Source of the DNA: Adineta vaga
Lineage: Eukaryota; Animalia; Rotifera
Direction: 5' to 3'
Length of the DNA: 64,000 nucleotides
NCBI GenBank assembly: GCA_021613535.1
Contig: CP075492.1
Span: forward strand, 9,796,001 to 9,860,000
Part shown: in pieces, positions 1-64,000 of the stretch
Layout: each line of letters opens with the position of its first letter
How positions within the stretch are numbered: position 1 is the stretch's first letter
Position numbers and translations under genes: made by a program
Notes under the pieces: generated by a model
What the model was told of the DNA's origin: nothing
Seen by the model: only the letters and a program-made list of their open reading frames with translations
Database searches by the model: none

Positions 1-10
1 TAGTAAATCT

Positions 11-721
11 TTGAAACAGAGTCGAACAGAACAATTACGTCGTCATATTCTTGAACGTCGTATTGGTCGACGAATACATTCAACATTTTCATCATCATCA
101 TCCACGTTACGTTCATTAGGTCGACGTCTTCCATTACAAACTCTTTCTCCACGTTCCAATCGTCAACAACCAAATTATCTATCACGAAATTCAAAATGGC
201 ATTTCGTTCGTACCCATCTCAGTGATATTGCTATGATGAATGAATCTTATGCTCGTATGCAAACACTTGAACGTGATCTACGTTGGATACATTTACGTGA
301 ATTAATTCGTAAACAAGTATTAGAAATGCGAGAAATGTCCATACTTCGTCAACAATATGATGGTACATTGAAGAAATCACCAAAAAGTGCTTTAGAATTA
401 AAAGCTATTCCATTGAATGAAGTTGTTCATGTTGAACGTGATGGTCGAGTATATTCAATTAGTACACGTGATCTTGTTCTCGGTCGATCGATCAATGATG
501 AAGATGTTCAATTAGATACATTTGCTCAATTAGATGCACGACGAAAATTTCAAACGAAACAAAGTCTTTTAAAACAACAAGAAGGACGAACACGTTTGAA
601 AAAAAATATTGCCTTTTCATTTTGTCTATGTAATTTATCATTTATAGGTCTTATGTTTGCTGCAATGTTCATTTTTGCTATGAAAACAATTATGGATATG
701 AGAACAAGAGATTTCTTTTAA
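11..721 (+). CDS. Terminal exon of an uncharacterised protein with a C-terminal transmembrane helix (5' end outside the window)
   Basis: 236-codon open frame following an AG at positions 2-3; Arg/Ser-rich start and hydrophobic tail IAFSFCLCNLSFIGLMFAAMFIFAM. Confidence 0.65.
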   Translation: MKQSRTEQLRRHILERRIGRRIHSTFSSSSSTLRSLGRRLPLQTLSPRSNRQQPNYLSRNSKWHFVRTHLSDIAMMNESYARMQTLERDLRWIHLRELIRKQVLEMREMSILRQQYDGTLKKSPKSALELKAIPLNEVVHVERDGRVYSISTRDLVLGRSINDEDVQLDTFAQLDARRKFQTKQSLLKQQEGRTRLKKNIAFSFCLCNLSFIGLMFAAMFIFAMKTIMDMRTRDFF

Positions 722-1662
722 TATAAACTTATTTTCTTAATTAAAGTATCAAAACGAGAATGCGAACAAAAATCTATCGTTCCTTTCTTTCTTTCTTTTT
801 TTTTGTATATAATATTGAATTACTTCATGGTAAAATAATGCACATGTATATGAGATTTTAATGATAAGAGAAATCGAATAAGGTTGTGATTTATTAAAAT
901 ATTCTGTCTATGATTTATATTTGATCAGAGAAAAGAAAATGACGAACTTTGGTCTATAAGCTTATTGACTTTGTATGTACGATACATGAATGAATTTATT
1001 AAAAAATAATCTCTTCAACGTTTTCCCTATATATGAAGTTCATATATGCAATAATAACAAAGAATAGTTTGGATTCAATCAAACATGTCATCTTTATGTT
1101 CTTTTTCGTTTGTCCTTCCGTTTCTCTACATAATCGAAAAGCTGTAAAATGTGTCACACATGCGTTTTTTCTTTTCGTCATTTTCCTTCTTTCTTTTTTG
1201 TGCTGGTCTATTATAAATACAACTGATTCTTTCTGTTGTCTACAAATCGTACAACAAGAACAACCTTTACTTCTTGTTTCTTTTATCATCATCATATCGA
1301 TTTCTTAGTCTGTCGTTCTTGTTGTTTCTTTTTCTCACCAGCATATAAAATAAATCATTCATTTCTTTCCTAGTATCAGCCTACACACCCATCATTTTAC
1401 TTGTTTTATAGCGACAGATTACTTCTATCCCTAATAACATACAGTATGTATCATCAGTTTTGACAAACGATTACCATCTTTATTAGATTGAATCAACGAT
1501 GATGATGATGCGTGTGAATCATTCTGTTTCATGTAAGCAAAAAGAAAAACATGACGAATTGTAATCATAATAGTTACCCTACCTTTCATTCTCTTTTTCT
1601 TTTTCTTCGTTTTTTTTATTTATTTCATATTGATTGAATTCGTGTGCGTGCATACTTGAAAT

Positions 1663-3504
1663 ATGGTAAGTTGTCAAAAGGTGAATTTTACATGTTTAAC
1701 TTTAAAGTTTAATTTTCTACGTAGCGTTTACGTGGTTTCTTTCGTAGTCAACCGAATGATGAACGAAAATTAACTGCATCTATCATACCAGTACTCGATA
1801 CAAATACATTCATTAATGCTGCTTTAGAAAAAGATGTAGGAACATTGCAAAAGTATCTTCTCGCAGGTAATAATTCATGAATTATAATCATATGATATTC
1901 AATCTCATTACAGGTTTTCCACCGGATCAAGCCGATCCGATAACAAAAGTAACTGCATTACATAATGCTGTTGAAACAGCTAATCTTCGTGCTATTCAAT
2001 TATTGCTACATGCAGGTGCTCAAGTGAATGTATGTGATTCAAGTTTATCAACGCCATTACATATAGCAGCTCATATGGGATATGATGAAGTAAGATAAGC
2101 TCCTTTTTTTTGTTGATATTCAAAAAAGAGAACTTATTTTGTTCATATGGAATAAGTAGATTGTACAGATTCTTATAACACATGGTGCTGATATATTTCT
2201 TCAAGATGATACTGGTCGAAATGCATTTCATTTAGCTGTATCTAATGGAAATAATCGAGTCATTCAACATTTTCTTTTTGGTATTGATACAGAACCGAAT
2301 ATTATTAATATACCAGATGCGTGAGTAATTTTGCAAAACAAATTTCTCAATTATTAGTTTACTCTTGTTTAGTCAAAATTGGACACCATTGATGTGTGCT
2401 TGTGCTAGTAATCATCCGTCAATTTGTGCTCTTTTACTCTCCTATGGTGCTGATCTCAGTTGTATCAATGATCGTGATATGAATGTTTTTCATATAGCAG
2501 CTTTTCTTGGTTCTTTACCTCTTATTCACGAACTCTTCAGTTTCTCACTCGATCACGAAACCCTTGTTAAAATGTTGAATCAAGGTGATAATCGAAATCA
2601 AACACCACTATTTTATGCTTGTCTTGAAGGTCATCTCGATATCGCATTAATCTTTCTTCATGCCGGTGCTGATGCATATCATTTAGATAATGAAAATCAA
2701 ACATGTCTACATGCTATGTTATCTTCAAGTATTATTCTAAGACGTCATATACGTTTATTCTATCGTTTCATTCAATATGTGGATTTTCGATTTCATCAAG
2801 ATAATCTTAGCCGTACGTTACTTGATCTTGCATACCTTAATCAAATACATACAATTATTTATTTATTAACTATACTTAATTATAAACGTAATTATGCTAT
2901 TCTATCTCAGAATGATTATGATGAAACTCATTCATCATCATCATCGATTCTTACACTTCGTCAATTATGTATTCTTGCATTTAAACGTTCGCTTATTTAT
3001 CAAAGAAATCAAAAACAATTATCGCAACATGAATTACTAGAGAATGCTTTACAACAAACATTTCATATAAATTCAAATACAGAACTTCAATCAATTGATG
3101 TAGCACATCGAAAATCATTAGATGATTTAGTAATTGGTAATAAAAAAACATCGAAAACAACGAAAAAATCTCGAAAAACTACATCAACGATTTATTCCTC
3201 CGTACAAAATGATTTCGAACAGCATACGCAATCGAGTTGGTCAATATTTAATAAAAAATCCAAACTTCCTCGGCCTGTAAATACTCCGAATGAATCAATA
3301 CATCTTTCTCAAATCTTGCTGTTAACCAATGATGATCATCCAATGAAAAATTTAGCTTTAACATTGTTAACAACACCTACTAAACTTGATGCTTTAATAG
3401 ATTTTCCATCATTAAATACCCATCAATATTTGTTTGATGAAGATATCAAAACAACAATGAATAATTACAATCTTGAAGGAAATGATTTATCAAATGAAAT
3501 CTAA
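1663..3504 (+). CDS. Ankyrin-repeat protein (multi-exon)
   Basis: ATG-only first exon (1663-1665, then gtaagt); exons encode ankyrin consensus TALHNAV, TPLHIAAHMG, NAFHLAV, TPLMCAC, TPLFYAC; TLRQLC motif resembles a SOCS/BC box. Confidence 0.85.
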
Positions 3505-3510
3505 TTTAAT

Positions 3511-4270
3511 CTATTTATTTTCTTTCCAATTCATAATAAAAGATATATCGACGTCTGAAAATAAACGTTTCTTTGCTACCTTGGATTTCAATGTCGTTTT
3601 CCGTAAAGTATCATATATAGTTTCACTATCTTCGTTAATATATCCACATTTACGACATTTCCAATCTAGAGCATCTGTTGATGATGAAATGAACACGTTA
3701 TTTTGTGCTGCGGAAGAATCTAAAATAATACAATACAATACAATGATCTTTAATATCATTCTTATGATTGTATTAATTGGTACTCAGAAATTGACCTATA
3801 GTGATAGGCATACGAAAAAACAGCTGTGTAGCAGATGTCACAAATTTTAAGACTTTTTTTCGATGTTACTTATGCCGATATAAAATTTAATTCCCCTGTG
3901 CTATTTCTGTTCGTTCTCCATAGTTTTCATTAGTTCGATTGTAATACACTGCTTCAGTGTTGATGTTCGACTTAGATTCATTTTCAATAATTGTCGCTTT
4001 TGATGCAAAATCATGATTACTGCTTGATTTTGAAATAACCAAAGATGAGAATGATTCAGAATTTTCTTAGTCATTTTCCTAAAAAAGAAAAATACCAGTG
4101 TACCATGGAAACAAGATGGTTTGACCTACGTTATTGTTCTGTGAAAAAGAACGATTCCAGGTAGCCATTTCAATAAGTTCTGTTTTACTTTTCTTTCTGT
4201 TTTATTCAATAATACCCAGTCAAACACAAGCTCAGTTAGTGGAATAGCAAAATCTTCAATGAAATTTTCT
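3511..4270 (-). pseudogene. Degenerate gene remnant containing half of a RanBP2-type zinc-finger-like motif
   Basis: Exon-like pieces (ENFIEDFAIPLTELVFDWVLL; END*ENSESF with in-frame stop; WKCRKCGYINED lacking the second CxxC) separated by a GT-AG intron near 4080-4130. Confidence 0.35.
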
Positions 4271-4706
4271 TATAATGTGTTTGGAAAAGGAAGAAGATAA
4301 AAAGGCAACAGGATTTGAAAGGCATAAGATTTTAAAAAAAACAATAAAAGGAAGGAAAAGTAAACATATAAAGCATGCATTGTATCAACGCTCGTATATG
4401 AAGAAACCAGCGATAAATAAAAACATGCATGGACTTGAAGACGAATAGGAAAAACAAATGTTATAGACATGTGTATGTCGTACACTCTCTTCAATGTGTG
4501 TGAAACTAGTTGCATACAATGCTCTCTGTCGTTGAAAGAAATCAGTCAAGATTATTTTTCGATCACGTCATCATAACTGATGACTAAATCGGGAAAATAA
4601 GAAAAATTCCCATTACCAGTTTTTTTCATGAGGCATCATGGTTACTTTCGATTTTGCTTCCATTCTTTTGTAAATGATATTCACGGACAATTACAAATAA
4701 ATTTAA

Positions 4707-4937
4707 CCCTTTCGCTCCCGGCGACACATATACGTGTGCGAACATTTTTAAATAGAAATTTGGATTTTCGCAGAAAAAGCTGGAAGCAAAGGATTAAAGA
4801 ATTGTATGGTAGACAGATTTATCGAGCTGTATCGAACGATCTATCTCTTAAATATTCACCGTCGGCTTTTGCTGGAAAATTTCAAATTTTTATAAAAATT
4901 GTTTGGAGGCGTATATACGTCGCCGGGAGTCAAAGGG
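4707..4937. mobile_element. Non-autonomous piggyBac-type MITE (231 bp)
   Basis: TTAA at 4703-4706 and 4938-4941; imperfect ~28-bp TIRs CCCTTTCGCTCCCGGCGACACATATACG / CGTATATACGTCGCCGGGAGTCAAAGGG; CCC...GGG ends typical of piggyBac. Confidence 0.9.
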
Positions 4938-5139
4938 TTAAAAAATACTCTTCAGATTCATTTACTCAATTCGTTTCTAAGTGACAAATGACACTTTTAT
5001 CATTAAAGAAAATAGCTTATACTTTTCTGTTTGTCCTTTATGTTAATCATGATAATAAGATTTGTGCCATTTTTTTTCTCGCACGTTCATTTATTTAAAA
5101 TCTTGTGAGTACTCGCATCCTTTAAATATATCAAAACTG

Positions 5140-6108
5140 ATGTCTTCAGACGCTGATTTCATTGCTTTATTAGTTCGAATTTTAACAGATCTATATAAAA
5201 TTGGTGGACCAATTCTAATGGGTTTGGGTACAATTAGTTCGATTATTAGTTTAATGGTTTTCACTAAAAAAAATCTAAGAAAAAATCCCTGTTCATTTTA
5301 TTACATTGCAGTTAATATCGGTAATTTATTCATAATTTATACATCATTCTTATCAACAACAATACGACAAGGTTTCAATATTGATCCAAGTATATACAAT
5401 TTAAGTTTTTGTCGTTTACGATTTTATGCAATTTTATTATTTGATGTATTAAGTCCAACATATTTAATCTTTGCTTCTATAGATCGAGTATTACTTACTT
5501 CACCAAATGCTTTGACAAGACAACGAAGTACTCCCCGACTTGCTTGTATTTGTATTCTTTCTATCACAATATTTTGGTCAATAGGTCACAGTCATTTATT
5601 ATTTTATACCAATATTATACAACCTTCGCCAAATTATTTTGTCTGCTACTTTCAATATGGAATTTATTTGGCTATTATCGGTTATTATTTAGCTATCATC
5701 AAAGGTATATGTATACCATTATGTATGTTATTTTTTGGATTATGGACGATAAAAAATGTTCGTAATCTTGGTCGCATTATACCTGCTGTTAATAATCTAT
5801 CAGTCAGTGGAGCAGCACCAACTGGTAGCTTACGTTCTACACATTCAAAAGATCGTCAACTCATTCGAATTTTATTAATTGATATTAGTGTCTATGTTAT
5901 CTTCAGTTTGATGCTATCATCAGTTCTGATGTATCAACAAATTACTCAATATCAACCAAAGAATCGTGCTCAAACATATCTTGATGGTTTTCTTGTCAGT
6001 ACTAGTACTTTCAGTGCTTATATTCCATCTTGTATAGGATGTTTTACGAATATAGTGGTTTCGAAAACATTTCGACAAGAAGTAAAGACTATTTTTCTCT
6101 GTAAATAG
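5140..6108 (+). CDS. Intronless rhodopsin-like (class A) orphan GPCR
   Basis: Seven hydrophobic segments; LRKNPCSFY, FCRLRFY, SIDRV (DRY variant), SKTFRQE helix 8. Confidence 0.85.
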   Translation: MSSDADFIALLVRILTDLYKIGGPILMGLGTISSIISLMVFTKKNLRKNPCSFYYIAVNIGNLFIIYTSFLSTTIRQGFNIDPSIYNLSFCRLRFYAILLFDVLSPTYLIFASIDRVLLTSPNALTRQRSTPRLACICILSITIFWSIGHSHLLFYTNIIQPSPNYFVCYFQYGIYLAIIGYYLAIIKGICIPLCMLFFGLWTIKNVRNLGRIIPAVNNLSVSGAAPTGSLRSTHSKDRQLIRILLIDISVYVIFSLMLSSVLMYQQITQYQPKNRAQTYLDGFLVSTSTFSAYIPSCIGCFTNIVVSKTFRQEVKTIFLCK

Positions 6109-6644
6109 AATTTTAATATTGTCTTCAAAAAGACTAAACTTGTCAGACATTAAATGTCATCAGAGTCATCTTATTGCTGGATTAGCAATACAATGTTGTC
6201 TTGTGTCCCTGTTAGAATTTCCAGAATAAAAATTCTAATCTTTTCCCTTGATTTTATCTTACATTACTTAAAATATTTGATCCAGCTCATTTTAAAATCA
6301 TGGATTACATTGTTCTTTTTTTTCTAAATTATATTGCGAAGTTGACGAAGAAATTAAAGGAAGATTAAGATATTCTATTAGAGTTTGTCCAAATTCCTCA
6401 CCCACTTGTCGAACATAATCGGCATGATAAACAATTTCACAACGACGATTATCTATTGATTGTTTGCCTCGTAGCAACTTTTGCTGGTTTTCCCTTTTTG
6501 TTTTTTTAAATAAAAAGAATTCTCTTTCTCGTTAGAAAAGAGTCTATCAGATATGAATGATCTGCTTATTTAGAGTGACCAAAATATATTCAATCTTCTT
6601 CCATTATTAACTTTTATTGAGCTAAATTTTAACAAAACTTCTAT

Positions 6645-8383
6645 TTACAATAAAGAAAAGTATTGATAAAAATTTCTTTGAGATACAAAGGGCTCGCTTA
6701 GATGAACACTAGTCAGTTTGCTACAAGTGAGACGTGTAGCATCATTAGTAAAATTCTTTGTGGCCAGAACGAGTGGTTCATAGGCGATATTAAGGCTCAA
6801 CAAACGTGGTAAATGGCAATATCTATCGACGAGAAATTGTGCAGCATAATCTGCATGAGAACTTCGAAGATTGAGAGAAATAAGATGAGAAAATTTGATC
6901 AATGATAACGATTTTTCCTTGTCTTTCTGTGGTTCTTTATTGATGATATCTATCTTTCTCAAGAATGGAAAGCTTTGAGAGATAAGTTCGAAGAAGTTAT
7001 GCTCAAAAGGAGAACAATTTACCATTAATAAGAATTGAACATTAACAAATATTCCACCTTGAAAAGAATTATTTAAGAAATGATAAGTTTTGCATTGATT
7101 TGAAAGTGAATAGATGTGGCATCTACTTTTGAATTCATACGGAAATGAATAGTTATGACATTTACGTTGATTTTCTCTTGCGAAAATTTCAACATGTGAA
7201 GCAACTGATCCATATTCTTTTCTTCTGAAACTACGTTGAATATCTTCATTTGACGAAAAAACGATTTCAACGTTTTTCTCATTAATATTTGTATAAATAT
7301 TGAAAGTAAATTTGCTTAATCGTGACATATAAATAAGAATATCTTCATGTAATTGATTACCATCAATATAATTCTTATCATTGAGAGATTTAATACCAAT
7401 TCATCAAGATTTATCATTCGTCGAAGTAATGGAATAATTAAATTATCATATAAAAATGTGTGTGGATATGATGTTAACGCAAAATGTTTTAATTTGGGAA
7501 GCTTTTTCTATGGAAAAAAAATAGAAATCAATTTTAGAATTTGCTATTTTTTCTCGAAAGATATAATTAGCAATTATACTAACTGTATTATCAATAGTTC
7601 CTGACGTGTATGCAATTATTTCTATCTTTATAATCAATGTTGATAAACAATTGAAACATCCATCAAGCAGATAAAGATAATCGTCGAAAGTTTTCACAAT
7701 AAATTTTAATTCAGTTAATGTTGACGATTTCAAATTTGTTGAAAAGTCAAATGTACAAATTGTTGATCGATTATCGAATTGACAAAAACTTAATTTGTTT
7801 AATTGTTTACAAAAAGATATTATCAAACTAAACATAACCGAAAGTGTTTCAGGAGATGGTTCTGTTGGTTTATCATTAATATCAATTGTAAGACATGTTA
7901 TTTGTTCATTAAGAAGTTTTCGAAGAATTGTATTGTCTTTAATTGAGAAACAAAAGATAAATATTAAATCCTCTAATTAATAGTTTACTTGTTAAGTTAT
8001 TCAAAAGAATTTCTTGAGAAAAATCTATAAGTACTAATGAATAAAGTTGAGGATAGTTGTTGGTGTGAAGAACACGTTCCATTGAATATTGTTCGACAAT
8101 AAGTTCATTTATTTGTTGAAATATTCGAGATAAAACATTTCGACAAATTCTGTCTAGAACTTGATTATCTATTGAATAAATACGATCAAAATATGATTTC
8201 ATCGTCAGAGGTCATATCGAGACTATGAAGATAAAATGGATCGAATATTAATTGATTAAATCGTTCAGTAATATCAACAAGTGAATACAAAACATCAGTC
8301 ATATTCAATTTGTTAAAAATAATGAACAAAATTTCATTGGGTAAATCGAGAATACTGTACGGCTTGTGATTTGATATATTCAT
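6645..8383 (-). pseudogene. F-box/LRR-like gene with two frameshifts
   Basis: N-terminal F-box ILDLPNEILFIIFNKL; frameshift near 8205 (LDMTS / MKSYFDRIYSID) and near 7370 (LSMIRI / YIDGNQLHEDIL); GT-AG introns near 7940-7990 and 7512-7580. Confidence 0.75.
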
Positions 8384-10125
8384 GTCTAAATCATTGATTT
8401 CAATAGTCTCTTATTTATCTATACAGAAATATTTTCTCATTTATTGTCGAACAGAACAATGAAGAAGAAATATTCATTTTATAACAATAAACCATCATTG
8501 ATAGACGTTGATATTGTTCGTTCTATCGAGCATTATTTCTTTTTATTCATTGAAAAGTCATTCGTCAGGTCATTCTTCTTTTACATTTTGTTTAATGTAG
8601 AAAAATGTAAATGTACACTCTCTTTTCGAAAGCAAAATATACGAAGTATACATATTGACTTTAACTATTTAATCTATAAAAATAAACAAATATTTATGGT
8701 TGTTTCAGTTTATCACAAATGTAGGACAAATGCAGAATACTAAATAAATAACAAACGTACGCACAATTATTCTTTCTATCTGACACGAGTAAGAACTTGT
8801 TCAAAGAAAATTATAAGATCGTTTATGAAGCTGGCCAAAAGGAATCGCATTGAATACTATCTTATAATTCATTAACACGAATATCAAATTAAACTGAATA
8901 GAAAATGATTTGTTGATAAAAAACAAATTATAAATTTTGTTAGCGAAGTCTAACGTGTACACGCTGCTTTCGCGAATAACGTGTAAAACAACATGTATTT
9001 TAAATGTTGCCAGGGTTTCGTACATTTTGATTCTGCTTGGTACACTTGGTATTCGGAACCCTGAACTGGGTGATAATCATCAATAACAAGACCACCCATA
9101 TACATGAATACGAAAATTATTATTTTATTTCAGCAGTAAGAGATGGTAATCAACCAATGGCATAGGAATGCGTGAATACACATGTACTATCTACCAACCT
9201 AACATCCTATTTCCGTTCGCTGATAGTAGAAGAAAAAAATTAAAATTTGTGAAAACTTGCTGTAGCATAATTATAGATCCATATGAGGGGTTCTATAATT
9301 TTGCCGTACCCTGTACAGATAGAACAATGAAGAAATTAGAATAAGATCAGCTGGTGCATCGAAAAAATCTTTTCTCAAAAGGCGATTGTTTATCTTTCAG
9401 ACATATTCGAATAAATCTATATTCTACTGCTTTATCCATCATGTCATTCCTTATTCACATCTTCATAAATAAGTAAATTTTCATAATATTTTACAGAGAA
9501 AATTCCATTAATTTTAGTGTATTACGCTGTAAGTATATTCTTTATCTAATGAAAGAGAGAGAAGATGTGTTTTATGTCATGAAGAAACAACATCATTGGT
9601 TGTGATGGACTGGTTATTAATTCAGATGCTGATATAAAGGCTTTTCAAAAGATAATATATTCTGTCATTTTAATAGGAAGATAGAAGAAAATGAGTGAGT
9701 AGATGAAAGAAGGAAAGAAGTATTTCTTTGAAATAGACGATTTATGTTTTTGTTAATTAAAAAGTACATTATCATGAGAGATCGCGTGAGAATTTATTGA
9801 CAACATTTGAGATAATTATGTTTGCGATTTATGTTTCAATGAAATGCATCATCTCATTCTTTCAGAAGTTGATTTACGAGAACTTTCTCATCTCTATCCC
9901 TTAACTTTATATTATCATATAGAAAGGCATTTGATGTCGGTATTAACAGCATGTAAAATATCATTTCGAAAGCAATGCTCATAGAGCAGAAGTAATTTCC
10001 GTTTTTTCTTATTAGATAGTAAAGAAGAAGACGAATAAGAAACATGTTTCTTGCCGATTTTCATTTAGAACATAACTCTATGGTATGAGACCTTTTTATT
10101 TTTAGTAAAAAAATAGAATTACTAA

Positions 10126-11491
10126 ATGAACGTCGATCGTTTTTGGTATGCTAATCAAACAGTAACTATCCCTGCTGTTTGGCATAATATTTCTGGATTA
10201 GTCTCCTTGTTATGTTTAATATTTGGAGTTATTTCCAATGGTTTAGTTATATTTGTATTTACTAAGTAAAAATAAGCAGAAACTTATGTGAAATATTTAA
10301 TTCATTATCTTTGTACTTCTAGAAATGACAATTTACAACGGCCAAGAAATTATTTTCTTATCAATCTTGCCATTACAGATCTGGGACTATTACTAACAAA
10401 TAATTCTATGCATGTTATTTCATCCTTTCGAAAACATTGGATATTCGGACAGATAGGTAAATGAATATTTTCAGTTTTAGAAAATGAACAGTTTTTAACT
10501 TTGATTATACGTATTTTTAGGCTGTAATTTCTATTCAGTTTGTGGTGGAGTGTTTGGTTTAACATCAATTGCAACGATGGCATCGATTTCTTTAAATCGT
10601 TTGTCTGCTGTTAATGATCCATTTAGTTCATTGAAACTGAGTAGTCGTCTAACTTTACGTTAGTTTATGAAGATAGAAACCTAAGAAAATAAATATATAT
10701 TTTGAATTTTGTTAGGATGTCTTGCGTTTACATGGATTTATGGTTCAATATGGATAATACCACCATTATTTGGTTGGAATCGATTCATTTTAGAAGGCTT
10801 TGGTACATCATGTACTTTTGATTATGTTTCAACCGATTTACTTGATCGTTTGTTTATAATCATGTTAGTTACTGGTGGTTTCTTCATACCATTGTCAATA
10901 ATTTTACTTTCATATTGTTCAATTTTATCGAAATTATCCGAACGTGGTCGACAATTAACATTGAGCAAAACTGATGATGAACGATGTTTAAATCAATCGA
11001 ATGTTATAACACGAAGTCTTAGTCAATTAAATACAGTAAATGAATTAGGAGTCAGTCGTGGAGAACCAACAGTTCTCGATATTAATGAAAATAGTCTTAC
11101 TCAAAATATGCGTCGAACAGAAGCTCGTGCTACACGTACTGCATTAGTGATATGTGCTCTATTTTGTTTAGCATGGGGTCCTTATGCTCTGATGGCTTTA
11201 ATTTCTCTTGCTGGTTTTAATCATTTAGTAAATGCTTATATAACATCAATGCTTGGCATTCTAACAAAATTTGCTGCATGCATAAATCCATTGATATACG
11301 CTATTTCATTAAATGGTTTTTATGAACAAATTCAATCTTACGTACGATGGATCTGTCGATGTGGTAGACGACATAATCGCCCATATAAATCATCAAATCT
11401 TGATCTTTCTCGACGAAATCTCTCGAATTTAATAGAATATAATAATCGACAACAGACTCATTCAACTCCAGTCAATCGAGATAGTACATAA
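10126..11491 (+). CDS. Opsin, rhabdomeric (Gq)-like, four exons
   Basis: TM1 GVISNGLVI, NYFLINLAITD, GWNRFILEGFGTSCTFDY (E181 equivalent), AWGPYA, retinal lysine in LTKFAACINPLIYA. Confidence 0.9.
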
Positions 11492-11610
11492 ATTGATTTA
11501 TCTATTCCTGCTTTGTTTAATCAAGTTCGAATTAACTTTTATTGTTTCTCTTTTCATTATAAACAAAAACACCGGCGAGAAGAAAAATACAAGGAAAAAA
11601 TCAACTTCCA

Positions 11611-14600
11611 TTAACCAATTTCATAATACTGATGATCATCTTGATGTGAATCAATTTTATATCTTCGTAATAATTGTTCATTTTGTTCAGGTGTATTCAT
11701 GGGTAATGTTATAGTCGATGTTGGATAACGAAATGTACTCAATAATCCATTCGGCATACTCGTAAGATATTCGGTATTAACACGAAATGATGTTTGATGA
11801 TCTGTACTAAGTATTTGTTTATTGATTTCAGATGATTGAGCTGAACTATAACCACTACTACTTGCATTATAATGTTGAGTAGGTTTATCTTCTTTGGTTG
11901 TGGATGTTGTTGTTGTTGTTTTTTTATAAATAATTGAAAGTTGATGAAGATAAAAATGTTGAATTTCTTTTTGAAGTAAACAATAGAAAATAAATATGAA
12001 TAAACCTTGAAAAGAATTTAATATTGTAAATATATATGAAAAAATTGAAGAGATTTGTTCATGTAGATGAAATAAATCAATTAACCATGTTAAACCAAAT
12101 AGAATTGATAATGTTGTTATATTACGTAATGAAAATCTAGAATAAAAGTAATGATATGTACTAAAGAAGAGAATTAACTCTTTTTTTTCTGAATTTACCG
12201 AATTCCTTGTAAAGAATTATAAGAACTGGTTAAATGTTTACAAATAATATAAATTGATATTGTAAAAAAGCAAATATTTGCCTGTTAAAATCGAAAAAAT
12301 AATAATTATCTTTCGTTTTTACATAGAAAAAACTTACAAGAATAAGAAGAATGAATGGGATTGTAAATGCCCAGATAAATGCATTTTGATACGAAAACCA
12401 ACAACTAAAAGACGATAATTTTAATTATTCTTTAAATGTACAAATAAATAGGAAATTATATTAAAAAAAAGATCTATTTTAAGATGAGTATGTGTTGAGC
12501 ATAATCAATTTAACATAGTTTTTGCCCTCAAAACGGATGCTTTGCTGAATAAATAGAACGTGAATGAATTATGTGAATCTTTGATGAATCAAAAGTACAA
12601 TGAATTAATTCAAAGAATGAAAACGACCATTCATTTCGACTTCTATTTCTCTTCAACTTAAATACAACTACAATTGATAAATACTCACTTTCTACTTGCA
12701 AAATATCCATGATTTGATAGAGAAATTGAAAGAACAACGATTAGTAATGGAAAACCATAAGCATAGAATGCATATGCAATAATTCGAATACGATCAATTT
12801 TAAATGCATGTTTTAATGCTATAATTAATTCAATACCATCAACAAACATCCAAGATAATGTTGCAAGAAGACAATAATGATATAAAATAACCATGATTCG
12901 ACAATCGAACTATATTGATAAAATTCAATAAATATCACAAATTTTATTAGAAATATTTTCCTATTTACTCGATATTGTACTTGTTCAATACCAAATAGAT
13001 AGATAAATTGTGCAATTAATAAACAAATCGACATATTTATATGTAAAACACTACGAACAAGCATAAGATCATCATTTATATCCATACGACATCTAAACGA
13101 ATGAGACTAGTATAAAATCTATTTTCTCAATCATTTCTTTCTCTTCATTACCGCACAGCCAACGCTATAATTGTCAGTATTAAACAAATAATTGACATTA
13201 CATTTCCAATATTCGCTAGAATAGATAATCGATGGGTATGTCCATTTGTAATTGACTAAAAAACGATAAACATCAAGCTTCTTCTAATATTTATTAGCAA
13301 ACTAACCTTAGTAAAACTGGTTTGAAAATTCTTCAAAATTGCAAATATTGATAGATGATTACATGAACAAATTGAATGAGTAGAATTCGAAGATAATAAA
13401 TAACATCCATCTGTACTCCATTGAAATGTATTGTCTATGTGTTTTAGATAAGCACAAGTTGATATTTGATTTGAATTATTCAATGGATCCTATTTTCAAA
13501 TGAAGTTTTCTTTTTAAATATATTACGAATTTTAGTGGTAAGCTTACCAAATGTTGGAAGGTAATTTGAATATCTTGTTGAAGTTTTTGTTTTCCATTCA
13601 GATTAACAAGAGGACTATTTAATTTATTGTTTGTTTGGTATTGATTCAAATATTCATTCAATTTTGATAGAACAAAAAATGTAACATTCATTTTCTCATC
13701 CATTGAAATAACGACGGATCGATCGATATTTTCCAATTGTTGTGAATTGACAAAGAACTCTATACAAAGAAAATAATCATTTACATTGTAAAATATCTGC
13801 AAATTCAATTCATTTCTAACCGATATGATTATTAATTGAAACAAATGAATTCGGTATATCAAGCAATTGTAAACCAATAAAATCCATTTGTTGAATGATT
13901 CGTATAGTCATATTCCATGTCTCATTGATCCATTCATCTTCATTATCAATAAGCGTATCAAGAAATGAAATGAGTTTCTAGACAATAATAGAAGAAAAAA
14001 AGTTCATTAGATTTTCTTGATGAACATATCGTTTTTATCAAACTTTGGCAAGATTTCTCTTTTGATTAAATGATGAAAATTTTTCCAAATAACCATCAAT
14101 CTTCTTCAATGATTGTTTCGCTGAGTTATTTTTATGATCATTCAATGAACATCTATCTTGAAGATCATTTTCAAACATTAATAAGTCAAAATCATCTCGA
14201 GATATTGATGTCTAAATTGAAATAAACGATTTCTATGAATGCTACAGACGAAGTTCTTACATCCTCATGTAATACATAGCGCATAAATGGATTATAGAAT
14301 GGACATTGACAAATTGTATGAGTACCATTTGAACATAATAATTGACATGCAAAGAACATGTCGGATGAACTGAAATGAGAAAAGGAAAACGAACGTATGG
14401 AAAATGAAGGAAAAAAGGAATTTACTCGAATTGAAATGATGAAGTACTGGAACGATATGCACGACATTGATAACGTAATTCAGAAGACTAAAAAATAAAA
14501 ATCACATCATTCTTGTTATAATTAACATTTGTTCTTCTTATTGGAAACAGCTGAAGATCACTGAAGTGTTTGTCTCGAACTTGAGACGCTAGCATTGTTG

Positions 14601-16723
14601 TCAAGGTGACTGAATAGATCATTATTTCTCTCTCTTTAAATCACCATAATAATTTCCGATTCGGAATACAATTAAAAGAGAACGTTATGAAATGATATTC
14701 TGTTTTCTTTTTTGGATGGATGATTTTTAGACTTAAAAATCACATATGAAATAGAAGATTATCAGTGTAAACTAGCTGCTAATCAGCAGCAGATGTTATG
14801 ATGAATGATCTTTATTGAGTTTTTTTTTGTGGAAAACAACTAATCTTTGTTAATCATATTGATTTTGTACTTTGAAGGTTAATAATGTAATTTTCTAAGA
14901 AATTAAATCTGATCTTGAAGCATTTGTCTTTCACAACAATCAGATCTGCTGAATATATGACCTTCGAAATGCGACGGCAACGGACAACAGACGAAGTACT
15001 ATACTTAATGTAACATAATCAAGGATACAATGTCTTCGAAATCAAACCTTGATTTTCCTATGACGTACGTCATGAATACAATGTAATCAACTTTACCACG
15101 GTCAATCTTTTTTCAAATCAGATGTAATCAACAATCGATTAACATCGTCTGTTTACATTTTCTAATCTACTAGATGTAATATCTTATTAAACGGTTGTTT
15201 TTCTCTTAGATGAAGTTCAAGAATCTTTCAGAAGAAGAAAAGGATAAACTAACCTGATGATTGAATATAACTGTCACATTTGCTGTTTGAATTGAACTTG
15301 AATTAATCGATTGTTCAACTAAAATCAATGATTTTATTGATGAACTTAAAGTTTTTGTATCGATTAACATCATTGGTAAATTTCGATATGAATTATCATT
15401 TTTTGTCACGATTATTTGATTTAAACCAAATTGATCTGTATGCATTGTTGGTAAATGAAATCGACTTTGATTATGCACTGGTATAAAGATTTCAAAACCT
15501 AAATTTCAATAAACAAACCATATGTTGATTTGTATTAACGAAAGTTATTGTTAAACAAACCAAGATTTTGGAAATCAATACTAAATGATGAACAGGATGT
15601 CGATGACATGTTCTCAAAAGCATGAAATAGACAAATAGATGATCCATTATTATTATATTCATCCATTCCCTAAGTGATCAAAAAAATCTCTTATATATAT
15701 ATATATATATCTAATAAAGAAGTCTACATACAAAACTGCATTGATTATCCTTAGGCAAAAGTCTATTAATTAACCAAAAATTGCATTGAAATACATAGTC
15801 ATGAGCTAAATGATGCATTGATGACTAAATGAAATAGACAAGAAGATAAAATGAAATGATTAATATACAAAAATTGAATTACTTGAGAAAAAGTTTTTAT
15901 TGGACATTGACAATTTGTATAATTTGGTTTTAACCATTGACTGTTTTGATGACAAAAACGAAATATTTGACCTATAAGCAATCGAAATTCCAGGATGATG
16001 TAAGAAGAAAGAAAAAGATAAATATGTTAATAAATCTCATACCAGTACAAGGATAAGGACAAAGCATATGTTGGCCTTTATTAACAAGTGTTTTGGGCCA
16101 ATGAATTCCTTGGAAATGTTCTTCAGGACAAGTCGTTTCTGTAAAACCGATCAATTGATTATTTGAATTGAATTCGCATATTGTTGATGGACAACGGCAT
16201 GTATAATCATCTTGAATTTTGTCAATACATTTCAAGTCTTTTAATTTAGAACAATTTTGAAATAATTGTAAACATATTTCATCATAATTAAGACAACGAT
16301 AATGTATTTCGAAATGTTTCGGTACTGTTGAACCACAAGGATCAGTAAAGAGAGTATTATCAATAAGAATTTGACAACTTGATTTTTTCTGACATCTGTA
16401 AAAACAAAATAATGAACGTAAATTAGTTTTTCTTCTCCTTACCGAAGTTTAATTTGATATTTTGACTGTTCAATATTTGCACATGTTTTGTAGAAAACTT
16501 GATTTGTTAGATCATCATTACAGATACGTTGTGATGTTCGTCCATACATTGAACGAACAATTTGAATAGTTTCATTTACTTTGGGACATTTGAGAAACAG
16601 CACGTCATGTTCACACACATGTTGAATTGTTACATTTGGTAGTGTGATTGAAATCGTTTTCTCTAATGAACTGAGTATACTCAGGAACAGTAGGTAATGA
16701 TAACATCCATTCATCTGCAACAT
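11611..16723 (-). CDS. Latrophilin-like adhesion GPCR (signal peptide, SUEL/Gal-lectin, EGF-like, HormR, GAIN/GPS, 7TM)
   Basis: [12 protein letters not shown]...YGRTSQRIC lectin; GIHWPKT...CPYPCTG...WLKPNYTNC HormR; GPS WSTDGC...[12 protein letters not shown]; [24 protein letters not shown] and YGFPLLIV family-B TM motifs; stop after HQYYEIG. Confidence 0.85.
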
Positions 16724-19700
16724 ATATACAATCAATGTTTGTCTTTGCTTAGGGCGAAGTGTAGCGAGTAGATAAATGACTGACTGATTCGCAGAAGCTT
16801 GTCGTTGATGATGATAAATCTATCAGTAGAATGTGTGCAATAGTTCTAATCGTATTAGAAGCTTCTGTTGAGGCAGAAGAAGAAGAAGATGATGATGTAC
16901 ATTTTTTCTTAACAATGAATGATTGGTTGAAATACCTGAGACAATTATTTGTTCAACTTCAAAACGCCGCACACACACACACACATTTCCTTTGTTTCAA
17001 CATATCCGTGCTAATGCATTTACAATTGAAATTATTAGAACTAACTAGTTGCTTGACTACCCCATAGGGTTTGTACATTAAAGAACTGTCACTCAACAAA
17101 ATTGCTTATACCTGACGATGATGATCACTTGAATTTAAGAGTGATAGTTAAATTCTCATCCATATTTATTATATGGACTTGACAGCTGTCGAATCCTTTC
17201 GGGTTGAAAAAAGAAAAATAATCTATACAGATAATAGGACAAAACGAATCAGTAAGACATACACTCATCAACTCATATCATTTTACATTTGTCTAGAATG
17301 AATAAAGAAACAAGGACATGCTAACAAATATTTGTTCATTGAAAAGAAGAAGACACGAAAACGTCAAGCTATGTACATCGAATCAATAACAAAGAATGAC
17401 TATAGGAATATATATATACATATATACATATATCGAGACTTAGATGATGGATTTGTCTTAAGTCAAAAATTGAAAGGTTCTTTTATCAAAAACATCAAAT
17501 CTTCTCTACTTACTGTTAAGAGTTACACAAGGTTATCATTAATTTCTAAACGAGACAGAAAGAACAATATAGATGTATACACTTCGTGTATGTACAAAAG
17601 TGTAGACGTACAATCAGCACGCATATTCTATTAGAAAAGAACGAACAAACGAAAGAGAGACGGAGAGAAGAAGGAAAAAGCTTCTCATTCTTATCATTAC
17701 CATTGCCTTCACTCCATCTCTCTTGAGACAAATAGATTTCTCGCTCTCTCTTTCTTTCTCTGTCTCCTTTTCTCTTTGGTGTTGTTCTCAATAGAGAATG
17801 AGATAGGTCCTCATTGCTTAAAGATGAACGATAAAAAATTGATTCCTATATCTATAACAGAATTTTATGCGAGCATTGAATAAATACAAATATGTTGCAT
17901 ACACAAACGACCTTTACACTACTATAGGAATAAATGCGGGTGACGTGCACATATATACATATATATAAATACATACAATCTTTTTCTTATTCTAATTATA
18001 TACTTGACAACCAATACAAACATTCTTTTTTTTATATCGGTCATTCACAAAGAGTATAAAAAAAAAGAGTCTAAACACGCCTTTTACTAAGAATCGATCA
18101 TTGTCAAACAAGGTGACATAACTTGTCTTAACAACTTCTTTAGTATCTTATGATAAGGTCAATGGTTTTCTCTCTCTCTCTCTCTCTGCTCTATAAATAT
18201 ATGATCTAACGACATATCTTCTCGAAACTGATGATCTATTATCTTATTCTTTTTCACTCTATCTCTTTTACACTATCCAGATACATATGCTTTGTCAAGT
18301 GACATCGAACAACATAGTTAAATGTCGATTAACGTGCTAAATGCTTTTTGCTTTATCACGGTAGAAGAAGAAAAAAAGTGACGATATGCAAATCACCGAC
18401 ATACATTCAATTCATCGAGGGAATTATTGTTATTCATAGAATTCATTGATCCGCACTGCCGCTTCTAAGAGTTAAAAACTTTTCGATTAATCTCCGAACA
18501 AAAGAAATGTATAAAGCATACGTACACCACGAGACATGAACAAGCTGAAATAACAAACAGATAGACATAGCTAATTTGCCCTTTTTTTTGTTCTTAAATG
18601 ATACTCAATCACCTGATTTCATGCCGTGTACATTTATTAAAGGGCAAACGAATCCATTTGATAAATGCTAATTAGAACTGAACAGAATAATAAGCACGTA
18701 GAACTATCATAAAGTTTCTTTTCTCTCTGTTCATATGTTCTAGTCGATAATGACTCGATCTGATTACCAACTTTTCATCAGTTCGTTGATGTTTACATGT
18801 GAATAGGAGACGCCTGTGTCGTTAGATATATTGTGTATATATATATATCTATATGGTATACGATCGATTAATTTTGTTTTGAACGCAGATATAAACATAC
18901 TTTACGGACGGAAGTTGTCTGTCACTGGATAACGAGAATGATGAAGGCGAAAACCAGAACAATATGGAGAGTTACGTCAATATACTTTTTCTCTTCCTGC
19001 TGTGTGAGCTAATGAGATGGAGTTCAAGAATAGAACATTAATCGAACTTTGAAGTAGAAAAGAAGGAAATCTGACACGATCGATTAGAAGTTCATTGAAA
19101 CAAAATCAAAAATGACTTTTTTTTCCTCCTGTTTCTACAAGGAAAGAAATCAATCGATAAAAACGATTTCTTCGTCTTCTTCTTCTTCTCACCTATGTAA
19201 TAATCACATATGTATTGTTTTATTCAAGGTTATTACATTCGTTCATTGTTAACTAATTAGAAAAAACTTGTTGAATATCTTATATAAGATTGAAATATCA
19301 GATGTTAAGACTTTCTTTCTTGAAAGGATAATCTCATCTTTTCTTTTCAATCGATTCATTCTTTTTCAAACAAAGTCTTCTACATTTTGGTACGTAAATT
19401 AAGCGTATATAGGATGTGTCAAATAGGTTATTTGATAGTCTTAATATATTGCGTAAATGAGTAATAGATATACAGAAAAGATTGTTGCATAAATGGATTA
19501 GAATGTGATAAACAGAGATTCTAAATATACAGAATTGACTAGAAAAATAAATCAATCAATCAAATATTATCGATGATTAGTCGAAGATCTTATTTTATTT
19601 ATTATCGAGAAAAAATATCGTTATTTTTCAAAGTTCAAATATAACATGTAAGAAAACAAATCTTTTGTTTTCTTACTGATCATTTGATAACTAAGAACAT

Positions 19701-19894
19701 TATTTGTATTTATCTAAAACATAACTACGAAAGCTTGCACAAAAACATATACATGTAGAAAAAAAAGTTCGACAAGCAGATCAAGAGTAATTCTAGTGAA
19801 GATGAGAGAAAATTTTACAACAAAAAATAGATTGCTAGTAAAGAAAGAAACAAGCAGAAATAGAGGAATAAATAATTTACAAGCAATAGATTGA

Positions 19895-22800
19895 TTAAAA
19901 ATCTTTATCCCAACCGGTGAGATCATCTTCTGGTTCAGGACCTTCATCTTCAGCAAAAAAGTCAAAATTCGATGTATCGGCATCATTATCAATCTAAGAG
20001 ACATGGAATTATTGATTTATTTCTAACAAAAATCGCTTACTTTAGGAATATGAGGTGCAACTAATGTTCCACTTTTTAAACATTCCCAACTGAAACCTTC
20101 AAACCATCTGAAATCAAACAAGTCTTATTGAAGGAACTAAATTTAGAAAAAAAGAAAGATATTACTGATGTTTTTGAATATCTTTAATTCCATCTTTTTG
20201 ATATCCAATACGTTCGACTGGATTTTCTCTAGAAATAATAATCATGATAAAAAAAAAGGTCGAGAAGATTTGTCATTTCATGTGTTCTCATACCGGCATA
20301 AACGTTTGATTAATGATGCTGCCATTTTTGAAACACGACGAGGGAATTCAATTGCATCAATACCTTTTAATATAACATTATATGTTTTCATTGGATCTGG
20401 ACCGGAGAATGGAGGACTAGAAAGAAAAAAGGTTTCATACAAAAAGTCTAAAGTAGATTGTGATGACATACTTTCCATTAATTAATTCAAAAACCAAAAT
20501 ACCAAGTGACCAACAATCAGCAGCCATATCATGACCTTTATTTAAAATAACTTCTGGAGCAACATATTCTGAACAGAAGGAGTTAGTAATGACATTATTA
20601 GAAGAATTATCTAGACTTCTTACCAGGTGTACCACAGAATGTCCAAGTTTTTTTGCCAAGACCTACTTTTTTGGCAAAACCAAAATCAACCTATGAAAAT
20701 AAAATATCTATTTGTCAATTGTGGAATCGAATTAGCTACTTACTAATTTACAGTAACCTCTGTGATCTAATAGTAGATTTTCAGGCTATAGAAAAACAAT
20801 CATCTTGAGAAAAGAAACCAGAAAAAGTCTTACTTTTAAATCTCGATAAACAATTCCTTTGCTATGTAAATAAGCAAATGCTTCAATTACACAAGCACTA
20901 TAAAATCGAACTTCAGGTTCTTCAAATATACCACGATTACGTAATAATGTCCATAATTCTCCACCTAGACAACATTCCAAGAGCATATATATATATTTTC
21001 GATCTTTGAACGTTTTATACAATCTATTTTGAAAATCAATATCGAATATTATCTTTTTCTTTTTTCTTTTTTTTGTAATCTAATATTCATACTTGACAAT
21101 AAAGTCTGATCGAGTTTCGGACATTATACTTCGTTCATTTAATACATGTTCTTGTTGTTTCAATGCAACAATATGTTGTTTTTTCATTTGTTTAAGACTA
21201 TATTTATTTGAATTTCGTGTATCGCGAACCTAATCAATGAATAGATTAAAGCAATCGTACAAATCAACAAAATATAATTACCATTTCGACTCGGCCAAAA
21301 CCACCCACACCCAATGTCGAAATAATTTCAATATCCGCCAAACGAAGATTTTTCAAATCTCGTTCATCATCAATACTAATATAGACAAGATATAGACACA
21401 ATAAGTTGAATATAATCGAATCAATAACATACTTTTTACGTGGAAATTTGAATGATTCTTCTCGTTTCAATCGTGATAATTCATTGGCAATCATTTCACG
21501 ATAATTTTGTCGATCAAGTACCAAACATGTTACACCATTTCGATCGTCAGCTATAACATTAAATGGTCGAGTTTCTTCTCTAAAAAGACATAAAAAAACA
21601 TTTTTCAGATCTGACAGTTCCATTTGATAGACATATAGAAACAAGGTCAAACATATCTATTCAATATCTAAACATAAGATTACTTGCCATGATATTCTAC
21701 TCAGATAACTGATCTCTAAACTACTCGAAGCACCTGGACAGCATCATAGCGAAACATTTTACTACGACTATTGGCTATCGAACATCTTTAGAATGTAATC
21801 TGAATTAGTTGAAATTATCTTCTGTAGACATGGACCTTCATTGCAAGGTAGTCTCAGTATTAAGCATCGAAGTCAAACAAAAAAAAACATAAATCATTCC
21901 ATTAACAAGCGATTAGGATTCGAGTAAGAAATATTGTTTTCATCAAGTTTAGGAACGCCTCTTTCCCATTTAGGATGTAATAATAACTTACGTTTGAAGT
22001 GCTGGTTCACCAAATGATTCACCACGTTCAAGATGTCGAACATAAAGAGGTGCATCCCATTTCGATTTTGCTTCTGTAATTTGAGCACGTCCTAGTCAAA
22101 GCGGAAATAAAAGATTCTTTGAGAGATATTCGAATCCAAACATTGAAAAATTTACCTTTAGAAACGATATAGAATGTATCACCTTTCGCACCTTGTCGAA
22201 CGATATATTCTCCATCAGCATAACTTACTTCGTCTAATGTATCCGCAATTTTACTGAGAATATCTTCGCGTAATTTTTCGAAACTCTTAATACTGAAAGT
22301 AAAGAAAAAAGATAGATTCATTTGTCAATAATTTCACCAGAATGTACTTTTTCATTAGTTCTAAATGTTCTGCTTGTTTTTGCATACCAGCTTTCATCAT
22401 TATAGCTTGAAATGTTTGACGATTTATTGCCCAAAGTTTACAGTTCGATAGAGCTAATAGATGAAGAAAAACTTTAGATCATATTCGTTCGCCTTCTTCT
22501 ATTACCTTTAATTGAAGCTGTTCGAGTACAATTGTATAAAATAGCTAATTCACCAAAGACACGTCCGGGACCCATTGTTGTTAATAATTTACTCAATTTG
22601 CTAACTTCAACTGTGCCCTCTAGAATATTTAAAAAAAATATACAATCGAATTTAGGAATTCTTTTCGTTTGTGTTTACCTTCCATTATATAGACAAGATT
22701 TCCCACATCACCTTCTTTGATAATTAAACTACCACCTTTATGTTCTAATGGATACATACAATCCACAATGGACATAATCTGATCCGTTTCAAGATTTTTC

Positions 22801-23292
22801 ATAAAATCATTATTTAATAATGCATCACGTAGGAATTCTTTTGTTCTATTTGAAAGACAATTCAAAATATTTTTCTCGATTTTAAAGATCATCTTACCTA
22901 TCAGATTTATTGAATGCTTGAAGAACAATTCGTAAATCTTTTGATTTCTTCTGTTGAGCTGATTCAGCACTAATAGCTGTTCGTTTTGTTCGTGGTTTTG
23001 GCGATGAAACATCAAGAAATGATGTTCGTGGAGACGAAACAATATCTGTTCCATTATTAAAATCTGTTACTGAAATAAATGTTGGATCATATTTTAGAAT
23101 TTCTTCTTCAAGTTTAATAATATAAGCATCTTTTTCTTTAATGATTAATTCTTTCATTGAAATAACATCATCTTTCTTTCGTAATTGATTTTCATAATCA
23201 TTTCGCAGTTTATTCAAAAGTTTTTCCGTATCTTCTAATTTTTTTACGTTTTCACGTAGCGCCAGTCGAAGATCGTGAATTGATTGAGTCAT
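19895..23292 (-). CDS. PRKG1: cGMP-dependent protein kinase (PKG)
   Basis: N-terminal leucine zipper, KRTAISAE pseudosubstrate, two cNMP domains ([15 protein letters not shown]), [31 protein letters not shown]-terminal [10 protein letters not shown]. Confidence 0.95.
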
Positions 23293-25664
23293 CGTTTTTT
23301 ATTGTTCGTCAACATATGGAAATGATCAATTAAGTAAAAAAACATAAGATTTAACGTTGTAGTTGCGTTGATTTGCACTGATGAGATCGTAAAATTGTCG
23401 TAATGGCAGAAATATTATTGCTAGTGTTGTTGTTATCGTTGTCGCGTCTTTTCATATCAACAGATTGACTTACGTCATCAAACGAACGAATCAAGAAAGA
23501 AAAAGAGAGAGAGAGAGAGAGAGAGAAGGAAAAAACGTTCTCATACAAGCTCTTTGCTAGATCTACTAGGGCGCGGCATCGAACCATCATCATCATCAAC
23601 ATAGATTAACTAATTTTTTTCTTTCTACATATTTCTTCGATATGTGTTTTCTTCTTTGTCTATTTCTATTTGACATTCCTATCTGTATGCATATCGACAA
23701 GAATATCAGATGAATGAATAATTCTCGAGTTTTCTTCTTTAACTATTGGTATCCTGTTTGTCGGAAGTACTCGTTTCTCTTTCTGCATTTCTTTCGTTGA
23801 ATAACTAGAAATAACAAGAAGAAAACCATGTTAGATACACTTCCATTACGATTGCTTCTAATGAAGATGCTTAAAAGAAAACAACATACAGAAGAAGAAA
23901 AAGAAGGAAAAAACTAGCTCTTCTTCTTCTTCTTCTTCCTCTTCTACTTCTTCATTTATAGTTATTTATACCACGAATCGCCCTTTCGAATATCAATCGT
24001 CTATATTACTTAGTCGATAATGGAATGTGAAACCTTTATCCACGAGAAATATTAAGATGTGGATCGTTTTTCTGCTTTTAATTTAATTTAGATGTTGACA
24101 ATGATAGTGCCGATTTAGATCACAATATTGACTTTTCTTTGCGCGGTTTTTTTTGTTTGTTGTATCTCATCGGGTGGTAACAATTCTATAAGTGACAAGA
24201 AAAAAATCAACTTAAAGTTATTTTAAGAGATTATGTGCCACCCATTGCTTTTTGATTGTCATCGAATTCAATCAGAGCTACCATTATATTTGGAATAATT
24301 GAGACGATACAAGAGATCAGAGATGGATCTATATTTGTTTCGTAAAGAAAGTTTCTTGGAGAGTAATAGTCGAATGTCATTCATCTTTGTCGTTTGATTT
24401 TGTTATCTTAAGAGACAAATATGTGTAATTTTATTTTCTATTTGTGTTGCTTTTTCTTGTACTGTATACATGTGACAAATAGATATATTGCACAAGTTTA
24501 TATAAAGCTAAGAAATTAGATTTATATCATGCGTTTTAGTCTTGAAAGGATGATTGATAATCTTGTAAAAGATAGAGAAGAGATGCAACTAGAATGTTTT
24601 CGTTACTGATCAGACTATACTTGAGAAAAGCAACAATACTTGGATTTTATAAATCGAATCTGATTTAATTGTCAGATAAGAAAGCAAAATTATTTTATCT
24701 TCAAATAGCTCGATGCTAAATATAACATCCATATCTTTTGAGATAATATTCGGTTCTTCATAGTAAAAACAAATCTATATTAAAAAAAAATGTCACAAAG
24801 ACTTTTGTTGAAAAAATACATTAATCAAACTATCGAGAGAAAAATCTTTCAATATAAAATAATTCAATAAAACATTAGAATATATTTATATGTACTTTTT
24901 TGATCTTCGAAATGATTGATCTGAACTGGATGACAACATTATCAATCATTCGTTATTTTTTTCTCTTTCTATTCAAAAAACGACTGATAAATATCATATG
25001 ATTAATTAAGCTATAATAGATGTTTGACTTCTTTTTATCATAAATATAGGTACACATGAAATCTATCAGGTGATAGTATCAATAATTCGAATTTCGAAAA
25101 TATTTTATTGTCTTTCTATTTCCTAATAGTACATTATAAACGATTTAGATACATTCCTATAATGATTTTCAGAAAACATCTGGTTGTATCAATTGAATGA
25201 TTGATTATTTCTTGTAGGAATCAAAATGGACAGAAAAAGCATGTTTTTGTTTTCGTCATTATTAAAATCACGTCCTTGATTTCTTCATACGTCAATTTTA
25301 ATATAAATAACGACATTATAATATACAGTATATCACCTTGATTTAGATATTTTATTCTTACTCGAAAAAAAAACAGTTTCATGGATTTGCTGTCTATTTT
25401 TATAATAAACTCCGTTTGAGAGATATTATTATACATGTTGCACCTGCAAAACAAGTGATGCATGACTAATTTTAATGTAGTCTACTAAAATTAGATGGAT
25501 ATTGACGTCGTTAAGTCTCGAGTTAAGGAGTACTCTCATATACTTATATGGATGACTGAAAACGAAACTATAGTTATGTGATCCATAGAGAGTAATATCA
25601 TGAATACATTGGACTGAGTTTTAGACTTGAAGTTTTTCTCATTTATTATTTCGATATATTTCAG

Positions 25665-28600
25665 ATGAGTTTAGAATTGAATTCAACTAATCCGGATGAT
25701 GAACAAGAGGAATCGAAGAGTAGTACAGTTATTTTATTCTTATCATTTTCTATCTTAGCAGCATGTGTATGTAAGGTGATATTTTCGAAATGTTTGAAGA
25801 ATAAATTTCCGATCCCATTTACGGTTGCTGTTCTTCTACTTGGATTAATCATTGGGATTATTGTTAATCAAATAGACGAAGCAGATAATGATTTTCTATT
25901 AGGTGTAATACAATTAAGTGAATTAAATCCTCATTTACTATATTATATTTTTCTACCATTATTAATTTTTGATTCATCCTTTAATGGACATTTTCATCTT
26001 ATCAAACAACAATTATATTCCGCAATTCTTCTTGCTGGTCCTGGAGTTTTCATTTCAACTGCAAGTATTGCATTGTGTGTAGTTTATATCTATCCTTATC
26101 AATGGTCATGGTTAGTCGGTTTGCTCTTTGGTGGCATTATGAGTGCAACTGATACAGTCGCTGTTCTCGCTTTATTACATGATGCTGGTGCTAGTAAATC
26201 ATTGTCTTCATTAATTGATTCCGAATCACTATTGAATGATGGATCAGCATTTGTCATTTTTCTTACCTTTTATAATATTGTTACGGGAAGAAATACTAGT
26301 GCAAAAGCGATCGTCATAGACATTGTCAAGTATAGCATTGGTAAGAAAATGATTCTTTCACTAGAATATGTTGAGAAATTTCTATAAGTCAAAATTATAT
26401 TTCAGGTGGACCATTATTTGGTTTAGCTTGTGGTATAGTTAGTGTAATTATTTTAAATCGAATTTATAATGAACTTGAAGTTCAAATTACATGTACATTC
26501 GGTCTTGCTTATATGGTCTTCTATTTGGCTGACGTTGAACTAGATGTTTCAGCTGTTCTTGCTATTGTTACAATGGGTTTATATATGTGTAAATACAAAT
26601 ATTGTATTAGTAGTCATGTTCAGTCAGCAATGGCAAGTGCTTGGCGTCTTACAACTTATTTTATTAATATTCTTATTTTCGCTATTACTGGTCTACTCTT
26701 AGCGAAATCATTTTTCGGTACAAAGAGTACTATTACATTGAAAGATTTCGGTTTTTCAATTGTATTGTATATTATTATTCATATTGGACGAATCATAACA
26801 CTTATTGTTTTATATCCATTTATAAAACGTACTGGAGTTCATATATCGTGGAAAGATGGTATTATTTTAACATGGACTGGTTTACGAGGTAGTATGGCTC
26901 TGATTTTAGTTCTCATTGTTAGTTTGGATACAAAAATTGATTTAGTTACACGTAATCGTTTTCTTTTTCATACATCAATGATTGTCTTACTTACTTTAAT
27001 TATAAATGGAACAAGTAGTAAATATCTGGTGAGATTATTAGGTTTACATCGCGGTAAATATCGAGTATTTAAATCGTAAGATTAATTTTGAATATATATC
27101 GTATAATTATTATTTTAGGTACAAAAGAAAGTGAAATCGTCCTTCTACAAGCTCTTGAACATATGCGTCGACAGACGAGTTGGAAATTATCGCAAATGAA
27201 AAAAGATGAAAAATTTGCTGATGTAGATTGGAATATGTTAAATGAATATTTACCGGAAAAATTATTAGAAGAATTAGATGAAAAAAATAATACAACATTT
27301 CATCGACAACTATCCGTTTTGATTGAACGTCAATCGACAAGTATTGTAAATAAAAATGGTTCGACTGATCATGAATTACAAACCATTCCAGTTATATATC
27401 AAACGAATTCAATTCCAAATACACCATTAATGCAAAGAAAAATTTCTGAAGGTGAAAATTAAATCTTACCTATCTTTGATATTCGAAATAGTGATGAAGA
27501 ACATGATAGAAATATACGAAATGAATTAACTATTCGTTTTCTAACAGCCATGTCAATTGATTATGAAAAACAATGGTATCTCGGTATGATTCGTCGAAAA
27601 ACATTAAATATTCTTATCAAATCAGTTGAACAAGCGAAACAAAAATGTTCATTTCGTCTCCATTGGAAATCAATTGCCAAACATTTTCGATTACCATACT
27701 TTCTTCAGTATTTAATTAAACATCGTAATTTTAGTTTTATGAATAGATTTACCGATCGTTTATTATTTGATCATATCTATCAAACTATTGAATTAACTCT
27801 AAGTAAGTTATCATCAAGAGGAAAATATAAATCGTTCTATGTATATTACATAGGTTTTCATTCTGCTAAAACTCGATTGGATAATATTCGTTTACAATTT
27901 CCGGAATTATCAAATATAAATGAACATATAATGATGGAAGTTTGTGACGAAGTAGAAATGTATCAATTAAATGCTTTGCATACACTACTTGATCTACAAC
28001 GTTCGTATCCATTTTGTTGGACGACTCAAATGACGAGACGATGTGCACAGATGTTATTGAAATACGAATCAGTTGCTATTATTCAATTGTATGAAACTGG
28101 TATGTTAGAAGAAAACGAATATGCTCATATTTTAGAATTAATTGAAAAGAAATTATACATTTTGGAAAATGAAAATATCAAAGTCGTGAAAAATCAAACG
28201 AAAAAGTTGAAAAAATCCTTTGATTTAATACCCTATTTTCAATCCTTATCATCAACTGATAAAATCAAATGGCAATTATATCTCACACGTGGACATCGAT
28301 GGTTTCAACCTGGTACTATCTTAATAGAAAAACATCAACGCGTATCAATAGCCTATCTTGTCGTTCGTGGAATTGTTCAATGTAAGGATGATTCGAAATC
28401 TACCTACTACAATTGTGGAAGTATCATTGGTATTGAACTATTATTCTCGAAAACTACATCATCTCATAGAGTCTATACTGCCCATGATAGTCTTGTCGAA
28501 GTCTATGAAATTGATTCAATCATATTGGATACATTATTATCTGATAAACTTATATCTCGTTCGATTTATAACGAAATTGCACTTCATATAATCATGAATC

Positions 28601-29100
28601 ATTATCAAACATCTTTAAATTTAACTCATTCACAATTACAAATGCTTCTTAATGAAAAAGCAACATTTTATCAAAATCAATCCGTTTTGTTGATTAATTT
28701 TGAAGCTAAGCAAAGATTATGTCTTATATCTGGAACAATGCAAGAATCTTCTAACCAACGAAATAGTATTTCTGATTCCGTGCATTTCATAATAATTGAT
28801 TCGCCAAGAACATATAATTTCGATTCGTCCAGTATTTTATATACATGGACAATTGACGATGAAGTTTATTGTTCAAATACAAAAAAATTTAAGATCAGTT
28901 TTTCTGATGAAGCGACTCTTCTTAAAAATGTCGAACCATTCTATCCACTTTATTCGGGACAGTGTATTGAATTTTCTCCACACCGTCAGTCAATGGCCAT
29001 AGTACGTCCAATAGAAAATACAAGTCATTTACATTTAATACCATCAGAAATCGAAGTTATGAATGAACAACATGTTCCAGCAGAGTTTTCGAAGTTGTAA
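25665..29100 (+). CDS. CPA1 Na+/H+ exchanger, SOS1/SLC9C type, with a cNMP-binding-like C-terminus; carries an in-frame TAA at 27460-27462
   Basis: IFLPLLIFDSS, LLAGPGV, SATDTVAV, ESLLNDGSA, GLRGSMAL, IINGTS; long cytosolic tail with YLVVRGIV...GSIIG. Confidence 0.8.
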
Positions 29101-31193
29101 ATCAATCTATCTTTTTGTTTTGAATAAAAAGTTTTGTTCACATATCTGATTGATTCATGATTATCTTACATAGTAAGAAGAAATGCTAAGCTGTTAGACA
29201 GAGATAGTTTTATTCAAACTTCCTAATCTATAAATAATCTTCTTATCTTACTATATAAATCAGTATAAAAAAAATAGTTTTCTATCGCAGTGTACTCTAA
29301 GCCTATAAAACTTTTTCACATTGATAATCTTCCTCTAATCACATGTATTTCTATCATTTATTTTCAATATATTTCAAGAATCCATAGGGAAATTTACTGA
29401 TAAGTTTACATCATATTTCTATTGTGAACAATCATAAGGCATATATGAATTCTAAATTACATCACAAAGAAAGTTTCTTTGACTCGAGAAAATGTAATAT
29501 AATTGATTAATAAGTTTGATAATGCATTTGATCGATCACATGTAAAATACAGTGATTAAAGAGCAATTATCATTGACATGAATGATTTCAAATATGTTTT
29601 TCTTTTCTCTCTCTCCCAAAATCTCACTCCTGTTCGTATTCCTTCATTTGATATTCTATATATCATCCTTGTTATGCATTCAAAACACATACATCATCGT
29701 ATGACGTCAAAAAGTAATTGTTTTTATTCTTGTAACGACGGAGTTTATAATTTGGCAATACAAAGTATAAAATAAATTGAATTGAAAATGTTATTCGACA
29801 ACATGTAGGTAGCGCCTAATTTCGTAAAAAATCAACAAACAGCTGATTATCAACATGAGCAATTTACGCATTGGTTTTAGCCATTAACCAGTCAGAATCG
29901 ATGAGCGCTGTTGTCGATTGAATCGTTCTTTAGTTCTTTCTATACACATATTAGATTTGACATTCAGCGGAAGAAGTTGATTATGGAAAGAATGTTTATA
30001 ATAGTTATTCATGGATTATTATTCTTGTTTATTTTTTCATTATGATTAAATTAAGTTTTTTTCTCTTATTAAAAATGTATGTTAATTTTTAATTCATTTA
30101 TTTATTTTTTGACAAAATATGCTAGGTTACTATTGTTGCACAAGTAAAAGAAAATAAACAAAGAAGTCATCCTTTTAAGAAGAGAACAAATTCAAGGTTA
30201 AACTTTTTCTTTGAGGAGTTTATTTGAGATTAGTCGCATATTTTTATGTCTGTCTGTTTCTGGAAGGTTAATATATAACTTTCATTCATTTTAATAGTCT
30301 TTTTTTTCAAAAAAAAAAGAGTCCGGTTAGACACATATTAAACGTTTCAAATTTCGGTGTAGTCCGTCACTACTCATAAGAAGAAGAAGAAGAAGAAGAA
30401 GAACGAAACGATTGAACAACGTACACATATACAGAGAATAGACTGACTAAGAAAAAGAATACAATATTCACGAGATTCATCGTTTACTCTCGTCTGACCA
30501 ATACTACTGAGTGTACCGATCTAATCGGCCAAACTATTTGTCGCTCGTTCGTCGTCATCATCATCGATGTCGTCGTTGTCATCGTCGTCTTCTTCTCTCT
30601 TTTTTTTTCTTCATAATTTAATAATGAATTGTCCTTGTTACTCATTCTTATGTTGATAGATTATGGCACATGTTTCTCTCTGCCATTATCAATATTACTT
30701 AGTGAGAAAGAAGAGATAGAAAAATGATGAGCTCTTTTTTTTAATTTTATTTTTCTCATGTTTTTTTTTGTTACCAGTAGAATACATGTAAGTTATTAAG
30801 ATCGTGTTATATACACGAGTCTAGCTTTCTTCTGGATCAAGAAAGAAAGCAACAAACATTCCAGTTATGTTGTGTCAATAGGCAATATCAATCAGTTAGC
30901 AATGTACTAAAAGCATTTTTACATTTATTTAATAATGAACCTTGTAAGATGAAGTTCATCAAGATTGATGGATGAATGATACATATATCGTCCACACATA
31001 GTTACGTAAATTGACTATTGATCGTTAAAGATAGAACGAGAATAATGACCTTTTGTTTGGATTTTACTTCTATTTGATATTCAAATAATTAATAATTTGT
31101 TATCATTGTTGTTATTTTTTTTCTAGATCTTTCTGTATATATGTTGTTCTCTATAAATAATCATTTCAGTCATTATGCACGGTGACATTGAAC

Positions 31194-35389
<4,196 letters not shown>

Positions 35390-35754
35390 TAGTTTGAGCT
35401 TCAATCTCTTTTTCTTTTCTTTTCTTTTTTTTAATTTTGCGCTTTCTCGAAAAACAAAACCAACACTTGTTTTCCTTTACATTTTACATTCAAAGCTATA
35501 TGTATATATCCATGTCAAACCAAATGGAAATGTCATTTCTCTTCTCTTTTCTTTCTCTCTTTGGCTCGTTCTTTTCTCTAGGATTGAATGTTTTCGTTTT
35601 TGTGTTTATAATCGTTTCTTCTTATTAAATCGAATTTCTTTTTTTCTCTTGTTTTTTTTGTGCGTTAGATAAGTTGAAACGAATTCTAATACGTGTGTGA
35701 AGAGAAAAGACAGAGAAAAAATGAATATTAATTCAAAATATAATTTCTTTTTAG

Positions 35755-36198
35755 ATGGTATTAGCAATTATCGTATGTTACGTGCAATTAATTGGCATTA
35801 CTTATATTGTCAGTATCTTAATGGGTGCACCGCTCTTAACTGATATGATAAGAACACTTTTGTTTAGTATTTATATTGTTTGTATTGGTTTTACACCGAT
35901 GATTATTCGTTATCAAGGAAATTTAAAAGACATTTATAATTTTCTATTACAAAATGACTTTTATTTGATAATGTCAAAATCGAAAAACGATTTTGTAATA
36001 AAAAATTTAGTATGGGGAACATTACTAGGTGCATGGTTAGGTGCAATACCGATTCCATTAGATTGGGATCGTTGGTGGCAACGGTGGCCAATAACATGTC
36101 TTTTTTCTTCAACAATTGGAGCAGGATTTTCTGTGATAATTTCATATCTATGGTTATGGATACGAAAAAACGCTAAACATTCAGAAGATATTGAATAG
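35755..36198 (+). CDS. PIGF: PIG-F/GPI11 (GPI ethanolamine-phosphate transferase subunit)
   Basis: LMGAPL and [22 protein letters not shown] signatures. Confidence 0.9.
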
Positions 36199-36990
36199 AT
36201 GAAGATGTTTTTTTTTCTTCTTTTTTATTCAATGTACAAAATAGTAATTGAAGTAAATATGCTGAAAGCATTCTTTTCTTTTCTTCTTCTTCTTCTTCTT
36301 CTTTCGATGACGATAAAAGTCGTGACAAACCAAGGTCATTGGCTGAGAAAGCAAATTATTTTCTGTAATTGCATTTGGTCTAGGTGCTTATCAAGCAAGA
36401 AAACTTATTAATAATAATCGACAATGTGTGATGATGTAATTGTATGCATTTCTCTTCTCTCGTTTGCACTATATTAAATAAGTAGTAGGATACTTATAAT
36501 TTGTTGAGTAATCAATTTTGAAGGATGAACACACTTCAGATCGATCTATGAATGTTTCAGTAGAATTGTCAAATTTCTCGTTATGAATTGATAGGAAATA
36601 AAAAGGATATGAGTAATAAATATTGATAATTCAATTCAATCAATCAGATTTCCCTGAAGTCTATTTGAACAATCATGAATCATGTATTGATTCGATAAAT
36701 TCAAAGTTAAATTTCATCAAATATACTTTGCATTATAATCGTGACGTTATTTCCAAGAACGAATGAAAAATTCTCTTTTACTATCGACGATGAAACACTC
36801 TTTTTTCTTTTTTTTTTCTTTCTTTTTCTCACTCTTTTCAAGAAGGTAACAGAAGTTTTTCTTCTGACGGTAAAAAAAGAAGCATTAAAATAGACGAACG
36901 GATACCAAGGTTATGGTAGAAAGCAAAAGCTTGCTGAGTTGATCAACAGAGAAGAAGAAAAAAGAAATTTATGTTTTAGATATTTCCAAT

Positions 36991-37485
36991 ATGGCTCAAC
37001 TAACAGCAAACCAGGAACGGGAATTACACGAAGCATTTGATCTTTTTGATTCAGGTAAATTGAAAGTTGAATTTTGAACTAAGAAATAATCTCATTATTC
37101 CTATTTAGATCATTCGGGTAAAATTTCAAGTATAGAGTTGAGAAAAGTACTTCAAGCTTTGAATATCAAAGCTTCCGATACTGAATTAAAACAACTGATG
37201 GATCAGATGGATAGTGATCGTAGTGGAGAAATTGATTTCAATGAATTTAAGAAAGTAATGAGTGCATCATTTTTTAAGAAACCTTCAAAACAAGAACTTC
37301 AAACAGCTTTTAAAAAATTTGATGCCGACAATAGTGGACACATAACAACGCATGAACTGAGTCATATTTTGTCACGTATGGGAAGACATATTAGTCGAAA
37401 TGAAGTAGAAGCGATGATTAAATCATTAGATTCAAGTGGTGATGGAAAAATTTCATTTGAAGAATTCTGTAAACTGTTTGATTAA
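36991..37485 (+). CDS. Calmodulin-like four-EF-hand protein
   Basis: Exon 1 MAQLTANQERELHEAFDLFDS, intron 37055-37108, EF loops DSDHSGKIS, DSDRSGEID, DADNSGHIT, DSSGDGKIS. Confidence 0.9.
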
Positions 37486-37859
37486 AGATTTTACTATTCG
37501 TCGATGATTAACACTTGTGTATCCTTCTATACAAAATGTGTTCCGTTTGTTTTCAACATTGTTTGTTTAACTTGTCAACAAAAAAAAAAAGAAAATATTC
37601 AATAAAATTTTCATCGTCTATTCTGAATTATCGTCTTTTTACTATAATTTTTTAGTTAGATTGAATCACCTAATTGAAACTGAGTACAATGCCATCTGTG
37701 GACATGCATAAAACTGTTCATAAAAATAAGCTAATTCATCGATTGCGTGTGTGCTGCTTTCTATTGATTCTAAATCTAATAAATTCGACGATTTTGAAAT
37801 ATTAGCAGTTGAATATACTAAAATAAAATGTGAATTATTAATTTGTTTTCAGTATATAG

Positions 37860-38330
37860 TTTATCTGGAGTTGTCTTCATTTTGTTCCAAAAGAAGTTAT
37901 TGCCATCACATCTTGGCAAGGTTGTTCAAAAGATTTCTGTTGTAAACATTTTAATGAGCATTGTGACCAACTATGTATGGGTATACAAAACGTACGACTT
38001 CTACTGAAATAAATCGACAATGTTTTACGAATAGCATAATGAATTGAAACAACGGATTAGTGTGATGAAAAAAGAGTTGAAAGATCAACAAGAACACGAA
38101 AATTTCGTTGACACAGATATCAATCAATGGACAGAGCATTTAGAGCAAATCAGAATTGATCTCAATCGTCCATTACACAGTGATAGTAATCCGTATACAT
38201 TGTGCATTCGAAATATTGATTGAAGTTCTATTATCACAGTTCAAGGTATAACCAGCATATCGTGCAAACAACAAGTACTATTCTAATTATGATTTACCTG
38301 AAGAAATACTTGACCTTTCATTGATCTGTA
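37860..38330 (+). pseudogene. Decayed Cys/His-box plus coiled-coil gene fragment
   Basis: GCSKDFCCKHFNEH and HNELKQRISVMKKELKDQQEHENFVDTDINQW pieces interrupted by stops and frameshifts. Confidence 0.4.
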
Positions 38331-39526
38331 AACTTTGCAATCATCAGAGTATCAACTGCAAATTGATGTCTGTTGGTTTATAAAATTTTTCATAATGATC
38401 GATAATCTCAATGGAAAATACGCAATATTCATGCAATTCAATATACAAATCATACAAGCAGTGAGAATGATCATAACACTTGTGGCATTCAGAGTAATTA
38501 TGGGAAGTGTAGTTTGAAATCAACAAATACTCAATTAGCAAACAACTCCCGAAGTATGATTGTTCAAATGATCTATGGAATCCAGGCGAAATTTCGACAT
38601 TTTCCTATAATATAAATCTTTCTTAAGCCTGAACATACTTGGTGAAATAATTACTCATATAAAAAAAGGTGATTCCATCCCGATTTCAAGTCACTCTTAG
38701 AGAATCTTAAATCAGTAAGGCAATGAACGCATATAAAATAAAATATAGTATGCATTGTACATTTTAGTGTTTGTATGAATAAGAATCGAAATGATGAAAT
38801 AGTGATATTTTAAGAAAAGAAGATTGATCATTATTGTATTTGCTTCATGAATGTGCCAATGTAGTTTTTTTTATTAATAATGCAGATGCTGAAGGCAATA
38901 TTTTTACTTCTAGGTTAAACGTTATCAGGTTCTATTTCACACCAAACAAACTTAGCTGATATTTTTCTTGAAACTAATGATATGCTTTCGCTGAAGGTTT
39001 CATCAATCAACAAGTCTTTTTATCATATCGCCTTCTGATGTTGTGCAGCTTTCAAGAATCTCTGAAACTGCAAAGCTTCATTGTATAATTCTGATAAGAA
39101 ATTATTATGCATAGTACATCAACGGGTTAAAAGAATTCGCAATAGAAAGTATAACATTTGATTTTCAAATTGATAAAAAAGCAAATATCAGTACGACAGA
39201 CAGTGCCATCTATAGTGATCAAATGTATGAAATTTTGATCATCACGAAAAACACTTTGTAAATAATTACAATAAAAAATAGAACAATTACTTTCATTCAT
39301 ATATAAAACTAATGATCATCGATCTCCAAGTATTAGCACATCAGAAATAAGGCAAAATGAATCGCCAATGGATGAATTCTGTTCACGTAGACGTGCGTCC
39401 ATATTATTTATTTATGTTTATTTATTTTCCACATTATCACTAGACTTTCTTTTTGTTGTATTTTAAATGCTAAAAATACTATCGTTTTAGATTTATCAAG
39501 AAATATCAAAGTCTATACCATTATTG

Positions 39527-42500
39527 ATGGTAATTGATCTTTTATTATCGATTTTTTTCTACGTATTTCTTCTTTTTAGCAAAAAAATACCGATACAAAT
39601 CGTGGTAGTAATGCTGGATTATCAATGGATAATCAAGAGAAACTACTTGCTGATGCCTTACAAAATGTTCGCCAGCATGCATTTGCAATGAAACGTGTTC
39701 TCGATCAACAATCAGTTATGGAAGGACTTAAACATGCTGCTAATATGCTTGGTGAATTACGTACATCTCTTCTTTCACCCAAAAATTATTATGAATTACG
39801 TATGAAAGATTAAGAACTATCGACATTTATCTTAGTTGTGTCTTTTTTTCAATAGATGTTGTCGTTGTTGAAGAACTTCATCATCTGGAACTTTATTTAA
39901 CCGATGAATTCGAACATGGACGTGGTAGTCATGATCTTTATGAAGTTGTGCAATATGCTGGAAATATTGTTCCAAGATTGTGAGCAATTCTCTAATACCA
40001 ATCATCAGGATTGAGTTAATTACGAATCTTTTCTTTTTTTTTAGATATTTATTAATTACTATCGGTCATGTTTACATTCGAGCAAATGAATTACCACGTC
40101 GTGAAGTACTCCGTGATTTAGTCGAAATGTGTCGTGGTGTTCAACATCCATTACGTGGTTTGTTTCTCCGTAATTATCTTTTACAATGTGCGAAGAGTTT
40201 ATTACCTGATACGGAAGAAGAAGATCAGTAAGATTGGAAAAAAGAAAATTTCAACTAAATCGATTCTTTCTTTTTTCTTTTTTGTTTTGTTTTGTAGAGA
40301 AGAAAATAAAACAGGAACAATTCTTGATTCCTTGGATTTTATTTTATTGAATTTTTCGGAAATGAATAAACTTTGGGTACGAATGCAATACCAAGGTCAT
40401 ACACGGTAGGATATGATGAATAAAAAGAAAAGAATATATCTTGAATTATTGTTTTCTTTCTTTAACAGAGATTTACAACGACGAGAACAAGAACGACGAG
40501 AATTACGTATTCTAGTTGGAACAAATTTAGTACGTTTAAGTGAACTTGAATGTGTGAATGTTGAACGATATAAAACAGTAAGACAAAATAAAGTAATATA
40601 TAATTACTTATCTAAACAATTTCATATTCAGATTGTTCTTCCAAAAATTATGGAACAAGTTGTCAGTTGTCGCGATTCAATCGCCCAAGAATATTTAATG
40701 GAATGTATTATTCAAGTAAGTTCATTACGAATAGATCAAATCAAATCAATATTATTTTCTCATTCTAGGTCTTTCCAGATGAATATCATCTAAATACTCT
40801 AAATGAATTTCTAAAAGGTTGTCGTGAATTAAGTGCTACTGTGAATATTCGCAATATTCTTATATCATTAATTGATCGGTACTATTCAAATCGTGTTTAT
40901 CCTATCATTGTTTTTCTCATATTTGATTATTTTAGTCTGACTGCATATTCAGTACGTGATCAACAAAATATTCCTGAAAGTATTCAATTATTCGATATTT
41001 TTTCAGAACAAATCGCTGAAGTTATTAAAGTAAGTTTTATTGACCATATATCGATGTCTCAATGAAATTTACTATTGTATAGAGTCGCTCAAATATACCA
41101 CCAGAAGATATTGTTGCTTTACAAAGTGCTCTACTTAGTTTATCATTAAAATGTTATCGAGAACAATTCGAATATGGCAATAAAGTACTTGAAAAAACCA
41201 GACAATTATTTGATAATATCGCTTTAGATACACCGTAAGTTAATTATTTAAAATAAAATCCAAACTTTTGTTTTATCATATTTTCTTTTTGTTAGAGTTC
41301 AAACAGGTACATTAGCTGCTAAAGAATTAGTTAAAATGTTAAAAATTCCTATTGATTGTTATGATATACTCGATGTGTTGAAATTAAGTAATTATAAATT
41401 AGTTTTACAATTACTAAGTTATCGTGAACGACATACGGTTTGTATGTACATCATCAATAGTATTCTTGATAAAGAAACAATCATTCCAACTGCTGAACAA
41501 GTAACTCAATTATTTGATTTAATCGGTACATTAGTTGTCGATCAAGCCGACGGAAATTTTGAAGCTTCTCGTCAATCAATAACAAACGAAGATTTTGTTG
41601 AAGAACAAAATCTTGTCGCACGTCTATGTAATAATTTCAAAGCATCGAATGATCCCGATCAACAATATCATATAATTAAGATTTGTCAGGATACATTTAA
41701 AAATGGTGGTTTAGAACGTATGCGTTTTACATATCCACCGATAATTATGCAAGCTTATGCTCTAACATTTCAATATAAAATTGTTCGAGAACAAGTAAAA
41801 TTTATTCGAAAAAAAGACATCCGATGTAACAAAGAATATTTCATTGTGTTTAGGATGAAAAATGGGAAAAGAAATGTCAAAAATTATTTCAACTATGCAA
41901 TCAATTAATAAATGTTTTAACAAAATTAGAAACACCAGATCTTCCATTACGTTTATATTTACAAGGAGCATTAGCAGCAAGTGAAATTCGTTCGGAAAAT
42001 GCTGAAACTATTGCTTATGAATTTTTTTCACAGGTAAAGCATTTTTTCACTTTCTAATCAATAAACATGTCTTTATTTTCACTAGGCATATACATTATAT
42101 GAAGAACAAGCTGGTGATACACGTGCTCAATGTGCTTCATTAACATTATTAATTGGTACATTAGAAAAAGTCAGTTGTTTTGGTGAAGAAAATCATTCAA
42201 CATTACGGCAATCATTAACACAAGCAGCAACACGTTTATTGAAACGACCCGATCAAGTTCGAACATTACTTTTATGTACACATCTTTTCTGGAGTGCACA
42301 ATATGTTAATGAATCGACACAAGCATCAGAACAGGTAGACAAATTGAAAATGAAATAATTCATCTCAATAAATTCTTTAGATTCGTGATGGTGAAAAAGT
42401 TCTTGCATGTTTGAAAAAAGCGACTAAATTAACGACACAAGTGATGGATCAGACGGCACAAGTTCAATTATATAATGAATTATTAAATTCATATATTTAT

Positions 42501-42773
42501 TTCTTTAATCAAAATCATCCCGATGTAAGAAGAATAAATAATTCGAATTCATGTGATTTTATCTTCAATATTTAGATTGATATCGTTGTATTAAATTCTA
42601 TGATTGAAAAACTTCAAAATGAAATGTCAAAACTTAATTCGACAACATCAACAAATAATTCGTCATCAACCGAAAGTGAAGAATTTATTCGAAGTCAAAT
42701 TCAAAAAACATTCGATTATCTTCGACAACAATCAGAATTAGAAAAATTTCAAGGTCTTCAAATAAATAATTAA
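39527..42773 (+). CDS. VPS35: Retromer subunit VPS35 (multi-exon)
   Basis: [69 protein letters not shown]; ATG-only first exon. Confidence 0.95.
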
Positions 42774-43077
42774 ACGCCAACAAAATTTATCACAACAATA
42801 AACAATTTCGAAATCTAGCACGCATTTAGTTTTTTTTCTCTCTTATTGATTTCTTTGTAATTAGCAATAGATTTTTGTGTTCATATATTTCTAGTCATCA
42901 TCTTACGCTATTTAAAAAAAAACAACAGAAAATTCGTTCTATCATTCCTCATAAATGTGTGTGTGTGTATCATTTTCTTTCATCGTCGGTGATTTGTATA
43001 TTGAAGTCTGTTTCATTTTATCAAAAATCCGTTTTTTTTCTTTTTTTTCATATAATGTAATCTGCTATTCGATATGA

Positions 43078-43859
<782 letters not shown>

Positions 43860-44055
43860 ATATGAATAAAAGAAAGGAAACATTTCTTTTTTGATCATTG
43901 CTCGTTACATTTCATTTGTTTTTGTCGAGCATTTGTTGTTCAACTGATATAAAAAAAAATAAATTATATAAGAACATTCTATCAACAAGAAGCAAAATAA
44001 AATCACTAGATTTTGTTTTTTTCTAGTGGCCTAGCAATTCTTCCTAATCAACAGA

Positions 44056-44270
44056 ATGAATGGTTTTCGTTATCAAAAATGGGATCCGTTGTTGATCATC
44101 AGTCAGATTATTTCCATTCAAAGTTTATATTATCTCGGACTTGGTTTCTGGTTTTTATTGATTACACAATTTTTCTGCATTGTTATTATGACAATTCTAT
44201 GTTCCCATGAACATCTTATCGAAAAATAGAATTTTTAAATATTCCCTTGGCATCACGCGTGGATCTTTAA
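44056..44270 (+). CDS. SYS1: SYS1 Golgi trafficking protein; fragmented, with further pieces at 43585-43735, 44461-44510 and 44545-44586
   Basis: [30 protein letters not shown]...APTLDYMF; HVYHFIACWIYNSQFP; IMTILSEHLSKKR; NIPLASRVDL*. Confidence 0.8.
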
Positions 44271-44383
44271 ATATATATTTATAGATATATACATATGTAC
44301 ATCTATTTGTTTAATATTTTATCAGAAAAAAAAAGAAATAATAATAAGATAATTGTTCGAATGTCTTTCTTTTTTCATTCAAG

Positions 44384-45294
44384 ATGACATCTAAACGTGT
44401 TTGTGTATATTGTGCGTCGAGTAATGCTTGTGATCAGAAATTTTTTCAAGCTGGTCGACAATTCATGTATATCATTTTATAGCTTGTTGGATATATAATT
44501 CACAATTCCACGTTTATGGTGGAGCACAATGTGGTGTAATGGGCTATTATTATGACAATTCTTTCTGAACATCTTTCGAAAAAACGTTTATGAAAACTGA
44601 AGTACTTCATCCAGGTTAGAAACTCATCATAAAGGACGTCTTTAAATATATATTTATAGATATATACATATGTACATCTATTTGTTTAATATTTTATCAG
44701 AAAAAAAAAGAAATAATAATAAGATAATTGTTCGAATAGAAAACCATTTCTAAGAAAAAATTAAAGTCGTTAAGAGTTTATTCGGACACGATACTTCGAT
44801 TCGATCCAAGGTCAATGCGCCCGTGTGGCTCAGTGGCTAGAGCACTTGTCTAGTAAACCAGGGGTCGACAGTTCAATTCTGTCCTCGGGCATAACTAACT
44901 TATGAATTTTTTTTTTAAGAAAAGTTTTCTCGTGTTTCAATATTGTAAAGAATGTAGATGTCTACATTGAACAACTCCAGGTTTAACAGAAGTACATGAA
45001 GTTGAATCAATGCATGTTCGAAAACATGGTATGATGATGAATTCTGATGCTCTCATTGCATTACCTGGGGGCCCTGGAACAGTAGAAGAATTAATGGAAG
45101 CAATTACTTGGAAACGTTTAGAATTAATCGATGTACCAATATTTATTATTAATCTCGATGGATTTTATGACCCATTATTACAATTATTTGAAAATATGTT
45201 TAAAGAACGTTTTATTGATGAAGTTAGAGATAAACATTGGATTGTAGTCAATACTATTGAGGAAATTATTGAAAAGTTAAAATTGATGTTGTAA
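44384..45294 (+). CDS. LOG-family (LONELY GUY/YgdH-like) phosphoribohydrolase, bacterial-like; 5' part scrambled; one intron
   Basis: RVCVYCASS, VYGGAQCGVMG, SMHVRK, IALPGGPGTVEELME (PGGxGTxEE), NLDGFYDPL; intron from ccag|gttag (~44615) to ctccag (~44980). Confidence 0.85.
44819..44891 (+). tRNA. tRNA-Thr(AGT), inside the LOG intron
   Basis: Cloverleaf: acceptor GCCCGTG/CTCGGGC, D arm GCTC/GAGC, anticodon loop CT-AGT-AA, T arm GACAG-TTCAATT-CTGTC, oligo-T ~15 nt downstream; one mismatch each in the acceptor and anticodon stems. Confidence 0.85.
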
Positions 45295-45468
45295 TCTCAA
45301 GTCTCTTTTCTATGATTTATTGATATTATTCTCAAAAATGCCTTTGGTAAAATATACATGATAACCTGCTCGATTTTGCATATTAATTTAATAGCTATAT
45401 CAACACACATTCCTTTTCTTTGCACTAGTCAATACGATGATAACGTATTTTATATTAATATTTTAGAT

Positions 45469-46480
45469 ATGACTGATCTACAAATAAATACTAATCTACC
45501 ATTACGTCGTAATCGGCCGGGCACTAAATCAATAGAATGGTGTCATTGGCCAGAAGAAACATCGGAAAATATGGATTCACTCTATCATATTCAGCAAGTA
45601 AGAATACGATTTAACAAATAAAAGATCTTCAACAAAATTTCTTGTTTAGTATATTCAACAATCAATTCGTCGTAATCCATCAGATATTGATTTTATTCTT
45701 CAAGCACCAGATCAACAAGATGAAGGTGTCTGGAAATATGAACATTTACGACAATTTTGTCTTGAATTGAATGATTTAACTGTTCTTTTACAAGTATTGA
45801 AATCAAAACTAAAACAATCGATTTTCATTTAATATTAACTCGTTTTTCTTCCTATTTTAGAAAGAATGTTTACCAGAAACATGTTCACAAATGACAGCTA
45901 CCGAACAATGGATATTCTTATGTGCTGCTCATAAAAATCCTAAAGAAGTACATAGATCATAATTAATCTAATTTATTCTAAAATATGAATTTATTTTTTG
46001 GTAGTGTCCAGCAATCGATTATACAAGACATACACTCGATGGAGCAGCTTCATTATTAAATAGCAATAAATATTTTCCTAGCCGGTAAGAAAAATCTTCT
46101 ATATCATTGGTTGCATACAATGCTATTTTTCTCTGTTTAGAATCTCGATCAAAGAAACATCGATTGCGAAATTAGGTAGTGTTTGTCGTCGTATTTATCG
46201 AATATTTTCACATGCTTATTATCATCATCGTTCACTTTACGATGAATTTGAAGAACGTACACATCTCTGTCGTCGTTTTACTGTCTTTGCTCTACGTTAT
46301 GGTCTTATTCCTAAGGACAATTTAATTGTTCCTATCAATGGTGTTAATCAAGATGTAACGACAATTATGCAACAACAAACATCACCAGTTAAAATGATTC
46401 CAATTCAACCATTAAAAGACGGTGATAGTCCACCATCACCTGTTATGCCTCCTAATTCGTCAATTGAAAGTGATGCTTAA
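45469..46480 (+). CDS. MOB4: MOB4/phocein
   Basis: [75 protein letters not shown]. Confidence 0.95.
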
Positions 46481-46729
46481 TATAGTCAAAATAGACACAC
46501 ACACACAAATGTAATTTGTATGTATAAAAAATTCATTCTTAATCAAATGTGCGCGCATTTCTTTATTTCGAAAAAAAAAACAAATCAATGTAAAAACTAC
46601 TATCTTATGTTTTAATTCCATTGCAGAAAAGAGAATGAGATATGCTAAAGACAGTGCCATAAATATAGAAATAAAAACGAGATTACCAATATCGGTCATT
46701 TGAAAGAGTAAAAAGAAACGAATTATAAT

Positions 46730-48983
46730 TCAAACTTGTTGTAAACGTTTTTCAAGGTTGCTTAATTCTGTTTGGATTTCTGCGGGTAAATTTTTATTGA
46801 CATTTTCTTCGAAATATTTACGCATCGCTTGACATTCATTCAACCAGAATTCTTGCGAAACTTCCAACAAAGCAGGATTGATTTCGTCGCCACGAATACC
46901 ATTGGAATCTTTTTGGTCAGGTACTAAACCAATCGGTGTTTGACGTGCAGACGCTTGATTCATTAAACGTCGAAAGATCCAATCTATAACACGAATATTT
47001 TCACCGAAACCTGGCCAAAGAAATTGATTCGTTTCTGAATCTTTAAGAAACCAATTGACATGATAAATGCGTGGTAAATGAAGTCCATCTTTCTTTCCAA
47101 ACGATAGCCAATGTGCAAGATAATCACCGAAATTGTATCCAAAAAATGGTCGCATTGCAAATGGATCGTGCATGATTTGTTTGCCTACATAGAAGAAAAC
47201 GAAATAATCGATTTGGCTTTTTTCTTTCCTTTCATTTCTTTTTACCTTTAAATTCAGCCGCAGCTGTCGCTTCCGATCGCATACTTGCACCAACGAAAAC
47301 ACCATGTTGCCAATTGAATGATTCATAGATCAATGGCACGCCTGCAGGTCGTCGTCCACCGAAAATAATACCTTCAATGGGTACTCCCTGAGGACTATTC
47401 CATTCAGGATCGAGTATAGAACATTGTTTGATTGATGTACAAAAACTAGATTGAAGAAATGAAATGAGTGGGTGGGTGAGTGAGTGAGCGAATGTATTTT
47501 GTTTTTCTTTACCGGCTATTTGGATGAGCAGCTGGTTCACCTAAATCTACTGACCATCGTTTATTTTTCCATGAACGTACTGATGGTTCATGAAGACCAT
47601 CTATATTTTCCCCGATACCTTCCCAGTAAACACCACCATCACTAGTTTCAGCAACATTCGTGAAAATTGTATTTTCATGAACCATATCTACGAAGAGAAA
47701 TAATTAGTTTTTTTGCGAAGATCAAACTAATTTTTATATACCTAATGCAATTGGATTTGTTGATTTACTGGTACCAGGTGCGACACCAAAGAAGCCAAAT
47801 TCAGGATTAATAGCTCGTAAACGTCCTTCTTCATCAAAATGCATCCAAGCAATATCATCACCTATGCATTCAACTTTATATCCTGGAATGCCAACAGGTT
47901 GTAACATAGCTAAATTTGTTTTTCCACAAGCACTTAAAACGAACAAAAAAAGAAACTAACAATGATTATCAAACATCTTCCTGTATCATCTCTTACCTGG
48001 GAAAAGCAGCAACAAAATATTTCTTAATACCTTCAGGATTTGTTACACCCATGATCTAATTGCCAAATATTTTATTATGATATTTGGAAAAATAAATTGA
48101 TCTACTTACCAACATATGTTCAGCTAACCAACCTTCTTTTCTGGCTAATGTACTTCCAATACGTAAGGCTAAACATTTCTTTCCGCATAAAGAATTTCCA
48201 CCATAATTACTGCCAAAACTAATGATTTCATTTCGTTCTGGAAAATGTGTAATTAATGTTTGTTCAGGATTGCATGGCCATGTTGGAAATATTGGTTTAT
48301 CTGTTGGTAATGGAACTCCAACTGAATGAAGACATTTAACAATATCAGATCCATCTGAAGTTTTTATTTCTTTGAATACATTTGAATTCATTCGTGTCAT
48401 GATACGCATTGAAGCAACAACATAGGATGAATCGGTTAATTCTACAGCAACTTTTGAATATGGACTTGAATATGGACCCATCATATATGGAATAACATAC
48501 ATCGTACGACCACGCATACAACCATTGAAACGTTCTTTGAGAATTTCTAACATTTCATCCGTATCCATCCAATTACCTAATGGTGTTTGTTTTAAGTTTT
48601 TCGGTATATTTGGATCAGTAATTGTAGCAAAACCGGATGCTGGTATTGAAATAATATCAGTCATATTTTTTGTACATATAACTGTACGTGATTCCACACG
48701 AGCAACATCACGAGGATCAGTGGTAGCAATGTAACTGAAACAAAGACGAGTATTTTCTTGCAATCATTTTTTCAATCATTTCTTACCAATTTTTATATTT
48801 TCCTAAACGACGAACAACTCCAGCTGCTTCCATAGCATCTAATAATTGTTGATTTTCTTCATCACTTCCATCACATACATGAAAATTAGCTGGTTGACAT
48901 AACTTAATTTTGTCTTCTACATATTCCCGAATTTTTTCGGGAAGACTATCGAGGCAATTATTTGCATCAGTAAAGATTTCCAT
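46730..48983 (-). CDS. PCK: GTP-dependent phosphoenolpyruvate carboxykinase
   Basis: [75 protein letters not shown]. Confidence 0.95.
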
Positions 48984-49144
48984 TGTTGAATTTTTTTTTT
49001 CTTCTTCAAAGATTTAACTGTAATAAAAAAAAAATTTATTTCATTTTTATATGTATATTTTTAGATAGCTTGTTGTTTTTCTATTTTCATTTTCTCATAT
49101 TAACAAAAAACAACAGCACTAATAATAATAACATCATCATCATC

Positions 49145-50596
49145 ATGCCACCACCGCCAGCAGCACTTAAGAAAAAGACTGGAACAAAAAATCCACCTAT
49201 TTTTAGTCAAGAATATCTCATTCAAAATCATGGTAAGGAGAAAAAAAATACAGAATTTTTTAAAGTGGTCAAATGACATATTATTTAATGGACTTATTCA
49301 AACTCTATTTAAACTTATCCAGGGAATGTAGAAGAAAAAATCAAAGAATCTATTCATATTTCGTACTGTTATTTACAAATTCTCTTCTATTTAGGTGATA
49401 TCGCCTGTGGTATTTTGATGATTGTGGCCTTAGGTACAGTAGTTCATGCAACATCACCATATTGTATGGCATTTTTTGGTCCTCGTCATAACGTCACAAC
49501 ATTCGATTCATTAAATTCTATTCCGGCACCACTTTTTAATTATGGTTATAAAGATCTAGCTATGCTCTTTTCTTATACACTCATCTGTATAACGGCTCAT
49601 GCTATTTGGCAAGAATATGTTTTGGATAAACTATATAAGAAATTACATTTATCAAAATCAAAAAATGCGAAATTTTTTGAATCGGGTCAATTAGTTCTCT
49701 TTTATGCCATAAGCGTTCTTTGGGGAATTATGTTATTCAATGAAGAAGCCTACTTTCGATCTGGTTTAGAATATCTTTGGCGTGATTATCCTTATACAGG
49801 TATGACAACATGGACAAAACTTTATTTTATTGTTCAACTATCCTATTGGTTACATAATTTTCCGGAATTATATTTACAAAAAGTTCGTAAAGAAGATATT
49901 CCAGCACGTATTGTGTATACAAGTCTCTATTTAATTACAATTCTCTACGCTTATTTAACACGTTTCTGGCGTATCTCACTTGTTCTATTAACAATTCATT
50001 ATTTAATTGAAATCTTCTACCATGCTTCACGTCTTGCTCATTTCTATGCGACAATTAAAACCGGTTCAACAACAGCTAAATCAATCTCAACTTATTTATT
50101 TAAAATCTGGAATGTTATTTTTGTTATTGGTCGTCTTGCGTCAGTTGTTTTAGCCTGGTTAACATTTTGGTTTGGTTTAAAAACATCCTCAATCAATAAA
50201 ATTACATTTACAACAGCTCCAGTAACAAATTCAAACGATAATAATGGAACAATCAATGAATCGGTTATTATCTCAAATTTTAATACACCAACTGTTCGTC
50301 TCTTTACACTTGCTGCTACTGGTATTTTACAATTCTGGCTCGTTTGGAATTTTATCCAAGTAAGAAGAAAAAAACATTCTCTAGAAGTTACTTATTTATT
50401 CTTGTGTATCTAGTTTCATATGCGTCGTCGTCGTGAACAACGTAGCGCACGTCCAACAGCAATGACTTCACCAAAAGTATCTAATAAACTCAAACAAAAA
50501 CAACAAGGTTTATCAAATGGTAAATCTGATAATGACGAAATAGTTGATCAACCCGTTTTTGCTACTGGTGGTCATAGTAATAAAAAAAGCAATTAA
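49145..50596 (+). CDS. TRAM1: Translocating chain-associated membrane protein (TRAM, TLC domain)
   Basis: KNPPIFSQEYLIQNHGD, QEYVLDK, KFFESGQL, YWLHNFPELYLQK; three exons; C-terminal KKSN. Confidence 0.93.
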
Positions 50597-51952
50597 AATC
50601 TCATACTAATATCTCATAAAGAAAAAAAAAAGAAGAGGATTATACAACTATATTCTATTATTGTTGTTGTTGTTTTGTTGTAACTGTCAACATGTTGTTA
50701 TTCTTATTCTGATCATTATTATTATTATATTATTATTACTGTTGTTCTATTTTTTCTCTCTCTCTCTCTCATTGTTTTATTTAGGAAGGATAAGAACCTT
50801 CACTTCCGGTTAAAAAGAAGTTGTTCTATGATCTTCATATGTATACGTGTGATTATCTATTATTCTCTCTTTTATGTTATCATGAGTGCATTCTTCTTAG
50901 TTTTTATTTTGGGATCAAGTAAAAAATCAAAAAACACAAAAGAATACAAATATCATACGATCATGTTTGTTTTTAAATCTTACCTGATTAGTTTTGTTTT
51001 TGAAAGTAAGTAATTGACGAATACACTGAAGAAAATGTTCGCATTTATATAGAACATATGGAGGGCAAAGTATAGAAGAGAGAGAGAGAAGAAGAAAAAG
51101 AAAAACAAACGTTTTCTCTTTGTATATAGACGAGAGAAAAGGAGGTGTGTCGATTTTTCTTCTATATTATACTTTGGACCCGCATCATGATTGGTTAGTT
51201 GTTAACGGGGGTGTGTCAGATGGGTGAATGATGTCACATATATTCGCTAGTTGATATTAATGTACTGCGGAATATCGACATAAAAACACGTACTGAAAAA
51301 TCGCCTGATTCAAAATATTTTCATTTGAGGATTTACTTTCATATAAAGATAATCATTGGAAATTGAAATTAAAAATGCACGTAAAGACCGAGTCATCGAG
51401 TATCATATCACCTATCTTTTTTTTATCCTTTCTGTATACTATAGTTGAGAAGAACGTCGCAAATAATGCTGATATGATTTATCGAGGGTTTATATTTTAT
51501 TTGAAAATAAGATTGAAATGAAAACAAAAACAATGGACCGTAATGACTTTCTAACAGTTTCGAACGTACCATTTGCCATTGTTTCATAAATGTCGAAGAG
51601 TTAAGTACAAAATCAAGATTATAATTAAACTCTTCAAAGTATTTTTTTTCGATTTATTATTCTCTTCGTGTGAAGAAAAAAGAAAAGTGAAATTTAGTTG
51701 TCTTTAAATAGATGTTATTGATTGAGAAAGATCGAATGAAAGTAAAACATGTGACCAACATAAAAGCAAGAAAAGGAAATAATAGATGTATATGCGCATA
51801 TATCAAGTCGAGAAAAAACTAGTGAATGAATGCATTACGTCATCCAATACTCCATTCGATACGATTAAAACAAAAAGAAAAAAATCCAAGTTTTTTTTTT
51901 ATTCAATATTTCGAATAATTTTTTATTCATTGTTTTAGATTAATCAATAAAT

Positions 51953-53041
51953 ATGTCTTCGGCACGTAGGATACGTGCTGGCTTGGTCGGTTTTGGCATA
52001 TCAGGCCGAGTATTTCATGCACCATTTCTACATACTATGTCGAATATGTATGAATTCCGAAGTGTAGTAGAAAGACATGCAAATGAAGCTGAAAAGATTT
52101 ATCCATATATAAAAACTGTTCGTTCAACAAGTGAATTATTTGACGATCCTGATATTGATCTAGTGATCATAACGACATCAAATGATTTACATTATTCATT
52201 GAGTAAAGAAGCATTAGAAAAAGGCAAACATGTTGTTGTCGAAAAGCCAATGACAATTCGAAGTTCAGAAGCATTGGAATTAATTGAATTAGCCAAGAAA
52301 AACCAATTGATTCTTTGTCCATATCAAAATCGTCGATATGATTCAGGTTATCGTACAATAAAAGAAATCATCGAAAAGAAATTATTAGGTGATGAGATAT
52401 TAGATTGTGAAATACATTTTGATCGTTATCGACCTGAATTAAAACCTGGAAATGTATGGCGTGAAAGAAATGAGTCAGGTGCTGGCATATTTTATGATTT
52501 AGGTTCACATTTAATTGATCAAACATTAAGTTTATTTGGACATCCACAAACAATTACGGTTGATATTCGAATACAACGATCTGTTGCACAAATCGATGAT
52601 TGCTTCGATATTCGACTTGATTATGGTCATTTACGTGTTACACTTAAATCAAGTATGCTTGTAAGAGAAGTGGGTCCACGTTATGTTTTACACGGTCCAC
52701 AAGGTTCTTTTATTAAACATGGTGATGATATTCAAGAAGGTGTCCTAAGAAATGGTGCGATGCCAGTAGTTCCAAGTGAAGAAAATGATTGGGGAAAAGA
52801 ACCGATCGATGACGAAGGTCTTCTTCATACGGAAACGAAAGATGGACGAATTATTAAAGAAAAATATCAAACACTACGTGGAGATTATGGTCTTTTCTAC
52901 AAACAATTATATGCAGCAATTGTTCAAGAAAAAAACTTAGAAATTCGACCAGAAGATGGTTATAATGTTATACGAATGATTGAACTTGGCTATCAAAGTA
53001 GTCGAGAAAAGAAAACAGTGCAATGTAGTGGACTTTTATAG
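51953..53041 (+). CDS. Gfo/Idh/MocA oxidoreductase (YdgJ/IolW-like), intronless, bacterial-like
   Basis: GLVGFGISGRVFHAP Rossmann motif, GKHVVVEKP, YQNRRYD, GIFYDLGSHLIDQ. Confidence 0.9.
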   Translation: MSSARRIRAGLVGFGISGRVFHAPFLHTMSNMYEFRSVVERHANEAEKIYPYIKTVRSTSELFDDPDIDLVIITTSNDLHYSLSKEALEKGKHVVVEKPMTIRSSEALELIELAKKNQLILCPYQNRRYDSGYRTIKEIIEKKLLGDEILDCEIHFDRYRPELKPGNVWRERNESGAGIFYDLGSHLIDQTLSLFGHPQTITVDIRIQRSVAQIDDCFDIRLDYGHLRVTLKSSMLVREVGPRYVLHGPQGSFIKHGDDIQEGVLRNGAMPVVPSEENDWGKEPIDDEGLLHTETKDGRIIKEKYQTLRGDYGLFYKQLYAAIVQEKNLEIRPEDGYNVIRMIELGYQSSREKKTVQCSGLL

Positions 53042-54101
53042 ACTAATGTTTTGATGAAAAAAGAATTTTTATTTGATCGAATATTTCAAATAAAGCTAGA
53101 TGTCGATGAAAATATTCCTTGAATATCAATTCGTTTGACTAAACGAAACATACTTAGGAATATACAATGTGTAGTTAAATTGATCAGTTCCTTTAATAGT
53201 AGTCAATTTATCAATGGCCTAAAATAAACCAATGATAAACAAGGCAGAGTAATGCGTATCTCATACATTTATTTCGTTTCGTTTTGTAAGTACATATTAG
53301 ATAGGCGAGCAAGGCGAATATTATCAAATAGGATGAATCATTTGCATATATGGAATGAGTATTTGGTGTTTTCTTCAGATAATTTTGTTAAGTAGAGTAA
53401 TCAGTCTGATAAATAATACTGGTAACATTCAAATAGACATACTTTTGTCTCAAACTAAAGTTTTTATTCGAAAAAAATGTACATTCGCCGAAAGACTATT
53501 TTATGTCATAACGATCTCTTGTAAGTTTTATGTACTCAAGTGTATTTTCGAAGACTTTAAACACTTTTTTGTCATTATGTCAATATAAATTATTTTCTTT
53601 TTCTAGACAAACTTAATGAGTTTCGTAGAAGTTATTGATAAAATGTGCATAACATATGATTAATAATGCAATCACATATATCTTCGTCCTTTAAATGATA
53701 TTTAACAAACGTCACTGATTTTTTTTATGAAGGTCCCTAATTCACTATGTCTCAAATAAATATATATTCATTCGATGAAATCAGTATCATAAATCAGTTT
53801 ATTTGCTTTAAATTAATGTTTTTACATATATCAGAGAAGCGATTCATGCTCATGTTTATTTATTAGCTTCTGAATAATTCAATCCTTGTATAAGCCTTTC
53901 CATCCTTTAATGGGCACACGATGTGTAATAATTACGTCAGATCCGTAAATAGTGACTCAGTAAATCAATAAGGAAGCGACCAATGTCGTTGTCTATGTTT
54001 AATCGGCCGTTTGACAAAACAGTCATGAATCTATAAAAACGTTTCGTACGCGTGGCAGTTTCTTACAAACGAAAACTATACATTCGTCACTCATATTGTT
54101 C

Positions 54102-54496
54102 ATGTTAGCCAAGCATTACCGCAAGTAGATCACTAATTCGTACATACATAATATCTTATTTTTATTTTGTTTGATTTAGATTGTCGAATAGATATTATTC
54201 TTATTGTGTTAGTATTATTCACGGTTATGGCATATTCCGGACCAGCTATGCAAAGAATAGTCATCAACAATCATGAATGGGAAGTATCTAACGAACCGGG
54301 ATGGGAAGAAGTCATTGAAAAAGCGAATGCTGTACGAGAGCAAATCTTTCGATCTTGTAAGACACTTGCAGAATGTAGCCAAATTGTTGATAAGCTCCAT
54401 ACTATTTTCGAACGTTATCCAGCATCGAAACATTACTATGAAACTCACAAAGAAGAAGTAGAAGATATGATTTCTTCTATATTCAAATGGGGTTGA
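54102..54496 (+). CDS. Small secreted protein, paralog A (C-terminal SSIFKWG)
   Basis: ATG 54102, phase-1 GC-AG intron (gcaagt at 54121 to ag at 54179), hydrophobic signal IILIVLVLFTVMAYS, CxxxxxC, clear paralog at 58732. Confidence 0.75.
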
Positions 54497-54869
54497 ATAT
54501 ATTCAACTCTTAGGTGAATAATTTTTATTTTTTTCAAAGATTGTATAAACTGTTGCCGTCAGTCACAAATAACTCGCGTTTTTTCTGTATAATTTAATTT
54601 GAGTCTGAAGTGTATAATTTATGTAATCAGGTAAGAAAAAAACTCCGATATATATATATATTCTTAGCATGAGAATGCGTAGGAATATTGTTTTATAATA
54701 AAACAATTATAAAAATCATGTTTATAAATTTATGAAGATCAATTTTTGTTGATAATAGTATCATTTGTCAGTCGAAAATCTTATATGATGAAAGATTACA
54801 AAAGTATTCTTGCGTAATTCATTGTGACGGAAATATATCTGTTTGATTTGTCGAGAAAAAAAATATGGC

Positions 54870-54987
54870 GACGAGTGTCGATTTGATCCCAGCCCATGGT
54901 AGCTAGGTTCACCTTGCGGTGATTAGCTAACCGAATAGTAGTGCTTCAGTCTCAATACATTGATTTGAACCGGGATCGCGGCTCATC
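54870..54987 (-). ncRNA. Putative structured Pol III small RNA, variant L (family unrecognised)
   Basis: 5'/3' ends pair; 12-bp stem; four-way junction; GCAA tetraloop; T-run after the 3' end; TATA-like element at about -24 to -31. Confidence 0.55.
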
Positions 54988-55103
54988 GAGCTCTTTCTAT
55001 TCTTTTGTGCTATATAAATTGTGTTGCAGTTGATGTTGTGCAAGAATATTGCACAAGATGAAAATAAAACAAGACAAAAGGAAAGATAGAAGTGAATGTC
55101 ATC

Positions 55104-55221
55104 GATGAGCCGCGATCTCGATTCAAATCAATGTATTGAGACTGAAGCACTACTATTCGGTTAGTCAATCACCGCAAGGTGAATTTGGCTGCCATGGATC
55201 GGGATCAAATCGACACTCGTC
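55104..55221 (+). ncRNA. Putative structured Pol III small RNA, variant R
   Basis: Same fold as variant L with compensatory and wobble substitutions; T-run at 55230-55237. Confidence 0.55.
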
Positions 55222-56999
55222 ACATTATCTTTTTTTTATTCATGGCTGAAAAGAGCTACATTTGCTATTTGGCGGAGTTCCCTCTTCGGAAAGAAAAGGT
55301 TATACGGAGCATAAGAATGCTTAAAATTTATTGGTTTATACAAACTAAGCTGATATTTGCCTAGACAGGTTTGTGTTTTATTGTATTGAGTAAACAATGT
55401 AAAGGAAAGACAAAACTGTATAGTGCAACAGGATAAAAAAAACATGCATGAGAGATATGCAACGAGACACAGGTTTTATCATCGGATCAATGCAATTGTA
55501 CGGTTCGTTGATTCTCATAAAAAAACATTGTTTGGGAAAAAAACAAATTTATTGTGTATATGGATAGGAAGTAGTCGACCTCATACAAACACAAAAACAA
55601 CTTCAATACATTCCAGTATTAATTTCCATCATAAGTATACTTAACTATTTATGTATCCACGTAAGGCGGCACTTTTGACATATACGTAGATATTTGTTTT
55701 AGAATGCGAAATAAATGTTTATGGGACACTATACAGTAAATTTGAAAGCGTAAGAAATTGTTTACACTAAGGAATAGTTTGAATTTTGTATTGTACCATG
55801 CGTTTTGTCTCTTTTTGAAACTATCTTTGCAGCTTGATGTCAGACTTCGAACTCGTCTACAAAATATGAGTCAGGCAACGTTAAACTTTAAGTTTTAAAA
55901 TAGTCCGATCTCATCGTTATTTCATTAATAATACATATAAAAATTTTATTTGAGATTATGTGACAAACTGTATTCGTGTTGTACACGTTGCTACATTTTG
56001 TTTCAGATTTCCACTAGAAATACTGGTTGACGTCGCAGTGTGTGAGATTTCGTTTAAATTACTTCCAGCGCTATCTACAAGTTTACTATGCTGCTAAAAT
56101 ACTTAGTGTCTGTCCATTTATTTTATCAGTCTGTATTGATTTTGAAAAAAACGTACGATCTCAGGCTGAATTTTCTTTATTTCACAAAAGAATCTCGCCT
56201 GAGTTATATTTGAATAACGAAGTAAATTTGGAATATCAATACGTTTCTAAAAGATAGCCTGTGGATCAATCTTACGATTTCTTATTTTATTGATGCATCA
56301 GACATGTTATATCTCAACATGGATTGCATTTCCTTTGTTTTACTATAAAAATGATTTTATTGTATCAACAGTGTGTCACATATATTTGTAGATTGAGTAG
56401 TAATTTGATTAAAACTAACATTTCGTGAGAAACATATATCGATAGTAAGTATATGATAGTCACTAGACGATCTATTTTTTCTCTGGAGCTAAGAATACAC
56501 TGCATTAGGTATTTTGCATCTTTCTTATTTAACCGATTGAAACAGAGTAGGAAAAAAGAGCAGATACAAATATTAATAATAGAATCATAGATAAGGAATA
56601 TTTTATTTTGAAATTGTCAATGTTTTTTAACATGATGCAAATCTTGAATAGTTGTTATTTCATATTGATTTTGCAATTTTCATGGTATTCACTATTCACG
56701 CGGTGAAAGAATTATCAATTTGAATGAACTGTTTTTTTTTCATCTGCTTGCTATAGACATTCTACAATAAGAAATATGAAAGTATGAAGAGAAATAAATA
56801 TTTTCTTTATTTTCGTTTTGTTTAGATATCTGTAAGTATACACTAATTTCGAATACAAAGTGTTTGCCATTTTTTACAGATACGAGCCACCATAGAGATA
56901 TATTTGTGATCAAATAGGACATATCGGTTGCCTGTTAAACTGTATATATATACCAAGTTTTTGTGGAGATAGATAAAATACTGCATTGTACATTGCGTA

Positions 57000-57388
57000 A
57001 TTCTTTATGAGATGACGTAGCGAGGAAGAAACTGATTTTTCAGCTGGACACTACTGTTCGATGTGCCAGACATCGAAAATGATCAGTATAAGATCTTGCG
57101 TGCAAATTTGATTATAATATTGATAAATTTCATCGATATTGAATCGCCAACATTTATATACAAACCTAAAAGTGGAAGCCGATTAATCTATATATTATAG
57201 ACTTGCATTATTGTTTAAAAGAACGCGAAATCATACAAGAAAATATCTTTACTTCCGGACAAGAAATTTGTTTGCAACGTTTAAAACCAAAAAAGCATTT
57301 AACATTTAAATTTGATCACAGTCTAGATTATGAATCTTGGTACGACATTCAAATTATTGGACAGTCGATTATAAACAAAGCAAAATGA
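57000..57388 (+). pseudogene. Possible decayed coding fragment
   Basis: Protein-like stretches (WTLLFDVPDIENDQYKIL; LHYCLKEREIIQEN...FDHSLDYESWYDIQI) broken by stops. Confidence 0.25.
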
Positions 57389-58731
57389 ATCGAATGTTTT
57401 GCGATATTTAGTAAAAGGTATCTATCTTAGTTATGACAAAACTATTTGACTTGTAAGAGGCGGCATAAAAGAAGGAATTTCAAAAACTATTAAAGTAGTA
57501 AACTAATTTAAGCAATCATAGTGTTAATATGGTTTTCAAGTTTTGATGTCTACTCAGGAAACAGCAATTAAATAAAATCAAACAAAACGATTCTCTTATT
57601 ACAATCATTTTGCTCTTATTTTAATTGCAAAAGTTCGTAACTTTTATTCATTTCTCAATGAAGATTAGTGATGAAACGAGTATGTCGTGAGAAAAATATA
57701 TTATTTATGTTCTCTTCATGTTGATTGCTTATTGAAAATAACATAATTGAGAGTTTTCGATCAACTATATGTTCAATATCGATTCTACTTTTGAAGATGT
57801 ATGAATGCAATACTTTCGTCCATCTACCCGCCCACTGTAATTTTTCAAATCATCCTTATCAAAATGAGTGATTCGTCTATAACATTTTCTTCTCATTTCA
57901 TCATATTCACACATCGATGAAGCATACTTAGAGCGTGTCATTGAATGTTTCTAATTCTTTTCCAAATTATCTCAATAGGAAACTGTTTCTTAACCATGCA
58001 AAGTATTCACTCTCGCCTACTGTCTCTCACTTTTTTTCGAGATAAAATCATATCGATGTCGTAGGTGTAATATGCACATCGCAGCCGATTGATCAGATAC
58101 ACAGAAAAAAATATCATACCCACAAAATCACCTATACTTTTCGATACATCAGTTAAGATCAAACGATATTATATCCTCAATGTATTGTTTAGACCATCAT
58201 AGTCATTGAAAAACTTACGGAAATCTGATATATATATATATATGTTTACATATTTACTTTTCAGGGTAACACTTACCAAACGTTATTTTAATTTCTTTTT
58301 TTTTGAAGGTTCTTAACTCATTCGTTTTCAGGTGAATAAATATCTAAGAACGGATTAACATGACATTTCATTATATTTGATTGTAACTTTCCTTTCTCGG
58401 AATAAGAAACCATTCGCATGCATATTTATTGAATAATAACAATCAATCATCGTGTCAGTCTACCGGCCTTCCTCTGATTTGCATAGTATTCAACATGTAT
58501 ATGACGCACTAATTAAAGAGAAAATCCCACACAGGTGTGTTTCAATCATAATATTTAACTAAAAAAAATCATGACTCAATAAGAATGTTTTATATAAATG
58601 ATGGGTTTCTTCGACAAATGACTATATTTTTCGAGTGTACTATTCACCAAAATCAAATATTGCTGTAAGTAGATGGACAAATGTAGTTCGTATTATTTCT
58701 TATATTTGTTTTGTGTATTTTAGAATTTCAT

Positions 58732-59040
58732 ATGCGTATAATACTTTTCGCCTTACTTTTATTTACTGAAATGGTGTTATCTCGACCTCTGATGCAAAGA
58801 ATTGTCATTGATAATCATGAATGGGAAGTGCCTAATGAACCAGGATGGGAAGAAGTCATCGAAGAAGCAAATGCTGCACGAGAACGAATCTTTCGATCTT
58901 GCACGACATTTGCAGAATGTCGTCAAGCTGTCGATGAACTCTATACTATTTTCGAACACCATCCAGTATCAAAGAAGTATCTTGAAACTCACAAAGATGA
59001 AGTCAATGATATACTTTCATCCATATTCAAATGGGGTTAA
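58732..59040 (+). CDS. Small secreted protein, paralog B (C-terminal SSIFKWG)
   Basis: Signal MRIILFALLLFTEMVLS; shares NHEWEVxNEPGWEEVIExAN, CxTxAEC and SSIFKWG with paralog A; 5'UTR intron at the homologous position. Confidence 0.8.
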   Translation: MRIILFALLLFTEMVLSRPLMQRIVIDNHEWEVPNEPGWEEVIEEANAARERIFRSCTTFAECRQAVDELYTIFEHHPVSKKYLETHKDEVNDILSSIFKWG

Positions 59041-59501
59041 ACGCATTTAACCTCTAGGATATTTCTTAGGTCAAATATTATTTTGTTATTGGTTCTAAAG
59101 ATCGTATGAAGTTTTTTGGACCATTATCTTCAGTCATAGTTGATCTGATGTTTTGTTTTTATGTTTTTGTTTGAATTTATGCGAGTTTACAGTGAGAAAA
59201 TATTCGAATCAGATATGAATATGTCGGCACGTTCCTCAAATACGAAAGCTTAGATATATTATTTAATAATAAATAAGTCATACGTACACATTTTTGGAAA
59301 ACATGATATGTCTCTTACTGTAAGAAAAAAACAGGAAAATAATATTTTCCTTTAATAAATTATATGATATACTATTACATTGAACGTTCGTGATCATACT
59401 GTGAAAACTGATTCCTACGCAATCCAACGTGTTACTCTACAATAACGGTGGTAAATAAAGTATCTTTATTACGTTTGTTGAAGAGAGAAAAAAAATATGG
59501 C

Positions 59502-59619
59502 GACGAGTGTCGATTTGATCCCAGCCCATGGTAGCTAGGTTCACCTTGCGGTGATTAACTAACCGAATAGTAGTGCTTCAGTCTCAATACATTGATTTGA
59601 ACCGGGATCGCGGCTCATC
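59502..59619 (-). ncRNA. Putative structured Pol III small RNA, variant L (copy 2)
   Basis: As 54870-54987; its single difference converts a C-G pair to U-G and keeps pairing. Confidence 0.55.
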
Positions 59620-59735
59620 GAGCTCTTTCTATTCTTTTGTGCTATATAAACTGTGTTGCAGTTGATGTTGTGCAAGAATATTGCACAAGATGAAAATAAA
59701 ACAAGACAAAAGGAAAGATAGAAGTGAATGTCATC

Positions 59736-59853
59736 GATGAGCCGCGATCTCGATTCAAATCAATGTATTGAGACTGAAGCACTACTATTCGGTTAGTCAA
59801 TCACCGCAAGGTGAATTTGGCTGCCATGGATCGGGATCAAATCGACACTCGTC
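59736..59853 (+). ncRNA. Putative structured Pol III small RNA, variant R (copy 2)
   Basis: Identical to 55104-55221 and followed by a T-run. Confidence 0.55.
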
Positions 59854-59948
59854 ACATTTCCTTTTTTATTTATAATTGAGAAGAAATTAGATTTCAGTTT
59901 ATGTAAAAATAAAAATTTTATCGTTTTTCTCGTACATTTTTGTTTGTG

Positions 59949-60912
59949 TCATGACATAAAAGATACATTGCTTGTATATTGATTTGGAATATTACCAGGA
60001 GGATCAAATACAACTACACCATACGACCAATTTCCATCTGTAGATTGAGCTCGACCAACACCAATTTCTCTTGTTGCTCTCCAAACTAATTGTGTAAAGT
60101 TTTCATTATCTCGACATCCATTAGAACCAAACTGATATGTTCGTCCTTCTTTCAACCATTTTCTCACCATTTTACTCGCTGAATAAAAAACTGTTCAACG
60201 CATATGTTTTATATAAAAACAAATCTCACCTGTTAATTCAGTTTGAAATACAGCTGCATAGTTTTCTCCAAGTGTCTGCCGACCAAAATTACGCATCTCA
60301 GCTGGACTATGCTCTAATTTACCAGTTTGTGCCATATGATTAGCCCATCGTTGTGCAATAATCGACAATTGGTCATTTAATGATACGGCTGATGCGTCAT
60401 ATCTACTACGAGCTTTATTAACTTCATTTAGAGTGGCACTTGCAAAATCATCACTATCCTCTGTTGAATTCGAACAATCTAAATTTCAAGATTTATAATT
60501 TATTTCAATCAAGAAAAGATTCATACCAGATCGTGCAGAAAAACCACGAGGTGTTGACTTGTTTTGTATATTATCTTCAAATTTATCGTTAATTGTGCGA
60601 ATTTCTGAAGGACTAAATGGTCGATGCGTACCAGCTGATGACTTCTGATAATTCGTTGTTTTTCTCTTTTGAAATTTTTTCAGAAAAAATACCGCAACAC
60701 CTATTCAATTCAAATTATTCTTTTTTTTCAATTTAGAATTATCTTCATTACCAATATCAATTCCAATAAAAAGTAATCCTCCTAAAGAATTTGCTAACCT
60801 AATAATCACGATTCAAAATAATTAAATATAATTTTTCATTAATCATTAATACTTACCACATATACCAATAGGATTGAAAACAAAGACTCATTTGTTCGAC
60901 TGTTAGACCCAT
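59949..60912 (-). CDS. CAP/SCP-domain protein (GLIPR2/GAPR-1-like)
   Basis: LNEVNKARSRY, AQRWANH, GENY, NFTQLVWRATREIGVG, VVVFDPPGN; several short introns. Confidence 0.8.
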
Positions 60913-62548
60913 AGTTGTAATTTTATACGAAAACTTCTACACGAAAAATGTTTTTATTACACTATATAAAATTGTCCAAAATGTATTTCTTTTTCGTTGT
61001 AAAAAAAAATAACGAAAATCTCTTTATTTGAAAGTAAATGCAATATGTACAACATAAATTGGCATTTATGTTAGTTTGTTTTTCATATTTACTGATCACG
61101 ATGAATTATCATAAGTCTTCCTTATAACTCAATGCATTAAGAAAGTTAACATTGTTATGCTGTTTTTATATGATTTTATTTCTTTTTCCATTGTTCAATT
61201 ATGAAAGTATCAATTGCACGAAATTTATTTATATGATTGAAAATGATGCTTGAGTGAATGAGAATTTTCCATGGATAAGAACAGATTCTTCTTAATTTTA
61301 ATTGTATTTTGTTGATAACTATCTAATGCAAAATTTGTATGAAATTATTCGATTGTATTCGAACATCAATCGAATGACATTGAAGGGCGTTTTGTTTACT
61401 GTTAAAAATTATATGTGGCTTCTGAATTCTACTGTTTTAGTTCTATTAGGACTAATTTGTGACTTCTTTGTGTTTCATATGAAATTTTTCATTTCAATAT
61501 GAACAGTTTAGGAAGAACTGATTTATTAAAAAGACATTAAATCGTGCTGTTCGGCTTTTATAATAGTAATACACTCTGCACTGATTAGAAATATGTAGTA
61601 TGAATGTATTTTGACTGAAAAGAGATAACATCTGTAGATTTATATGCCCCATTAATTAAAATCGATCTTGCCTTGTTTGTGTATATTCCCTATCAACGAC
61701 TATAAATCATACCTCGAATGCTGATGAAAACAAACTAGTTTCTCTCATATTTAAGTTACAGAAAGATGTCGAAAATCGAGAATTCACGAAATGGAAAATT
61801 TTCTCTTCGAATCTATCGATATTTGCATTACATTCAACGGTTTACTCTATCAATAAATCGACCTATGCCAAGGTTGTTTAACGAATCATTGTATTCATAT
61901 TTCAAAATATCCCAGACAGATCACATTCGACATTAATCAAATATCAACCAATACTATCTTATCGAGCAGGTCTAATCATAATATATCATCGAAAAGATGA
62001 TTTCTTTTCACAAAAACCTATTGAATTTTAGGTAATAGCCATGTTTATTGATCTACTGTAAGAGGTATATTTACGATTGCTGTCAATGCAAATTTGATTT
62101 TTCATCAATATAATTGTATATGTGGTTTACGATTGGATACTATAGACAGAAAAACAAGAAACGCAAAAGACGCCATTTGAAACCCTTTTTTTCCTCTTTT
62201 TACGTTTACCTAAGGCAGAGCAAAAATAGGTTTTTATCTATACAGCGTATAGGGTTTATGGTTCTTTATGTTATGTTTATTTAATCATCAATAAAAACGT
62301 TTTCATTGAAAACCAAATTCGATCATTTAGGTAAAACCTATAATAATAGTTTACGAAATGAAAGATAAAAACATCATAGGTATAAAAATATATTTAATGA
62401 TGCGTCTAGCATACGAAAAAAAATAAAAAATTTTTGTTTTGAAACAGTAACAATTTTGACAAAAAAACTACAGAATACGGGCCCGCCCATTTAGTATAAA
62501 ATACATCTGTAAGATTCAATGTAAAAATATACAAAACAGAGGTTTAAG

Positions 62549-63364
62549 TCAATTAATAGACTGGCCACCAAGTGACACCGAAGCCAGATTTAGGTCCAAA
62601 TCGAAATGTGAAACGGCCAGCATTGGGTTGCATTATTCCACTACCATAATAGTAACGTAGTGCCCTTGCTACTTTATCATAAGTCATTTCTAAAGACGAA
62701 AAAGAGAACAAAAATAAAATATTGAAATTCATTTTTTGAAATCTATGAACTTACCATTATCAGTGTTTCGTCCTTTGGCTTGTTTCCATAGTTCAGCAAT
62801 CTCATTTGGTTTATTTAATTTGAAAATACCTTGTTTACGATCAACAAATTGAATGACATGTTCATATTCTTCATCTTCTAATAATAATCGAAGAAATTCA
62901 TGTAAATATGGACGACGATCTTTGCCTGTTGCATGATCATGAATGAGAAAACCTTTCGTACATTTACGATTGAAATAATTTGGTGAATTAGGTGGTGAGC
63001 TGTGATATTGTGGAGTGTGATACATTTCTGTTGTTGACGTTGATACAGATAGATTTGGAATGTGTGGTATGACACTTGAGCTCTCGAGGAGATATGTTCC
63101 GATATCATTATCATCGTGATATGTGCTATCCATTGAAAATTCACTATCATCTTGAAATGCTTCTGCAGCTTTTCTATCATCAGATAATGGATCGAATAAG
63201 TCTGGATTCTGTCGATGACCTGATGAGAATTCAGTCATATCGAAATCGGGTGAATTCAATAGAGCATCAGAACATCTGTATCTCAGATCATCATCTGTTA
63301 GCGTTGCTGGAAGATAGTCATCGAATACATGTGCTGGTGGAGAAAAATCTTCAGATCGAAACAT
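62549..63364 (-). CDS. ETS-domain transcription factor (ELF/ESE-like)
   Basis: YLHEFLRLLL, KQGIFKL, IAELWKQAKG; after an intron, MTYDKVARALRYYY...RFTFRFG. Confidence 0.9.
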
Positions 63365-64000
63365 TGTGGTGCGTGTAAAGAGTGGTTCGAAAGTTCGTTT
63401 TCAATATGTTCCTTATTTCATTCTTTATATAGGAGGAGGTGCATGTCTATGATTTTTTCGTTCTTTTTCGGTGAAAAAGCAAAAAAAAAGAATAAACCAA
63501 GCATGCACATGCGTCATATGATTTTCAATCTTTTTCTATTCGTCTGCTATCATAAGATTGTTTTGGAGATATGTAGCTAGGTCACACATGATTGAAAACT
63601 GGATTCTTTTCGTATTCACTTAGGAAAATGAGTAAGAAAGTTGGGAAAATTTTCATCGATTGCATGAGCACTTCAGTTGTAATTACAATATTTCAACAGA
63701 AAGAAACCAACATTTTTCGTTTTCATATTGAGAAAATGTCAGCAACGTCATCGTTGGGCTGAACTCAAATACTAGTCTTATTATCAAATAGATCACATTA
63801 CAGTGATGGTTTTTTTTTCAATTTAGCTCTACGATGAGTCATTAAAACGATCATTTCATAGCTGAGATGAGGTAGTCCATTATGTTTATTTTGTAATATT
63901 TTGCAATTCGGCTATTCAGTATTAAAAAAATGTTTTTTCGTCCTATGACAATATAATCATAGAATAGCAAAATCATGTACAGATTTTAAATGTCACACTA

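Follow-up and report, generated by a model that had tools for sequence, protein, structure and literature searches.

Two 118-nt sequences that stand head to head in the genome of Adineta vaga, as the arms of a cassette forming a 148-nt inverted repeat, raise the question of whether they are genes for a structured RNA or the ends of a mobile element. They lie within 64,000 nt of contig CP075492.1 (assembly GCA_021613535.1, positions 9,796,001 to 9,860,000 of the forward strand), and this whole stretch is referred to here as the window. An initial interpretation made without database searches (the sequence-only reading) had offered either an undescribed family of small non-coding RNAs or an RNA-based mobile element. 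Syntenic homologues, covarying stems, a promoter at fixed spacing and T-run terminators favor the former, and the arms very probably belong to a real, multicopy bdelloid gene family for a Pol III non-coding RNA of about 120 nt. The family is apparently undescribed. Features of the window are listed in the Table.

Table. RNA genes and associated elements of the two cassettes (window coordinates)
Feature	Position	Strand	Remarks
Left (canonical, TATA-bearing) RNA gene	54870..54987	-	118-nt core: P1, double internal loop, P2, loop motif, hairpin 3
Stems of left gene			P1, gene positions 1-6/113-118; 2-bp helix, 8-9/108-109; P2, 11-22/92-103
18-nt motif, left gene	54942..54959	-	UGURUUGAGMCUGAAGCA; gene positions 29-46
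Hairpin 3, left gene	54898..54932	-	gene positions 56-90; sequence variable; GCAA loop in most copies
T8 run, left gene	54856..54863	-	Pol III-type terminator
TATA box, left gene	55010..55018	-	-31..-23; conserved CAAT before it; ungapped conservation among canonical genes
Palindromic PSE-like element (8+5+8)	55036..55056		-69..-49 of left gene, -68..-48 of right gene
Right (partner, TATA-less) RNA gene	55104..55221	+	118-nt core; fold as in left gene
18-nt motif, right gene	55132..55149	+
Hairpin 3, right gene	55159..55193	+
T8 run, right gene	55230..55237	+	terminator
Second whole cassette	59485..59867		383 bp, 99% identical including spacer
Left gene, second cassette	59502..59619	-	T run 59488-59495; TATA 59642-59650
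Right gene, second cassette	59736..59853	+	T run 59862-59867

The two arms differ at 11 of 118 aligned sites (gene positions 15, 18, 62, 63, 81, 82, 84, 88, 95, 96 and 97), and a recount agreed with the sequence-only reading that all of the differences are transitions. Nine are stem positions at which pairing is retained, pairs 18-96 and 63-84 being altered on both strands, and the remaining two (81 and 82) lie in a bulge, as had been described. Folding energies are far better for the outward strands, at -41 to -43 kcal/mol with z-scores of -3.5 and -4.2, than for the inward strands, at -24 and -32 kcal/mol. Both arms also close with oligo-T, 8 T at each end. The argument that neutral decay would not have kept pairing within each arm was supported by simulation of random transitions, in which nine stem changes were all pairing-neutral with P = 0.008 and all 11 changes fell outside the conserved loops with P = 0.0017.

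One shared locus, anchored by Gfo/Idh/MocA, peptide, CAP and ETS genes, carries homologues in A. ricciae and A. steineri as well as in four bdelloids from metagenomes; depending on the genome they are single genes, form head-to-head pairs or make up a tandem array of 13 copies. A homologue search, one of the checks suggested by the sequence-only reading, thus gave syntenic members in at least six further genomes of bdelloids. When metagenomes were scanned for a pattern, nine loci came back: L001, L004 and L009 are true members; L002, L003, L005, L006 and L008 were judged chance matches; and L007, labeled as human-gut metagenome, was left out. Further members were found by a synteny walk via the oxidoreductase gene combined with a covariance-model search. 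L004 keeps the window order, with the oxidoreductase gene (83% DNA identity), one peptide ORF and then an RNA gene pair. In L001 the ETS gene and the region of window positions 59964-60935 adjoin an RNA gene pair plus a tandem copy, and L009 is a lone RNA gene next to a mitochondrial phosphate carrier gene (a second locus). A. ricciae has two single genes, A. steineri two head-to-head pairs, L137 three tandem genes, and L135 a 13-copy tandem array of 209-nt period with two subtypes. In this array (L135:13442-16072) the subtypes are interleaved and differ in and around the loop motif, and the last copy has a foreign 5' half. A distant member of 103 nt (L147:7713-7611), reached via the phosphate carrier gene and thus at the second locus but in another species than L009, has a rewritten P2 with pairing kept; it is flanked by the carrier gene on one side and, on the other, by a region with an RNA-dependent RNA polymerase gene (8759-13413).

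No member was detected in L146 (10711-15435), whose neighborhood is as in L147, in L145, or in Rotaria sp. Silwood1, where the syntenic interval is complete; contigs of R. sordida stop short of the informative region and stand outside this presence/absence comparison. The viral and bacterial/archaeal collections held no true homologue, their three 18-mer matches failing the covariance model.

Covariation was assessed in 17 sequences, with the distant L147 member added separately. P1 and P2 were paired in 97% and 99% of cells, respectively, and double changes were seen at 10 pairs (37 cells), a cell count matched by 0 of 500 shuffles, which ignore relatedness; slid controls paired in only 29–46%. 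When hairpin 3 is extended from G56, double changes occur at 5 of its 9 basal and 3 of its 4 apical pairs, and 7 of the 12 P2 pairs are double-changed once L147 is included. The internal-loop strands CCGC and AAMUCGAYA, with the 2-bp helix between them, are nearly fixed. The sequence-only reading had placed P2 below a four-way junction. Its hairpins 1 and 2 are paired in 89% and 83% of cells without a single double change in the 17 sequences, and the extended hairpin 3, which does covary, is an alternative to hairpin 2, so the junction is a single-sequence minimum-energy prediction that the homologues do not support. In place of these two hairpins stands the 18-nt motif, with 17 of 18 columns invariant in the 17 sequences and 16 of 18 when the distant member is counted. 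The alignments thus show a panhandle (P1, double internal loop, P2) and a hairpin 3 that are under selection for pairing and not for sequence, and an internal loop and 18-nt motif that are under selection for sequence. Resemblances of the 5' hairpin to group II intron domain V and of the RNA to a tRNA-Phe anticodon arm were lost in the homologues and were discarded.

Type 3 Pol III promoters have a TATA box near -30 and a PSE at about -50 to -65, at fixed spacing (PMC7279448). Among five canonical genes, 40 of 80 upstream columns are invariant without gaps, compared with 3 of 80 further up, and two blocks stand out as conserved, the element that spans -69..-49 and a stretch with CAAT and TATA at -37..-23. 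This layout is kept in A. ricciae, A. steineri, L135 and L137 and, loosely, in L147; judged from its sequence it fits a type 3 promoter, and the upstream element is PSE-like. TC directly precedes G+1 in nearly all canonical genes. A run of at least 4 T lies 3' of every intact member, only 2–8 nt beyond P1, and is absent from the decayed partner L004b. Of the Pol III-like signals that had been claimed for both arms, the T runs stand, and the upstream promoter is added to them; that the TATA box is confined to the left gene had been missed. A GGTTCRAATC-like run at +17 resembles a B box, but A. steineri a, L135 type B and L147, which bear a TATA box, have lost it, and a B-box role was rejected for it.

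Partner genes that have the upstream element and no TATA box are the right arm of A. vaga, A. steineri b and c, L001b and L004b. The spacers of the pairs are orthologous across four genomes (116, 115, 118 and 97 nt), yet a tree of the gene bodies, with rough support values of 91/87 and 96/99, joins those of A. vaga with each other and likewise those of A. steineri, so that the pair is old and is homogenized by gene conversion. The sequences accordingly indicate that partner genes have been homogenized with the canonical gene of their own species. A perfect 8+8 palindrome, equidistant from both starts, occurs only in A. vaga and A. steineri, where the partners are near-intact; in L001b and L004b some pairs of P1 and P2 no longer form. 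At least five changes in the A. vaga right gene (15, 18, 88, 95 and 96, polarized by L004a, L009a and L001a) are derived and all are pairing-neutral, which argues that the right gene is still made as RNA.

The second cassette, overlooked by the sequence-only reading, lies 4.6 kb downstream of the first. The flanks of the two no longer align, and each cassette has a 109-aa ORF ahead of it, whose stop codon is 357 nt away in one case and 445 nt in the other; the two ORFs are paralogues, alike in only 77% of their DNA and 73 of 106 residues. Paralogous peptide genes ahead of both cassettes, together with unlike flanks, mean that an old tandem duplication took in peptide gene plus cassette, with conversion; since this duplication the cassette alone has been kept identical. 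An ORF of about 105–109 aa adjoins the RNA genes in most syntenic loci. Such ORFs (window 54167-54496 and 58711-59040; L004:2175-2492) encode a hydrophobic N-terminus and likely secreted products, and the paralogues, which end in IFKWG, had no Pfam match. The neighboring Gfo/Idh/MocA oxidoreductase gene (window 51953-53041) is intronless and has its closest relatives in A. ricciae, A. steineri and Rotaria; the next relatives beyond bdelloids are Bacteroidota proteins (53–56%), and on this protein comparison the gene appears to be an old horizontal transfer common to Adineta and Rotaria.

The 148-nt inverted repeat and the presence of two 383-bp copies, 99% identical within unlike flanks, are features that a MITE, foldback element or SINE would also show. 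Both copies follow paralogous peptide genes, however, and in several species the copies stay at the same locus in single, tandem and inverted forms, retains its upstream promoter, and has neither TSD nor poly(A). Such forms at a fixed locus with upstream sequence rule out a MITE or SINE for practical purposes, so that an element of this kind is extremely improbable, and the RNA-based mobile element of the sequence-only reading finds no support in the same evidence.

The evidence for expression is thin. Nine sequencing runs contain part of the stretch; four were examined, as contigs only, and one of them is on record as RNA. In this permafrost metatranscriptome (run X5, record 10), a 219-nt contig matches 54930-54987 and 55200-55223. 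It reads gene positions 97-120, 60 unseen letters, and positions 1-58 without difference, followed by a different hairpin 3 that by eye has an 11-bp stem with a GCAA loop. The match ends exactly at G+1, despite the TC that precedes it in nearly all canonical genes, which is a weak hint of a real 5' end; contigs show neither ends nor strand. The order of the contig, with the 3' end upstream of the 5' end, could come from concatenation in the library, from closely spaced tandem genes or from a circular form. Two other runs extend over the spacer and hence contain DNA or read-through RNA. In run X1 (record 2, 54821-54977), sequence identical to the left gene and its 3' flank is followed by unrelated sequence right after GATC, which may be the ligation junction of a Hi-C-type library.

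A contig of run X3 (record 5, window 55124-55226, in the right gene) has 7 T>C differences as its only listed changes; the chance that all 7 would fall at T is P = 5e-5, and two coincide with A.C mismatches in the duplex that the fold-back would form. A-to-I (hyper-)editing of antisense read-through of the inverted pair is a possible cause, and would be expected if the locus were a source of dsRNA, in which read-through of the pair yields a hairpin of about 150 bp that feeds RNAi or decoys dsRNA-binding proteins. The whole cassette does fold at -229 to -249 kcal/mol, and the L147 member is about 1 kb from an RdRP gene region. Nevertheless, the edited-looking contig is a single record with a depth of 2.4, and that its run is RNA is a guess; the majority of homologues, being single or tandem, cannot fold back (A. 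ricciae, L135, L137, L009, L147), and selection acts on pairing inside each arm. A dsRNA source is therefore quite improbable.

Rfam was searched at four settings, including 151-base stretches at E up to 10, as the sequence-only reading had proposed; no match came near the gathering score, the only returns being sub-threshold miRNA hairpins, and its statement that no known family could be recognized is upheld. The literature on bdelloid and rotifer small RNAs, 7SK and Ro60, in which subscription journals were poorly covered, yielded no description of the family. Animal type 3 Pol III RNAs are few, namely U6, 7SK, Y, RNase P and MRP RNAs and tRNA-Sec (PMC7279448). Y RNAs are about 100 nt long, their two ends pair to form a lower and an upper stem with asymmetric loops, and they have a U tail and clustered genes (PMC4726728), and vault RNAs are Pol III panhandle RNAs of 80–150 nt in small clusters (PMC8824774, PMC7058938). 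The bdelloid family shares the type 3 layout, the length of 100–120 nt, closed stems, U tail and clustering with Y RNAs and nematode stem-bulge RNAs, and its size, panhandle and small clusters with vault RNAs; its size, bulged closed 5'/3' stem and gene clustering match Y RNA anatomy (PMC4726728).

These likenesses raise the possibility that the RNA is a divergent true Y or vault RNA, whose protein-binding motif has drifted along with a divergent Ro60-type or TEP1 protein. The closed stem has an unpaired C with a 3-nt loop on the opposite strand, and its 5' GCCG and 3' UCGAY are near-misses of the Y strands. The Ro60 site is GGUCCGA / GNCGAA with a bulged C (PMC4726728, PMC4201824). This helix is absent from the family, in which the 5' strand is an invariant GAGCCGC and the A residues of the Y motif are missing. 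GUG-CAC of the upper stem and UUAUC of the loop are absent from the family alignments as well. Conservation is also the reverse of that in Y RNAs: in the bdelloid family the loop motif is invariant, stem sequence varies and the upper stem is free. Vault RNAs carry two internal boxes, A close to the 5' end, with TTACTTCG after it, and B in the 3' half, and only A and B are conserved (PMC8824774). In contrast, no member of the family has an A box or TTACTTCG, the B-box-like run is dispensable, and it is the central loop that is conserved. As the Rfam search also gave no Y or vault match, such an ancestry is improbable.

In 7SK, paired GAUCs lie 6–30 nt apart and are flanked by U (pyrimidine) bulges (PMC2995076), and a 3' terminal hairpin, SL4, precedes the U tail (PMC10083321). 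The family resembles 7SK in its type 3 promoter, 5'/3' closing stem and, in most members, GAUC:GAUC at the base of P2, but its GAUC pair is 85 nt apart and is replaced by AAUC/GAUU in L147, and no SL4-like 3' hairpin is present; identity with 7SK was rejected on these grounds. The genes also differ from those of spliced-leader RNA, as a TATA box plus T run points to Pol III and neither Sm site nor splice donor is present. Two short invariant strands set in covarying stems are the anatomy of small ribozymes too, so a new self-cleaving or otherwise catalytic RNA was considered. It is very improbable: Rfam gave no ribozyme match, no pseudoknot was seen, the RNA is not attached to a retroelement, and with its own promoter and terminator it needs no cleavage to exist.

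The 18-nt motif could instead act as an antisense guide to an snRNA, spliced-leader RNA or mRNA, with the panhandle carrying only a protein cap. The motif is invariant in sequence and folds marginally at best (a hairpin with the following UAC, 0 to -3.7 kcal/mol), and the A/G variation at position 32 would still pair with U. On the other hand, a search of both strands of the window and of the bdelloid loci found no other match within 3 changes, and the family has no box C/D, H/ACA or Sm site. The best duplexes with animal 18S-5.8S-28S rRNA were equaled by 17 of 40 and 24 of 40 shuffles; the rDNA consisted of two animal units from contaminant contigs of environmental MAGs. We consider a guide function unlikely. 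A complementarity to the 5' end of 18S rRNA noticed by eye vanished against shuffles, as did a likeness to 5.8S rRNA (p = 0.12–0.94), and of 30 rRNA-mimic tests (5.8S, 18S, 28S) one reached p = 0.005 and was not repeated in other species.

The reading that we tentatively favor, at slightly less than even confidence, is that of a protein adaptor resembling Y RNA in its action; once a real Pol III RNA gene family is granted, this mechanism is about as probable as not. Pol III with SNAPc and TBP would make a discrete RNA from G+1 to the T run, and the TATA-less partner would use the palindromic element in reverse at lower output. The least sure step is that the RNA would then act within an RNP as an adaptor with two sites. 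One protein, with a Ro60/TROVE-type protein as the first candidate, may dock on the internal loop of the lower stem, with La on the U tail, and the 18-nt motif, held out by the variable scaffold, may recruit a second. Hairpin 3 has shrunk from about 15 bp to 5 bp in L147 with both sequence motifs retained, which is expected of a scaffold between binding sites. A more far-reaching reading, equally tentative, is that the family forms a class of its own among type 3 Pol III RNAs, with no kinship to Y, vault and 7SK RNAs. It would scaffold a bdelloid RNP via the invariant 18-nt motif, the number of genes at a locus (1 to 13) would set its dose, and a single palindromic promoter element would serve transcription in both directions.

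A further type 3 family with a near-invariant motif and large shifts in copy number, kept across Adineta and beyond, points to an unrecognized RNP. Bdelloids are known for their survival of desiccation and radiation, and Deinococcus uses Ro60-type RNA quality control; if the RNA is a Y-like adaptor, the use of such quality control by bdelloids becomes testable. The locus also provides a grammar for rotifer Pol III promoters and a natural experiment on whether a PSE can work in both directions, and it illustrates cleanly how, in an asexual lineage, the arms of an inverted repeat undergo gene conversion.

Three other repeats were noted. In Rotaria sp. Silwood1, a GC-rich inverted repeat of about 100 nt composed of GGTCCC units (L129:6899-7005) lies in the range of a TRAM/LAG1 gene and is likely a small MITE unrelated to the RNA family. 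A weak inverted repeat (69% over about 245 nt) is present at 4702-4942 of the window, and at 43343-44737 three exact direct repeats (59, 130 and 99 nt) stand right before a tRNA-Thr(AGT) gene (44819-44891).
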